Source of the DNA: Leucoraja ocellata
Taxonomy: Eukaryota
Direction: 5' to 3'
DNA: 64,000 nt
NCBI GenBank assembly: GCA_036785375.1
Contig: JAWMAR010000134.1
Coordinates: forward strand, 2,914,001 to 2,978,000
Shown: piece after piece, positions 1 to 64,000 of the stretch
Layout: every line of letters begins with the position of its first letter
How positions within the stretch are numbered: the first letter of the stretch is position 1
Position numbers and translations under genes: made by a program
Notes under the pieces: generated by a model
What the model was told of the DNA's origin: nothing
What the model saw: only the letters and a program-made list of their open reading frames with translations
Database searches by the model: none

Positions 1-949
1 ATTGGTCTATGAGGAATGTCACACACGGGTCACCCAACTAATTCAGAAGCTGATGTCTTGTGAGGCACCTTTACGGTATGAAGAAAAACATATTTAATTA
101 CTTTATTAAAGTGAAAGGCAGTGTTGCTGGAGCATTCGATAATGGGTTGTTACATTGCTGAGTGATGATGCCCAGCCCCTGGCAATGATGCCGTGTGCTA
201 AATGTGATCAATGAGGACATGCGTACAGCTATTCTTGTAAGGAGGCAGGAGGTGCAGAAATAAATGAGTAAAAATTAACCTCTTATTTTAATACTGGTCC
301 TAAGATATTCACAAATAGCAGTTGAGCTCAGTGTGTTTGGTGCTCCCTTTGGATTTCCATACTGTCAATTTTTGTTGCAGGAATCCAACCACATCTGTAG
401 AATAGGAAATGAGAAATGGGAGGGTGGGGGTGGGGGGGGAGAGAGAGATGGGGAGAATAATGTTCAGGGGCATTTATCTATTCGGCGGGACAGAAGTCCT
501 GGTTAATTGCCCCCTCTGAGGATTAGGTGGAAGTGAGTGGATTTGCCCTAAACTGGTTTATTAATCCATTGATTACAGGGGAAGGGGGGTGGTAACCAAC
601 ACCTTTTCCTGTAGAGTTTATTACTAAATACAATGAAAACATGTTAGTCCCTTCTCCAGGGGAGTTGGGAGGTACAGGCTAATATTTGAGAGTGGATTTG
701 GAGCAAAGGCGGGAGAAGTGAATTGAAGATGAGTGAATTAACCCCTTCACGCACTGGGAGTGATGTAGGCTGACAGACCACCCTAACGTGGACAAGTTAA
801 CCCATTTGGGTGGCTGGATGTTAATTCAACCACAGAATGAAATGGGAGGGGCCAGGACAGCCCCCTCTCCCCCTCCCCCTATACTGGAAAGTTCATCGAT
901 GAACACACAGGCAGGAACCTGATTAACCCATTCGTGCCCTCGAGTGTTT

Positions 950-1338
950 GCTGTTCTAAAAATAAGGCCGGAGTGAGCGGCGCTGCGCAATGAGTGGGTG
1001 GCTATGATTAGCCCCGGCCGGGGGCGGGGAGGGGCGGTCGCCGCGGGCCGCGAACACTTGATTCGGTGCGGGGTTTATATGGACATGGCCTCGGGATTCC
1101 TGGCGATCCTGGGCTCTGACGTGAACTCGGAGCAGCCGTCACTGATTAAAAAGTGCGGCTGGGCTGAGAACGCGATCATTCGGCGAGAGGGAGCCGAGGA
1201 GAACAGCCTTCGGGCGGAGTGGACACTTGGTGTTGGGCAGCGCCCAGAATCTGCAAGAGGCAAACGCGGACTCGCACACGGCTTGCGCACCGACCCCGCA
1301 AAAGTTTTGAGTAAAGTTTCCAGCGCCACATCCCGGCC
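950..1338 (+). promoter_or_regulatory. FLNC CpG-island promoter / 5'UTR
   Basis: CpG-dense ~970-1730. MEF2 consensus CTAAAAATAA at 956-965. GC boxes GGGGCGGGG/GGGGCGG at 1021-1037. AT-rich TATA-like TTTATAT ~1074 and ATTAAAAA ~1145. The TSS cannot be determined. Confidence 0.7.
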
Positions 1339-1687
1339 ATGACTTCCATGGATCATCAACAAGGACTATCCGCCAACGGGCAGGACGACGGCGAGATGCC
1401 GGCAACCGAGAAGGACCTTGCGGAGGACGCGCCCTGGAAGAAGATCCAGCAGAACACCTTCACCCGTTGGTGCAACGAGCACCTCAAGTGTATGAACAAG
1501 CGCATCGGCGACCTGCAGAAGGACCTGGGCGACGGCCTGAGGCTGATCGGGCTCCTCGAGGTCCTCAGCCAGAAGAAGATGTACAGAAAGTACCACTCGC
1601 GGCCCAACTTCCGTCAGATGAAGCTGGAGAACGTCTCGGTGGCCCTGGAGTTCCTGGACAGAGAGAGAATTAAACTAGTCTCTATCG
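1339..1687 (+). CDS. FLNC: FLNC exon 1 (CH1)
   Basis: gccATG; MTSMDHQQ...IKLVSI; donor G|gtaagt. Confidence 0.95.
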
Positions 1688-4600
1688 GTAAGTGCCCCGC
1701 CGTATGATCCCCTTGTCCTCCTCTCGCTAACCCCCCTCTCGCCCAGCCTTCTCAATGGGTCTCGCTTACAGTGGGCGCCTGGGACAGACCCAAGACCACA
1801 CGCTCACCCCGTGGGGAGCAGGGAACCCACACTAAACCCCCTGCCTTCAGCCTACTCCTGGGGCAGTTCCTTCGATACTTTGAGGGACCCACAGCTTCAG
1901 CAGAATAAGGAGAGACATCTCCTCCAGCGGCACAATGGTTTGTAACTGGGGACACAGTTGGGGTGATGAACCAAGTTCACCAGGGTGGTTAAAATGTACT
2001 TTTACGATCTGAGATGGAGTTCGGAAGGACCGGGCAAGCAGCTTATTTTGTTGTAACTTTTGGCAGCGAATGGGATTTGAAGGGAGGGCGTGAACGGATC
2101 TATGGAGGAAATGAGGCAAACTACTTCCAATTTCTGCCTTCCATCCTCGATCGTTCTCTGAATTCCGTAATACACTAAATCTGGACACATTTCTATTTAC
2201 ACAGAATCTTATCATGTCTCATAACGGCTAGTACTGCTGTAGCTAAAATTAGTAATTTGGCAATGAGTGTGTGTGGATAAAGGGACCCATTGCCCTGACC
2301 CAGAAGGTCATCTGATGGTGCTGTGCTGTGAATCAATGGGCATTGTTAAATCCAACAACACTGTTGGAAATATGATTGCATTCTGACCCAGGAGGAGGTT
2401 CAGCCTATTGATTCCACATCAACCAACAGTCCAATTCTACCTCCTTTTCCTAGCCTTGCAAAACACACTTGTTAACGTTATTTTTGCTATTTGCGTATAC
2501 TGAGGAGGGGTAACTCACAGTAGCAACTAATCAGTAGGTGTTTGGGATGTGGGAGCACGGGATGAAACTTATGTTGTTATTGAGGGAATGTGAAAGTCCC
2601 ACACAGATAGCACCTGAGGTCAGAATTGAACTCCAGTCCCAGGAGATGAGACTGTCCCCCCAACCCAAGAGTAGTGGTGATCATGCCCAGTGTTCTGACC
2701 GATATATATATATATATATTTCAACCATCTTCACTGATGCAGGTGATTAAATGATTGATCACGATTAATGATGTTGGAATTGTGTTCCAGATAAACTACT
2801 TGCCGTGTTTCCTGAAATGCAACAAATCACTTCCTCAGTATGGTCGCTGTCAAGTGGTTTGGGCATTATAAGGATGTGAAAGGACCAGTCTTTTTTTGAT
2901 ATTTAGAGTACTTTTGTATGGATAAGGGGACTTCAATAACTCTTATCTTCACCTCAGCATCTCAGACAGTGAGAGTGACCTGGAACATAGTGTTCTGTGG
3001 TTTGTCATTCATTCCCCGACCTCTCTACCACTCCACTACTACCTCGTTGACCAAACATTTTGTCACCTGTCGCATGATGTCAGTTTTTGTCCTATGGAGA
3101 TCCCTGGGGGAACTTTGCTACATTGAAGATGCTACGGCATGCAAGTTGTTGTTGTAGGGCTAGGTTGGTTGGGAAATGTTTTCTGTTTTCCTCCACATTC
3201 TTGTTTCATAGTTACTAGTGGCAGCTGATGAGTCTAAGGGGATTAAGTTGCGAGAAGGGATGATAGGGAGTCCTGGCATGAGTCATATCCTCTTGTACTA
3301 CTGTGAAGTTAGTGGGTGTGCTTGTTACAGTATCTCTGCATAATCTCTCCTACACTAATTGGAAATTACCAATTGGGATGTGAAAGCTTTCATCTGCATG
3401 CTCACATTAGTGATTTTTCTCCTAGTTTAGGATAGAAAAATGTACATATCCTGCAGCCTCACATGAAAGTGATCCTTGCACTTACTCTACATGTATTAAT
3501 CTTTTGGATCAATATTTCAATTTCTGAATTGTGAGTATAAGGGGAGTGGCTCCCAACCTTCAACCCTTTGTCTTGGTTGCTCATTTAATCTTTGTCTGGA
3601 GTTAAAACCGTCTTGGCCCCTGTCCATGAGACGGCAACAAATGATCAGCCATGAACTTACTTGGCCCCTTGAATCAGTTTGATCAGTGAAACAACAAGGT
3701 TCAGTTGGCAGTAATTTGTTTTCTGTCCTTTTTGTTTCCAATTTTCCTTTCATTACCCCCTCCACCCAGACATCCATTCAGGAAGTCATTCCTGTTGGTA
3801 GCTGCCGGGCTCCAGCTGTCTTGCGGTGCTGTGGTTCAACGGGTTGCCCTTCCAGAATATTCCCCACACATTTGCAAAGTCACGCCTGTCCCAAGTCGCT
3901 CTCCTCGCCCCCTTCCCCCACCCTGTGCGGAGCTCGAGCTATATACAGCTGCTCGGGCAGCTGGCAGGAATGTGTCAGTGATAACCTTGGCGTCTGACAG
4001 CTTGCCATGTTCCGGCTGTCCCCCAGCGCTGCTCCTTGCAAGAGCCTGCCTGCCTGTAGGGTTTGCATGACTGTGAAATACCCAAGGGCCCGGCCCGCCC
4101 CACCCGTATTGAAGCAGCTTTAGTGTGAAATGGGAGACTTTAGAGGGTTACAGACACCTGCATGGGCAACTGCATCAGGAGCGTCAATTAAGTTGTTAAA
4201 TGTCAAAAAGGCTAAATTAGCTGGCATAACCAGGTCCAGACAACAACCTGCCTGTGGACCTGAAGAAGGGTCTTGACCCAAAACGTCGCCCATTCCTTCT
4301 CTCCAGAGATGCTGCCTGTCCTGCTGAGTTAATCCAGATTTTTGTGTCTATCTGTGGATTTGTACTCCTTCATTGCCAATGGTTTTGGTGCCAGTAGTGG
4401 CTGAGCTGTAGCCTGGTCCTGTGGTGACTGGCCCCATCCCAGAGTGTTGCGGTTTCCTGTGGTTCCTGGCTGTTGCACTTCCCCTGGCTCTTTCCCTTTA
4501 GTGTCTGTTTTAATTCCAGCTAGGTGTTCCCTTCCTCCCTGAGATTTTAATCCTTCTGTACCTCCTTGTGCCTCCCACATCATTTCAACACCATGCCTAA

Positions 4601-7600
4601 AATTCTTTCCATTCAGTCTAATTAATTTTGTTTTGTTGAAAATGAGAAACCTCCTCCATTTGCTGTCTGACATTCACCTTTCTCCAGAATCACTGTTGCT
4701 ATTCACCTCATGGCTGAACAAGCTCAATTTCTATACTTCTGTTGCTAGTGCATGTGCTTAAGTTCCTGTTGTTGCTTTGTTGCACACAATTGATGTTGAT
4801 TATTCCTGACCACTGGAGGTTTGCATCCTTATCCCGGGTTTGAACAGTGAAGTAAGAGAACATGTCGGGAATGGTCAGTAGGTTGGGCAACACCTTGGGA
4901 AAGAAAACTGGACTTGCTGTGATTATATGCAGACCGTTCATTCAGAATGGGCGGCATGGTGGCGCAGCAGTAGAGTTGCTGCCTTACAGCGCCAGAGACC
5001 CAGGTTCGATCCGTGTGCTGTCTGTACGGAGTTTGTACGTTCCCCATGTGACCTGCGTGGGTTTTCTCTGGATGCTGCGGTGTCCTCCCAAACTCCAAAA
5101 ATGCACGGGTTTGTAGGCTAATTATCATGGTGTGTGTAGGATAGTGTTAGTATGTGAGAATCGCTGATCAGTGGACTCGGTGGGCTGAAGGGCCCGTTTC
5201 TGTGCAGTATCTCTAATCTATACTAATGTTCCTGGCAAAGAAGAACATGTATGTTTTGAAAGGGAAGTGGTGTAAACTTGCACGAGTGATAAAAACTGAA
5301 CTGTAAAATCTGCTTTGAATATTAGAAGAGATTAAGGTCAGTGAAGGCAAATGTAGGTGTTCTGCTGTCAGAAATGGGGGAGTTGTATTTGGAACAAAGT
5401 AGAAGAACAATTAACTGCATTCTTTGGTTCTATCTTCACACAGGCCACGGATAACATCCCAGATGGGTGAGAGAACCAAGGCCCTAGAGGGAGTTGGACA
5501 CTGCCTGTATTTGTTAGGAAATACCTCTGTTTAATTTCAGTTGCACTAAAAGATGATAGATTACCAGGCCCTGATAATCTGCATACCAGAGTACTAAAGG
5601 AAATGGCCCTGGAAATAGTGGTCATCATCTAAAATTCTTTATACTGGAGCAATTGCTGCAGACTGGAGGTCTTTTTAAAAGAAAGGAAATGCAGTGGAAA
5701 AATAGGGAATTACAGACCAGTAAAAGTAATTGCCAGTTGAGAGAGTGCTGGCATCAGTTACAACAGCAGAATACTTGGAAAACTTTAACAAGATTGGACA
5801 TAGTTGGCAAGGATTTATGAAGGCGAAATCATGCTTAACAAATTTAATGGAATTTTGTATGAGAATTTAGTTTGCAGATTAGTTAAGGTAGGACCGGTAG
5901 TGGTCTATTTCATTTTTTTAAAAGGCTTTTGATAAAATAATAAGATTAGTGTACAAATTTAAAGTGCATGGGATTGAGGTTAATAGTCTGACAAAGATTG
6001 AGAGTTTGTCAGGAAATGGAGCTTGAATAAACATGGGCAATAACTAGTGGAGAACCACAGGGATTTGCTGTTTGGATCTTAATGTAACTCAATGACTTTA
6101 GATGAGAGATGTTGCGTTTAGTTGCCTCAAGTCTATGTAAGATTGGGGGAGATGGGGTGACTGAGTAGCAGGCAAAAAGGGCTCCACTGTGACTTGGACT
6201 AGTTCTGTGAGTGGGCAAATGTTTGGCAGATACAGTTTGACATTATCTATTTTGGTTCCCAAAAAAATGAATAGAGATTATTACCGCAATGGTGATAGAT
6301 TGGATGAAACTGGAAGGTGCAATATGAACTGTCATACCAGTTGCTGAAAATAAGTAACCAGGAAGCCAAGTGGTACATTTACATCAGTACAGGAGCAGAG
6401 ATGTCAAGCGACAGCTACCCTGGGCTTGGAGACCATATCTGGTGTTTAGTGTGTGGCTTGGAAATGGTGAGGGAGTGCAACCAAGTTTTACTAAACTGAT
6501 TGCTGGAATGGTATCTCTCATTTGACGGGAACAATGCAGTTGATCGTATGCAATCCAGGGTGGTGAACCTGCAGAAATTCTCTGCCACAGTAAGCAGTGG
6601 AGATCAAATTATTAAATGGTTAATGAAGTGAATGGTTGACTACAATTACTTTTACAAAAAGGCCAAATGTCCAATGTCTGCTTGTATTCTTTATGCTTCT
6701 GTTGGTGTTAATTAGACTCGGTTTGTACTCGCTAGAATTTAGAAGATTGAGGGGGGATCTTATAGAAACTTAAAAAAATTCTTAAGGGGTTGGACAGGCT
6801 AGATGCAGGAAGATTGTTCCCGATGTTGGGGAAGTCCAGAACAAGGGGTCACAGTTTAAGGATAAGGGGGAAATCGAGATGAGGAAAACTTTTTTCACAC
6901 AGAGAGTGGTGAATCTCTGGAATTCTCTCCCGCAGAAGGTAGTTGAGGCCAGTTAATTGGCTATATTTAAGAGGGAGTTAGATGTGGCCCTTGTGGCTAA
7001 AGGGATCAGGGGGTATGGAGAGAAGGCAGGTACAGGATACTGAGTTGGATGATCAGCCATGATCATATTGAATGGCGGTGCAGGCTCGAAGGGCCGAATG
7101 GCCTACTCCTGCACCTAATTTCTATGTTTCTAATTGTCATTCACTCTGTATAGTGACCACCTCTGTACATGTGATCCATTTTACCATGGGGTTCCCATAT
7201 AACTCTGGTCTTAGCTGCCTCTTGAGACTGACTTGCTGGCAGCAAGGAGCCAGCGACAGCCAACTGTGGAGAGGATTAGTGACTTTATGTGAAACTTTTT
7301 CGAATTGAGATGGACGTGGTTGTTACTTGTGAAGTTATTTTGGAGGAATTGGTAGATGTGAGATTCATGGAGGGTGGGGGGGGGGGGGGGGGGGTTGGTA
7401 GGTAACAAAAAGGCAACGGAGAGAGTGGTGTGCAGTTATTTGAATGATACCAAGAAAAACAAAAGAGTGAGCATGCCTAGGGTCTCCTTGTCTTGATGGG
7501 GAAAGACTGAAAAGTGATGTGATAGAACTTTATTTATCCCAGGAGGGAAATTGGTCTGCCAACAATCATAACACACAAGATCCATGAAACTTGGAATTAA

Positions 7601-10600
7601 AGTGACAAGCGGAAAGGATTGAGGATATGCAAAGATTGGAGAGGGGGAGTGGGGAGAGTTGGTCTACCCCATGGTGGAGGGGGAGGAGTTGTACAGTTTG
7701 ATAGCTCCAGAGAAAAAAAGATGGCCTGTGGTGTTCTGTGCTGCATCTTGGTGGCATCAGTATGTATCTGAAGGTGCTCCTCGGGTTGACCAGTGTGTCA
7801 TGGAGGAGGAGAGCTGTATTGTCCAAGATGCTCGATCCATACTTGGATTTAGATACTGGCTTCCCATCTCTGAGCAATATTGCCCTAATCATGTCGAAGG
7901 TAGACACAAATTGCCGGAGTAACTCAGCGGGTCAGGCAGTATCTTTGGAGAGAAGTAATGCTTGAAGTTTTCGGTCGAGACCTTTCTTCAGACTTTCATT
8001 TCTTTGTAATTAGCTTGTGTTTTGGACAGTTGTTTCAGTGGATGTTGGGAGAAGTGGAAATAATGTTGTTCAGAGTGTTCTTCTCTCAAAAGACGAGGAG
8101 TGGTCTTTGAGGAAACAAGAAATGGCAGTGTTAGTCTGGGTTCCGAATATGAGTAGAGGTGTTGTTTGATGGGTGCCTTTTGTTATTAAACGGGTTTTAT
8201 TTCTGCTTGGTGAGTTCATCTAATAAATTGAAGCAGGCCACCTTTGACCTATGGGATGTGCATCCTGCGTCGTATGGAAACTCCGGGACAATTCCTGTGT
8301 TTTGGACAAACACGGGTGCTGGGAGTGTTGTCAGCTGGGAGCGCTTGAGGTCTGGGGGTTTGGACCTTGAATGACTGCTAACGTTGCTGGAGTCCGTTTG
8401 AGTGTTTGTGGCTAGCACATTGTAGAGAATGATCATCCCACAGCTTGAGGGACTGGATGATTGCCAGACTCCTCAAACTCAAACCTGGCTAGCAGTTCTG
8501 GAGAAACCCAAGGGATATGCTCTCTAATCAGTGTTTGTTTCTGAGAACTGACAGGGTGAGGCTTCCCCTCTAGTGCAGACGGTCAATGTCATGACCTCAT
8601 GGGACAGTTGACTCTGCGGAGAGGAGAGCGGCAGTAATAGGGGATTTCACTGGGCAGCGCTTCCATACTTGTAGATGTGATTCCAGGATGGAATATTGCC
8701 ACTCTGGTGCCAGGGCTAGAATAACAATGAGTGGCTGCTGGAAAAAATGGGAGGCTGAGTAGCCAAGGGATGTGTTCCATATTTGTACCAAACTCTGAAA
8801 ATAAATCTTTTCACCCAGATAGTTGTGAATCTGTGGAATTCTCTGTCACAGAAGGCAGTGGAGGCTAATTCACTGTATGTTTTCAAGAGAGAGTTAGATA
8901 TAGTTCTTGGGATGGACGGAATCAAGGGATATGGGGAGAAAGCAGTATGATCATATTGAATGGCAGTGCTGGCTCAAAGGGCTGAATGGCCTACTCCTGC
9001 ACCTATTTTCTATATTTCTATGTAGGATTGAGTACAGAATCGAGCAGGTAGATTTTGAAGAAAACAGTGCTTTTGGTGCCAACCACCGGGTTTACAAGTG
9101 ATTTACGGAGGTTTGAAGCCATCTTGTCAGGAGGATATGAGATTAAATGTAGGTTTGGAAGGAAGAGAAGGAGGGGGGAATAGAATGGAAAGATGTAGAT
9201 GGTTTAGTTAATTGGTTATTGCCAACGAAGTTTGATCCAGAAAAGTGAGGTAATGCATTTGGAGCAGGGGAGAGAATTCCCAATAAACAGGAGAAAATTG
9301 AGAAATATGGCTGCAGATACTTTAAGGTAGTGGTTAAAAAAGCCATATGGGATTATTTTATTAACTAAGACTGAATCTAAGAGCAGAGGGGTGAAGCCAA
9401 AACTGTATGCAACACTAGCTAGACCACAACCTGAATACTGCATACAGTTCTGGTCATCACATTTACAGTAAGGAGCTGCTTGAACTGGAGAGGGTACAGA
9501 GGCGATTTTAAGTAGTTGCGAGGACTGGGTAATTTTTGCTATGAAATAAAATTGAACATACAACGGTTGACTTATTTGGAGCTGAGAAGACTGGTGGGGG
9601 TCTTGTGTGTGGTTTATAAAAGAGAGTTAATAGGAAAAGCATATTTCCCTTGGTGATGAGATTAAAAACCAGGGACAAAGATTGAATTTCATCAATAAAA
9701 AAGATTAAAAGGAGCATAATTATTTTTTAAATTGGGGTTGGTAAATATCTTGTTGCATTGCCTAAGTAGTTCTATGGACATAGGCTGGTTAATGGGATTA
9801 TAGACGTTGTCATGCAGCATGGAAACCAAATGCAAACCAAGCCAACCTCATCAATGCTCTTGTTACTGTAAATTAGCCACAGATTCATTTTTAATATGTT
9901 TACCCTTGGGTTTCTCCAGAACTACAAGCCATTTTTAACATGTTTACGTTCCATTTCTTTGTTCATACTTCAATTGGCAACTTTCAATTAGATCCAAGGT
10001 TATTTGAGGATGTTCCACACTGCAGATGCCAAACTCACTGAGTTGAATAAACAGATACACAGCATGAAATCAGAACTAGATTAAAAACACAGGCATCAAT
10101 AGTGATGCATTGCATCCCTGCTGGTCAAGAAGGGTCCACCCAGAGTAATCTGGGTCAGTGTGTGTTTCCATCTGATTCTTTTCAGGTTAAAGGCCATGTA
10201 CTGTGTTGCTGTTTGTTCAACCCAGTGAGTTTAATGTCATCGATGTGGAACCTCCTTGGATAATCTGGCATGTAACTGATTGGCAACAGAATTATGGGTT
10301 AATGAATGGAAGGCAAATGCTTTATAGACAATAGGTGCAAGAGTAGGCCATTCGGCCCTTCGAGCCAGAACCACCATTCAATGTGATCATGGCTGATCAT
10401 CCACAATCGGTACCCTGTTTCTGCCTTCTCACCATTTCCCCTGACTCTGCTATCTTTAAGAGCCCTATCAAGCTCTCTCTTGAAAGTATCCAGAGAACTG
10501 GCCTCCACCGCTCTCTGAGGCAGAGAATTACACAGACTCACAACTCTCTGTGTGTAAAAGTGTTTCCTCATCTACTTGGCTCTTTCCAACATCGGGAACA

Positions 10601-13600
10601 CGTTTCCTGCCTCTAGCATGTTCAAACCCTTAATCATATATGTTTCAATAAGATACCCTCTCATCCTTCTAAATTCCAGTGAATACAAGCCCAGTCGCTC
10701 CATTCTCTCAGCATATGACAGTCCCGCCATCCCGGGGATTAACCGTGTGAATCTACACTGTACTCCCTCAATAGCAAGAATGTCCTTCCTCAAATTAGGG
10801 GACCAAAACTCTACACAATACTCCAGGTGTGGTCTCACTAGGGTCCCGTACAACTGCAGAAGGACCTCTTTGCTCCTATACTCAACTCTTCTTGTTATGA
10901 AGGCCAACATGTCATTCGCTTTCTTCGCTGCCTGCTGTACGTGCATGCTTACTTTCCTTGACTGATGAGCAAGGACCCCCAGATCCCGTTGTACTTCCCC
11001 TTTTCCCAACCTGACACTATTTAGATAATAATCTGCCTTCCTGTTTTTACTACCAAAGTGGATAACCTCACATTTATCCACATTAAACTGCATCTGCCCA
11101 CTCACCCAACCTGTCCAAGTCACCTTGCATTCTCATAGCATTTTCCTCACAGTTCACACTGCCACACAGCTTTGTGTCATCTGCAAATTTGCTAATGTTA
11201 CTTTGAATCCCATCATCTAAATCATTGATGTATATTGTAAATAGCTGCAGTCCCAGCACCAATCCTTCCGGTACCCCACTCGTCACTACCTGCCATTCTG
11301 AAAGGGACCCGTTAATCCCTACTCTTTGTTTCCTGTCTGCCAACCAATTTTCTATCCATGTCAGCACTCTACCCACAATACCATGTGCCCTAATTTTGCC
11401 CACTAATCTCCTATGTAGGACCTTATCAAATGCTTTCTGAAAGTCCAGGTACACTACATCCACTGGCTCTCCCTTGTCCATTTTCCTAGTTACATCCTCA
11501 AAAAAGTCTAGAAGATTAGTCAAGCATGCTTTCCCCTTCATAAATCCATGCTAACTCGGACCGATCCTGTTACTGCTATCCAAATGTGCCGCTATTTCAT
11601 CTTTTATGATTGACTCCAGCATCTTCCCCCACTGATGTCAGGCTAGCTGGTCTATAATTCCCTGTTTTCTCTCTCCCGCCTTTCTTAAAAGATGGGATAA
11701 CATTAGCTACCCTCCAATCCACAGGAACTGATCCTTAATCTATCGAACATTGGAAAATGATCACCAATGCGTCCATGATTTCTAGAGCCACTTCCTTAAG
11801 GACTCTGACATGCAAACCATCAGGCCCTGGGGATTTATTAGCCTTCAGTCCCATCAGTCTAACCAACACCATTTCCTGCCTAATGTGGATTTCCTTCAGT
11901 TCCTCCGTCGCCCCAGATCCCCTGACCACTAGTACATCAGGAAGGTTGTTTGTGTCCTCCTTGGTGAAGATTGATCCAAAGTACCTGTTCAACTCATCTG
12001 CCATTTCTTTGTTCCCCATAATAAATTCACCTTTTTCAGTCTTCAAGGGTCCAACTTTGGTCTTAACTAATTTTTTCCTCTTCACATACCTAAAGAAGCT
12101 TTTACTCTCCTCCTTTATATTCATGCCTAGCTTACCTCATCTTTTCTCCCCGTATTGCCTTTTTAGTTCTCTTCTGTTGCTCTTTAAACATTATCCAATC
12201 CTCTTGCTTCCAGCTCATCTTTGCTGCATTGTACTTTTACTCTTCTTTTTTTATACTGTCCCTGACTTTCCTTGTCAGCCACGGTCGCCCCTTACTGCCC
12301 TTGTAATCTTTCTTCCTCTTTGGAATGACTGATCCTGCACTTTCTGTATTATTCCCAGAAATACCTGCCATTGTGTTCCACTGTCACCCCTGCTAGGGTA
12401 TCTTTCCAGTCAACTTTGGCCAGCTCTTCCCTCATGGCTCCTTAGTCCCTTTTGTTCAACTGTAACACTGACACCTCTGATTTACCCTTTTCCCTCTCAA
12501 TTGTAGATTAAAATTAACATATTATGGTCACTACCTCCTAATGGCTCCTTAACCTCAAGATCCCTTATCAAATCTTGTTCATTACACAACACTAAATCCT
12601 GAATTGCCTTCTCCCTGGTAGGCTCCAGTACAAGCTGCTCTAACAATCCATCATGGAGGCACTTCACAAATAGATTTCGTGGGGTCCAGTACCAACCTGA
12701 TTTTCCCAGTCTACCTGCATGTTGAAATGATTTTGTGGCTAATTTGAAGTATTGAGGGTCGTATGGTTTGCATGTTTTTTTTTTCAAAAGGCAATCAACA
12801 AAATAACCACTGCTGAGCAAAGCTGAAGAAACGGCAGCAGTGTGAATAGTAAAGCAGTGTAGCCTGATTAGTGTTTTTCTGGAGCATCGAGAAGTCTAGA
12901 ATGGTGATATCGATGTTAATATAAGAGTTGCTTTAATGATGACATCTCTAGAGTTCATCATTTTAAAGTTTGCAAATGCAACAAAACACCAAGCAATCAA
13001 CAGTAAAGACTAGAAATGGGTAAATGTGGGGCAGATTATATTTATGCATTGAAGTGGTACGTTTTGGAGTACAGATTTCATGAGCTAAATGATCACATTT
13101 TATGGAACTTTAATTTTGAATGCATATATACTCAACAAAGGTAAAATGTGAGATAGAGGGGAATTTGTTTGTGTAATAAATGGAATGCAATATATTAGAT
13201 TTTTTTTTAATTTAAAGTTTATTAAACATATATGCTCTCTGGATTAGTGGGTGGTGTTACACCCATTATTAGATGGCAGAGTTTTGATGAGGGGTATAAA
13301 GGGGGTTTAGTACACTTTCCTATGACGAGGAATCTTGTATGGAAAGAATCAAAGCTGAGAACTGGAGCAGAGGATTAAGGACGATTTAATGCAGGTTTTC
13401 AAAATCAGGGAAGGCTTTTCCGGGGGCAGGGTAGAATATAGTATAGTGTAGAGACACAGTCTGGAAACAGGCTCTTGAGCCTCCCGAATCTGTGCCAACC
13501 AACGATCACACGTACATTAGTTCTATTCTACACATTAGTGGCAATTTACAGAAGCCAATTGACCTACAAACCTGCATGTCTCTGGAGATGTGGGAGGAAA

Positions 13601-16600
13601 ACGAAGCACCCAAAGAAAACCCCCACTGTCACAGGGAGAATGTACAAACTCCATTCAGAAACACCCATAGTCAGGATCGAACCTGGGTCCTTGGTGCTGT
13701 AAGGCAGCAACTCTACTGGCTGCACCATTGGATGAACAATGAACAAGGGAGGACCTGGCGTGGGAGGGGGGGAAGAACCATGCAGGACCCAGAGTGGGGG
13801 GGGGGCAGAATAAAGGAGCCAGTGGAGGGGCATTTTGTAACTTTGTCAGTACCATATGTGGCGACTCTTTGTATGCCTTGGGTATGCAAGCAAAGAATGT
13901 CACTGTGCTTGTCACATATGACAATAAATTATTCCATTTCATCGTGCAGAAAGCTATCTGAATTGCCCCGCCCAAAAAGGTATGGAAATGAATCCAGCTG
14001 CAGCTTTCAGATAAGAATTGGGTAAACAGTTGAAAGGGGAAAAAAATACAGTGTGAGGGAAATGAGCGAGTTTGTGAGACATATTGGCTGCTCTTTTAAA
14101 GCACGGGTGCAGCATGAAGGGCTAAAGTGCCTGCATTGTATGATTTGTCCAAACCATACAGTCACCGTTGTTCAGGGTAAAGATCACTAACAATCTCACT
14201 AGACTGTCGTTCTTTGACAGTCAAACCCTCTGTATGGAGTTACTGTTTATACAGGGTAAGGGTTATTCAATGTAACTTAGAGTCAACAGTTTATTCAGGG
14301 TAACGGCTATATGTTCCCTCAGGGTAGGGGTTGTCCATTGTCTCTAGGCACATGGTTTAAACAAATGATTCTTGGCCTGCATACAGAATGGAATCGCTGT
14401 TAATTTAGGGTGCGGGTTATTCACCGTGCAGCGGGGAAGTGTTGCTAATGTTTCAGTTGTTTGGAAAGGTAACTCTTGTGTGTCTGTATCCTTTCATGGT
14501 AACGTATGAATAAATCTTCAGTCAAGCCAGATGAGCTCCTGTGTCAGCTTGTGTCTGAACAAATAGTTTGGACTTTACATCACCTTCTATCTACGCAGAA
14601 TGCATGCAGCAGACTGGTACACTCGCTGTGTCTCTCTCACTCCCATTCGTTGGTAGTCAGTGCTTGCCACACTCGTAGTGGAGTGTGAGGAGGGATTAGT
14701 TAGGAATGCAGCGAGTTGGAAGTTTGTGGCTGATCTGATCTGGATAAGGGCTGTGCATTGGAACTTTAGGGGGGGGGGTTTAAGCATGAGTGGAATCTCT
14801 GACAGCAGTGCTCCTTTCTGTGACAGCTGTGGGCTCACTGGGATCCCTGCCAACCCCGGGTACGGTGTTGGAGGAAATCCTTCTGAATTCTGCATTGAGA
14901 GGCGGAGGAAACACTAGCTCTGAAATCTTTAGGATCTGCTGCCTGGTTACACTGGAGCGTTGCTGAAAATATCACTGGCTGTGGCCCCAGCCAGCAATTC
15001 CCAGATGAGTGAGAGTGATCTCTGCAACAGCTGGGAAGTTGTGGCTCACAGGGAGAGAATTACTCATGGTGGGGGCTGGTTCCAGCACTTGTTTTGATCA
15101 AGCCTTGGACAATCACTGACCAGAGAGTTCCTTTTTGATTTCCTTCAATGCAGTCATTTTCCTGTGAATAATACACGACTATTGAGAGCCACAAGGATCT
15201 GAATAATTTGGCTGCTCGGCCATTTCTTAAGATCAAGGCTGATCCTTTCCCTTGGTGCTACTTTCCTGTACTCGCCCAAAAAGCTTGAATTACCTTAAGT
15301 TCTAAAAATATTGATCTCTGCCTTGAATATGTTGACCTTCCACAGTCCTCTTGCAGAGAATTCCAAAGATTTACTCGACCTCCTGGGAGGTAACATTTCT
15401 TGTCTGTCCTGAACAGATGATCCTTTATTCTGACAAAGACCACTGCTTCCAGACACTCCATCGCTGTTGTTAAACCATGTGAGAATTTTATGGGTCGCGT
15501 GTCATTCTTCCAAGCTTGAGTACAGAGCCCGTCTACTTCATCCTGCTTTGCATAACAAACCCACCAAACCACGCCATTAGCCAACTTTATTGCTTGTTGT
15601 TCCTACATATTAATTTTCAGTAATTCCTGTCAGATCTTTTGGGCTTTCTTGCCATTTGGGGAAAAAAACCCACTTCCTTTTTTTTTTTTAGCAACCAAAC
15701 TGAATCTTTTTCCCCACGTTTCCTTCGCCATGTCCTTATCTTTTCATATCCTCTGAAAGCCTGATGACACACACTGCTACCAAACTTTCTATTGTTAGTA
15801 AACTTGGATTTGTATTTGATTTTGCCTCATTGTGGATTCAACTGAGCAACGACACCGATTCCTGCAGCATTACCAAGCAATCAATTGATTCTGTTTTTTC
15901 TGCCCATTCACCAATCCTTGATGCATCCCAGTATGTTCTCCTCAATAGTGTTAACTTTTAATAAAAGCCTTCTGAAAGTCTAAATACACAGCATCAACTG
16001 GTTTCTCTTTGTCTCCTCTGCTATTTAAGTTCTCAAAATGCACTCTGAAAGATTTGACAAAACTGAATTCCCTTTCATAAATCCATGTTGACTCTGTTCA
16101 ATCCTGTTAATATTTTCTACGTGTCTTCTATATATACACTACTGTTCTCTTAATGTTAGGCACTCACTAATACAATTTAAAATACTGCATAAACTCTATT
16201 ATTCAAAGTCTAAATTGAATAAGATCTTCCCAAATGTCTCTCCTTTTTGTGATAAATGTCTCCTCCAAGAAGCAACCATAACCCATTATTTTGCAAGCTA
16301 GTCACTCTTTTTGCAGATCTTTCCGAATGCTTTCCTTGAGGTCCTATTTTATTTGACTGTCAGCCCTTTTGTAAGTTCCCTTCTGTCTCTCCCTGCCTTG
16401 TGTCTCTGCCTCATGAAGGATTATTATTGTCATGCTGACTGTTGGGTTCTAACCCAAGGCCTGGTTTGTAATTCGCAGATAGTAAGGCTATTGTGGATGG
16501 GAACCTGAAGCTTATCTTGGGACTGATCTGGACCCTTATCCTCCATTACTCCATCTCCATGCCTATGTGGGAGGATGAGGATGAAGAAGACATTAAGAAG

Positions 16601-19600
16601 CAGACTCCCAAGCAGAGATTGTTGGGATGGATCCAGAACAAGATCCCACAGCTGCCTATCACCAACTTTCACCGGGATTGGCAGGACGGCAAGGCACTGG
16701 GTGCATTGGTGGACAACTGTGCACCAGGTAAGAGCTCGGCAGTGAGGGAGAGTGCAGTGGGATAAATGAGAGGGGAAGGAGAAGGATTGGGTTTAAACCT
16801 GAGTGAATTGCTGCAAGGTTTATTTTGAGTGGAGGGATGGTTGTATTACATGTTTGAGGTAGCTGCCAAAATTGACAGTATCAATAGGGCCATGGGGTTA
16901 TCACAGGGGTCACTATTTCCAGAATGAACCAGTTGATGAAGGTATCCCTCACCGTCTGTGTGACGGTAGTGGTGCTGGGATCGTAGTGCTGGTTGGGGAG
17001 AGGGGCACACCAAGACTTTACAAAGCACAGGGGTGGATTTGAAAATGCTGAATTGGCAATGTTGGAAATGCTTAACAGAGCTGTATACAATTAAAGCTAA
17101 ACAGAACCAGATGTGAGCAGGGCTGGCACAGTCTCAGATCCTGCTATATGATTAGGCATGAACAGGAGCATGGGCGCTGATTTAGCGTGCACTCTGTAGT
17201 TGGGGCGATTGCTGATCAATGAATCTACAAGTGATCGACTTCAATAAAAGCTCACTGTTATAACTGCAGCTTCCAAGTTTCTGGTCCAAAGTTGTTCTGC
17301 ATTAGAGATCCCGAGCAATTATAAAGCTAAGCCGAGCAAATGCTTTTGTAGAGTTTTTTTGTATGCGTGTGTTTTCTCCCTGCCTGATGCAGGGAATCCA
17401 TACTTCATTGTCCCTTTGTTTGAAAGGTGTTCATTACGCCCACAGGTCTGTGCCCTGACTGGCAGGAATGGGACCCAAATCAACCCGTGGGGAATGCCCG
17501 TGAGGCCATGCAACAAGCTGATGATTGGCTGGGGGTTCCTCAGGTGAGTGTCTACATTGCCATCCCCCATCATTTGCACAGAAACAACAGAATCTGGTGA
17601 AATAATGTCCTTGGAATCTCTTCCTCTTTTCTCAATCAACGCTAGGCTCCACTGTGCACGAACTCTTGGGATCCCGACCTCGCTGATGCTTACTCAGATC
17701 CTCACATTTATCCTCGTCCTTGCTTATCCATGTGTGTCTGTTACATTTAACCCTCTCCCAGCGCTCACCCCTGACCTCCTTTGTCCACTCTGCAGGTGAT
17801 TGCCCCCGAGGAGATTGTGGACCCCAACGTAGATGAGCACTCGGTGATGACCTACCTCTCCCAGTTCCCAAAGGCCAAGCTCAAGCCTGGTGCTCCCCTC
17901 AGGACAAAACTCAACCCCAAGAAAGCTCGAGCTTACGGGCCAGGTAAGGACAATCCCTTCATGTGTTGCCCAAAACTTGGCCCACTGTCTATCCAGTACA
18001 TATGTTCCAGTACATATCATGTTTCCAAGGATAAGATGTGGTCTTAGTCTGAGAATACCCTCTTTAACCTAGAGTAAGGGATAATTTTCTGTCCGCTGTC
18101 TGTTCTATCAGCTGGGTTAAGGAGCAGCTGATGATGATGATGGTTCTGTTGAAGCTCTTTGACCTGGGGTAATGCTTACTGGTGTGTCAGCTTGACCATG
18201 GCCTTAAACCTGGTTTGAGGGATGATGAGTCATCCAGTCTGAAGAAGGGTCACGACTTGAAACGTCACCCACCCTTTTTCTCCAGAGATGCTGCCTGACC
18301 TGCTGAGTTACTCCAACACTTTGTGAATATCTTGAGGGATGATGATGTCCTTTGACCTGGTAGCAAAGCTATTGTGATATATTTAAATGTCTCTTGTGTT
18401 TGCTTCTAGGTATCGAGCCACAGGGTAATGTAGTCCTAAAGCCAGCAGAGTTCACTGTTGAGACGATCAATGCTGGTCTTGGAGAGGTCCTGGTATTTGT
18501 GGAGGATCCTGAAGGCCACACTGAAGAGGTACTGAGTGTGTGGTAATGGGCCATGCATTCTTTGTTATTAGTTCCAGCATGTAAATATTGTTTAGAAGAT
18601 CATCATTTAATGCTCATCTCTACTCGTGGCACACTTATTATTGCTACATGTACCAAGGTAGAGAAATCCAAGGAATCCAATCCAAGAAAGTGGTGTCCAG
18701 GCAAATCATACCATACACGAGTACATCAGGTAGTGAAAAAGGGCCGAATACAGTGTGGTAGCTACATAGAAAGTACAGGGGTTGCAATGATGTGGATTGG
18801 AAAGTCTGGCATTTATCCCGAGCACATGGGAGGCCCATTCACATAGCCCTCCCATGTGACCACAGTGGGGAAGATGCTGTTCATGAATTTGCATTTATAA
18901 CTCTCTGCAATTTCTTCTGGGCTTGGCAAATCAGTTGTCATAATCCCAATACGATATTTTCTATGGCGTCTTTGTAGAAATTGATGAGGCATTCGGAGGT
19001 TGCTGAATTTCTTTATTTTTCTGAGTAAGTCGAGGTTTTGGTGTGCATTCCTATCCATACCATTCATGTGGTTGGACTAGGATAGATTGCTGGTGATATT
19101 TACATCTAGAACCTGGAGCTAACCCAAGCTATCTCTACTTGAGCACCATTGATTCAGACTGGTGTGTTCCAGAGGGAGCAAGCATCATTGGGTTATGAAT
19201 TATAATGTATGCACTTCTAGTGTGAGCTGAATTTTCTGCTGCCTGTTTTGTCCAATGGGCTGGTGTGGGAGTAACCAGTTGCAGTATAGAGTGATTATTT
19301 TGTTTTCTTTGTATAGGCACGTGTGACTGCAAACAATGACAAGAACCGCACATACTCTGTTTCCTACATACCCAAAGTTGCTGGCCTTCACAAGGTAAGT
19401 CTTTGATCATTCCAAATACTTCAGTTCAGTCAGAATGAGCTATGGCTTCATCTTCACAGGTCCCATCATTTTGTACTGTGTGTAAAATGCACCATTCGTT
19501 GGTTTGCTTGTGCATTGACCCGTAGATCTGGTATTCCTTCCATGTTTTCATTACCAAATGGGACTGTGTGGGAACGACATGTCAGAAGCTATTCGATGAA

Positions 19601-22600
19601 ATGAGCACTGCAATTGGCCCTCGCCCTTTGTCATGGGTTCCTAAGGAAATGGTTCTGTTGCTCGAATGGTTGATCTGCATTCAATGCTGCTCCCTGTTCT
19701 TAGATTATAACTGGGGATGGGGAAACTATCAATCTTGTCTTTGAAGATCTATTTTGCACCCAGAATCCAAATGTTTTTGTTTTGGAGTTTGCTGGGAGGG
19801 TTTGCAGGTTTGTTTCCACATTTCCTCTTCCCACCAAATTGGAGGAAATAGTTTCCCAATACCTCGCTGACTTCCTGAATTATCACAAGCTCTATCAAAT
19901 TGTCAGATAATCTTCCAGACTTGACAACACAACCACTCAAGTCTGATTGCATTCACTGATTTGTGCACTGCATGAAAATGGTGCACATGGCTATGTGGAG
20001 AATTTGAGGGGTTTTGGGGGGAGATTGGAGCCACTGGTATACAGCAGTCAATTTTTTTTTCTTCTTTAATACTGTTACCTTTGTGCTTGCTTCCAGGTAA
20101 CAGTTTTATTTGCTGGACAGCAAATTGACAAAAGCCCTTTCAAAGTCCAGATTGGTATGGCTCTGGGTGATGCCAACAAGGTGACTGCTCAAGGTCCTGG
20201 TCTGGAGCTGAATGGGAATGTGGCCAACAAGCCAACGTACTTTGACATTTACACGGCAGGTGAGGAACAAAGTGATGTGTGGATCTCCACTGGAAATCGT
20301 GGTGAGGTGGGAGGAAAGAGAGGTCTGTAGCTTAGGAGAGATGGGGTGGCAATCTTTGGAATTTCTCAGACAACATTTGAAGTTTTTATTCAGAATGAAG
20401 ACAGTCAATTAAATGACATCTGAAAGTAAATTTAAAACCAACTTTTTAGAATAAATGCAAAGTGATGTTGCAAACAAAGAGACCTCTGGCCCAGTTCTTG
20501 GATCTGTACTTCTCTTCTAAAGCCTCCCTTAATTCTGCAGAGATCTGTACTGCTTCACCAGGGTGTTGTGTTCTTGTGTTTAGTATGGAGGCTGGAGAGG
20601 GGTTGTGTTGAATGACCAGATGTATCTAGGCAACCTCCACTGATTGCATTGCATTTTAATGTTGACTTGGAGTGAAGGATAAATTCCTTTCTCTGTAGGG
20701 ATGCCAGTGTGCTGTTGCTGTCACTGTACTGATGACGGCTCCTTTTTTCCCCCCCTCAGGTGCTGGGTCAGGAGATGTTGGAGTGGTCATTGTTGATCCC
20801 CAGGGACGGAGGGATACGGTGGAGGTGATTCTGGAGGATAAAGGAGACAATGTTCTCCGCTGTACATACAGACCTCTGCTTGAAGGTCCTCACACCGTCC
20901 ATGTTACTTTTGCTGGAACACCAATACCCAAAAGCCCCTTCACTGTGAACATCTCTGAAGGTATGGTCCAAACACTACATGGGCTCTTTGTGTAAGAAAC
21001 CTTTGCCTTTCTTTCATCCCCTATCTCCCCAAGAGACGAGCAAGCAAAGGGTGACAGGGGTAAGAAACCAAAGAAGAGGTTAAGAGATGGGGATGGTTTG
21101 AAGGTAACATAATGCAGGGAGAGTGAAGGAATGTGAATGTTTGGGAACAGAGGGGAGTGAGAATGATGCTCTGAGGTGAGGCAGGGAGAGTGAGTTTTTG
21201 TTGGAGGGGGTTTGTATCCTGGGCATGATAGAGTTTATGAATTGTAGGATTTGTGAAAGTAGCGAGAAATCGGGAGCGCAGGTGGGCTGTGAGGGAGGAT
21301 GGGAGCAATTGAAGGCTGACGTTTTGAAAACTGTGACATTGGATTTGATCCTTGTATTAATGTCAGAAATACCATTAATTGTGTATTTATTATTTCTCTT
21401 TTGCGAAAAGATCATCTTTTGAATGGATCGTGTGGGTCTACGCAACAACTCTCACAAGCTGTCTGTGTATGCACTTGTGTGTTAAAAAAACCAAAAAAAA
21501 CCCAACCCAAAACCTTCATTTCTAAAGCCCCCTTCATAACCCTGAGGTGCTCAAATGTTTTGCAACAAGTGAAGTCACTATTTCAAAAAGAGTCACGGTC
21601 GCCAATTGTGCACAGCATAACTAATATCTTTCATATACAAAGCTGAGGGAGTTAAAATATCAACCAGAATACCTGATGAGAGCGCTGGTTTTCTAACAGT
21701 GCTGTCAAACATTTTATTTTCTTGGGAATTAGGGTGATTTCTAGTGTGGAGCCTGAAGTTATTATATGACTAGGAATAGGCAGTGTTGTTGTCCTGGGCG
21801 ATGACGCTTCAGTTCAATAATTTAATTGAAATGTTCCATTGGTGATCTGATCCTGTGGTATCAGTTTTGTTTCTATGGTTAGACCCTAATTGCATGATTC
21901 TTCAGCACTGTTACCAAGCCAAATTATTTAAGATATAGTTCAAGTGTTCAAGTGAGTTTATTGTCATGTGTCCCTGATAAGACAATGAAATTCTTGCTTT
22001 GCTTCAGCACACAGAACATAGTAGGCATTTACTACAAAACAGATCAGTGTGTCCATATACCATAATATAAATATATACACAAATATATTCTGGGGAGGAA
22101 TTTTGTTTTGTTATCCATACAGATTCAGTTTAAGGTGTTAATTTCCTAGTCATGTCAACATTCGTTAAATGATTGCGGAGGTGGTGGGGCTGTAGTTAAT
22201 TAATTACTTGTGCCTGGCTGGAGATTTGGCTAAACAGACGTGAAAATGCTGCCTGCTTCCCTGTCAATTGACTAGTTTTATTTCCAGACATTACCTATTA
22301 AGCACTTGGCATTTGGGCAAGGTTGAGGACTGCAGAATGAGAGAGCATTTGTTTTTATTCTCTAAGAGTTGACCAGTTAACTTGGACTGTTGTCTTGTCC
22401 GATGAAGCCTGCCAAGAACAGCCAACAAATTACTTTAGTGATGAACAGATGCATCTCATTGGGAAGCTGTTATCAATTTACTCGTGTATATTGAGGAAAA
22501 TAAAACCACCTTTGTTTTGTGGAATAACTTGTCTTCATTGTGGGTTTTGGAAAGATAGAAGAATCTGACAATCTGGTCTGAGTGGTTGATCTTACTTTCT

Positions 22601-25600
22601 CTGGCTCTCATTTTTAAATCAAACCTTTGCAGATGCTCCCCTGGTTGTTGGGGGACACAAGATTAACAAAACGTGATGGGCCTGAAAGTTAGAAATGGCT
22701 AGTGCGTAGTTGTTGAATTAGCACGCGAATGGTTGTTTAATAAGGAAAGTTGGGTTTGGGCTGTTTCGCATGGGACAATAGTGAAGCTGCAAGAATGCTT
22801 GGACCATGGTTGCCTGGAGCTGGGTCCACTGTGTTGGTGGACATTTGGAGGTTGAGGCCATGGTGGTGATTTGAGAGCCAGGGCTGTGAAGGTGTTGCAG
22901 TAAAACTGAGATTGGGTGGGGTTTGGGCCACTGAGAATGGGACTGTCAGCTTGGAGGGAGCTCTGTGTTGCCACATCCCACTGTACTGCAGGAACGAGCC
23001 TGGATTTTGCCATTCACACCTTTTTACCTCCTTCTCTTCCTCATGATGCTCTTCCTCTGTGCTCGGACTGACCTCAGGAACCCCCCCTCTGGCCCAGGCT
23101 GCTGCACCAGTTCCAAGTATGATCGTTCCTCAGTCCATCCGCACCCCGCCGGCAGACAAGGCGAAGAAAGCGCCGCCCCCTCCTCCCAAACCCAAACGAG
23201 CACGTTAGTATTGGCCTGAACTGAGGGGCTGCCTCTGCTTGTGTCTGTACAAAGGGACGCTGGTTGGGCTTGTCTGTATGAGTGGTCATGATATCTGTAA
23301 ACACCTTGTCTGTCCAAGGGGCTGCTTGGGGGATGGTGGTTTTGCCTGCTCTGTGCATGAGGGTACTGGCTCCGAGGCCAGTTCAGGCCCTGGATGTCAC
23401 TGGCTCCGAGTCAGTGCAAGTCCTCTGACGGAAGAGGGTGGTTAGTGCTGCCTGTTCCTGGTCGTTACTAACTTGGTCATCAGCTGCTGTGCTGTGGTTC
23501 TAGGTGGGCACTTTGGCTGCCGTGTTCTGCTGGAATGGCTCTGCTCCTGCCGGGCCTTGAGTGGAATGGGTTGTGGATTACTGGTTAACTTTGGGTATAC
23601 TTTTCCAAAATGTATTTTCCTCCCACTGTTTATGCTCTTTTAGTTTGATCGAGACGTGATTAAAATCTTGCTCGGTTCTGCATAGCTTTCCTTTTGCAGA
23701 CAGGTAGGTGCTTTGCCATCTGTACGTGGAGAGGTCAGGCCCCCCACCCCCCCCCCCTCTCTCTCTCCTGGTCCATTGATCATGAGTGGCAATCCTTGCT
23801 GACTAGTATTACCAGTGTTCTGGGTACTTGATATCCCTCTGAGATTAGTGCGTGTAGTCTGAGGGACAGTCTTGGAGTGGACACGGCTGGTTTATTCGCT
23901 TGCTGAGCCAGCAGGTGGTTTGATTCCTCCTGTATCTGGAATGCTGGTAGATGTGGTTACTGTGATGTGACTGTGGACTGTCAGCTCTGGGTGGGCATCC
24001 TGATGCATTTGATGGGTTGACATTAATCTGACCCGCGTATTTCTTCCAGCATGCAATCCCAATGCGTGTCGAGCCTCGGGGAGAGGCCTGCAGCCCAAAG
24101 GGGTACGAGTCAAGGAAGTGACCGACTTCAAAGTCTTCACCAAAGGAGCTGGCACGGGGGAACTGAAGGTTGTCATCAAAGGACCCAGTAAGTTGGCTTG
24201 TAGGGACTGTGCATCTTAGCAGGCTTTTTGGACATTGGAACTTCAGGGCCATTGTATTCTTTTGTGGTGGAGATGTGCCTATCCTGGCTGGCATGTGTTA
24301 TGGAAGAAGGTGGTTGGGGGATGAGGGTGTGTGGCAAGTGATGGAATAAGTGTTCCCTGTTTGAACTTTGGGTTGGTTCCAGTCTGCTGTGGACATTCTC
24401 TTTATTATGCTCCACACCTCCCCTGTGCATTTTGCATTTGTCCTTTGATTGTATGCCGAGTCACTGTCCTGGTGAATGATTTGCATTGCACCAGGGCTGA
24501 GGCAGAAGAATTGGGACACCTGTGGGCAATGCAGCAATTGGCCAAAGTCTGTCACTGGTCTCGTTTCTTTCTTTCCAGAAGGCACAGAGGAACCCGTGAA
24601 GGTTCGTGACATTGGCGAGGGTACCTATGAATGTGAATATCACCCGATGATTGGAGGCAAATATGTGGTGACCATCACCTGGGGCGGTTTTGCTATTCCA
24701 AGAAGGTGAGTCACACTTAACCAAACATGTGGTTAATTCAATTCGGACATCAAATGAACAGTGTTACATTTTTGCTTAACATCCACAGAAAGGCCTCTCC
24801 CCATCCCTGGCTCCATCTCTGTTTGTCTGTCTTCCTCTGGGACCCTGTCAATCTTTCAGTTTCAAAGTATTTGACACACAAATAAATGTTCGGCATAACA
24901 CTAGGCGAGATTCCATGTTTGTGCTTTCAGTGTAATTTCAGGAATCTTTTGTACCAATGCTAATTGAATATGCAGTATCAGGAGATGTTGTTTTGGGTGT
25001 GTGTTCACTGATCTATGTGTTGTCCTCCAGCCCCTTCGAGGTGCAGGTTGGACCTGAAGCTGGTGCCCAGAAGGTACGAGCCTGGGGACCCGGACTGGAG
25101 ACTGGCGTTGTGGGCAAGTCAGCAGATTTTGTAGTGGAGGCCATTGGGACTGAAGTTGGGACTTTAGGTAAGTGTTGTCGCTTCCTGAGATATTGGAGAG
25201 GCTTCCCTTTTAAGGTCAACACTGGTTTGAAACCAATGTATTTACTGCATTTCCTCCCTGTTCAATCCGCATTCAAATGAGTGCCATAATGAGACTTGGA
25301 AATACATCAGGATGAGTTTTCTGTGCCTTGCCTGTCTTGGCGTGCGTGTCGTGTTTGTGTGAATGTCTAACGGCTTGTGGCCTCTTATCTCTGAGAATGA
25401 TTGGTTGTATCTTTCTTTGTCCAGGTTTCTCCATTGAAGGTCCCTCGCAGGCCAAGATCGAGTGTGATGATAAAGGGGATGGGTCGTGTGATGTGAGATA
25501 CTGGCCCACTGAGCCTGGTGATTATGCAGTGCATGTGATTTGTGATGATGAAGATATTAAAGATAGCCCTTTCATGGCTCACATCCTGCCGGCAAACAAT

Positions 25601-28600
25601 GAAAGCTTCCCAGAGAAGGTGAGTGTAGAACAAATGTGTGGCTTGGGCAGGGGCCTGGGGATCGACTGGGTCGCTGGTGTGATTACTCTCTTGAGACTTT
25701 GGAATTTGGTGCAGGGAGCACGTTTTGAAGTTTACAAACAATTCAAAAATATGAGTGAAATATTTTGGGATAATAAATCTCAACCTGTTGGCTGTGGACG
25801 AGTGCACACATCCCGCTAACATGACCACCGTTAAATTCAAGAGGGGAATTTACATAAACTAGAATGAGAAGATTGGATTTGGTAAAATTTTGCACAAAAA
25901 GTGAAGAGAAATATCTGCCAATCTGGGTGCATCGTGTAAGAGCATAACCTCAAACCTGGAGACCCTGTGTCATCTACCAGCAGTAGATTATAATGCTTCA
26001 CCCAAGATGACCAACAGGGCCTTGTTGTATAGAGTTAACTGTAGGTTGTGTGCTACAATTCCCTGCACTAGCACTTGTAGGTCCTCAGCTGGGCACTGAA
26101 TTTTCAACTTGGATAATGTGCTCAGGACTTAAAGGTGAAAGTTAGAGGTGTTTTCTTTAGTTTGAATACTTATTGAATGAGAATACCACATCTAGCTGAC
26201 AAAACACATGGTTGCAAAACACAAACTGCTGGAGGAACTTGGGGTTAAGCAGCATCCATGGAGACCAAAGGACAGTTGGTATTTAGGATCAAGAACATTT
26301 GTCCTGTCAACTATCCACTTCCTTCCGGATGCTTCCTGATGAGTGTTTTATTTTGCTCCAGATTCCAGCATCTGTAGTCTCTTTAACCATGTGGATTTGT
26401 TCCCGTTTTCTTTTTTTAACATGGCTTTTTGGTGGGTGACGTAACTGTTAATAATGTTTTGCCAATCTTGCTCTCAGGTAAAGGCTTTTGGACCGGGTCT
26501 GGAACCAACTGGCTGCATTGTGAACAAACCGGCTGAGTTTACTATTGATGCTCGGGCAGCTGGCAAGGGTGAACTCAAGATCTATGCACAGGTAATGACA
26601 TGAAGTCTTGGATGAATGCCAGTGGGGTTCAGGAAGGTGGGCAGAGATGTGGGAGTGAACTTGCTGATCAATATCTACAAACTGAAGCAGGTGTCAGCAT
26701 GTTGGAGAAGTAGTGGGAATTTTCTATTTGAATAGGTTTCATGAGTTTTTACTCAAGTGTTTTAGGATTCTCAGCAATAGCTTGCCATGATTTCTGTTTG
26801 TTTCTCTCAAGGATGCAGAGGGTGTTCCTATCGACATCCAGATCAAAGATAACCGGGACAACACATTCATCTGCGTGTATGTGCCACAGAAGCCCATCAA
26901 ACACACGATCATCATCAGCTGGGGCTCGGTCAATGTCCCGAACAGTCCCTTCAGAGTAAGTGGGGAGAGGGAGGGTGTGCAGGGGCAGGTGGCGGTATGA
27001 AGGGTCCATCGCACCAAAGGGAGGCCATAGAAACCAGGTGACTGGTTTTGACGTACACATGGGTGATGATAGTCAATTAAATCAGTGGGGTTGGGCCAGT
27101 AAGATGAAAATTGGTGGGTGCAGTGACGAGCAGGAGAGGGAATGGGATGGGCCTGTGTGATAGTGATGGGTACGAAGGAGATTGATGAATCAATAAGCAA
27201 CACAAAGGGAGGTAAATAGTGGGGATGGAGAGATGCTGATGGGCTTGGTACTGCATATTGAGCATACTGGGTCTGCAACGGACTGATTTCTTAAACACTC
27301 TGCTACTGGTCCCGTGCTTCTCACTTTCTAGCCATTGCATTGCAGTGGATTATGCCCCGAGTTAACTGTGTGGTAACATTTGCATTTTGCATGTGCCGCA
27401 GGTATCTGTGGGTGAAGGGTGCCATCCACAGAAGGTGAAGGTGTATGGACCAGGTGTAGAAAAAACTGGACTAAAGGCCAATGAACCCACTTACTTCACA
27501 GTGGACTGCAGTGAAGCTGGTCAAGGTGAGTCCCTGGGGTATCCTCCACCCAGGTCCTGCCGTTGTTTTTCAGAGTAGCGGGATTAAACCCAACAACTAC
27601 AAACCAAATGCTGACTTTTGGGGGAGGGGGGAGGGGTGGGGGAGAAATTGCTAAGTTATAGGTATCGGAGCCAGTCGCAGCGTGGAAGAAGGCTAGGTAT
27701 TGGTTCATTATTGTTGTGGTTACTGGGAAACGGTGAAAAACCTTGTTTTGTGTGTACTATGGACAAATTGCTCTCCACACGAGTACAACAGGTAATGCAG
27801 ATGAGAAAGGAAACTGTTAGAATGTTGTGTTGCAGCTACAGAGAAAGTATCAATATACAAAAAAGTGAAGGGGTTCCAGTGAGGTGGATTGGAAGGTCAG
27901 GAATCCATGCCTATCAAATGAGGGGTCAGATCAAGAATCTGATAATAGTGGGGAAAGAAGCTGCAACCACCCCATTTCATCTGGCGGTATGTGGTCCTTT
28001 TGCTTCTTCTGCCCAATGAGGGGAGAGCAGAGAGAGTGGTTGCAGTCTTAATGGTCCTCTATGTTGACTGCTTTCCCTAGGCAATGTGACTTGTGGTTGG
28101 AGTCTGTTTTTGATGTGGTGGTGTGGGTTGAGGCTGGTTTGTTTAATGAACTGGGCTGCATCCACAACTCTGCAATTTGTGGTTTTAAGCATAGTTGCCA
28201 AATCGAGCTGTGATACATCTGGATAGGATGCTTTGTGTGGCAAAGGAATGCAAAGGGATTTGAAGAACAAGTAACGGAGGATAGAAACAAATAACTGCAG
28301 ATGGTGTTTAATACAAAAGCTCACAAAGTGCTAACGAGTCACGAAGCATCTCTGGAGAAACTGGATAGGTGACGTTTTGGTCAAGCAGTTTCTTCAGACT
28401 GGCTTTTTGGGTCGAGACCTTTCTTTAGATCCAGACCTCTTGTAAGCTGTTGATTCTGAGGTGAAGCCGATAAATATGGTCTATTACTGTAGATGTGTAC
28501 AGCATGGTCCTCAATATTACAAACCATAATATAGGCTTGGGTGAATGCTGGGTTGACCTGTGACCTCTTCTCCAACAGGCGATGTGAGTATTGGCATCAA

Positions 28601-31600
28601 GTGTGCTCCAGGGGTTGTGGGTCCAGCTGAGGCCGACATCGATTTTGACATCATCAAGAATGACAATGACACTTTCACAGTGAAGTACACTCCCCCGGCT
28701 GCTGGGCGCTACACCATCATGGTGCTGTTTGCTGACCAGGTACATAATGCTGCTTGCACCATTGCTGGGAGTTCCTTGCTTGTCCTCTGAGGACTATGGG
28801 TTGGTGATTGCATCTCCCAAAGGAGATGCATGCTTCGTTCATCGTTCTTCTTCGTTCATTAAAACCTGTGATTCTCGATCTCTGCTCTACCTGGTATTGA
28901 GTGTAAACGGGAAGAATCTGTGGGTGGAGTGAGGTGAGGGATCAGTCTGGTATTTGTTCTGTAGACGGGTAAAGACTCGTGATTGAGGATTGTGTGTCAG
29001 GTAGAAGATGAAGGTGGATGATTGTGCAATTAATGACGTGATTATGGGGTTAAAGTAAGCACTCTTTACTAGGTTGTTGGTAAATCGTGAAGGGTTGTAC
29101 AGTAGCTGGAGAACCTCCTGAATTTGATCAAGTCTTGCCCTGATGGTTTACCTACCATCATTTCCACCAAGATTTATCAGCACAACTCTGAAATCTCCAA
29201 CTTCTTGCTCTTTGTGGGACTGTTGCAGACTTCCACAAACCAGGATGAAGACTGCTTCCTGTCATCTCCCTTGGACTCCCTAGTTCGAAGTTTAAGATTC
29301 TTGCCACCCCTCCTGTCTTCAGAAGTGATTTATCTCCATCTGTCAAATCAATCCTTTCTGTCTTTAATACCTGAATCACACCACTCCATGAACCTCTAGT
29401 CCAGGTACCATCTTGCCTTAATCCACAGGAGTACATTATTATAATTATTATTATGGTGAATTTGCTCTGCGGCATTGAGGTGTCTCATCCAGCTGCAGCA
29501 CAATTCCAGGCCTCTTCAGGATAAAACCCAAGGCTCTGAGCTTGCAGATCTGCAACTACTTTGCAGATCATGCTGAATGTCGTTCAGCTCTGAATAAGGT
29601 GTGATTGTGAGAGCTTGTTCTTGCTTTTTGAACAAATAGATTTGCAAAAAGAGTAAATTCATTTGAGCAGTTTGGCATGATGGAGTAAGAATGTTGCCTC
29701 GTGTATGGGTGTGTGCATTCAACTTGAGCCCATTGAGCTCAATACTGCGTAGTGTTGGGGGAGCACGATGGTTGCTCGGAGGCTGTGCGGGGACCTATCA
29801 GCTATTCCCCTAGACACTTGCACCCAACACTGGAGCCCACATTATTAAGGCTGTGTTCATTATGCTCATTACTGCACATGGGATCTTGCTGTGTAATTAC
29901 AGTGACCATTGCCGACAAAAGGCACCCGTTAATTATGAAGAAGGCTCTCGACCCAAAATGTCACCTATTCCTTCGCTCCATAGACGCTGCCTCACCCTCT
30001 GAGTTTCTCCAGCATTTTTGTCTACCCTCGTTAATTCCCTAGTTTAAATAACAGTTGGACTTTTTGCTCCATGTCGGGTGTGATGTGATTCCTTTAGTAG
30101 GAGAATCTAGAAATAGGAGGTCACTGTTTAGAAAGAGGGGGTCTTTTCCGAAGGGGAGCTGGGGCAACATAGTGTCTCGGAGGGTTGTGAATCTTTGGAA
30201 CAATACATGGATGGGTAATTAAAAGGGAGTGTTTGGATATTTTTGAGAAGTGGAAGTGTGAAAGATTAGTGGGTAGGAGGGACTGTGGACTTAAGGGTGC
30301 AATCTAATTGGACACAAATGATGAATGATTGGTCAATGAATGGCAGGGCAGCATCAAGGGAATAAGTAGGCCACTGCTCCTCATGGGTATGTTCCTTTTG
30401 AGAGGGATGGCTAGAGGCCTGGTTAATTCATTGTCAAAGTATTGTCTGAGATACAGTAAGGCAGTACTTACTGTATTTAATAGAACAATGCCATGCATTG
30501 CCCTTTTTAACCTCCGTAGTCCCTGTTTTGGCGCATGCATTTTTATCCACCAACCAACTGCCCCCCCCCCCCCCTAAAGAAACCTACCATCCATGGCATT
30601 TGTATCCACTCTAATCATAGTCTGTCCAATTTATTTACAGGAAATTCCCATCAGCCCATTCTGCATTAAAGTGGAGCCATCCCACGATGCTGGAAAGGTT
30701 AAGGCTGAGGGTCCCGGACTGAGCCGGACTGGTGAGGCAAAGCTAATCGACTGAGAGGTTTGATCATTTAGTGGGTCACCAATACTCCACAACAATCCTG
30801 GACTTACCAGTAAATAACATCTCCCGCACAGATGTTATTTACTGAGGGCTATCAATGCTATCGTCTTTTCCGTAGATGTTATTTACTGAAGGCTGTCAAT
30901 TGTAAGAAATTTAATTCTCAAACCCATATCATCCCAAACCATTTGGTCAGTGACAGTGCAGGTTCAATTGGCGAGAGGCTTCGACGTCTAATTCTAAACC
31001 TAACCATCGTGTACAGATTGAGCCCAGTGCTTAAAGCACTGATCCTCACTTTGGGGTGTGGCATAGTTGGGAGTGGGACTGTTGTCATGAATACAGGTTG
31101 GTGTGGGTATATTGATAAAAGCAGTGGGATAAGTGTGTGAGATGGGGTGGTTGCAGATGTCGGAGTTTTTGGATCTGCACTGAACTCTGAATAAACCATG
31201 TATGTTGTTTACAGGTGTCGAGGTCGGGAAACCCACTCATTTCACGGTCAACACCAAAGGGGCTGGCAAAGCCACACTGGATGTGCAGTTCACTGGAGCC
31301 GCGAAGGGAGAGGCTGTTCGTGACTTTGAGATCATCGATAACCATGACTACTCCTACACTGTGAAATACACTGCTGTGCAGCAGGTGGGGGAATGATGAT
31401 GGCTGAAAGCTGAGATGGGGTTGGGATAGTGTTTGAATCCAGTGGCAAGTTGTGTCTCATGGCTTGGGTTGGGAGAGGGGAGCTGTGCACTGATGGGTGG
31501 AGTTGGTTATCGTCTGTGGCAAATGTCTGGGCTTGGTTAGTTCAACGAGCTTGGAGTTGGGCATTACATGCACTGACCAAAAGTTTACTGAAGTCTCTTT

Positions 31601-34600
31601 TAACAATCATTGGGCTGTGGTCTTGTTCCAGGGCAATATGATGGTGACGGTGACCTATGGAGGCGACCAGGTTCCGAAGAGTCCATTCACCGTTAATGTG
31701 GCTCCGCCTCTTGACCTGAACAAGGTCAAGGTTCAGGGACTAAATAACAGTAAGCATGAACACTTGGTGAATCTCTTTTGTCATCATGCTTAGAAACTAT
31801 TGGCTTGTATCAGTTGAGGCTAGGAGGAATGTACCCAGGATATCTCCGCAGGATCCTCTTCCACAGTAAGCAGTCTCTGCTTTGTATATATCAGAAACTG
31901 CAGTTGGTCTGTCCTGCCGCGCACTCTCCTCTCCACCCAGTATTAGTGTGTAATTCCTTATGTTTTGCCTTTTCACCCATTGTGCTTTGTCCCTTTCCCC
32001 TTGCATCACCATGGCCCTTCCAGCCTGTCATCTGCTGGCCCGCTGAAATCTGGCATCTAACTAATTCTCCTTTTTTAAATTGCTCCGCTGTTGCTGGTGA
32101 TTTCTTCAGCTGCCGAGGTCCAGAGTTCTAGAAATTTATCTTAAAATCTCTGCTGTGTTCTGCTTTTTGCTTCCAAATGAGCCTGACTGGCAGAATTACC
32201 AGAGCTGTGATCACCAGTAAGGGCTGGGAGTTCAGTATCTGAACCGAGGCTTCCGGTTTCTGCCCTTTGATGTTGCATTCTGTGGTTCAGCTTAGTCTTT
32301 TGTAAAATAATTCATCTTTTAAAGTGCCGCAGGACATGCTACTCTGCTAAAGGCTCCCTCATCTTGTGTGTTTGTGTTGCAGAAGTCGATGTGGGGAAGG
32401 ATCAGGAATTCAGTGTCAATACTCGAGGTGCAGGGGGACAGGGGAAGGTTGACGTGAAGATCACATCTCCATCCCGCCGTCCCATACCGTGCAAGGTGGA
32501 GACGGGACCTACCAGCGATGTTTACTCGGTCAAGTACATGCCGCCTGAGGAGGGGCCATACAAGGTGGACGTTTGCTACGATGGACATCCAGTTCCTGGA
32601 AGCCCCTTCACCGTGGAGGGAGTCATGCCTCCTGACCCCACCAAGGTGAGGACACTAATGCAGCAGTGGTTCTCACTGCATTGCACAGAAGGCTCAGGGT
32701 TGGATTTCCTGTGTGCTTGCGGAACTGAAAATGTTTTCTGCTCCCACCCCACCAGCCCTGAAATTATCGACCATATTGACACTAATTTCCTGTTCATTCT
32801 GATATGGAATTAATAATGCTCTTTCTGTTCTGCAACACCCCCTCCCCCCGGCAATTCTCCTGTGTTCCCGTCCCAAAGAGGCAGGTCCTGGCCAATATTC
32901 GTCCTTTGTCAATATCACAGAATCAAAGAGATCATTATTACTTTACACTTTGTGAGAGCTTGATTTCCAGTACATTACTTTTCTTGTGTCGTGGCATTTA
33001 GAACAGTGTAGCATAGGAACAGGCCCTTCAGCCCACCACATTTCTGCTCACCATGATGCCAATTTAAACTAATCCTGTTGGCCTGGACATGGTCTATATC
33101 CCTCCATCCACTGCCCATTCATATCCCTGCCTCTTAAATGTTGTTGTACATGGTTCCAGCACCACCCCTGGCCGTGTGCTCCAAGCCTCTACCATCTCTG
33201 TACCACTAGATATTTCATAAAAACCCGACTTGCAAATTATCTTTTTAAACTTCCGTCCTCATCCTCTGTCCAGCCAAAGTGATGCATGATTGCTCAATTG
33301 GTCCTTAATAAAACTAATATTCTGTGATCCAGGCCGCATCAGAGTGATGCTCTTCTACACCCTCTCCAAAGCCTCCACATTATTCCTGTAATGCGGTGGT
33401 GACGAGAACCACACACAAGAGTCCAAATGATCCTAACCACGTGGCCAAAAATACTCGATTAGCAGTAAAGACATCGTGGAGTGTCCTGAGCATGTGCAAT
33501 ATTTGAATAAAGCTTCCCAGAGATGATAGTTCTGTCAGAGCAATTGCAGTTTGACATTCTGTATGGAACACACATGACTGCGTGGGTCTGAGGGAGTTAA
33601 ATGAGGCATTTTGATTGTATTTTAGGTGCGGGCCTATGGGCCGGGTCTCAAAGGTGGCGTGGTTGGAAAAGCTGCTCCCTTTGCCATTGATACCAAGGGT
33701 GCTGGCACCGGTGGTCTTGGATTGACTGTGGAAGGTCCTTGTGAAGCTAAAATTGAGTGCCAAGATAATGGTGATGGCTCCTGCTCTGTCTCGTACCTAC
33801 CAACTGAGCCAGGTGAATACACGGTCAACATCCTGTTTGCTGAAGCCCATATTCCTGGCTCCCCCTTCAAGGCGGACATCAAGCCTGTCTTTGACCCGAG
33901 CAAGGTCACTGCCAGCGGACCTGGGCTCGAACGCGGCAAGGTTGATGAGGCAGCAACGTTCACTGTGGATTGTTCCAAGGCTGGGGAGGCTGAGCTGACC
34001 ATCGAGATCATCTCCGAGACTGGTGTGAAGGCGGAGGTTCACATTCAGAATAACAGCGATGGCACCTATACCATCACCTATATCCCACCGTTCCATGGGA
34101 TGTACACCATTACCATCAAGTACGGTGGGCATGCCGTACCCAAGTTCCCAGCTCGTGTCCGGGTCGATCCAGCAATTGACACAGCAGGAGTGATGGTGTT
34201 TGGACCAGGAGTGGAGCCTCGTGGTAAGACAATCTACACCCGTACCTACTGTTGCTATGTGTGGATCCTGCAGTAGATTTGGGAGAATGCTATCTTTGAG
34301 ACAAAGTGATGGAATAAACAGGCAATTAAATTGTTTGCAGAATTGGTTTCATTTCGCTGATTCCAAGATTTACCAGTGCCGGGGGGGGGGGGAGGTCCAG
34401 ATGGGGAGCTGGTCTCCGAGGATGGGAGAGTCTTTTGGTGGAGAGCTGTCCTCTGTGGGGAGTGTCTGTAACTATTCAATGAAATCAAGGAATCTGTGGG
34501 TGTGGGGGGATTGCTGGGGTTGTTAGTAGGTGTTGAGGGCCTGTCGTGGAAATGATCAGAAGAACAGGATCACTGCTGTGGTGGGAGTAAAGAAGATTTA

Positions 34601-37600
34601 ATCCCATTTTGACTCTCATTTTCAGGGGTACTCCGGGAGGTCACCACGGAATTTACTGTGGACTGTCGATCTATCAACAAGACTGGTGGGAACCACATCA
34701 AGATTCGTATAGTTAATCCTTCTGGAGCCATGACTGACAGTTACATCAAAGACAATGTTGATGGCACCTATCATGTTGAGTACACAGCATATGAAGATGG
34801 TGAGTGATGTTTGCCATATCTGTTTGAAGTTTTACATGTTGCCTATTTTCTTGAAGAGACCTGGTAGTTTCCCAGTTATTCCGAGTTCCATTTCTGGCAA
34901 AGTAACCCCACCAGCCTTTTGCAAACCTGTAGGGATGTGGGGCATTTGTGGTGAAAGTTAATGGACTTGTAGAAAAGATTACCCAGTCTCTGTCATCCAG
35001 GCAGACAGATATTGGGGACTGATCCCTGACTCCTACATTTGTTGTTTCATGTTTTGATTCCTAATAAAAAGGATCTTGCCCTACCTTTCCTCCCTTGTGT
35101 TGCAAGATTCCCTGCTCTCTCCCAAGTGAAGATGATTCCAATATTTTTAACTTTGCAAGCAGTTCTTGAGAAATGTTGAGATAATTTGCCTAGATCATGG
35201 CTTAACATGGAACAGTCCTTCCATGGGATCATATTCCCCTCTGTCTGTTGACGGGCTCTCAGCTTTTGTTACAGCAGTGACTATTGCTGAAGCTTCCCAG
35301 GATCATACATTCCTTTGGTGTGATCAAGAGGCCCCTTTGTGGTATATTTTAATGTGTAAAATCTAGGGGGTATTAGGGAAAGCGATGTTGGTTTCTGGGC
35401 AGTTTTGAGATGGGGAGCATTTTGTTGACTGCCTGTTAAGAGGGCATGTTTTTATAGTTTAATTAACTGGACCAAGTGGGACCTGTTGGGTCCCTGTTAC
35501 ACGGGAGGCCTGGTCCCCCAATGCAACATGTTTCCCCCAACAAAATATTCCACCACTCACCCATAGCCCCCCATTGGAGGCCTGGTCATCCAACGCAACC
35601 CATTCCCCAACTCCATATTCCACCAGTCACCCATAGGCCCCAACTGCACAGTTGCGGCTCATTTCCCCTCACCCCCCAGCACTCCCTCCCCCTCTTCACC
35701 CTCCTTCTTTTTAAACTTTAAAAAAATCCAATTCCCTGCCCCTTGCCCGTTACAATGTTTTGGGGCGGCAAGTTGGAATTGGATTTTTTATAGTGAGAAG
35801 TAAAATTTTGCTTAAAAAAAAAAAAAATGTAAATGAGATCTCATTGTGGGGTGAAGTACTGCTCTCAGGCAGTTTATGTAAATGAGATCCCATTGTGATG
35901 TCATAGCTGCTAACTGCCACTGCAACGGTTTTTTTTCTCGAACTGGATTTTGTAATTTGAAAATATGAATAACTTGTAAAATATACTATCCATCTGAACA
36001 AAACTTGATAAAAACACACAACAGGCCAATTGTGAGTAAAGTGATCCAAAAATTGTGGCGCTATCATGTGCCATTTTGGCGTAGTTCTGGGAGCACATGG
36101 GCACACATGCAGACAGACAGAATCACAAACAAGATGAGAATTTTAGTAATATATACTAGACCAAGTGCAGATTCGTTGGGTCTGGTCCCCCAACGCTTCC
36201 CGTTCCTTACCCGTAGCCTCCAGCATGGTCCTCCAGCTCGAGCCGTTCCCGAACGGAAGATTCCAGCAATCCCCAGCCTCCCTCAGCAGTGGGCTTAAAA
36301 AAAAAATTCCAATTGCACCTGCGTGTTGCAATAGCAATTCGCCCTCCACCTCCTGTGAGATGAAAAGTTCAGAATGTGTCGCAACATTGTATCGATGTGT
36401 GTTGGAAGCTGGCAGAAATGATTTTAACAGTAAAAATCTTGTGAAAGTTGGCTTGTCTAAAGCTTTAATCGCGAATAACGTGAAATATAGGATGAAATCT
36501 TGAGTGAAGCTGATCACTGCTAGCCAAGCCATAGTGACGTCATCAGTTGAAGCTGGTTCTTTTAAATTCAAAGTATTATTTAAACTTTAATCAGTAATAA
36601 GTCGAGAAATAAAGCATAAAATGTTCAGTGAAGATGTTCTGTGCCTAGAGGGGAAAATGTGAATCAGAATATGCAAAAATCTTGTGAAAGTTGGCATTTT
36701 TAAAGCTTTAATTGCGAACAACGTGAAGTGTAGGATGAAATCTTGAGTGAAGCTGATCACTGCTAGCCGAGCTATTGTGACGTCATAAGTGAAAGCTGGT
36801 CATTTTAAATTCAAAGTCTTTAGATGTTTTTAAATTTCTTACTTTTAATCAGTAATACGTTGAGAAATAAAGCATAAAATGTTCAGATAAGGTGAACTCG
36901 GCCTAGAGGGGAAATATGTCAATCGGAATATGTAAAAATGTTATCGTTACCGCTTAGTGTTTTTGCGNNNNNNNNNNNNNNNNNNNNNNNNNNNNNNNNN
37001 NNNNNNNNNNNNNNNNNNNNNNNNNNNNNNNNNNNNNNNNNNNNNNNNNNNNNNNNNNNNNNNNNNNNNNNNNNNNNNNNNNNNNNNNNNNNNNNNNNNN
37101 NNNNTTTTAATAAGTATATGATTTTTTTCTCTTTCAGGAATGCATATGATTGAAGTGCTCTATGATGATGTCCTAATCCCCAAAAGTCCATTCCGAGTTG
37201 GAGTCACTGAAGGCTGTGATCCTAGCCGTGTCCGGGCGTATGGTCCAGGTCTGGATGGAGGTCTGGTGAACAAACCCAATAGGTTCACAGTGGAAACCAG
37301 GTGAGGTGCAGCCTTAAATAGTGGATAAATGTTTGGTCTTCACAGGGATACATTTAATTGCTTCCGTTGTCCACATGGACTGTCTTCTTGTGGGCATCTC
37401 TAACCATTGAATATCCAAAAGGAGTTTTTCCTATTATCTCAAAGAAATGAAAGATACCCTGGATTATTTTCTCATGTTTGCATTCCCCCGGGCCCTCTGG
37501 CTTTCGTGGACTATTCTTGGATCTTGTGTCATGAGGATACACCAATGTCCTGATGGCATTCCATCTGCACCATCCCAATGAGCACTAACCCGCTTTATAC

Positions 37601-40600
37601 ATCTCCCTTCAGAAGGGGATAAGTGACCCTATCTTCCTTTTGCTGATCCACAATTACCCTCTGTGGGTTGGAGCAACACTGTTCTCTTCCCTTGTGATAC
37701 TGATCATTTCTAAGGATTAGTCTGAAGAAGGGTCTCGACCTGAAACATTACCCATTCCTTCTCTCCATAGATGCTGCCTGACCCGCTGAGTTTCTCCAGC
37801 ATTTTATGTCTATTTCTAAGAATGCGCCGTGGGATTGGGGACTTCCCAACAGAGCCAAAAGTTGAAGCTTGTTTGGGATGGTCGTGAGGGGGTGGAAACA
37901 AACAAAATGCCATGAATTGGTTTACTGATTTTTGATTTGAACCTGTAACCTGAGCTATGCTGATCTTTACCTTTAACTTGGCCTGACTATCTTCCTCTCT
38001 ACTTTTTTTTCTCTCCTTTCATTCTCTCTCTCTCTCCTTTATCCCCTCCCTCCACTCTCCGCTCAGGGGTGCAGGCACTGGAGGCCTGGGACTGGCCATC
38101 GAGGGCCCCTCTGAGGCGAAAATGTCCTGCAAGGACAACAAAGATGGCAGTTGCAGTGTTGAGTACATCCCCTTCACTCCTGGAGACTACGACGTCAACA
38201 TAACGTTTGGGGGGCACCCGATTCCAGGTGAGCAGTTCTGCCCAGCCTTGCACCGAGGGATACCTTGTCCCAGTGTCAAACGGAAGCAATTCAGCAACTA
38301 ATGTATTGGGCCAGTCCAAGGCCAGTGACGATCAGAGCTCTAAGTCTTCTAACATTGCCTCTCTCTGACCTGCTCCATGTGTCTCCTCTGCAGCAAAATC
38401 ATAAAACTTCTTAAAAATGGGTAAAATAAGGGCACTGAGAGGCCATGTGGCCCTTTCAAATTGTTCTACCATTCAGTGTTCATTGCTGAATGTCCATTGC
38501 TATTCCCCTTTTCTGATTTATTCCCATATCCTCAATTCCTTCAGAGTGCAAAGATCCATTTTGAATCGGTATCCACAGCCGTCGGGAATAAACATTCTAA
38601 AGCTTTGTCATTCTGCTGGGGAGGGGCAGGATGTGAAAGTTCTTGCCATGAGCACAATGGCTACCAATTAATACTCCAGTGTTTTCACTGAGACCATCAT
38701 TCATCTAAATTCTGGAGAATATAGGCTCCTCCAAACTGCCTTTTCCACATTTGGACCGCCATCTTGAATCAACTGGGTGTGCCTCTTATTTCAAACTCTC
38801 CACTGTGCACTAGGTTAACTGAAGCTGTCGATGTCTCCACTTTTCTATTAGCTTGTATGCTGTTCGTATTTTGCTGGGGCAAATCAAGACGCGGTGTGAT
38901 GCTTGTTTTGTGTTAATAGGAAGTCCCTTCCGTGTGCCAGTGAAGGAATTGGTCGATCCCAGCAAAGTGAAGTGCTCAGGTCCTGGCTTAGGCACTGGAG
39001 TACGTGCGCATGTGCCCCAGACGTTTACAGTTGATTGCAGCAAAGCTGGGCTGGCACCACTCGAAGTGCTGGTCCTTGGGCCCACAGGTAAATCATGGCT
39101 GGCCTTATGTTGGTGGTGTGAGGATAGGTGGAAAACTTAAAGCCTTGCTAATGCAGTTTGAGGGAGGAAGATGGGAGGAATTTTGTGAGAAGGGTATGTG
39201 TGGGTGGAGAGGGAAAGGTTCGCTGCTCTGAGAGGGCTCGTTTTATCTGGGAGAAGGTATGTTTGCTACGGGGCCAGCATTGCTCAATCGTGAAGGTGGT
39301 GGAAAGGAAGAGAATGGTGGGAAGAGGACAGGTTCAGAGAGGAATTGGGAGAAGTGGAAATGGCTGTGGTTGTTGGGTGAACGTTGACTCTTGACGTGTT
39401 CTATCCAGGTGTATCGGAGCCAACAAAGGTTATTGATAATGGAGATGGAACGCATACTGTTCACTACACCCCAACCACAGATGGTCCCTTCACTGTCTCT
39501 GTGAAATATGCAGACCAGGAGGTTCCACGCAGGTGAGCAAGAGCTATATAGCGTCTGACTGCATGTTACTGGAGAATCTGGAAAAAGTTAATGCCTAAAT
39601 TTTGAAGACATTATTGAAGGTCCCACTAAATTTTGAGAGATGATATAGATTTAAGGCAGACCCAAAGGAAAATCTGGCCTTTTTTGTGTATCTCATTCTT
39701 TACCTTGCAGTTCCCTTGTTTTAATAACTCTATGCTCCTTCACTATAGAGACCACCAGGATAATTCTCATGTGCCCCTACTAAGAATCTATATAAATCTT
39801 AATACCTGCTTTTCAGTTCTCTCCCTTTAGAAATTAACTCCAGTGCTTCATGGTATTAATTAGTGTTGTCACTGTGCCCCCAGATCCTTGTTCCACAGCA
39901 CATTTGCATGTTTGTGTGTGTCGCTTTATCAAGCCCATTTCTTTCCCCAAAAAATGTATGTGCACATTATCTGCACTGTCCTTGATAACCCTTTGCCTAG
40001 TTCCTGAAAAAAGTCACGCTGGCATTTGAATTAAAACCCACTCTTCCAGGAATCAGTTAATGTTATTTTATTTTCGCAGTCCCTTCAAGATCAAGGTTCA
40101 GCCAACTCATGATGCCAGCAAGGTGCGAGCAAGTGGGCCAGGACTCAATGCCTCTGGAGTGCCAGCTAGTCTTCCGGTCGAGTTCACTATTGATGCCAGG
40201 GATGCTGGCGAAGGGCTGCTCACTGTCCAGATCATTGTAAGTCTGGACCATATCTCCCTACACATCTTTATTAATATGCAGTACAACCAGGGCCAGACAT
40301 TAATGATCTAAGATTGTTTGAATGAGACATTGACTGATTTTGAACTCCACTAAATGATGTTCAAGTGACACTACCTAGTTCCAAGCTGTGATCACATCTG
40401 AAAGGAGGTTCTGCATTCTTGGAACAGCACAAATCTTGAGTGACCTGCACATCTCCTTTGGGTTCCATTGTTGCTTGGCTGCATTGTTCCTGATCTTTGA
40501 CAAGGTTTTGAAGTTCATTGGACAACTCAATACTTAAACAATAGTGCACCTTGTGCTTGCTGAACAAATACTTGAGTGTTTGTTTAACTGAAGTTTTAAC

Positions 40601-43600
40601 CAATGATCTTCTGTCTGAGCACTCCAAATGTTGTTTATGGTATCACAAGTGCTTGGGCCAAATATTTATTTCAACCTATAAACCATTGCTCATATATAGA
40701 GAGGAAGATCTTCTGCTGTAAGGAATGTTAGGATTGTTTGACTTGATTTATGCATTCCAGTGGTAACTTTAGGTGGCTGAGGGCACTTGGCCATGTCCCA
40801 TTAGCGTGCATGGGTGTAAATAAAGGCAGTCAATGTGAAGGTTGCTGTGGCCCAAGTCCTGTGCTGTTTGATGTTAATAATATTGTTCCATTCAGGATCC
40901 TGAGGGCAAACCAAAGAAGGCAAACATCCGCGATAACGGAGATGGGACGTACACTGTGTTCTATGTCCCTGATATGACTGGACATTACACCATCACTATC
41001 AAGTACGGAGGCGATGAAATCCCCTATTCACCATATCGAATCCATGCCATTCCTACTGGAGATGCCAGCAAGTGTCTGGTAACAGGTGCAGTCAATGGTT
41101 ACGTCTATCTATGTGTCTAAACAAGAAGTTGAAATAGATAAACGCCCAACTTCCCCCAAGCCACTGGAGTCTACTCTTCCTGGGTAGCAAATCTGATCAA
41201 ACAATCAGCTACATTGGAAATTGAGAAGGGAAGTGAAGTTGGATCCCTGGAAACCTGGGGTTTTGTAGTGAAGTTGTGACCGAGGTCCTGGGAATGTGAT
41301 CTGGGCAATGGTGTTGTGTTGATTCCTTGCTTACACGTGTCCCAGGGATTCCCTTACCAACAGGAACTGGGGTCATCCTGGATAATAAACTTTGAATACC
41401 ATAGATCCCCAGGAATATATTTAGTTAAATCTCAACTGTTTGGCTACCAAAGGAATTATAGTAGTGGTGACGCTAGGGTTTGTGGGCCCCAGCCATGGGT
41501 AATGTTGGTGCTCTGGGTGGGAACAGCTCTCGGGTCCCTGTGGTTTGTGTGTGCTAGACTGGCCCAGCAGCTTCATGAACCGATGCTACATGAATACAGA
41601 GATTTATTTCAACCTCTCTTGTCTTGTGCTTCTTGCAAACGTCAATTAATCTGTGTTTTGAGTTTATGGGTGACAGTTTCTAACTGGCTGCTCTTCCCCC
41701 ACAGTGTCCATCGGTGGCCATGGACTAGGTGAGTGACCTTCCTCCAAACTACTCAGTTCTTCAGCCTCTTTGAACCAGGAAATTCCAAACCCCACCACCC
41801 GCCTCCCCAGGGGCTCGCTGTTCGTGAGCTGGAACAAGAGCCCTGCTGAGTTCCCATCTAACCAGAGTTCACAAACATTGTAGCTGGATTCTGAACTCTG
41901 GGTGATTTTTGTTTCTTGTATCTCCCCTGCCACCCCACCCCCACTTCACCCAAATGCTTATTGTGACCCAAGTGGCTGCCTTGGTTGTGGTGACAAGACA
42001 AATGTAATTGAACTTAAAATATTTGTTTCTGTTTGACCTCCATCTACTGGCCCACCTGCTGCTCTTCACCCCCACCCTGTCCCCATCTCTCTCCTGTTCC
42101 AGCCCTTCAGTGAGTTGCTTCTAGTTTTATTTTATGTATTGTGTTGGGAGATGGAACTGCTCCTGGTGCCACTGTCTATTTCAATCCGGTCTGCAGAGTG
42201 TTCTAATGCTCCTTCCCGACTCTGTGTCCTGACAACTGATGGAGTCTTACCCCACAAAAGTACAGTGTCTGTAACTTTCATTGTGTGTAAAACCTAGTGT
42301 GAATCGCACCACACATTAACCATGACGCCTAATCCATTTCCAGGGGCAGGACTTGGTCCAACCATCCAGATTGGCGAGGAGACGGTCATAACAGTGGATG
42401 CCAAGGCAGCTGGCAAAGGGAAGGTCACATGCAAGGTGTCGACCCCTGATGGAGCTGAGCTGGATGTCGATGTGGTTGAGAATCATGATGGAACATTTGA
42501 CATTTATTACACAGCACCGGAACCTGGCAAATATGTTATTACCATCCGCTTTGGTGGGGAACTTATACCCAACAGCCCGTTCCATGTGGTGGTAAGTAAT
42601 GCCAACTAGTTAGCATTACTGGATCGTGCTATTGGCATTCAACACCATAATAATTAAATGGTAGACATAACCTGTTATTTATGGTGGCATTTTTAACAGG
42701 ACCCAGAAGTGCATTTGCCTATGTCTGCAAATACTTAATTCATGAAGTTTGGAAAACCATTAAATTAAAGTCCCATATATATTATAAGTACTGGCAACAC
42801 GTATAAAAGCAAGGATCTTGCACTAGACTTTTTTATAAAACAATGTTTGGGACCTAATTGTTCTGGATGTCTATTCCAAATTTCAGGAAGGTTTTGTATG
42901 CCATTTTAAACAAATACAATTAAGCATTTGCAGGCTGGGATGGAGGGACCAGGGATGAGGGACATCAGCTGTAAGAAGCTATTGGATAAGCTGGAGCACT
43001 GAGCAGAGGAGGTTTGTGGAAAAAGTTGGTAGATGTTTTCACAACTTTCTCAATATCATTTGCAGCAGAATTAAGTTTTAAAAACTGTTTCCAATGCAGG
43101 AAGCTTCAAAACCAGAGTATCATTAGGCAAAGATTCCAAGGGGAGAAAGAAGAATTGTATTTCAGAGTTATTGTGGTGTACAATTTGCTTGACAAAGATT
43201 GGTGGAAGCAAATTCAGTAACCTTAAAAGGAATTGAACTGAGACGAGGGGAATGAAAAGGAAAGTTGCCAGGCACAGACCTGGAATAAGCGAACAACTGG
43301 AGTACAACCATGTGCCAAACTATTTTATGTACTATCTTTCTTTAAATTGTATGACCTTGTTTTAGGATCATTATGTCTAAAATATTATCATGTCTGATCC
43401 AAAAAAGCTCCCTGTGGTGAAGATTTTGAATTCCTGGACGTCCATCTAAAATGGGAATGTTGGTGTCAGAGTTATATAGCATGCAATCATTGTATCTGTT
43501 TCGACCTTTTCCTTTTTGAAGTTCATTCCATATACCCACAAATTTGTGGAAAGCGTAGCCCCTTGGGGCCCCTACTCTCTAAGGTTAAAATAAAAAGCCC

Positions 43601-46600
43601 CAGCCTATCCAGTATCTCCTTATGATTCAAGCCCTCCAGTCCTGGTTACATCCCTGTGAATCTTTTCAGAATTCTTTCCAGCTTGATAACATCCTTCCAA
43701 TAGCTGGGTGACCAGAACTGCACATAATACTCCAAGTATGGTTCACCAACATCTTGTACAGTTTCCCCATCCCTGAAGTTAGGCTCTCAGGCTTGTCCTC
43801 GTAGCCCTTCTGAAATGCTCACTATTAGCCACCGTCTAGTTTTTAAAATGTAATGAATACCTTTTATGGTGGAAATAAGGGAAACTGTTGCAAGTAGGGA
43901 GGCCCGAGTGGGAATTGAGTTCTGTTTTAGGTATGAATCAATGGTGGTTAGCAGTGTATGAGGGAAGATTTGGGATATGGCGGGAGAATGGGGAGGGGTT
44001 ACAATCTTGCTCTAACTTTAATGTTCATTGTTCTAGACTACCATCAGATGGAATAGTTTCTTGTAGTCTAACCAACCAAATCCTTCAATCCACTTGCACA
44101 TCTAATAATGAATAACACTTTAATCACCTATATTTGAGAGAATACTATCTGTAAAGCAGCTCCAAACCAATGTAAACACTTTCTTGGGTATCGTGTCCGG
44201 ACTGATTTGGATTTTTTGCTTTGGTCTGACAATCTCTCCGTTTAGTTCTGATGTAATATGCTGTTTAGTGTTAAAGTTCATATGAGGTAGCAGGTGACTA
44301 TTCTATCAACCTTTTGTGGTGACTTTTATCTGCAATGGTTTAGTGATTCTGCATCCACGCAATACAAAATCCCTTAAATTCAATCAGAATATTAATCTGT
44401 GAAGCCATGTTCCCAATAACTGGACTCTGTTTAGAATTTTAATTTTAAAAAAAAATCAAAGAATTGGAAGAACATGGGGAGAAGATCTAACATGTGGAGA
44501 ACAAGTCATTTGTGATGTATGGCCTCTGTTCTGACCCATGTCCCTCTGCGCCTCCATGTTCCGAGTCCAGTTAAATGGATGTCCACATCATTTTCCCCAT
44601 CCCCAACTCTGGCCAGAACTTCCCAGACCATTACAAACTAACGTCACCTGAATATCACCATGGAAAGAGGTGTTCAGAGGAATACTGGCTTATGGGAGTG
44701 CAGTTACCGTCCCCAAACCAGCTCCATTCTCTTGTCGCATTGTCACTGTGCTTCTCCCTTGCCTGTTTTGAAACTTTTCGGATGCAAGTTTTGGGAGTTT
44801 TGTGTTGGACTTGTTTAACTTTTAGCTTGCTCCAATCATAGGCCTGTGATGCCATCCCCATCATTGAGGAGCCCTGCGATACCCTGCAGCTACACCAACC
44901 CTATGTGCCTTGCCGTGCTGGCTATCCACCACACTGGGTATAAGATTTAACCACCAACTACTCTCTTCAAGCAGGACTTCCATTCTCTCCTTCCTTCTCC
45001 TCAACCTATTTTTCAGTTTCCATGATGCCATCTCTAATCTTTTAATCCTTCTGTCCTGTTTTTGGTCATTTTGTCATTTTATTGCATTCGGCTTGTTCTC
45101 GCGCTCATAGTCTGTCTTTCCTCAATCCCTCGCTGATTCTTGAATCTACTGGTCTTTAACCACAGACTGGATGGAGTCCTGTCTTGCCTCTTTTGTATGC
45201 ATCAATGCTTCTGTTGGATTTTTTGGTAGCTGGTTCTCTTCCTACTTTTACAAATATCATAGTAGAATAAATTAAGCTCCTGGTAAATCTCTATATGATT
45301 TTTGGACATTGTGATCAAAAGGAGAATTCTCTGAATGAAGTTTGGTCGTGTTGCTGATGGAGTTTCCATACTTGGCTGGCTGCATGTGATCAGGACGCTC
45401 AGCTGAAATAATTTAATAAACATAAATCTACCATCATTGTATGGAAGAAAGAGATGATGCCTTTCTGCACCTGGGATTAATTTGACCCAGATGGACTTGG
45501 AGGCCCCTCCATCAGCTCTTTAAATTTGCCACCGATATCTACCCTTTTTTCTCTGGGGTAGTTTAAAAGTCAATGTACAGATTTACCAAGGTTCAGTTTG
45601 TTCTGTTCAGTTTGTTTTGTTTGGCCATTTGTAGTGATTAGTAGATTTATAATCACAAGAATCTGTTTACATTCCCCAAACGAGCACTGAGATGGCTAGT
45701 TGGCTCCGGAGCCTCTAGTTGATCCGCAGAAACTCTGGGCAGAGGTGGGACATTAAAGAAAGGACCACAAATGTTAAATCCCTGTCTCTCTCTGTCCCAT
45801 GGCTGCTTTCCTCCTTGCTGTATGTTGTAGGTGGGGAGAAGTGAATTTTCGAGGTTGGATGACCCGAGCTTAAGTAAAAAGGATGAGTGAATCCAGTCAC
45901 CTCATGGTTGTTCCTGTGTTGATTGGCAAGCAGGTGATCAATGGGTAGGAATAGTGTCCAGAAATTCAACCAATCCAGTAGCTTGTAACAGAGGGTCCTG
46001 TCCGGAATTGTCCATTTGCTGTGCTTAAAGCTGGTCAACTGCAGAACTTTAGTTCTCCAATGACAGGAATGTTACCTGATCCCTGTGCAGGTTGCTGCCT
46101 ATAGTCTCACTACTCCTCCTGGTCTAGCCCTATTTGCAGCTCACCCGATCATTCTTGCATAGATCCTCGCTCTGCTGAACTGACCCAGAGTTAATCCAGA
46201 TACTTAATGAAATGCCCTGATAATAGCCTGTTGCAAATCTTCTAGTTTGTTCTTTATTCTTCTTGCTCTCCTGCTGGTCTTTAAGCTCTAGCTATGGTTT
46301 TGGTCATTTTGCAGGCCACGGAGGAGTCTGTTGTCCCGGTTGATGTTATGGAACATGGTCTCCGGCCATTCAACCTGGTCATTCCCTTCACTGTGCAGAA
46401 GGGAGAAATCACAGGTAAGTTTTAAAATCTTCCTTCTGTGAAGTATTCTTCGCACTGGCACTGTCTGTTGCAGCACAGTAGTCTTGCTTCTTGTTCTGAA
46501 ATATTCTCGTGTCCCAGGCGAAGTCCGGATGCCATCTGGTAAAACTGGCCATCCAAACATAACTGACAACAAGGATGGGACTGTCACGGTGAAATATGCT

Positions 46601-49600
46601 CCGATCGAGAAGGGTCTGCATGAGATGGACATCAAGTATGATGGGAATCACATCCCAGGTATGTGGCTCGACTTTGTTGCCTGACCTATCACCATATTAA
46701 CACAGGACCTGTGGGCTTCTTGCTGCCTCCGATTGATGCTGTTCCTTCCTGGTGTCAGTAGACTTGTATTCTTGTTATGTTGGGAATGGTTATGTGAAGT
46801 GGGATCACGTTAGTGTGGCAGCCTTAAGTCTGCCATGGCCTGACTGGTGACCAGTACTCCATTCTGATTGAGCACTGATCTTTTACTGTATTCTGATGTG
46901 GGTGTGGAGGCCCCAGCGCCTGTTGACCCCGGTGCCAATATCCAGGATATGGAGAGACCCATGTACATTCCAACACTACAAGAGAAGACCTCATTTGGAA
47001 ACAATGTACCAAGGGAGGTACTGATACAAACATCAAATTGATTGGTTGACTTGTACCAACTGCAGCATCCAAAGGGAACAATGATCTTTACTGATCCTTT
47101 TATTTATTCTGTTGTAGGTAGCCCATTGCAGTTCTATGTGGATGCCATTAACAGCGGTCATGTAACTGCTTTTGGACCTGGTTTGAGCCATGGGATGGTG
47201 AACAAACCAGCAACATTTACCATTGTCACCAAGGATGCAGGAGAAGGTATGTGTGAATCCCTGAAGTTGGTAATGGGTATTAATTACACTACCCTTGCAT
47301 TGAGTTTGTGAAGCCTGCAATGGGAGAAAAGATCTGAAGGATTGGGAGAAAGCAAGGAAGAAATGTTCAATTTAAAAACCATGCTGAAAAAACTCGAAGT
47401 CAGGCAGCATTTGCAGAAAGACATAACGGTTCACATTTCTGGTCCGAAATCCTTCATAAGAAAAATGTAGGATCTGGGCTGGGGTGAAAAAATATTTGAC
47501 TAGGAAAACTATGCAAAGAATTAGTAAGAAACAACTGCAGATGCTGGTTTACACCGAAGATAGACACAATGCTAGAGTACCTCGCCGTCTGAGGAAGAGT
47601 CTCGACCAGAAATGTCACCCATTCCTTCTCTCCAGAGATGCTAGTCCCGCTGAGTTACTGCAGCATTTTGTCTATTGTCCACGCAGAGTACTGGATTACA
47701 GATTGCTGAAAGGGAAATACTGGGAAGATGTAAGTGGACAGAAGGTGACTTGCTAAATGAGAAGGATAATGGAATGAGAATTGGGTGAGGGGAGTGATTG
47801 GAAGAGTGGGAGTGGTGTTTTCTTACCAGTTGTACAATAAATAGCAAAAAACATCGTCTTTCTCTCTCACTAGGTGGCCTGTCCCTTGCTGTGGAAGGTC
47901 CCTCTAAAGCTGAAATCACATGCAAAGCCAACAAGGATGGGACCTGTACGGTGTCCTACCTGCCCACTGCCCCTGGAGATTACAACATTATTGTTCGATT
48001 TGATGACAAACACATTGCAGGGAGTCCCTTCACTGCCAAGATCACTGGTAACTTAGCATTCTTGTGGTTATATGCCTTTGTTTTGTTTTAAAGCATTCAC
48101 CCTGATATCTTGTGACTGAAGAATGTATTTTTGTAGAGAGGCATAATCCATAAATTTGTAGGGTTTAGTAGATACTGTGCATTGTAACTTGGGATCATGC
48201 TAGATTCTTTTAATCGGAATTCATAGCCAGTGCACCAGATCCAGAAAAAAGGAGTTTGTTCCAGTGTGGATTAGTTGGTGCTAATAAGGTGAATAATGCT
48301 CTTGTTGATATAATTGACAGGAAGAGCAAGCACCTTACCAATTGGGATGGTTTTTGTTTGAGTTTGTTGTTGGGTCTCTGTTCAGCAATCTCTGATTGCC
48401 ATAGTTAACACAGACTTGCTAACATCAACTTGTATTGTCATGTGTACCTAGGTACAATGAAAAGCTTTTGATGTGTGCTAACCAGTCAGCAAAAAGACAA
48501 TACATGATTAAAATTGAGACATCCACACAGTGTACAGATACATGATAAAGGGAATAATGTGAATAACGTTTACTGCAAGGTAAAGATCGATCAAATATAG
48601 TCTGAGGTAGATAGTAGTTCAGGACTAGTCTCTAGTTGTGGTAGAATGGTTCATTTCCTGAACCTGGGAAGAAACTGTCCCCGAATCTGGAAGCTTGCGT
48701 TTCCATACTTCTATACCTTTTTGCCCGATGAGAGAGGGGAGAAGAGGGAGTGGCCAGGGAACGACTCGGCCTTAATTATGCTGCTGGCCTTGCCGAGGCG
48801 GCATGAAGTATAAATGGAGTCAATGGAAGGGAGGTTGGTTTGTGTGATAGTCTGGGCTGTCTCCACAATTCTCTGCAACTTCTGTTGGTCTTGGATGGAG
48901 CTATTCCCAAACAATGCTGTGATGCATCCCGATTAAAATGCTGTCTATGGCGAATCTGTAGAAGTTGGCGAGAGTTGTTCCAGATATGCCGAACCTCTTA
49001 AGCCTTCTAAGGAAGTTGGAGGTGTTTCAGCAGATCCACTGTGGTCCATGTTGTGAGAGAGTGGATGAAAGGAGTGATCTGTATCTATTCTGTATTGTAT
49101 TTTTTCACCTTACCAATTGGGATGGTCCAACAACCTCTAAGTCTGTGATATAAAGGGGTTTATAATCCATTTGTTACCTGTGCCAATGCTGGTTGAACAG
49201 TATTGGAATAGACCATGAAGGCCCCGCTCTTTCATATTAATCATAACCATAAAATAATTACAGCACGGAATGGTTATGGTTAAATGAAAGAGCGGGGCTT
49301 TCATGGTCTATTCCAATACTGTTCAACCAGCATTGGTTGAACTTTTAATAATATTCTACTTTTAAAACTCCAGCCAGTCCAACAATCATATGGGTTGGAG
49401 AAGGAGAGGTAATTGCAAGGGTACTGGGAATAATGGCCATCATTGAGAACCAAATATGTTGATGAAAGCATTTTGTGCAGGTGATGACTCAATGAGAACC
49501 TCGCAACTCAACGTTGGCACATCGACTGAAGTTTCATTGAAGATTACAGAGACAGATCTCAGCATACTCAATGCCAGCATCAAAGGCCCATCGGGTAATG

Positions 49601-52600
49601 AGGAGCCCTGCTTACTGAAGAGGCTGCCCAACAGGCACATTGGTAAGACGCAGAGCGAATGGTGATTACAGCTAGAAGCTAACTTGGCAAGTGGGTATAT
49701 TGATTAGACACTGGCGTTTGTTAGACATTTATTAAAGGGCGATTTTGTTGTTTTTAATTGTATTAACCTGTAAACCATTTGAGAAAATGTGGATTCCATT
49801 TTTGGATGGATGCAGGAGACTGAGGCATGATATTGTAGAGGTGCATAACATCATGATGGAAATAGGTAGGGTTAATGCACAGTCTTTTACCCAGAGAGGG
49901 GTTTCAAGAACCAGAGGACACGGGTTTAAGGTGAGAGGGGCAAGATTTAATAGGATGTTTTTGTACTCGGAATGGTGGGTACAAGGAATAAGTTGCCAGA
50001 GGTGGTAGTTGAGGCAGGTACTATAAACAACATTTAAAAGACTCTTAGACAAATATGTATAGGAACGTTTTAGAAGGATATGGGTCAAATGCAGGCACAG
50101 CTTAAATGGGGTACCTTGGTAGGCGTGGACGTGTTGGGCCGAAGGGCCTGTTTCTGTGCTATATAACTATATCCAAGACTATATTTTGGAGATTCAGCAT
50201 GGTTGTAACAAGGTGACATATTGACCCTGGAGACAACTAAAACCAAGCTTATGTCCTACAAGTGTAAAAGGTTTAAAAACTGTCTGAACTGAGGTATTTG
50301 ATATATTCCATTTATCTGACTGTTCCAGAGCTTTGTCTAGGAGGAATGATATCAGGGAGCTTTGCATTAGGGATTTCGTAAAAAAAAATTAAGTCTTGAG
50401 ATAAACATGGATTTTTGTTGGATTATGGTTTCAAGACTATGAAGGAGCACAAGACTAGCCTTGTCTCAATAAGTGGTATAGTAAGCTTGAAAGTGAACGA
50501 TCTCCTCTGATACCTTAAAAAAATAATCAGAATGTGATCATTCTCTCAAATTCAACATTGGTGAGAAACAATGTGATTGAAGACTTTTAGGCAGAATAAA
50601 TAAAAATAGATCCTTTTCAGCTAGAGAAGATCAATTCTAGACTAAGCATAAGATTTGGATTGTGTAAGAAAAGGTTGTGAGGGTGTAACATTAAATCTGA
50701 TAGTTAATTGTCATGTACACAAATGGAATGAAATTCCTTGTTCACGTGAGTCTCACTAAACAGTATTCTTGCAATAATGATTTATAAATGTAAATACAAT
50801 GACTAGGGCAATGCAGTATAATTGTGCAAGATTGTAGTGCAAAAGAATGAGCAGTGGGGAAGAAGTCTGCAGTTGGGGAGGGGGATCATCCCATGGTGGT
50901 GGGAGGTGAATTTTTCTGGATAGGGGATGATGATAAATAGGAGTCTGTCCAGTGAGTTGGTTAGTCTTTGAGAAACTTATTGTGTTTTGGTGTTTCTGGC
51001 TGTAACAGATCAGATGTTCTGTCCATTGTTATTTCTTGCCTCCTCCAATTTCTGAACAACTTCATCCCCATTTCCCTTCCTTTCAACAGGTATTTCATTC
51101 ACCCCAAAGGAAGTGGGAGAACATGTGGTGAGTGTGAAGAAAAATAACCGTCATGTTACAAACAGCCCTTTCAAGATCATGGTGGGGGCCTCCGAGATTG
51201 GTGATGCCTCCAAGGTGAAAGTTTCTGGGAAAGGACTGGTGGAGGGTCGAACATTTGAGGTGTCGGAGTTCATCGTGGACACAAGGGGTGCAGGTAAGGG
51301 CCAGTTCCTCTGAGGACCATTTCACGACTCGGGAGATGCCTTGTTTCAATTGGCAACTGAATAGCGAAATTCTCCTGCATGTGGACTGTCACTGGAGGCA
51401 AACTTGCTCAGGCCACGAGTGAAAATTGTAACCAGTCTCCAAACCGGAGGTGATTTATGTAGATGTTTGGGATGAATAACTAAATGACCAAATGGGTATT
51501 GGAGGACATTTGTAAATTTAAAGATCAATAAAAGAGATGCATTTAACATGAGGGCAGGCAATCCTTTGTTATTGATGTACTGTTTTGCACCCATCTCCCA
51601 GGTTATGGAGGACTTGGTCTGTCCATTGAAGGTCCCAGCAAAGTTGACATAAATTGTGATGATCAGGAGGATGGAACGTGCAAAGTGACTTACTGCCCAA
51701 CTGAGCCAGGCAACTACATTATCAACATTAAATTTGCTGATTGTCATGTGCCAGGTAAGTAACTACAAAGTGAAAGCTCCTTCATGTTGCAAAGGCATGG
51801 CAATATGATTTGAATAATATTTAGATTTCAACAGAAGCTTCCGCTATGAATCACTGACATGATTTGCATCCAGCAGGTTACTCGGTAACTACAGGACTTG
51901 GTATTTAACTTACTACAAATTATCATATGACATTTATTGCAGGAAGTCCTTTTACAGTGAAGATGACTGGTGAAGGGAGAATTAAGGAGAGTATCACAAG
52001 AAGGCGCCAGGCACCCTCCATAGCAACTGTGGGCAGCACCTGTGACCTGAATCTGAAGATTCCAGGTACAAACAACTGAGTCGAGGAGAAGTGTAATTTC
52101 TTTTGTGTTAGAATAGATGTTGGCTGCCCTTATTCTGATCAATTTCCTCTATTTCTGCCAATTATTATCTTCAAATGGATACTGTTCTTCATCAAATAGT
52201 AACATTGCAGTTGATCAGAGGTGAAAGTGGAAAGGATTTGCTTTTAATGCCTTTCTCCTAATTTTGAGACTGACCTGGAACTTTTGAGTTTTACTTTAAG
52301 AATAAAGCATTAATCTTATGGAGATTGTCACCTGCCTCTAAACATGCAGAAATCCTGAATTTCCCCACACCTGCCTGGGAATTTCCTTATTACACCTGAT
52401 GTTGGCTTTTCATGGACTTCATTTACTTGGGCAGTTCTTAACACTTCATGGAGATCTGCCTACTATTTCTGAACCAAAATATACCAAGTAAAGTGAGCAC
52501 ATCCATTTGAATGGAGAAAAATGTCTAAGAGCAAAGAGGCTCCCGCCTCAGGGCGATTGAAGCTCCCGTGTCGGGGCCGTTGAAGCCCCTGCAGCTTGGA

Positions 52601-55600
52601 ATTCCCAAAGTCAGTCTCTAGCCAGAGACTGAGAGGTTAATGTCCCACAGATCCGTGCTGTAGAGCTCTGGAAGTCGGTCTTCAGCAAAGGCCACCAGTG
52701 CAGATGTTAGGCTGCAGTGGAAACGATATGGAAAAAAATCGCATCCACGATATGGGGGAAAAAAAAATCACATCTCCATCGAGCTAAGAGATTAGAAAAA
52801 GTTTCCCCCAACTCTTCTATCTCCCTCCCCCCTCACACATAAAACAAGCTAAAGAACACTAATCCCATCCATTTAACACACAAACAACCAAGAAGGAAGG
52901 GACAGGCACTGTTGGCGAGGCAGCCATTGCTGGCATCAGCCTGTGATCTTGGATTTACAGTAGTTCTATTTTCCTACCTCAGCTCTAAAACTCTCTTAAT
53001 CCATTGTACATTAAAACATCTCTAACCTCACCTGAATCTATGTTGTTATTCAGTCTTTGAGGCTGTGTAGGTTAGAGAATGCAGAAGATTCATTATCTTG
53101 AAGATAAGCGTTTCTCTTGTTTTGTCTTCAGTGGATGATTCCTTCTCAATTTATATCCCCAATTATTATTATTTCCATCACAAATAGCATGTGATTTATC
53201 AAGCCTCTTCAGACTTTTTCAACAATATAATTTTTCAGTTTTTAACTCCAATAGGTTGAATCTGCTTAACATTTCTCATTAGTCAACCATTTCATCTCAC
53301 GGGAGGGAAGTAATACGCCTGTTTAAAAAAAAAAAAACTATTCAGACTGGTACATATTTTACATTCCTTCACATGATGTGATTATTGCCTTCTGACTATT
53401 CTGACTGTTTTCACTATTTGTATTAACAATCCAATGTTTCTGGTTGATGATCAGCATGTACTTTCAACCATTCAACCCATGTTGATTTGAAGATCTAATT
53501 GGGAGTTCACAAGGGAGTGGTCATTATTTTTGGTTGCATCACTGACTCGCATCCAGTGACACAGCTGTGGCTCGTTATGATGAATTATTGAATAATGGGG
53601 ATAAGGTCCATAATGGAAGAACTGATTGGGCCTGTTTGAACACAGCTCCACTGGGTTAAACCAATATTTTGAATTTTTATAGCATCTTTTGAAAGGTGCT
53701 TTAGAAATCTTTAAGTGCATAAGTATGCCACTTGGCCTCTCAAGCTTGGTCTGCCATTGTATGAGGGACTAGGCTAATTGTATTCACAACTCTGCAATCT
53801 TGCCTACGGCTGGCATGTGTTCATCCTTTGCTTAATCGGGTATCTATCCACAGCTGCCTCAATTATTCAAAAGCTATGCTTCATGACCTCTTCTGAGGAC
53901 AAGGCTCAAAAGTTATGACCTTCAGAACACATTCTCTCATCAGTCTTAATTGGGCATCCCTTCTTTTAAAATGGTGATTGCTAGATCTGGATTCTCCCAC
54001 AATAAATATTTTCTCCATGTTTTATCTATTCTAAATCTCCCAGGAGCATGCACGTTTCAACTACAATGCCTCTAACTCGAGTGGATACAAGTCTGTTGAG
54101 GAAGATGAGATAATGGAGTAATGAGAAACTACAGATGCTGAAATCTTGAGTGAAATAAAGTGCTGGAGTAACTTCAGTGGGGTCAGGCAGCATATCTGCA
54201 AGAGCTCGATAGGCAACGTATCGGGTCTGAAGAAGGTCCCAACCTGAAATGTTGCCTATCCATGTCCTCCAGAGATGCTACCCAAGTCTGATGAGGACTG
54301 TTGGTCAAGTTAGACAAGTAGTAATTGCTCTGGGTAAACCAATCCAAGTATTAGTCTAGTAAACTTGATCTGCTTCTCATCCAATTTCATTCTCAAAGAA
54401 GGAGTTCAGTTATGCAGAGTACTACCAGCTCTGGTCTCTTCATTCCTTTTATAACTGAAGGCTACATTCATATTTTATAACTGAAGGCTACATTCATATT
54501 TTATTCCCTCATCAATAAATAATAACAATCTGTTAACTTTCCAATTTGCTTACTGCATTGGCATATTAATGTTTTATCCCAGACTCTGATCCCACTGGAT
54601 CACAGACTTTTGCAATGTGTCTCCATTTTATTTGTTTCTGTCAAAATAGAATATCATATATTCCCACATACTCCACCATTATCTCGTTTGTTCGATCTTC
54701 CTTCATTTCTCCCCCTTACCTCCTTTCTGCCCACCTTGTTTCTAGGAAACTGGTTCCAGATGGTATCCGCACAGGAGCGTTTGACCAGGACTTTCACACG
54801 CAGCAGCCACACCTACACACGCACGGAACGGACAGAGATCAGCAAAACACGCGGTGGGGAAACAAAGAGAGAAGTCCGAGTGGAAGAATCAACACAAGTT
54901 GGAGGGGACCCTTTCCACAACGTGTTCGGAGAGTTCATGGGCCGTGAAAGCTTGGGCTCCTTTACCAATATTCCACGGGCTGAAGGTGTGTATCTGGCAA
55001 ACTTAAACAAAATGGAAAGATAGCTTTATGGTGTGGTGTTGCTGTGTGCATAAGAAATGTTCTATCATTTCTGTCATTCTTTCTTTACAGTGGAAGTTGG
55101 GGCGAAGGTGATGACTGCTCAAGTCACCAGCCCATCTGGGAAGATGGATGATGCAGAAATTATTGAGGGAGAAGACAGCACTTACAGTGTACGGTTCATA
55201 CCACTGGAGATGGGCTCTCATATTGTCAATGTTAAGTATCGAGGCCAACATGTTCCCGGAAGCCCCTTCCAGTTCACAGTGGGACCGCTGGGCGAGGGAG
55301 GATCCCACAAGGTTCGAGCTGGTGGTTCTGGTTTGGAGCGTGGTGTTGCTGCAGTGCCAGGTGAGTTTCTGATAATTAATGGAAGTGGCAAGTGTGCGTA
55401 GTTTGGGAAGGGTAGGAATGAGGCCTATTGTGACAAAGACGCTAGAGAAACTGATAGATGTGAAAGGTCTTTATTCAACATGACAAGTGGGCACTTCGTG
55501 TGGAGACCCTTGGCAGAATCACCCTGAACTCGAAGTACATCATGATTTAGTATTCTTAAACAGGAAGCTGATTGAATACTATTTTGGTAACAATTTTAAT

Positions 55601-58600
55601 AGCTACAACGGCATTGTTTATTTCAATATTTTTCTGACGACATGGTTTCATTGAACAGCATATTTACATTGGGAACACATTATAAATGACAGGACACCTC
55701 TGAATGTTCAAAGGTTCTCTGGACTAAAAACTCTTGAGGACATAACCCAGACACTGAAAATTATTTCATGAAGGCTGACTCCTGAGTACACAAATTCCAA
55801 TTATTAATATCCAGAACAAATGTGGTGACAAAATAAGTTCTGGGAACTTCGGAGTCCATCTTGGTGGGGGGGAAAGGAATGTCGGAGCAGTCTGGGGATG
55901 AGGTGGGAGGCAGACCAACCATGGGAAGGGCAGAATAGGGGTGTAGATTTGGTGAGGATCGGAGTGTATTATTATGTGCCTATCCCTCGTATAGTCACTC
56001 ACTTTTCTTTCCCTTTCTCCCATTTAAGCTGAATTCAGTATCTGGACTCGAGAGGCTGGAGCTGGAGGTCTCTCCATTGCCGTAGAAGGTCCAAGCAAAG
56101 CGGAGATATCATTTGAAGATCGCAAGGATGGCTCGTGTGGCGTTTCTTACATTGTGCAGGAACCTGGTCAGTAAATTGAATTGAATCATTTGCCCCTTTA
56201 TCTTTTTCTGTATCCACATTTATCTTTAATTGAGCTGCTCCTTTTTTCCAGGTGACTACGAGGTATCCATCAAGTTCAACGATGAGCATATCCCAGATTC
56301 TCCATTCGTTGTTCCGATTGCTTCTCCCTCGGATGCTGCCCGCAGACTCACTGTTACCAGTCTTCAGGTGGGCACAAGGCAGGCACTTAATGTGCTTCAG
56401 AGGGGTGTGTGTGTGTAGTTTGTTTGGGAGGGATGTGCTATGCCAGTAATTCAAACTTCCTGTTCAAACCATTATAGAATGCATGCCTTGCACAGTTGAT
56501 GAGTGATGGTGCGATTACTCTAGAACTTTAGCTTGGTCTCTTGGCATTCCTGATGGCTTTGCAAATGTTGTACCTAGATCTCTTGTGCCAATTGGGCTGA
56601 TCTGACTTCACTCAAGTGGATTTTGAGATTGATCCATGGTTCCAGTTGGGGGACACTCGGATTGACTTACTTTCTTTAGTTTGGCACATTTTGAAGGGGC
56701 AGTGTCAAAATTTAGTGTCACACAATAAATCATGTACAGATGACTATACCTTGGGCATATGTTTTCAAATGTTTGTCCATTTAATCTATGTCCAGGAATC
56801 AGGATTGAAGGTCAATCAACAAGCCTCATTTGCAGTTCAGCTGAATGGAGCAAGAGGAGTGATTGATGCAAAAGTCCGGACCCCATCTGGGGCTGTGGAG
56901 GAATGTTACATGTCAGAGCTGGATAGTGGTGAGTGACTGGATACTAGATAATGTTGGTTTGAGGTGGGTGAAGGGACTCTCGTTTGTCATCTGTGCTACA
57001 TCCTCTTCTGTTGCCCCATGTACTGGTTCTGTTCCTCGCCCTCTACCCAGCCACACAATAGTTCACCCAGAGCCACAATGCTGACAGCAATGATTTTCAT
57101 CATCTGATTTCTCAACATTCTGATGGGGCGATAGCACTGAAATCCAAGCATGCAATCAATTTGTGCATGGGAAAGGGGAAGGTGCCCCAGACTTTGACAA
57201 GAGCAAGATAGAGGATGAGGCAGTGCAGGAGAGTGTAGATTCACTGTGGCAGGGAGAGCTGGGAGCCAATCCAGCCGGATGTGGTTATGTGGCTGTGGGG
57301 TGTTATCGATCTGACCCAGAATAAGCAGTCATTCCCACACCATGTGCCATGGCCTCTCTTGCAGCAGCTGCCTGGGGCTTAAGCTGTAACACGAGATCCA
57401 GGCCCCTGCAGCCTCCAGTAATTCAGAAACTTCTAGAAGGACAACATAAGGTCAAAACTTGTTCAGAGCTATTTCTTCAGCATTTCTGAAGCTTTGTTTT
57501 TCAGTTTGCTCTTTGCACTGAATTCAACAAAGTCTCTGTAATTGCACCTCCCATTTCCCTCCGTCTGTGTGTGTGTGTGTGTCTTTGTCTATCTCAACAC
57601 TAGCGGTCAATGGATTGCTGCACTCAGAGTGCCACCTACTGGTAGTGGGAAGATCTCCAGGACTTGAAGACAATTAAGGAATAGATGTTGGACATTGGAT
57701 CGTGTAATTGGGAAACAGCTACTTTATGCAGAGAAAATATCACTTAATCCTTCACAGAACTCTAGAGAGTGCATTAGTGACAACGGCAACTATGCTGGAC
57801 AGTTTTGAAACTAGTTGTATTTGTCCCCAAGAGGAGCTCCTTATCTTATTTGTCAACACCTTTTTAGCATTCCTTGATTCTGCTGCTGCACAACTGCTAC
57901 TGATGCCCTCGTCCATGCCTTTAATCAGTGTAAAATTATAATGTTGTATGGAACTCTCTGGCGAGTTCTAGAATATGACTGTATATTGGTTCATAAATTA
58001 GTTCACAAGTTATAGGAGTATAATTAGGCCATTTGGCCCATCAAGTTTACTCTGCCATTCAATCATGGCTGACCTGCCTCCTAATCCATTTTCCGGCCTT
58101 CTCCGCATAATCCTTGACACGCTTTCTAATCAAGAATTCAACTCGATTAAGTTTCCATAATGACCACAGTGTAATAGTACACAACAGATCTGAATGTTCC
58201 CTAGTATTGAATCGGCAGACTTCCTTATTCTAGCTTCTGTAAACCTAATGTTATCCAAACTTCTATGTGTATACTGATACCGGGTCCTAATGTATACACC
58301 CCCAACATTGCTAACTCGTGTAGTTTCCAAATATAACAGCTGTTTTTTAAAACTCTATCTTAAATGATCTAATCCATGTAGCTTGGACCCCTCCCTAACT
58401 CTAATTTCCACCAGCTCTCATTAGAGATATGCCAGAACTTAGACTGTTTCTGTTCACAGATAACTTTGCTATCCGCTTCATACCACGTGAAAATGGTGTC
58501 CACTCCATCGATGTCAAGTTCAATTCCTGTCACATCCCAGGCAGCCCATTCAGGATCCGAGTGGGAGAGCCAGGACAGACGGGGGATCCTGGCTTGGTCT

Positions 58601-60099
58601 CTGCCTATGGCCCTGGACTGGAAGGAGGTGTCACAGGTATAATACCTTGCTACATTTGACTTATAATCATCAGGATTCATCATGCATGGATAGCTGGTGG
58701 GGGAGGGAATGCAATGTATTTTTGGCAAGTGTGGATTGTGGATTAAAACAACGCATTGGTAATGTACAAGTTAGAATCTGTTTATGGCTTTGTGGCGTTA
58801 AAATATTTTAAAAATCTGGGATATAAACAGAAAATGCTGAAAATGCACAGCAAGTTGGGCAATGTAATGAGAACTGGAATATTGCAAGCTTGAATTTAGT
58901 GGTTCAGTAGGGATTTGAATAGATATCGATGGATATTTGTTGTGATTTGGATGTTAGAATATAATTGAAAGAATTCTTGCAGAGAATAACAGGTACCCAA
59001 AATGTGAAATACAGGCTGGTTTGGGGGCTTAGTTGCTTGTTTCAGCCATCCTAGACTATAAATGCTGGAAAAGATTGTTTCATAGTAATTGTGTGTGTTT
59101 TGTGCAGGAGTGCCCTCAGAATTCATTGTCAACACATGTAATGCGGGAGCTGGAGCTCTTTCTGTCACTATTGATGGTCCGTCAAAAGTGAAGATGGACT
59201 GCCAAGAGGGCCCTGAGGGTTATAAGGTAACCTACACTCCAATGGCCCCTGGTAATTACCTGATCTCCATAAAATATGGTGGACCTCAACATATTATTGG
59301 CAGTCCATTCAAGGCTAAGGTCACAGGTGAGCACAAGTTCATTGGATCATAGAAATGTATAACATGAAAAGAAAGCATACCATCTTTTTAAACTGGAATA
59401 TAAAGAATGGGGCTATCAAGTCTAACTCCACCTCCCAGGGAGCTGTGACAGGACTAACTTGTGCCTGTTTTCTATTTCAGGAGTTCGATTGTCAGGGGGC
59501 CACAGTTTACATGAGACATCCACAGTCTTGGTTGAAACAGTTACCAAGTCATCCACAGTTGCTGGCTATGGACCAATGCCCAAATTCACATCTGATGCCA
59601 GCAAAGTGGTATCTCGAGGGCCTGGTCTGTCCAAGGCTTTCATTGGGCAGAAAAACAACTTCACTGTGGACTGCAGCAAAGCAGGTGGGTGTCTAGGGTT
59701 GGGAAGGTGGGACAAGTGTAGGGTTTAGGTAAAGCATGGGATGAGGATTATCTTGATGGTTGGTGGAAGTGTAAACACAAGCACAACTTGGCTTAAACCA
59801 TGCTAGGCTAGTATTACCTTCATTCATTGGCTTGTGACAAACCCAGCAAATGTGCATTGTTGTGATCCCTTGCAGTGATGTGCTCACTGAAGTAACTTCT
59901 TTTTGTTCCAGGAACTAACATGTTGATGGTGGGTGTGCATGGCCCGAAGACCCCTTGTGAAGAAGTTTATGTGAAACACATGGGTAATCGTGTATATAAC
60001 GTCACATACACTGTGAAGGAGAAGGGCGACTATATTCTGATTGTGAAGTGGGGCGATGAGTGTGTGCCCGGTAGCCCATTCCATGCTACTGTCCCCTGA
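1339..60099 (+). CDS. FLNC: Filamin-C, whole multi-exon CDS (48 exons, 8160 nt spliced, 2719 aa; 2761 aa with optional exon 23078-23203)
   Basis: Manually spliced exons keep frame throughout and all introns are GT-AG. Filamin ABD ([19 protein letters not shown]) plus 24 Ig repeats. Diagnostic FLNC Ig20 insert ([21 protein letters not shown]...) and FLNC-type hinge 1 are present. Confidence 0.97.
2702..2719. repeat. (AT)n microsatellite
   Basis: atatatatatatatatat. Confidence 0.8.
3770..4110. promoter_or_regulatory. Candidate intron-1 muscle/stress enhancer
   Basis: MCAT CATTCC 3787 and GGAATG 3967; E-boxes CAGCTG 3813, 3946, 3958; HSE TTCcaGAAtaTTC 3850-3862; TGATAA 3979; CACCC/GC boxes. 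Confidence 0.55.
4257..4352 (+). mobile_element. Short Penelope-derived repeat (same family)
   Basis: ctgaagaagggtcttgacccaaaacgtc...ctccagagatgctgcctg...ctgagtt. Confidence 0.7.
4949..5220 (+). mobile_element. tRNA-derived SINE (HE1/V-SINE-like)
   Basis: A box tggcgcagcagtag, B box ggttcgatcc; V-domain-like gtacggagtttgtacgttc; CR1-like tail gggctgaagggcccgtttctgtgc. Confidence 0.8.
5330..6620 (+). mobile_element. Old degenerate CR1 LINE ORF2 fragment
   Basis: Decayed nucleotide similarity to the 10323-12725 element (ccaggccctgat, aaatcatgcttaacaaat, aaggcttttgataa). Confidence 0.7.
6715..7130 (+). mobile_element. Young CR1 LINE 3' fragment
   Basis: tactcgctagaatttagaaga...gggccgaatggcctactcctgcacct; matches the 3' end of the 10323 element. 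Confidence 0.85.
7898..7995 (-). mobile_element. Short Penelope-derived repeat (same family)
   Basis: Reverse complement of agtctgaagaaaggtctcgaccgaaaac... Confidence 0.65.
8797..9800 (+). mobile_element. CR1 3' fragment plus adjacent older CR1 fragment
   Basis: gtgaatctgtggaattctctg...aatggcctactcctgcacct; downstream decayed RPHLEYC-like sequence (agaccacaacctgaatactg). Confidence 0.7.
10323..12725 (-). mobile_element. CR1-clade (HER1-like) LINE, 5'-truncated, frameshifted ORF2 with 3' tail
   Basis: Minus-strand ORFs with RT motifs ([36 protein letters not shown]); CR1 3'UTR ...gggccgaatggcctactc. Confidence 0.92.
13445..13727 (-). mobile_element. tRNA-derived SINE (HE1/V-SINE-like)
   Basis: Reverse complement of the 4949 SINE head (ggatcgaacctgggtc...ctgtaaggcagcaactcta). 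Confidence 0.78.
15190..16140 (-). mobile_element. Degenerate CR1 fragments
   Basis: Decayed CR1 3'UTR and ORF2 motifs (aaagccttctgaaagtc, ttcataaatccatgttgact). Confidence 0.6.
16479..16727 (+). CDS. FLNC: FLNC exon 2 (CH1/CH2)
   Basis: cag|AT; [18 protein letters not shown]...DNCAP; |gtaaga. Confidence 0.95.
17446..17543 (+). CDS. FLNC: FLNC exon 3 (CH2)
   Basis: [33 protein letters not shown]; cag|...|gtgagt. Confidence 0.95.
17796..17943 (+). CDS. FLNC: FLNC exon 4
   Basis: [24 protein letters not shown]...ARAYGP; |gtaagg. Confidence 0.95.
18229..18331 (+). mobile_element. Short Penelope-derived insertion with minimal hammerhead-like core and 14-bp TSD
   Basis: CTGAAGA 18239, stem gggtc/gactt, GAAACGTC 18259-18266; TSD ttgagggatgatga at 18215-18228 and 18332-18345. 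Confidence 0.7.
18410..18528 (+). CDS. FLNC: FLNC exon 5 (Ig1)
   Basis: [18 protein letters not shown]...EGHTEE; tag|...|gtactg. Confidence 0.93.
18635..19130 (-). mobile_element. Rex1/Babar-like LINE fragment, degenerate
   Basis: Minus [17 protein letters not shown]; tail similar to the 48420 element. Confidence 0.55.
19317..19394 (+). CDS. FLNC: FLNC exon 6 (Ig1)
   Basis: [26 protein letters not shown]; |gtaagt. Confidence 0.93.
20097..20259 (+). CDS. FLNC: FLNC exon 7 (Ig1/Ig2)
   Basis: [15 protein letters not shown]...TYFDIYTA; |gtgagg. Confidence 0.94.
20760..20960 (+). CDS. FLNC: FLNC exon 8 (Ig2)
   Basis: [16 protein letters not shown]...SPFTVNISE; |gtatgg. Confidence 0.95.
23078..23203 (+). 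CDS. FLNC: Putative alternative cassette exon '8a' of FLNC: 42-codon proline-rich insert between Ig2 and Ig3
   Basis: CU-rich tract + ctcag acceptor. 126 nt, phase 1-1, open in the FLNC frame: (G)[41 protein letters not shown](P). Donor C|gttagt. GC/CpG-rich relative to the flanking intron. Confidence 0.78.
24050..24187 (+). CDS. FLNC: FLNC exon 9 (Ig3)
   Basis: [22 protein letters not shown]...VIKGP; |gtaagt. Confidence 0.95.
24579..24705 (+). CDS. FLNC: FLNC exon 10 (Ig3)
   Basis: [14 protein letters not shown]...WGGFAIPR; |gtgagt. Confidence 0.94.
25031..25167 (+). CDS. FLNC: FLNC exon 11 (Ig3/4)
   Basis: [21 protein letters not shown]...EVGTL; |gtaagt. Confidence 0.95.
25425..25618 (+). 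CDS. FLNC: FLNC exon 12 (Ig4)
   Basis: [16 protein letters not shown]...SFPEK; |gtgagt. Confidence 0.95.
26478..26591 (+). CDS. FLNC: FLNC exon 13 (Ig5)
   Basis: [21 protein letters not shown]...KIYAQ; |gtaatg. Confidence 0.94.
26812..26955 (+). CDS. FLNC: FLNC exon 14 (Ig5)
   Basis: aag acceptor; [14 protein letters not shown]...VPNSPFR; |gtaagt. Confidence 0.93.
27402..27525 (+). CDS. FLNC: FLNC exon 15 (Ig5/6)
   Basis: [18 protein letters not shown]...EAGQ; |gtgagt. Confidence 0.95.
27700..28260 (-). mobile_element. Rex1/Babar-like LINE fragment, degenerate
   Basis: Minus [18 protein letters not shown]...; tail similar to the 48420 and 18635 elements. Confidence 0.55.
28579..28739 (+). 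CDS. FLNC: FLNC exon 16 (Ig6)
   Basis: [20 protein letters not shown]...LFADQ; |gtacat. Confidence 0.94.
29935..30026 (+). mobile_element. Short Penelope-derived repeat (same family)
   Basis: tgaagaaggctctcgacccaaaatgtcacctattcc...ctccagcattttt. Confidence 0.65.
30641..30731 (+). CDS. FLNC: FLNC exon 17 (Ig6/7)
   Basis: [30 protein letters not shown]; |gtgagg. Confidence 0.94.
31215..31384 (+). CDS. FLNC: FLNC exon 18 (Ig7)
   Basis: [18 protein letters not shown]...YTAVQQ; |gtgggg. Confidence 0.94.
31632..31749 (+). CDS. FLNC: FLNC exon 19 (Ig7/8)
   Basis: [19 protein letters not shown]...QGLNN; |gtaagc. Confidence 0.94.
32383..32645 (+). CDS. FLNC: FLNC exon 20 (Ig8)
   Basis: [18 protein letters not shown]...PPDPTK; |gtgagg. 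Confidence 0.95.
33000..33460 (-). mobile_element. CR1-type LINE 3' fragment
   Basis: aacaggcccttcagccca tail; ccctctccaaagcctccacat...gaccagaac-like motif. Confidence 0.65.
33626..34223 (+). CDS. FLNC: FLNC exon 21 (Ig9-Ig10)
   Basis: 598-nt exon [11 protein letters not shown]...FGPGVEPR; |gtaaga. Confidence 0.96.
34626..34799 (+). CDS. FLNC: FLNC exon 22 (Ig11)
   Basis: [13 protein letters not shown]...YTAYED; |gtgagt. Confidence 0.94.
36432..36940. repeat. Tandem duplication, ~243-259 bp unit x2
   Basis: aaaaatcttgtgaaagttggc...gtgaagctgatcactgctagcc...gcctagagggga recurs at 36432 and 36675. Confidence 0.85.
36968..37104. other. Assembly gap (137 N)
   Basis: Run of N. Confidence 0.99.
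37138..37300 (+). CDS. FLNC: FLNC exon 23 (Ig11/12)
   Basis: [19 protein letters not shown]...FTVET; |gtgagg. Confidence 0.94.
37716..37815 (+). mobile_element. Short Penelope-derived repeat (same family)
   Basis: gtctgaagaagggtctcgacctgaaacattacccattcc...ctccagcatttt. Confidence 0.7.
38067..38227 (+). CDS. FLNC: FLNC exon 24 (Ig12)
   Basis: [21 protein letters not shown]...GGHPIP; |gtgagc. Confidence 0.95.
38920..39087 (+). CDS. FLNC: FLNC exon 25 (Ig12/13)
   Basis: [19 protein letters not shown]...LGPT; |gtaaat. Confidence 0.95.
39409..39532 (+). CDS. FLNC: FLNC exon 26 (Ig13)
   Basis: [20 protein letters not shown]...DQEVPR; |gtgagc. Confidence 0.94.
40080..40236 (+). CDS. FLNC: FLNC exon 27 (Ig13/14)
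   Basis: [21 protein letters not shown]...TVQII; |gtaagt. Confidence 0.95.
40896..41085 (+). CDS. FLNC: FLNC exon 28 (Ig14/15)
   Basis: [17 protein letters not shown]...DASKCLVT; |gtgcag. Confidence 0.94.
41705..41728 (+). CDS. FLNC: FLNC exon 29, 24-nt microexon (VSIGGHGL)
   Basis: ctaac branch 41680; ccccacag|TGTCCATCGGTGGCCATGGACTAG|gtgagt; conserved filamin 8-aa cassette. Confidence 0.93.
   Translation, partial: CPSVAMD
42344..42591 (+). CDS. FLNC: FLNC exon 30 (Ig15)
   Basis: [19 protein letters not shown]...NSPFHVV; |gtaagt. Confidence 0.95.
44842..44937 (+). CDS. FLNC: FLNC exon 31, hinge 1 (alternatively spliced in mammals)
   Basis: tag|[32 protein letters not shown]|gtataa; 96 nt phase 0-0; resembles human H1 [21 protein letters not shown]...HW (from memory). 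Confidence 0.88.
46315..46414 (+). CDS. FLNC: FLNC exon 32 (Ig16)
   Basis: [33 protein letters not shown]; |gtaagt. Confidence 0.94.
46518..46658 (+). CDS. FLNC: FLNC exon 33 (Ig16)
   Basis: [21 protein letters not shown]...GNHIP; |gtatgt. Confidence 0.95.
47118..47246 (+). CDS. FLNC: FLNC exon 34 (Ig16/17)
   Basis: [14 protein letters not shown]...KDAGE; |gtatgt. Confidence 0.95.
47525..47675. mobile_element. Penelope-derived repeat, inverted (fold-back) arrangement
   Basis: aactgcagatgctgg...agacacaatgct (minus part) joined to ctgaggaagagtctcgaccagaaatgtc... (plus part). Confidence 0.62.
47874..48047 (+). CDS. FLNC: FLNC exon 35 (Ig17)
   Basis: [17 protein letters not shown]...FTAKIT; |gtaact. 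Confidence 0.95.
48420..49020 (-). mobile_element. Rex1/Babar-like LINE 3' fragment
   Basis: Minus [24 protein letters not shown]...[12 protein letters not shown], typical of the Rex1/Babar C-terminus; ttattgtcatgtg tail. Confidence 0.7.
49183..49336. repeat. Long inverted repeat (68/67-nt arms, 19-nt loop)
   Basis: 49183-49250 is the reverse complement of 49270-49336 apart from 2 substitutions and a 1-nt bulge. Confidence 0.95.
49481..49642 (+). CDS. FLNC: FLNC exon 36 (Ig18)
   Basis: [19 protein letters not shown]...LPNRHI; |gtaaga. Confidence 0.95.
49805..50170 (+). mobile_element. CR1-type LINE 3' fragment
   Basis: [10 protein letters not shown]...[13 protein letters not shown] end; tail gggccgaagggcctgtttctgtgct. 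Confidence 0.8.
51090..51293 (+). CDS. FLNC: FLNC exon 37 (Ig18/19)
   Basis: [16 protein letters not shown]...VDTRGA; |gtaagg. Confidence 0.95.
51602..51754 (+). CDS. FLNC: FLNC exon 38 (Ig19)
   Basis: [19 protein letters not shown]...FADCHVP; |gtaagt. Confidence 0.95.
51943..52065 (+). CDS. FLNC: FLNC exon 39 (Ig19/20)
   Basis: [41 protein letters not shown]; |gtacaa. Confidence 0.95.
52530..52935 (-). repeat. GC-richer interspersed repeat fragment, class uncertain (possibly a LINE 5' region)
   Basis: Abrupt CpG-containing block with internal duplications (gatatgg..aaaaaaatc x2; ttgaagc x2) in an AT-rich intron. Confidence 0.4.
54103..54282. mobile_element. Penelope-derived repeat, fold-back, with near-perfect 15-bp TSD
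   Basis: CTGAAGA 54227, aggt/acct stem, GAAA 54246; flanks caagtctgttgagga (54088) and caagtctgatgagga (54283). Confidence 0.65.
54447..54498. repeat. Perfect 26-bp tandem duplication
   Basis: ttttataactgaaggctacattcata x2. Confidence 0.9.
54746..54985 (+). CDS. FLNC: FLNC exon 40, FLNC-specific Ig20 insertion (80 aa)
   Basis: [24 protein letters not shown]...NIPRAE; tag|...|gtgtgt; 240 nt phase 1-1. Confidence 0.94.
55091..55360 (+). CDS. FLNC: FLNC exon 41 (Ig20/21)
   Basis: [17 protein letters not shown]...GVAAVP; |gtgagt. Confidence 0.95.
56029..56166 (+). CDS. FLNC: FLNC exon 42 (Ig21)
   Basis: aag acceptor; [23 protein letters not shown]...IVQEP; |gtcagt. Confidence 0.94.
56252..56367 (+). 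CDS. FLNC: FLNC exon 43 (Ig21/22)
   Basis: [19 protein letters not shown]...VTSLQ; |gtgggc. Confidence 0.95.
56796..56928 (+). CDS. FLNC: FLNC exon 44 (Ig22)
   Basis: [21 protein letters not shown]...SELDS; |gtgagt. Confidence 0.95.
57566..57582. repeat. (TG)n microsatellite
   Basis: tgtgtgtgtgtgtgtgt. Confidence 0.8.
57990..58135 (-). mobile_element. CR1 3' tail fragment
   Basis: ttaggccatttggcccatc...ccattcaatcatggctga. Confidence 0.7.
58460..58636 (+). CDS. FLNC: FLNC exon 45 (Ig22/23)
   Basis: [19 protein letters not shown]...LEGGVT; |gtataa. Confidence 0.94.
59108..59326 (+). CDS. FLNC: FLNC exon 46 (Ig23)
   Basis: [18 protein letters not shown]...FKAKVT; |gtgagc. Confidence 0.95.
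59481..59684 (+). CDS. FLNC: FLNC exon 47 (hinge 2 / Ig24)
   Basis: [21 protein letters not shown]...VDCSKA; |gtgggt. Confidence 0.95.
59912..60099 (+). CDS. FLNC: FLNC exon 48 (Ig24 dimerisation domain, stop)
   Basis: [19 protein letters not shown]...GSPFHATVP*; TGA 60097-60099. Confidence 0.96.
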
Positions 60100-60984
60100 A
60101 TGACTGATGGAACCTTTGTTACATCCCAGAGGATCTGAATTGTCTAAGTTTTGTAGAAAAACAACAAAAAAGTTAACTTAAAAACTAATATCCAGCCCTG
60201 CATTTGCAGGGATGGGGGTGTTTGGGGAGGGGGGGGGGGAGAAATGGGGGTGGGGGTGGGTAGGGAGATTGTGGGGAGGGGTTGGGGGAAGAGTTTCTCT
60301 GGGCAAACACCAGACAACTGATTTTTAGAAGCTGACTGAATTTACCAGAACAATTGGCAATTTCTCCTTGGTTAAGAGTTTCCCCAAGAACTCTGCAGTA
60401 AAAATATTGGAGCTTGTTTTGGAGGGTATTGAATGGAGCCAGTACCGTCTGTATACCTGACTGGCACACCCTCCAGGTGCTGCAGCTCCAAGGATGATTC
60501 ACCTTCTCGATCTTCTGCTCCTCTTGAAGCAAGACAGACAACTTCTAATGTTCTTTTCAAAAGGTATTGGTGAATCCTTGGGCTTATTTGTCCTTGTGCT
60601 AAGGCTAAGAAGGGGTTGATGGAAATGGGTTCCAAAAAACTTTAATTAGTTAATCAACCAGTGTGTTCAGTCTGTACATCTCCCACTTATCCCATGTCCT
60701 CCCCTTTATCCCTTTACTTTCCCAATATGATCTGAAGTCCAATTTCTCCAACCACTAGTTACCCTGACCAGATACTGCACTGACAGTTTGGAGCAAGACA
60801 TTTGTTGATCTGACTGCTGTACTCATGGAAATGAACTAGACCACGCAAGGGTTACAGCACATAAAGTGCTGGACATGCCCTTGGACATGGGTGGCAATGT
60901 TGGAGTTGTTACTTTGTTTGTTTCTAGACAACTTTGTATGAAAGTGAGCCCTTGAATTTGATACATCAACCAATGTCTGGCAAT

Positions 60985-60990
60985 AATAAA
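60985..60990 (+). terminator. Polyadenylation signal of FLNC (3'UTR ~0.9 kb)
   Basis: AATAAA followed ~15-40 nt later by U/GU-rich ttttgtcttatgcttttgtctt. Confidence 0.75.
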
Positions 60991-61514
60991 ATATACCTGA
61001 TAACATTTTGTCTTATGCTTTTGTCTTATTGGAAGTAACTGTCTCATCTTCAGTTACTTGGAATTGAATAGGGTATCCAGGAAAATGTTGGGGTTGAGAA
61101 TTAACAACGTGTTATCAGTCATAAAACTGGCTTGAACCTCTGACTCTCATCATCTCCCTTCATAGTTTTACAGTAAAGAAACGGACCTGATGTCCCATAA
61201 TGTCCAAGATGACCATTTTGCTTGCAGACACTTAACTATTTACTTGCAAGAGTTAACTTTTTGTCTCTATGCCTTGCTTAAGTGCATTTTATAAATGTAG
61301 CAATGATATCCTATTCCACTACCTCCAGATACAGTAGTTTAGTCGATTACCTTTGGTTCCCTTTTTAAAAAATCTTTTTGTTTGCCTTAAACCTATGCCA
61401 TCTTATTTTTGATGATCCTCTGACCATTGAAAAGGGATTATCAATGCCTGTCACTCCATAGTTTCCTTCACTCAATGGGAAGCCAAGCCCAGCCAATCCA
61501 ATCTTCCTGCTCTT

Positions 61515-62025
61515 CACTTTCATTATAGCAGCCTCTGCACTCAACACATCATTCTGACATTTCCACCATCTTCAACAGGATCACACCACCAGTCACATAT
61601 GCCCGTCCCCACAGTTTTCTTCAAAGACTACTCTCAACTCTTTGTTTGCTCAACTTTTTCCACTCAATACACCTCCTCCCCAGGCACTTTTCCCCTACAA
61701 CTACAGGAAATGTAACACCTATTCCTACAGTTCCTCACTTCCTTACAGGATCCATTGCAGGTTCTCCATGTGCAAGAGAAGTTCATATGCACCTCTTCCA
61801 ACCTGGCCAGTTGCATTCAGTGCTCCATATATAGTCTCTTGAATCAGCGAGACCAAGTGTAGTCTACACGACTATTTAGCAGTACACGTGCTTGGTCTGC
61901 CTAGCCCTCCTGGATCACCCAGATACTAACCATTTTAACTCTGCTTCCTGTTCCCATACCAACCTTTCTAACCTTGGCCTCCTCCATTTGCCAGTGAGGC
62001 CAGATACAAACTGGAAGAACAGAAC
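61515..62025 (+). mobile_element. Penelope-like element remnant (GIY-YIG endonuclease region)
   Basis: Frameshifted motifs HFHHLQQDHTTSHI, FP.NYRKCNT, KFICTSSNL..CIQCS, SETKCSL, NHFNS.S.SHTNLS resembling the PLE GIY-YIG domain. Confidence 0.7.
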
Positions 62026-62029
62026 TGGA

Positions 62030-62185
62030 AGGCAGCACAGTGGCACAGAAGAGTTGCTGCTTTACAGCGCCTGAGACCCAGGTTCGATCCTTACTATGGG
62101 TGCTGCATGGGTTTTCTCCAGTTTTCTCCCACACTCCAAAAGCTTAATTAGCTCAGTGAAATTGTAAATTGTGCAGTGTGCAGGG
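62030..62185 (+). mobile_element. tRNA-derived SINE, truncated
   Basis: gagttgctgctttacagcgcctgagacccaggttcgatcc; same family as 4949. Confidence 0.72.
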
Positions 62186-62229
62186 TTCGTTGGTCCTTCA
62201 TATGGAAATACAGACCTATTATATATAGG

Positions 62230-63200
62230 ACTCGGGATTGTCTGGAGCTTCGTAAATAGGAGTTATAGTGAAGTGGTCGCTTCTAATGTATTGGAAGAGA
62301 TTAGATAGGTGGCCACAAGAAAAGGAAAGAGTTGGTAGAGTGTGCAAGTTACCCCAATGGCCATTCCTCTTCAAAACAAACTGTTGGGGGGCTGACCAGC
62401 CAAGGGTAAGCAGCAGTCAGGTCTGTAGCCCTGAGTGTGGCACCGAGCCTGGCTCCATGGCACAGCGGGGAAGGGTAATGTCGGGCAGAGCCTTCCCTGC
62501 GTGGTAGGAAACTTGTGTAAGAAAAAACTGCAGATGCTGGTTTAACTCGAAGGTAGACACAAAATGCTGGAGTAACTCAGTGGGACAGGCATCCTGGAGA
62601 GAAGGAATGGATGTTTCGGGTCTCGACCCGAAACATCACCCATTCCTTCTCTCCAGTGGTAGGAAACTCGTTAGTCGTTAAGGGACAGATAGGCGATTGT
62701 GGAGATTCTGTGGCGGCAACCGAGGCTCCAGGATTGTGTGTTGCCTCCCTGGTGCCAGGTCCAGGATGTCATAAGAGCAGCTGCATGACATTCTCGAGGG
62801 GAAGAGGGTGCAGCCAAAAGTCATTAATACATTTAAGTACGAGGTGTTGCATTAATTTAAAATTTCCAGAGCAGCAGGAACCCTCCTCCCTGAAAGAATG
62901 TCGATCCCAGTTAAGGCACAATCCCTCTGAATTGTAGAGATCCCACCTAACCCAAAAGGGTTCCCAATTATCAAAGTACCTAAAGCCTGTCCTCCGGCAC
63001 CAGCTCTTTAGCCACACTTTCAGCTGACCCGTCATCCTGTTTTTACCATCACTAGCATTTGGCACAAAGAGTAATCCCAAGATTATGACCTTGCTTTTGA
63101 AATTCCGGCTGAATTCCCAATATTCACTCTGCAGGACCTCATTCCTCTTTCTACCCATGTTGTTAGTACCAGTGTTTACCACAACCTCCAGATGTTCTTC
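62230..63200. mobile_element. CR1 ORF1 (SGNH esterase) fragments: + strand ~62230-62840 and - strand ~62870-63200
   Basis: Minus ORF VVVNTGTNN...WLKSWCRRTGFRYFDNW; plus strand decayed VVGDS/CCLPGA-like motifs. Confidence 0.7.
62514..62655. mobile_element. Penelope-derived fold-back repeat nested in CR1 ORF1, 13-bp TSD
   Basis: TSD gtggtaggaaact at 62501-62513 and 62656-62668; internal palindrome 62594-62656. Confidence 0.72.
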
Positions 63201-64000
63201 TGCCTTATGTTCCACGACATGTCCAACACAGACATTGTGGGCTAGAGAGCCTGTACCTGTGCTGTTCTATGTTCTAATATAGGTAAGATTAAGAGAGATT
63301 TCTTCATTAATAGAGTGGTGAATTTTTGCAATTCCCTATACCTAAAGGCTAGCCGGTTGAGAATATCCTAGTTATATAATATAAATTATAACGTAAGGTA
63401 TTTTATTAAGTAAAGATTAATTTGTCTTTGGGTTTTGAGTAAACTGAAGCTTTGTGATTCTGTACTGTAGAAGAGCTGGGAGCATTCAAACTGCATTCAA
63501 GCTGCTTCCTGTTGTGCCCAAGCAAAAGATATTGACAATGGTGGGAGAGGACACACTTCCTGAGAAGGTTCTGGTTTCTGTAAACAGAAGCCTTGAGAGA
63601 GTATACCCTCCCAGATCCTACCATTCATTTGAAGGCCCTGCCCTGCCCTGCTTTGACTTCCAAAAAGGCAGTACCTTACACTCATCTGAATTAAACGCCA
63701 CTTGCTATTCCCCAGCTGATCAAGGTACTGCAGTATTGATAATACTTTTCACTGTCAACGATACCACATATTTTAGTGTCATCTGCAAAAGTACTTATCA
63801 TGCCTTATACATTTAGATATGGTAGCAACACTTAGAGCATATTTAAACAAACATAGTAACAGACAGGGAACTGAGAGATATAGACCACGTGCAGGCAGAT
63901 GTGCAGTTTGAATTGGCACCATGGTCAGCACAGGCATTGGTCTGCCATTGGTTCTTAAATATGACATTCCAGCACCATCTTACATTTAGGATTAGCAATG

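What the first reader, a model, noticed from the sequence alone, without database searches (positions are those of the whole stretch)
23078..23203. Hidden proline-rich cassette exon between Ig2 and Ig3, absent from the canonical mammalian 48-exon FLNC
Seen: inside the 3.1-kb intron 8 is a 126-nt GC-rich segment with a long CU-rich tract, a cag acceptor and a gttagt donor. It is phase 1-1 like the host intron and open in the FLNC frame. It adds (G)[41 protein letters not shown](P). The ORF track shows only other frames here. Known: PPKPKR fits the class II SH3-ligand consensus PxxPxR, PPPPP can bind WW/EVH1/profilin, and TP is a proline-directed kinase site. Inference: a switchable disordered extra hinge with an adaptor-docking module in rod 1. 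I recall a similar insert in predicted teleost flnc isoforms; if that is right, it is an ancient gnathostome exon lost or silenced in mammals, and I know of no functional study of it.
Basis: partly seen in the sequence, partly recalled or inferred. Interest (0 to 1): 0.8.

Follow-up and report, generated by a model that had tools for sequence, protein, structure and literature searches.

The report
Ancient optional filamin-C proline-rich exon
A skate's gene for the muscle scaffold protein filamin C carries an optional exon, spliced in or out and kept from sharks to lizards, that adds a predicted floppy proline-rich linker likely used as a docking site; it is probably the long ancestor of a small mouse exon that is lost in a myotonic dystrophy model.

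Summary
The exon is real. 23078-23203 is a 126-nt, phase 1-1, open exon in FLNC intron 8. Spliced contigs include it in 2 of 8 runs laid and skip it in 7 of 8; both inclusion runs hold both forms. It is not hidden: NCBI models already carry it (Leucoraja erinacea, 40 of 41 residues identical). Homologous inserts occur from chimaera through teleosts and lungfish to amphibians and squamates (114 distinct sequences). The N-terminal part drifts; PQSxRTPP and PPxPPKP[RK][RK] are conserved (PxxPx[RK] in 108 of 115). AlphaFold leaves it unstructured between folded Ig2 and Ig3. 'Lost in mammals' is contradicted: mouse has a translated 63-nt Flnc exon 8a in the same intron and phase, about 10% included in muscle and lost in a DM1 model (PMC10770608). 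Orthology is likely (0.65) but rests on position, phase and four residues. Best mechanism: a splicing-switched, phospho-tunable SH3-docking linker beside the CAP/SORBS1-binding Ig2 (0.5; binding untested). Ten paper searches found no study of the long exon. The scan's earlier notes hold nothing on it.

The parts
20760..20960 (+). FLNC coding exon 8 (Ig2), upstream host exon, phase-1 donor
   Evidence: tblastn with Leucoraja FLNC; splice joints
23034..23077 (+). Extended polypyrimidine tract and CAG acceptor; tract weaker next to the AG
   Evidence: sequence; 29 of 40 pyrimidines at -44 to -5; under 14 of 20 at -24 to -5
23078..23203 (+). 126-nt in-frame cassette exon adding 42 residues between Ig2 and Ig3
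   Evidence: joints in X1 and X3, skipping in 7 of 8 runs; homologues
23080..23112 (+). Variable N-terminal Pro/Ala-rich spacer part of the insert
   Evidence: mean commonest-residue share 0.46 over 10 columns; one of the two changes in runs X1/X3 lies here
23113..23154 (+). Conserved core [13 protein letters not shown] with a proline-directed TP site
   Evidence: mean share 0.78 over 13 columns; [ST]P after PQ in 103 of 115, shuffles mean 11.3
23173..23202 (+). Conserved C-terminal polyproline/basic motif with class II SH3-ligand pattern PxxPx[RK]
   Evidence: mean share 0.88 over 10 columns; PxxPx[RK] in 108 of 115 (shuffles mean 55.8, max 70)
23204..23503 (+). Donor GTTAGT and downstream intron with one TGCATG (23354), one ACTAAC (23467) and 10 YGCY; candidate RBFOX, QKI and MBNL sites (motif names recalled), not enriched after allowing for many tests
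   Evidence: P=0.14, 0.04 and 0.16 against 300 dinucleotide shuffles, 21 tests
24050..24187 (+). FLNC coding exon 9 (start of Ig3), downstream host exon

Best explanation
This is an alternatively spliced 126-nt exon of filamin C, conserved from chimaera to lizards, that inserts a 42-residue linker between Ig domains 2 and 3; the linker is predicted to be disordered and likely works as a splicing-switched docking site for an SH3-domain adaptor, likely tuned by phosphorylation of its conserved Thr-Pro. Shown: the exon, its frame, inclusion and skipping in the same runs, deep conservation concentrated in two short motifs. Predicted: disorder, with Ig2 and Ig3 folding normally on either side. Inferred: (1) inclusion is tissue- or stage-regulated, probably muscle-biased and MBNL-dependent, by transfer from mouse exon 8a; (2) PP-x-PPKP[RK][RK] binds an SH3 domain in the class II orientation, the first candidate being CAP/SORBS1 or a relative, since CAP is listed as binding the adjacent Ig2; (3) PQSxRTPP is a kinase site that modulates this; (4) mouse exon 8a is the shortened orthologue.
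For: Both forms in runs X1 and X3; a sister sample of X1 (X2, same organism label and study) joins across the exon. Both forms annotated in 12 of 14 species checked. Length held near 41-42 residues and motifs conserved over 114 distinct inserts plus the window; strict P[PS]KP[RK][RK] in 76 of 115 against a shuffle mean of 0.2; the second teleost type changes R to G yet keeps PxxPxR. pLDDT under 50 and no secondary structure for residues 270-310 of the Heptranchias homologue, with strands on both sides. CAP (SORBS1, ponsin) is tabulated as binding FLNC R2 (PMC7216277, passage). Mouse exon 8a: same intron, 63 nt, junction peptide VAPPCNPNACR detected in 5 of 5 wild-type and 0 of 5 DM1 samples (PMC10770608). 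[KR]x[AP]PP occurs inside 108 of 115 inserts and [KR]VAPP exactly in 7 of 115, all frogs.
Against: No binding or phosphorylation was tested. A loose PxxPx[RK] arises in about half of shuffled inserts (mean 55.8 of 115), so the pattern alone is cheap. CAP binds canonical FLNC without this exon (the original paper was not held). Tissues of the runs are unknown, and contigs show presence, not absence or level. Splicing-factor motifs are not enriched convincingly. Inclusion joints rest on 27-28 letters on one side, and X1 shows only the upstream joint. The mouse exon is half as long, only four of its residues could be read, and its last base gives Pro as in elasmobranchs while 103 of 114 other inserts end in Thr. 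No turtle, crocodilian, bird or mammal was among the best 120 of 703 cluster representatives, and 3 of 3 parsed bird fragments skip. Low pLDDT from a 47-row alignment is not proof of disorder.
Confidence: 0.5

Rival explanations
1. The insert is mainly a mechanical spacer, a third optional hinge that uncouples the actin-binding domain with Ig1-2 from the Ig3-5 block; the conserved residues serve chain stiffness, solubility or exon definition rather than a partner.
For: Length is tightly held; predicted disorder. The junction tolerates unrelated inserts in an amphioxus model (about 84 residues, P0227) and a cat FLNB model (33 residues, P0139). FLNC already tunes flexibility by splicing hinge 1 (PMC7216277, PMC7318287; passages).
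Against: A plain spacer does not explain near-invariant positions (P 115, K 113, P 113, Q 108 of 115) beside a freely drifting N-terminal third.
Confidence: 0.2
2. The working part is the PQSxRTPP core: a proline-directed phosphosite that recruits a WW-type reader or isomerase, or marks FLNC for cleavage or turnover; the C-terminal prolines are secondary.
For: Core conserved at 0.78, RTPP in 67 of 115 and [ST]P in 103 of 115. If mouse 8a ends at the mid-insert K-V-A-P, 21 codons would cover this core and omit the SH3 motif, so the core would be what mammals kept.
Against: The C-terminal motif is the more conserved part (0.88). Several teleosts lose RT or TPP but keep PPKPRR. The mouse alignment is unproven.
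Confidence: 0.2
3. The exon is real but its mammalian look-alike, exon 8a, arose independently in the same intron, and the long exon was lost on the mammalian line.
For: Half the length; anchored at the 3' junction the four known mouse residues do not put basic residues where the long exon has them. No amniote other than squamates was seen with the insert. New exons at this junction appear in other models.
Against: Same gene, intron and phase; proline-rich end preceded by an inferred Lys/Arg; exact match to a frog segment; reported conservation across mammals. This rival concerns history and is compatible with the best mechanism.
Confidence: 0.35
4. A pseudo-exon or splicing noise.
For: Joints come from contigs with short anchors and guessed RNA status; weak acceptor.
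Against: Frame and motifs conserved across jawed vertebrates; both forms annotated in 12 of 14 species.
Confidence: 0.01

Closest known systems
Predicted FLNC isoforms in NCBI/UniRef (e.g. Leucoraja erinacea XP_055509199.1, Danio rerio XP_009298480.1, Xenopus tropicalis isoform X2, Anolis carolinensis XP_062839468.1)
   Same: The same insert at the same junction; 40 of 41 residues identical in L. erinacea.
   Different: Automatic annotation only; no description or functional study found in 10 paper searches.
Mouse Flnc cryptic exon 8a (PMC10770608)
   Same: Same gene, between exons 8 and 9, in frame, phase 1-1 by its junction peptide, optional, translated, ends in a proline-rich stretch.
   Different: 63 nt against 126 nt; about 10% inclusion in mouse muscle; the authors describe conservation within mammals only.
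FLNC hinge 1 (exon 31) and the 82-residue Ig20 insertion (PMC7216277, PMC7318287)
   Same: Non-Ig segments in the FLNC rod; hinge 1 is optional by splicing and the Ig20 insertion carries partner and kinase sites.
   Different: Other positions and unrelated sequence; hinge 1 is removed in muscle, whereas mouse 8a is included in healthy muscle. The review passages read name no insert between R2 and R3.
Tissue-regulated cassette exons encoding disordered segments with short binding motifs (general class; recalled)
   Same: In frame, optional, predicted disordered, motif-bearing.
   Different: No difference in kind; notable only for its age and its host gene.
FLNA poison exon N (PMC8652244, PMC13542418; passages)
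   Same: A regulated cassette in a filamin paralogue; I recall it lying in the equivalent intron, which my calls did not confirm.
   Different: It adds a stop and triggers decay in neurons; this exon is frame-preserving and coding.

Membership tests
Filamin C gene (host) | CH domains plus Ig repeats, orthology to annotated FLNC | tested here: met
   43 colinear tblastn hits at 80% or more to Leucoraja FLNC, mean 96% identity
Cassette exon | Canonical splice sites, frame-preserving, no stop | tested here: met
Cassette exon | Both inclusion and skipping transcripts exist | tested here: met
   X1 and X3 hold both forms (short anchors); 12 of 14 species have both forms annotated
Tissue-regulated exon | Inclusion differs by tissue or stage | tested here: inconclusive
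   Inclusion in 2 of 8 runs; tissues unknown, contigs drop rare forms
MBNL/RBFOX/QKI target exon | Enriched, conserved intronic motifs and response to factor loss | tested here: inconclusive
   Motifs present downstream but not enriched beyond multiple testing; DM1 response shown for mouse 8a only
Class II SH3 ligand | PxxPx[RK] pattern, conserved in place | tested here: met
   108 of 115; strict form 76 of 115; consensus recalled
Class II SH3 ligand | Lies in an accessible disordered region | tested here: met
   predicted only: pLDDT under 50 for residues 270-310
Class II SH3 ligand | Binds an SH3 domain | not tested
Proline-directed kinase site | Conserved [ST]P that is phosphorylated | not testable with these tools
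   [ST]P conserved in 103 of 115; phosphorylation unknown
Orthologue of mouse Flnc exon 8a | Same intron and phase | tested here: met
   Arcs between exons 8 and 9, 63 nt, junction peptide
Orthologue of mouse Flnc exon 8a | Sequence homology along the exon | tested here: inconclusive
   Only four residues known; they match a mid-insert frog segment (7 of 115) but not the 3' end in register
Filamin Ig repeat or any Pfam family (insert itself) | Profile match | tested here: not met
   0 Pfam families at E<=1; no strands predicted

The most novel reading that the evidence does not exclude
The muscle exon 8a that mice lose in myotonic dystrophy is the cut-down remnant of a jawed-vertebrate FLNC exon: fish, amphibians and squamates keep a two-part module (kinase site plus SH3 dock) next to the CAP/SORBS1-binding Ig2, while mammals kept the kinase-site core and ended the exon just before the SH3 motif, rewiring how filamin C is anchored at costameres and Z-discs.
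Probability: 0.3. Interest if true: 0.68.

Novelty: new member of a known kind. Interest (0 to 1): 0.46.

Why it matters
FLNC is a major myopathy and cardiomyopathy gene, usually treated as having two isoforms that differ by hinge 1 (PMC7318287). A second, ancient optional segment in rod 1 means that zebrafish and Xenopus FLNC models express a motif-bearing isoform that human reference transcripts lack. It gives the unexplained mouse exon 8a an evolutionary context and a testable function, and it points to an unannotated coding stretch in human intron 8 (reported as a shorter in-frame version in primates) where variants would be filed as intronic. No solved structure among 24 matches covers Ig2 or the Ig2-Ig3 junction as its best stretch. 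The exon itself is an ordinary kind of element and is already in automatic annotations, which limits the surprise.

Tried and rejected
No run was on record as RNA in the run search ('no RNA holder listed'); spliced contigs were used instead, and contig depths were not taken as inclusion levels. Runs without cover over the exon (X2, X4, X8, X12, X13, X24) are not evidence of absence. Mammalian sequence could not be obtained: the representative search with P0002 gave no mammalian FLNC spanning the junction among 11 of 150 hits parsed, and 10 of those hits looked up by name were snake, bird, teleost, amphioxus, lamprey or unnamed. The nr label 'Mustela' on P0053 and P0065 sits on tilapia sequences and was rejected as mammalian evidence. 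The lamprey fragment could not be parsed at the junction, so the age beyond jawed vertebrates is open. A structured-RNA explanation: one Rfam match at E 0.26, 18 bits against a cut-off of 50, rejected. An intramolecular beta-strand pairing of the conserved core with Ig1-5 was not seen in the model. A second copy in the genome: none, the peptide matches only its own place; the one paralogue found has a 700-nt intron with no candidate exon by my scan. ESM Atlas: no usable hit. Earlier scan notes: nothing by sequence, two unrelated notes by words. 'FLNC' in PMC10705357 and PMC11614907 means full-length non-chimeric reads; 'exon 8a' in 10.1101/2024.10.05.616792 and PMC13478325 refers to other genes. 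Not held: the 2016 Flna poison-exon paper, the 2007 CAP-FLNC paper and two filamin-evolution papers. Supplements of PMC11092782 could not be read and might list this exon. No dN/dS was run, as only proteins were held; in the laid runs 6 of 6 changes checked in exons 8-9 were silent and 2 of 2 in the cassette changed a residue, too few to interpret.

Full report
Observation. The window holds a filamin C gene on the + strand: 43 colinear tblastn hits at 80% identity or more to Leucoraja erinacea FLNC, mean 96%, so the source is a skate close to that species. Exon 8 (20760-20960) and exon 9 (24050-24187) flank a 3,089-nt intron. Within it, 23078-23203 has CAG before and GTTAGT after, 64% GC and an open frame giving the stated peptide. 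The junction codons are Gly and Pro with the exon and Ala without it (one search had exon 9 off by one base and its last two junction and variant read-outs were discarded). The pyrimidine tract is long but set back from the AG.

Splicing. The run search listed 24 runs, none on record as RNA. I laid 8 of the 18 listed as guessed RNA. Their contigs join exons at GT..AG across several introns, so they behave as spliced mRNA. The joint from exon 8 to the cassette appears in X1 and X3, and from the cassette to exon 9 in X3, where one 184-nt contig holds the whole exon with 28 letters on either side. The skipping joint appears in X1, X3, X13, X8, X2, X4 and X12, 7 of 8; X24 shows no joint. X2 shares organism label and study with X1 but joins across the exon. 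Limits: anchors of 27-28 letters are under the tool's 31-letter bar, no DNA control was laid, tissues are unknown, contigs give neither level nor absence, and inclusion was not seen in the two laid runs with the label of the best DNA holders.

Conservation. The 41-residue peptide alone found Heptranchias perlo filamin C. Region searches then found the insert in sharks, rays, chimaera, bichir, sturgeon, paddlefish, gar, many teleosts (two sequence types, probably the two teleost paralogues), lungfish, caecilians, salamanders, frogs and squamates. Of 224 stored proteins, 172 had a linker of 4-69 residues at the Ig2-Ig3 junction, 44 had three or fewer and 8 were unparsed or longer; these were selected by the insert, so this is no frequency. 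After dropping duplicates and the unrelated FLNB insert, 114 distinct inserts were aligned with the window's. The N-terminal third drifts (mean commonest-residue share 0.46), the core ending in PQSxRTPP holds 0.78 and the C-terminal proline/basic motif 0.88. PxxPx[RK] is in 108 of 115 (shuffles mean 55.8, max 70), the strict P[PS]KP[RK][RK] in 76 of 115 (mean 0.2), and [ST]P after PQ in 103 of 115 (mean 11.3); sequences are related, so these counts are not independent. Both forms are annotated in 12 of 14 species checked; Ambystoma showed only inclusion (4 listed) and Nothobranchius only skipping (2 listed). No turtle, crocodilian, bird or mammal was among the best 120 of 703 representatives, and 3 of 3 parsed bird fragments skip; this reflects annotated representatives only.

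Structure. AlphaFold2 on the 554-residue Heptranchias fragment with 47 rows gave mean pLDDT 72, folded Ig domains, and pLDDT under 50 with no secondary structure for residues 270-310, the insert. The insert matches no Pfam family. Among 24 solved structures matched, the best stretches end at Ig1 or begin at Ig3, apart from weak paralogous-repeat matches.

Mammals. [quoted passage not shown] It calls the exon highly conserved in mammals, with a shorter in-frame version in primates. This contradicts plain loss in mammals. The peptide shows a phase-1 end giving Pro, and a tryptic design implies Lys or Arg before it. [KR]VAPP occurs inside 7 of 115 inserts, all frogs, and [KR]x[AP]PP in 108 of 115, immediately before the class II motif. 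Twenty-one codons ending there would span the conserved core and omit the SH3 motif. Anchored at the 3' junction instead, the mouse residues fit poorly. I put orthology at 0.65 and the truncation-before-motif reading at 0.3; neither is shown.

Mechanism. Most likely (0.5) the exon is a splicing switch that adds a disordered linker bearing an SH3 dock and a proline-directed phosphosite to rod 1. CAP/SORBS1 is tabulated as binding FLNC R2 (PMC7216277, passage; the original paper was not held), which makes it the first candidate partner; its SH3 domains are evident from the listing of PMC2777869 (passages). Regulation by MBNL is inferred from the mouse DM1 result; in the window one TGCATG, one ACTAAC and ten YGCY lie within 300 nt downstream, none convincing over 21 tests. 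Rivals: a pure spacer (0.2), a phospho-core function (0.2), noise (0.01); and, on history, independent origin of mouse 8a (0.35).

Novelty. The exon is in automatic annotations, and a probable mammalian counterpart is in print. Ten full-text searches of the held library found no paper on the long exon or linking it to mouse 8a; subscription journals are mostly missing, four relevant papers were not held, and unread supplements (for example of PMC11092782) may list it. Other papers seen as passages only: PMC7318287, PMC13542418 and PMC8652244, PMC6052891. SH3, MBNL, RBFOX and QKI consensus patterns are recalled. Verdict: a real, ancient, functionally unstudied cassette exon of an ordinary kind in a disease gene; interest 0.46.

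Noticed in passing
window 44842-44937: 96-nt (32-residue) exon at the hinge-1 position; elasmobranch isoforms differ by 32 residues independently of the 42-residue insert (e.g. 2757, 2725, 2683 in Chiloscyllium punctatum), so it is probably optional here too.
   Followed up: partly
window 23111-23203: A possible in-frame internal acceptor would give a 93-nt exon lacking the variable N-terminal part; no joint to it was seen.
   Followed up: partly
window 21946-22086: High-copy repeat in intron 8, covered by many short contigs in all 8 runs laid; SINE-like by behaviour.
   Followed up: no
window 11086-11550 and 15261-15602, minus strand: Open stretches resembling LINE reverse-transcriptase fragments in intron 1 (family recognised from recall).
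   Followed up: no
window 36968-37104: 137 N in an intron.
   Followed up: no
P0227 (Branchiostoma lanceolatum) and P0139 (Prionailurus filamin-B model): Unrelated inserts of about 84 and 33 residues at the same Ig2-Ig3 junction; the other member of the P0139 cluster lacks it, so that one may be a model artefact.
   Followed up: partly
L001 (G000:C1451, minus strand, about 164480-165410): A filamin paralogue (A or B, not assigned) with an intron at the same junction, about 700 nt, mostly a short tandem repeat, with no candidate cassette.
   Followed up: partly
window 23204-24049: The intron below the exon is 846 nt; the mouse arc below exon 8a spans a coordinate difference of 846 as well. Treated as coincidence.
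   Followed up: no
P0053, P0065: Tilapia filamin-C proteins carry an nr label naming a mammal; a database mislabel.
   Followed up: yes
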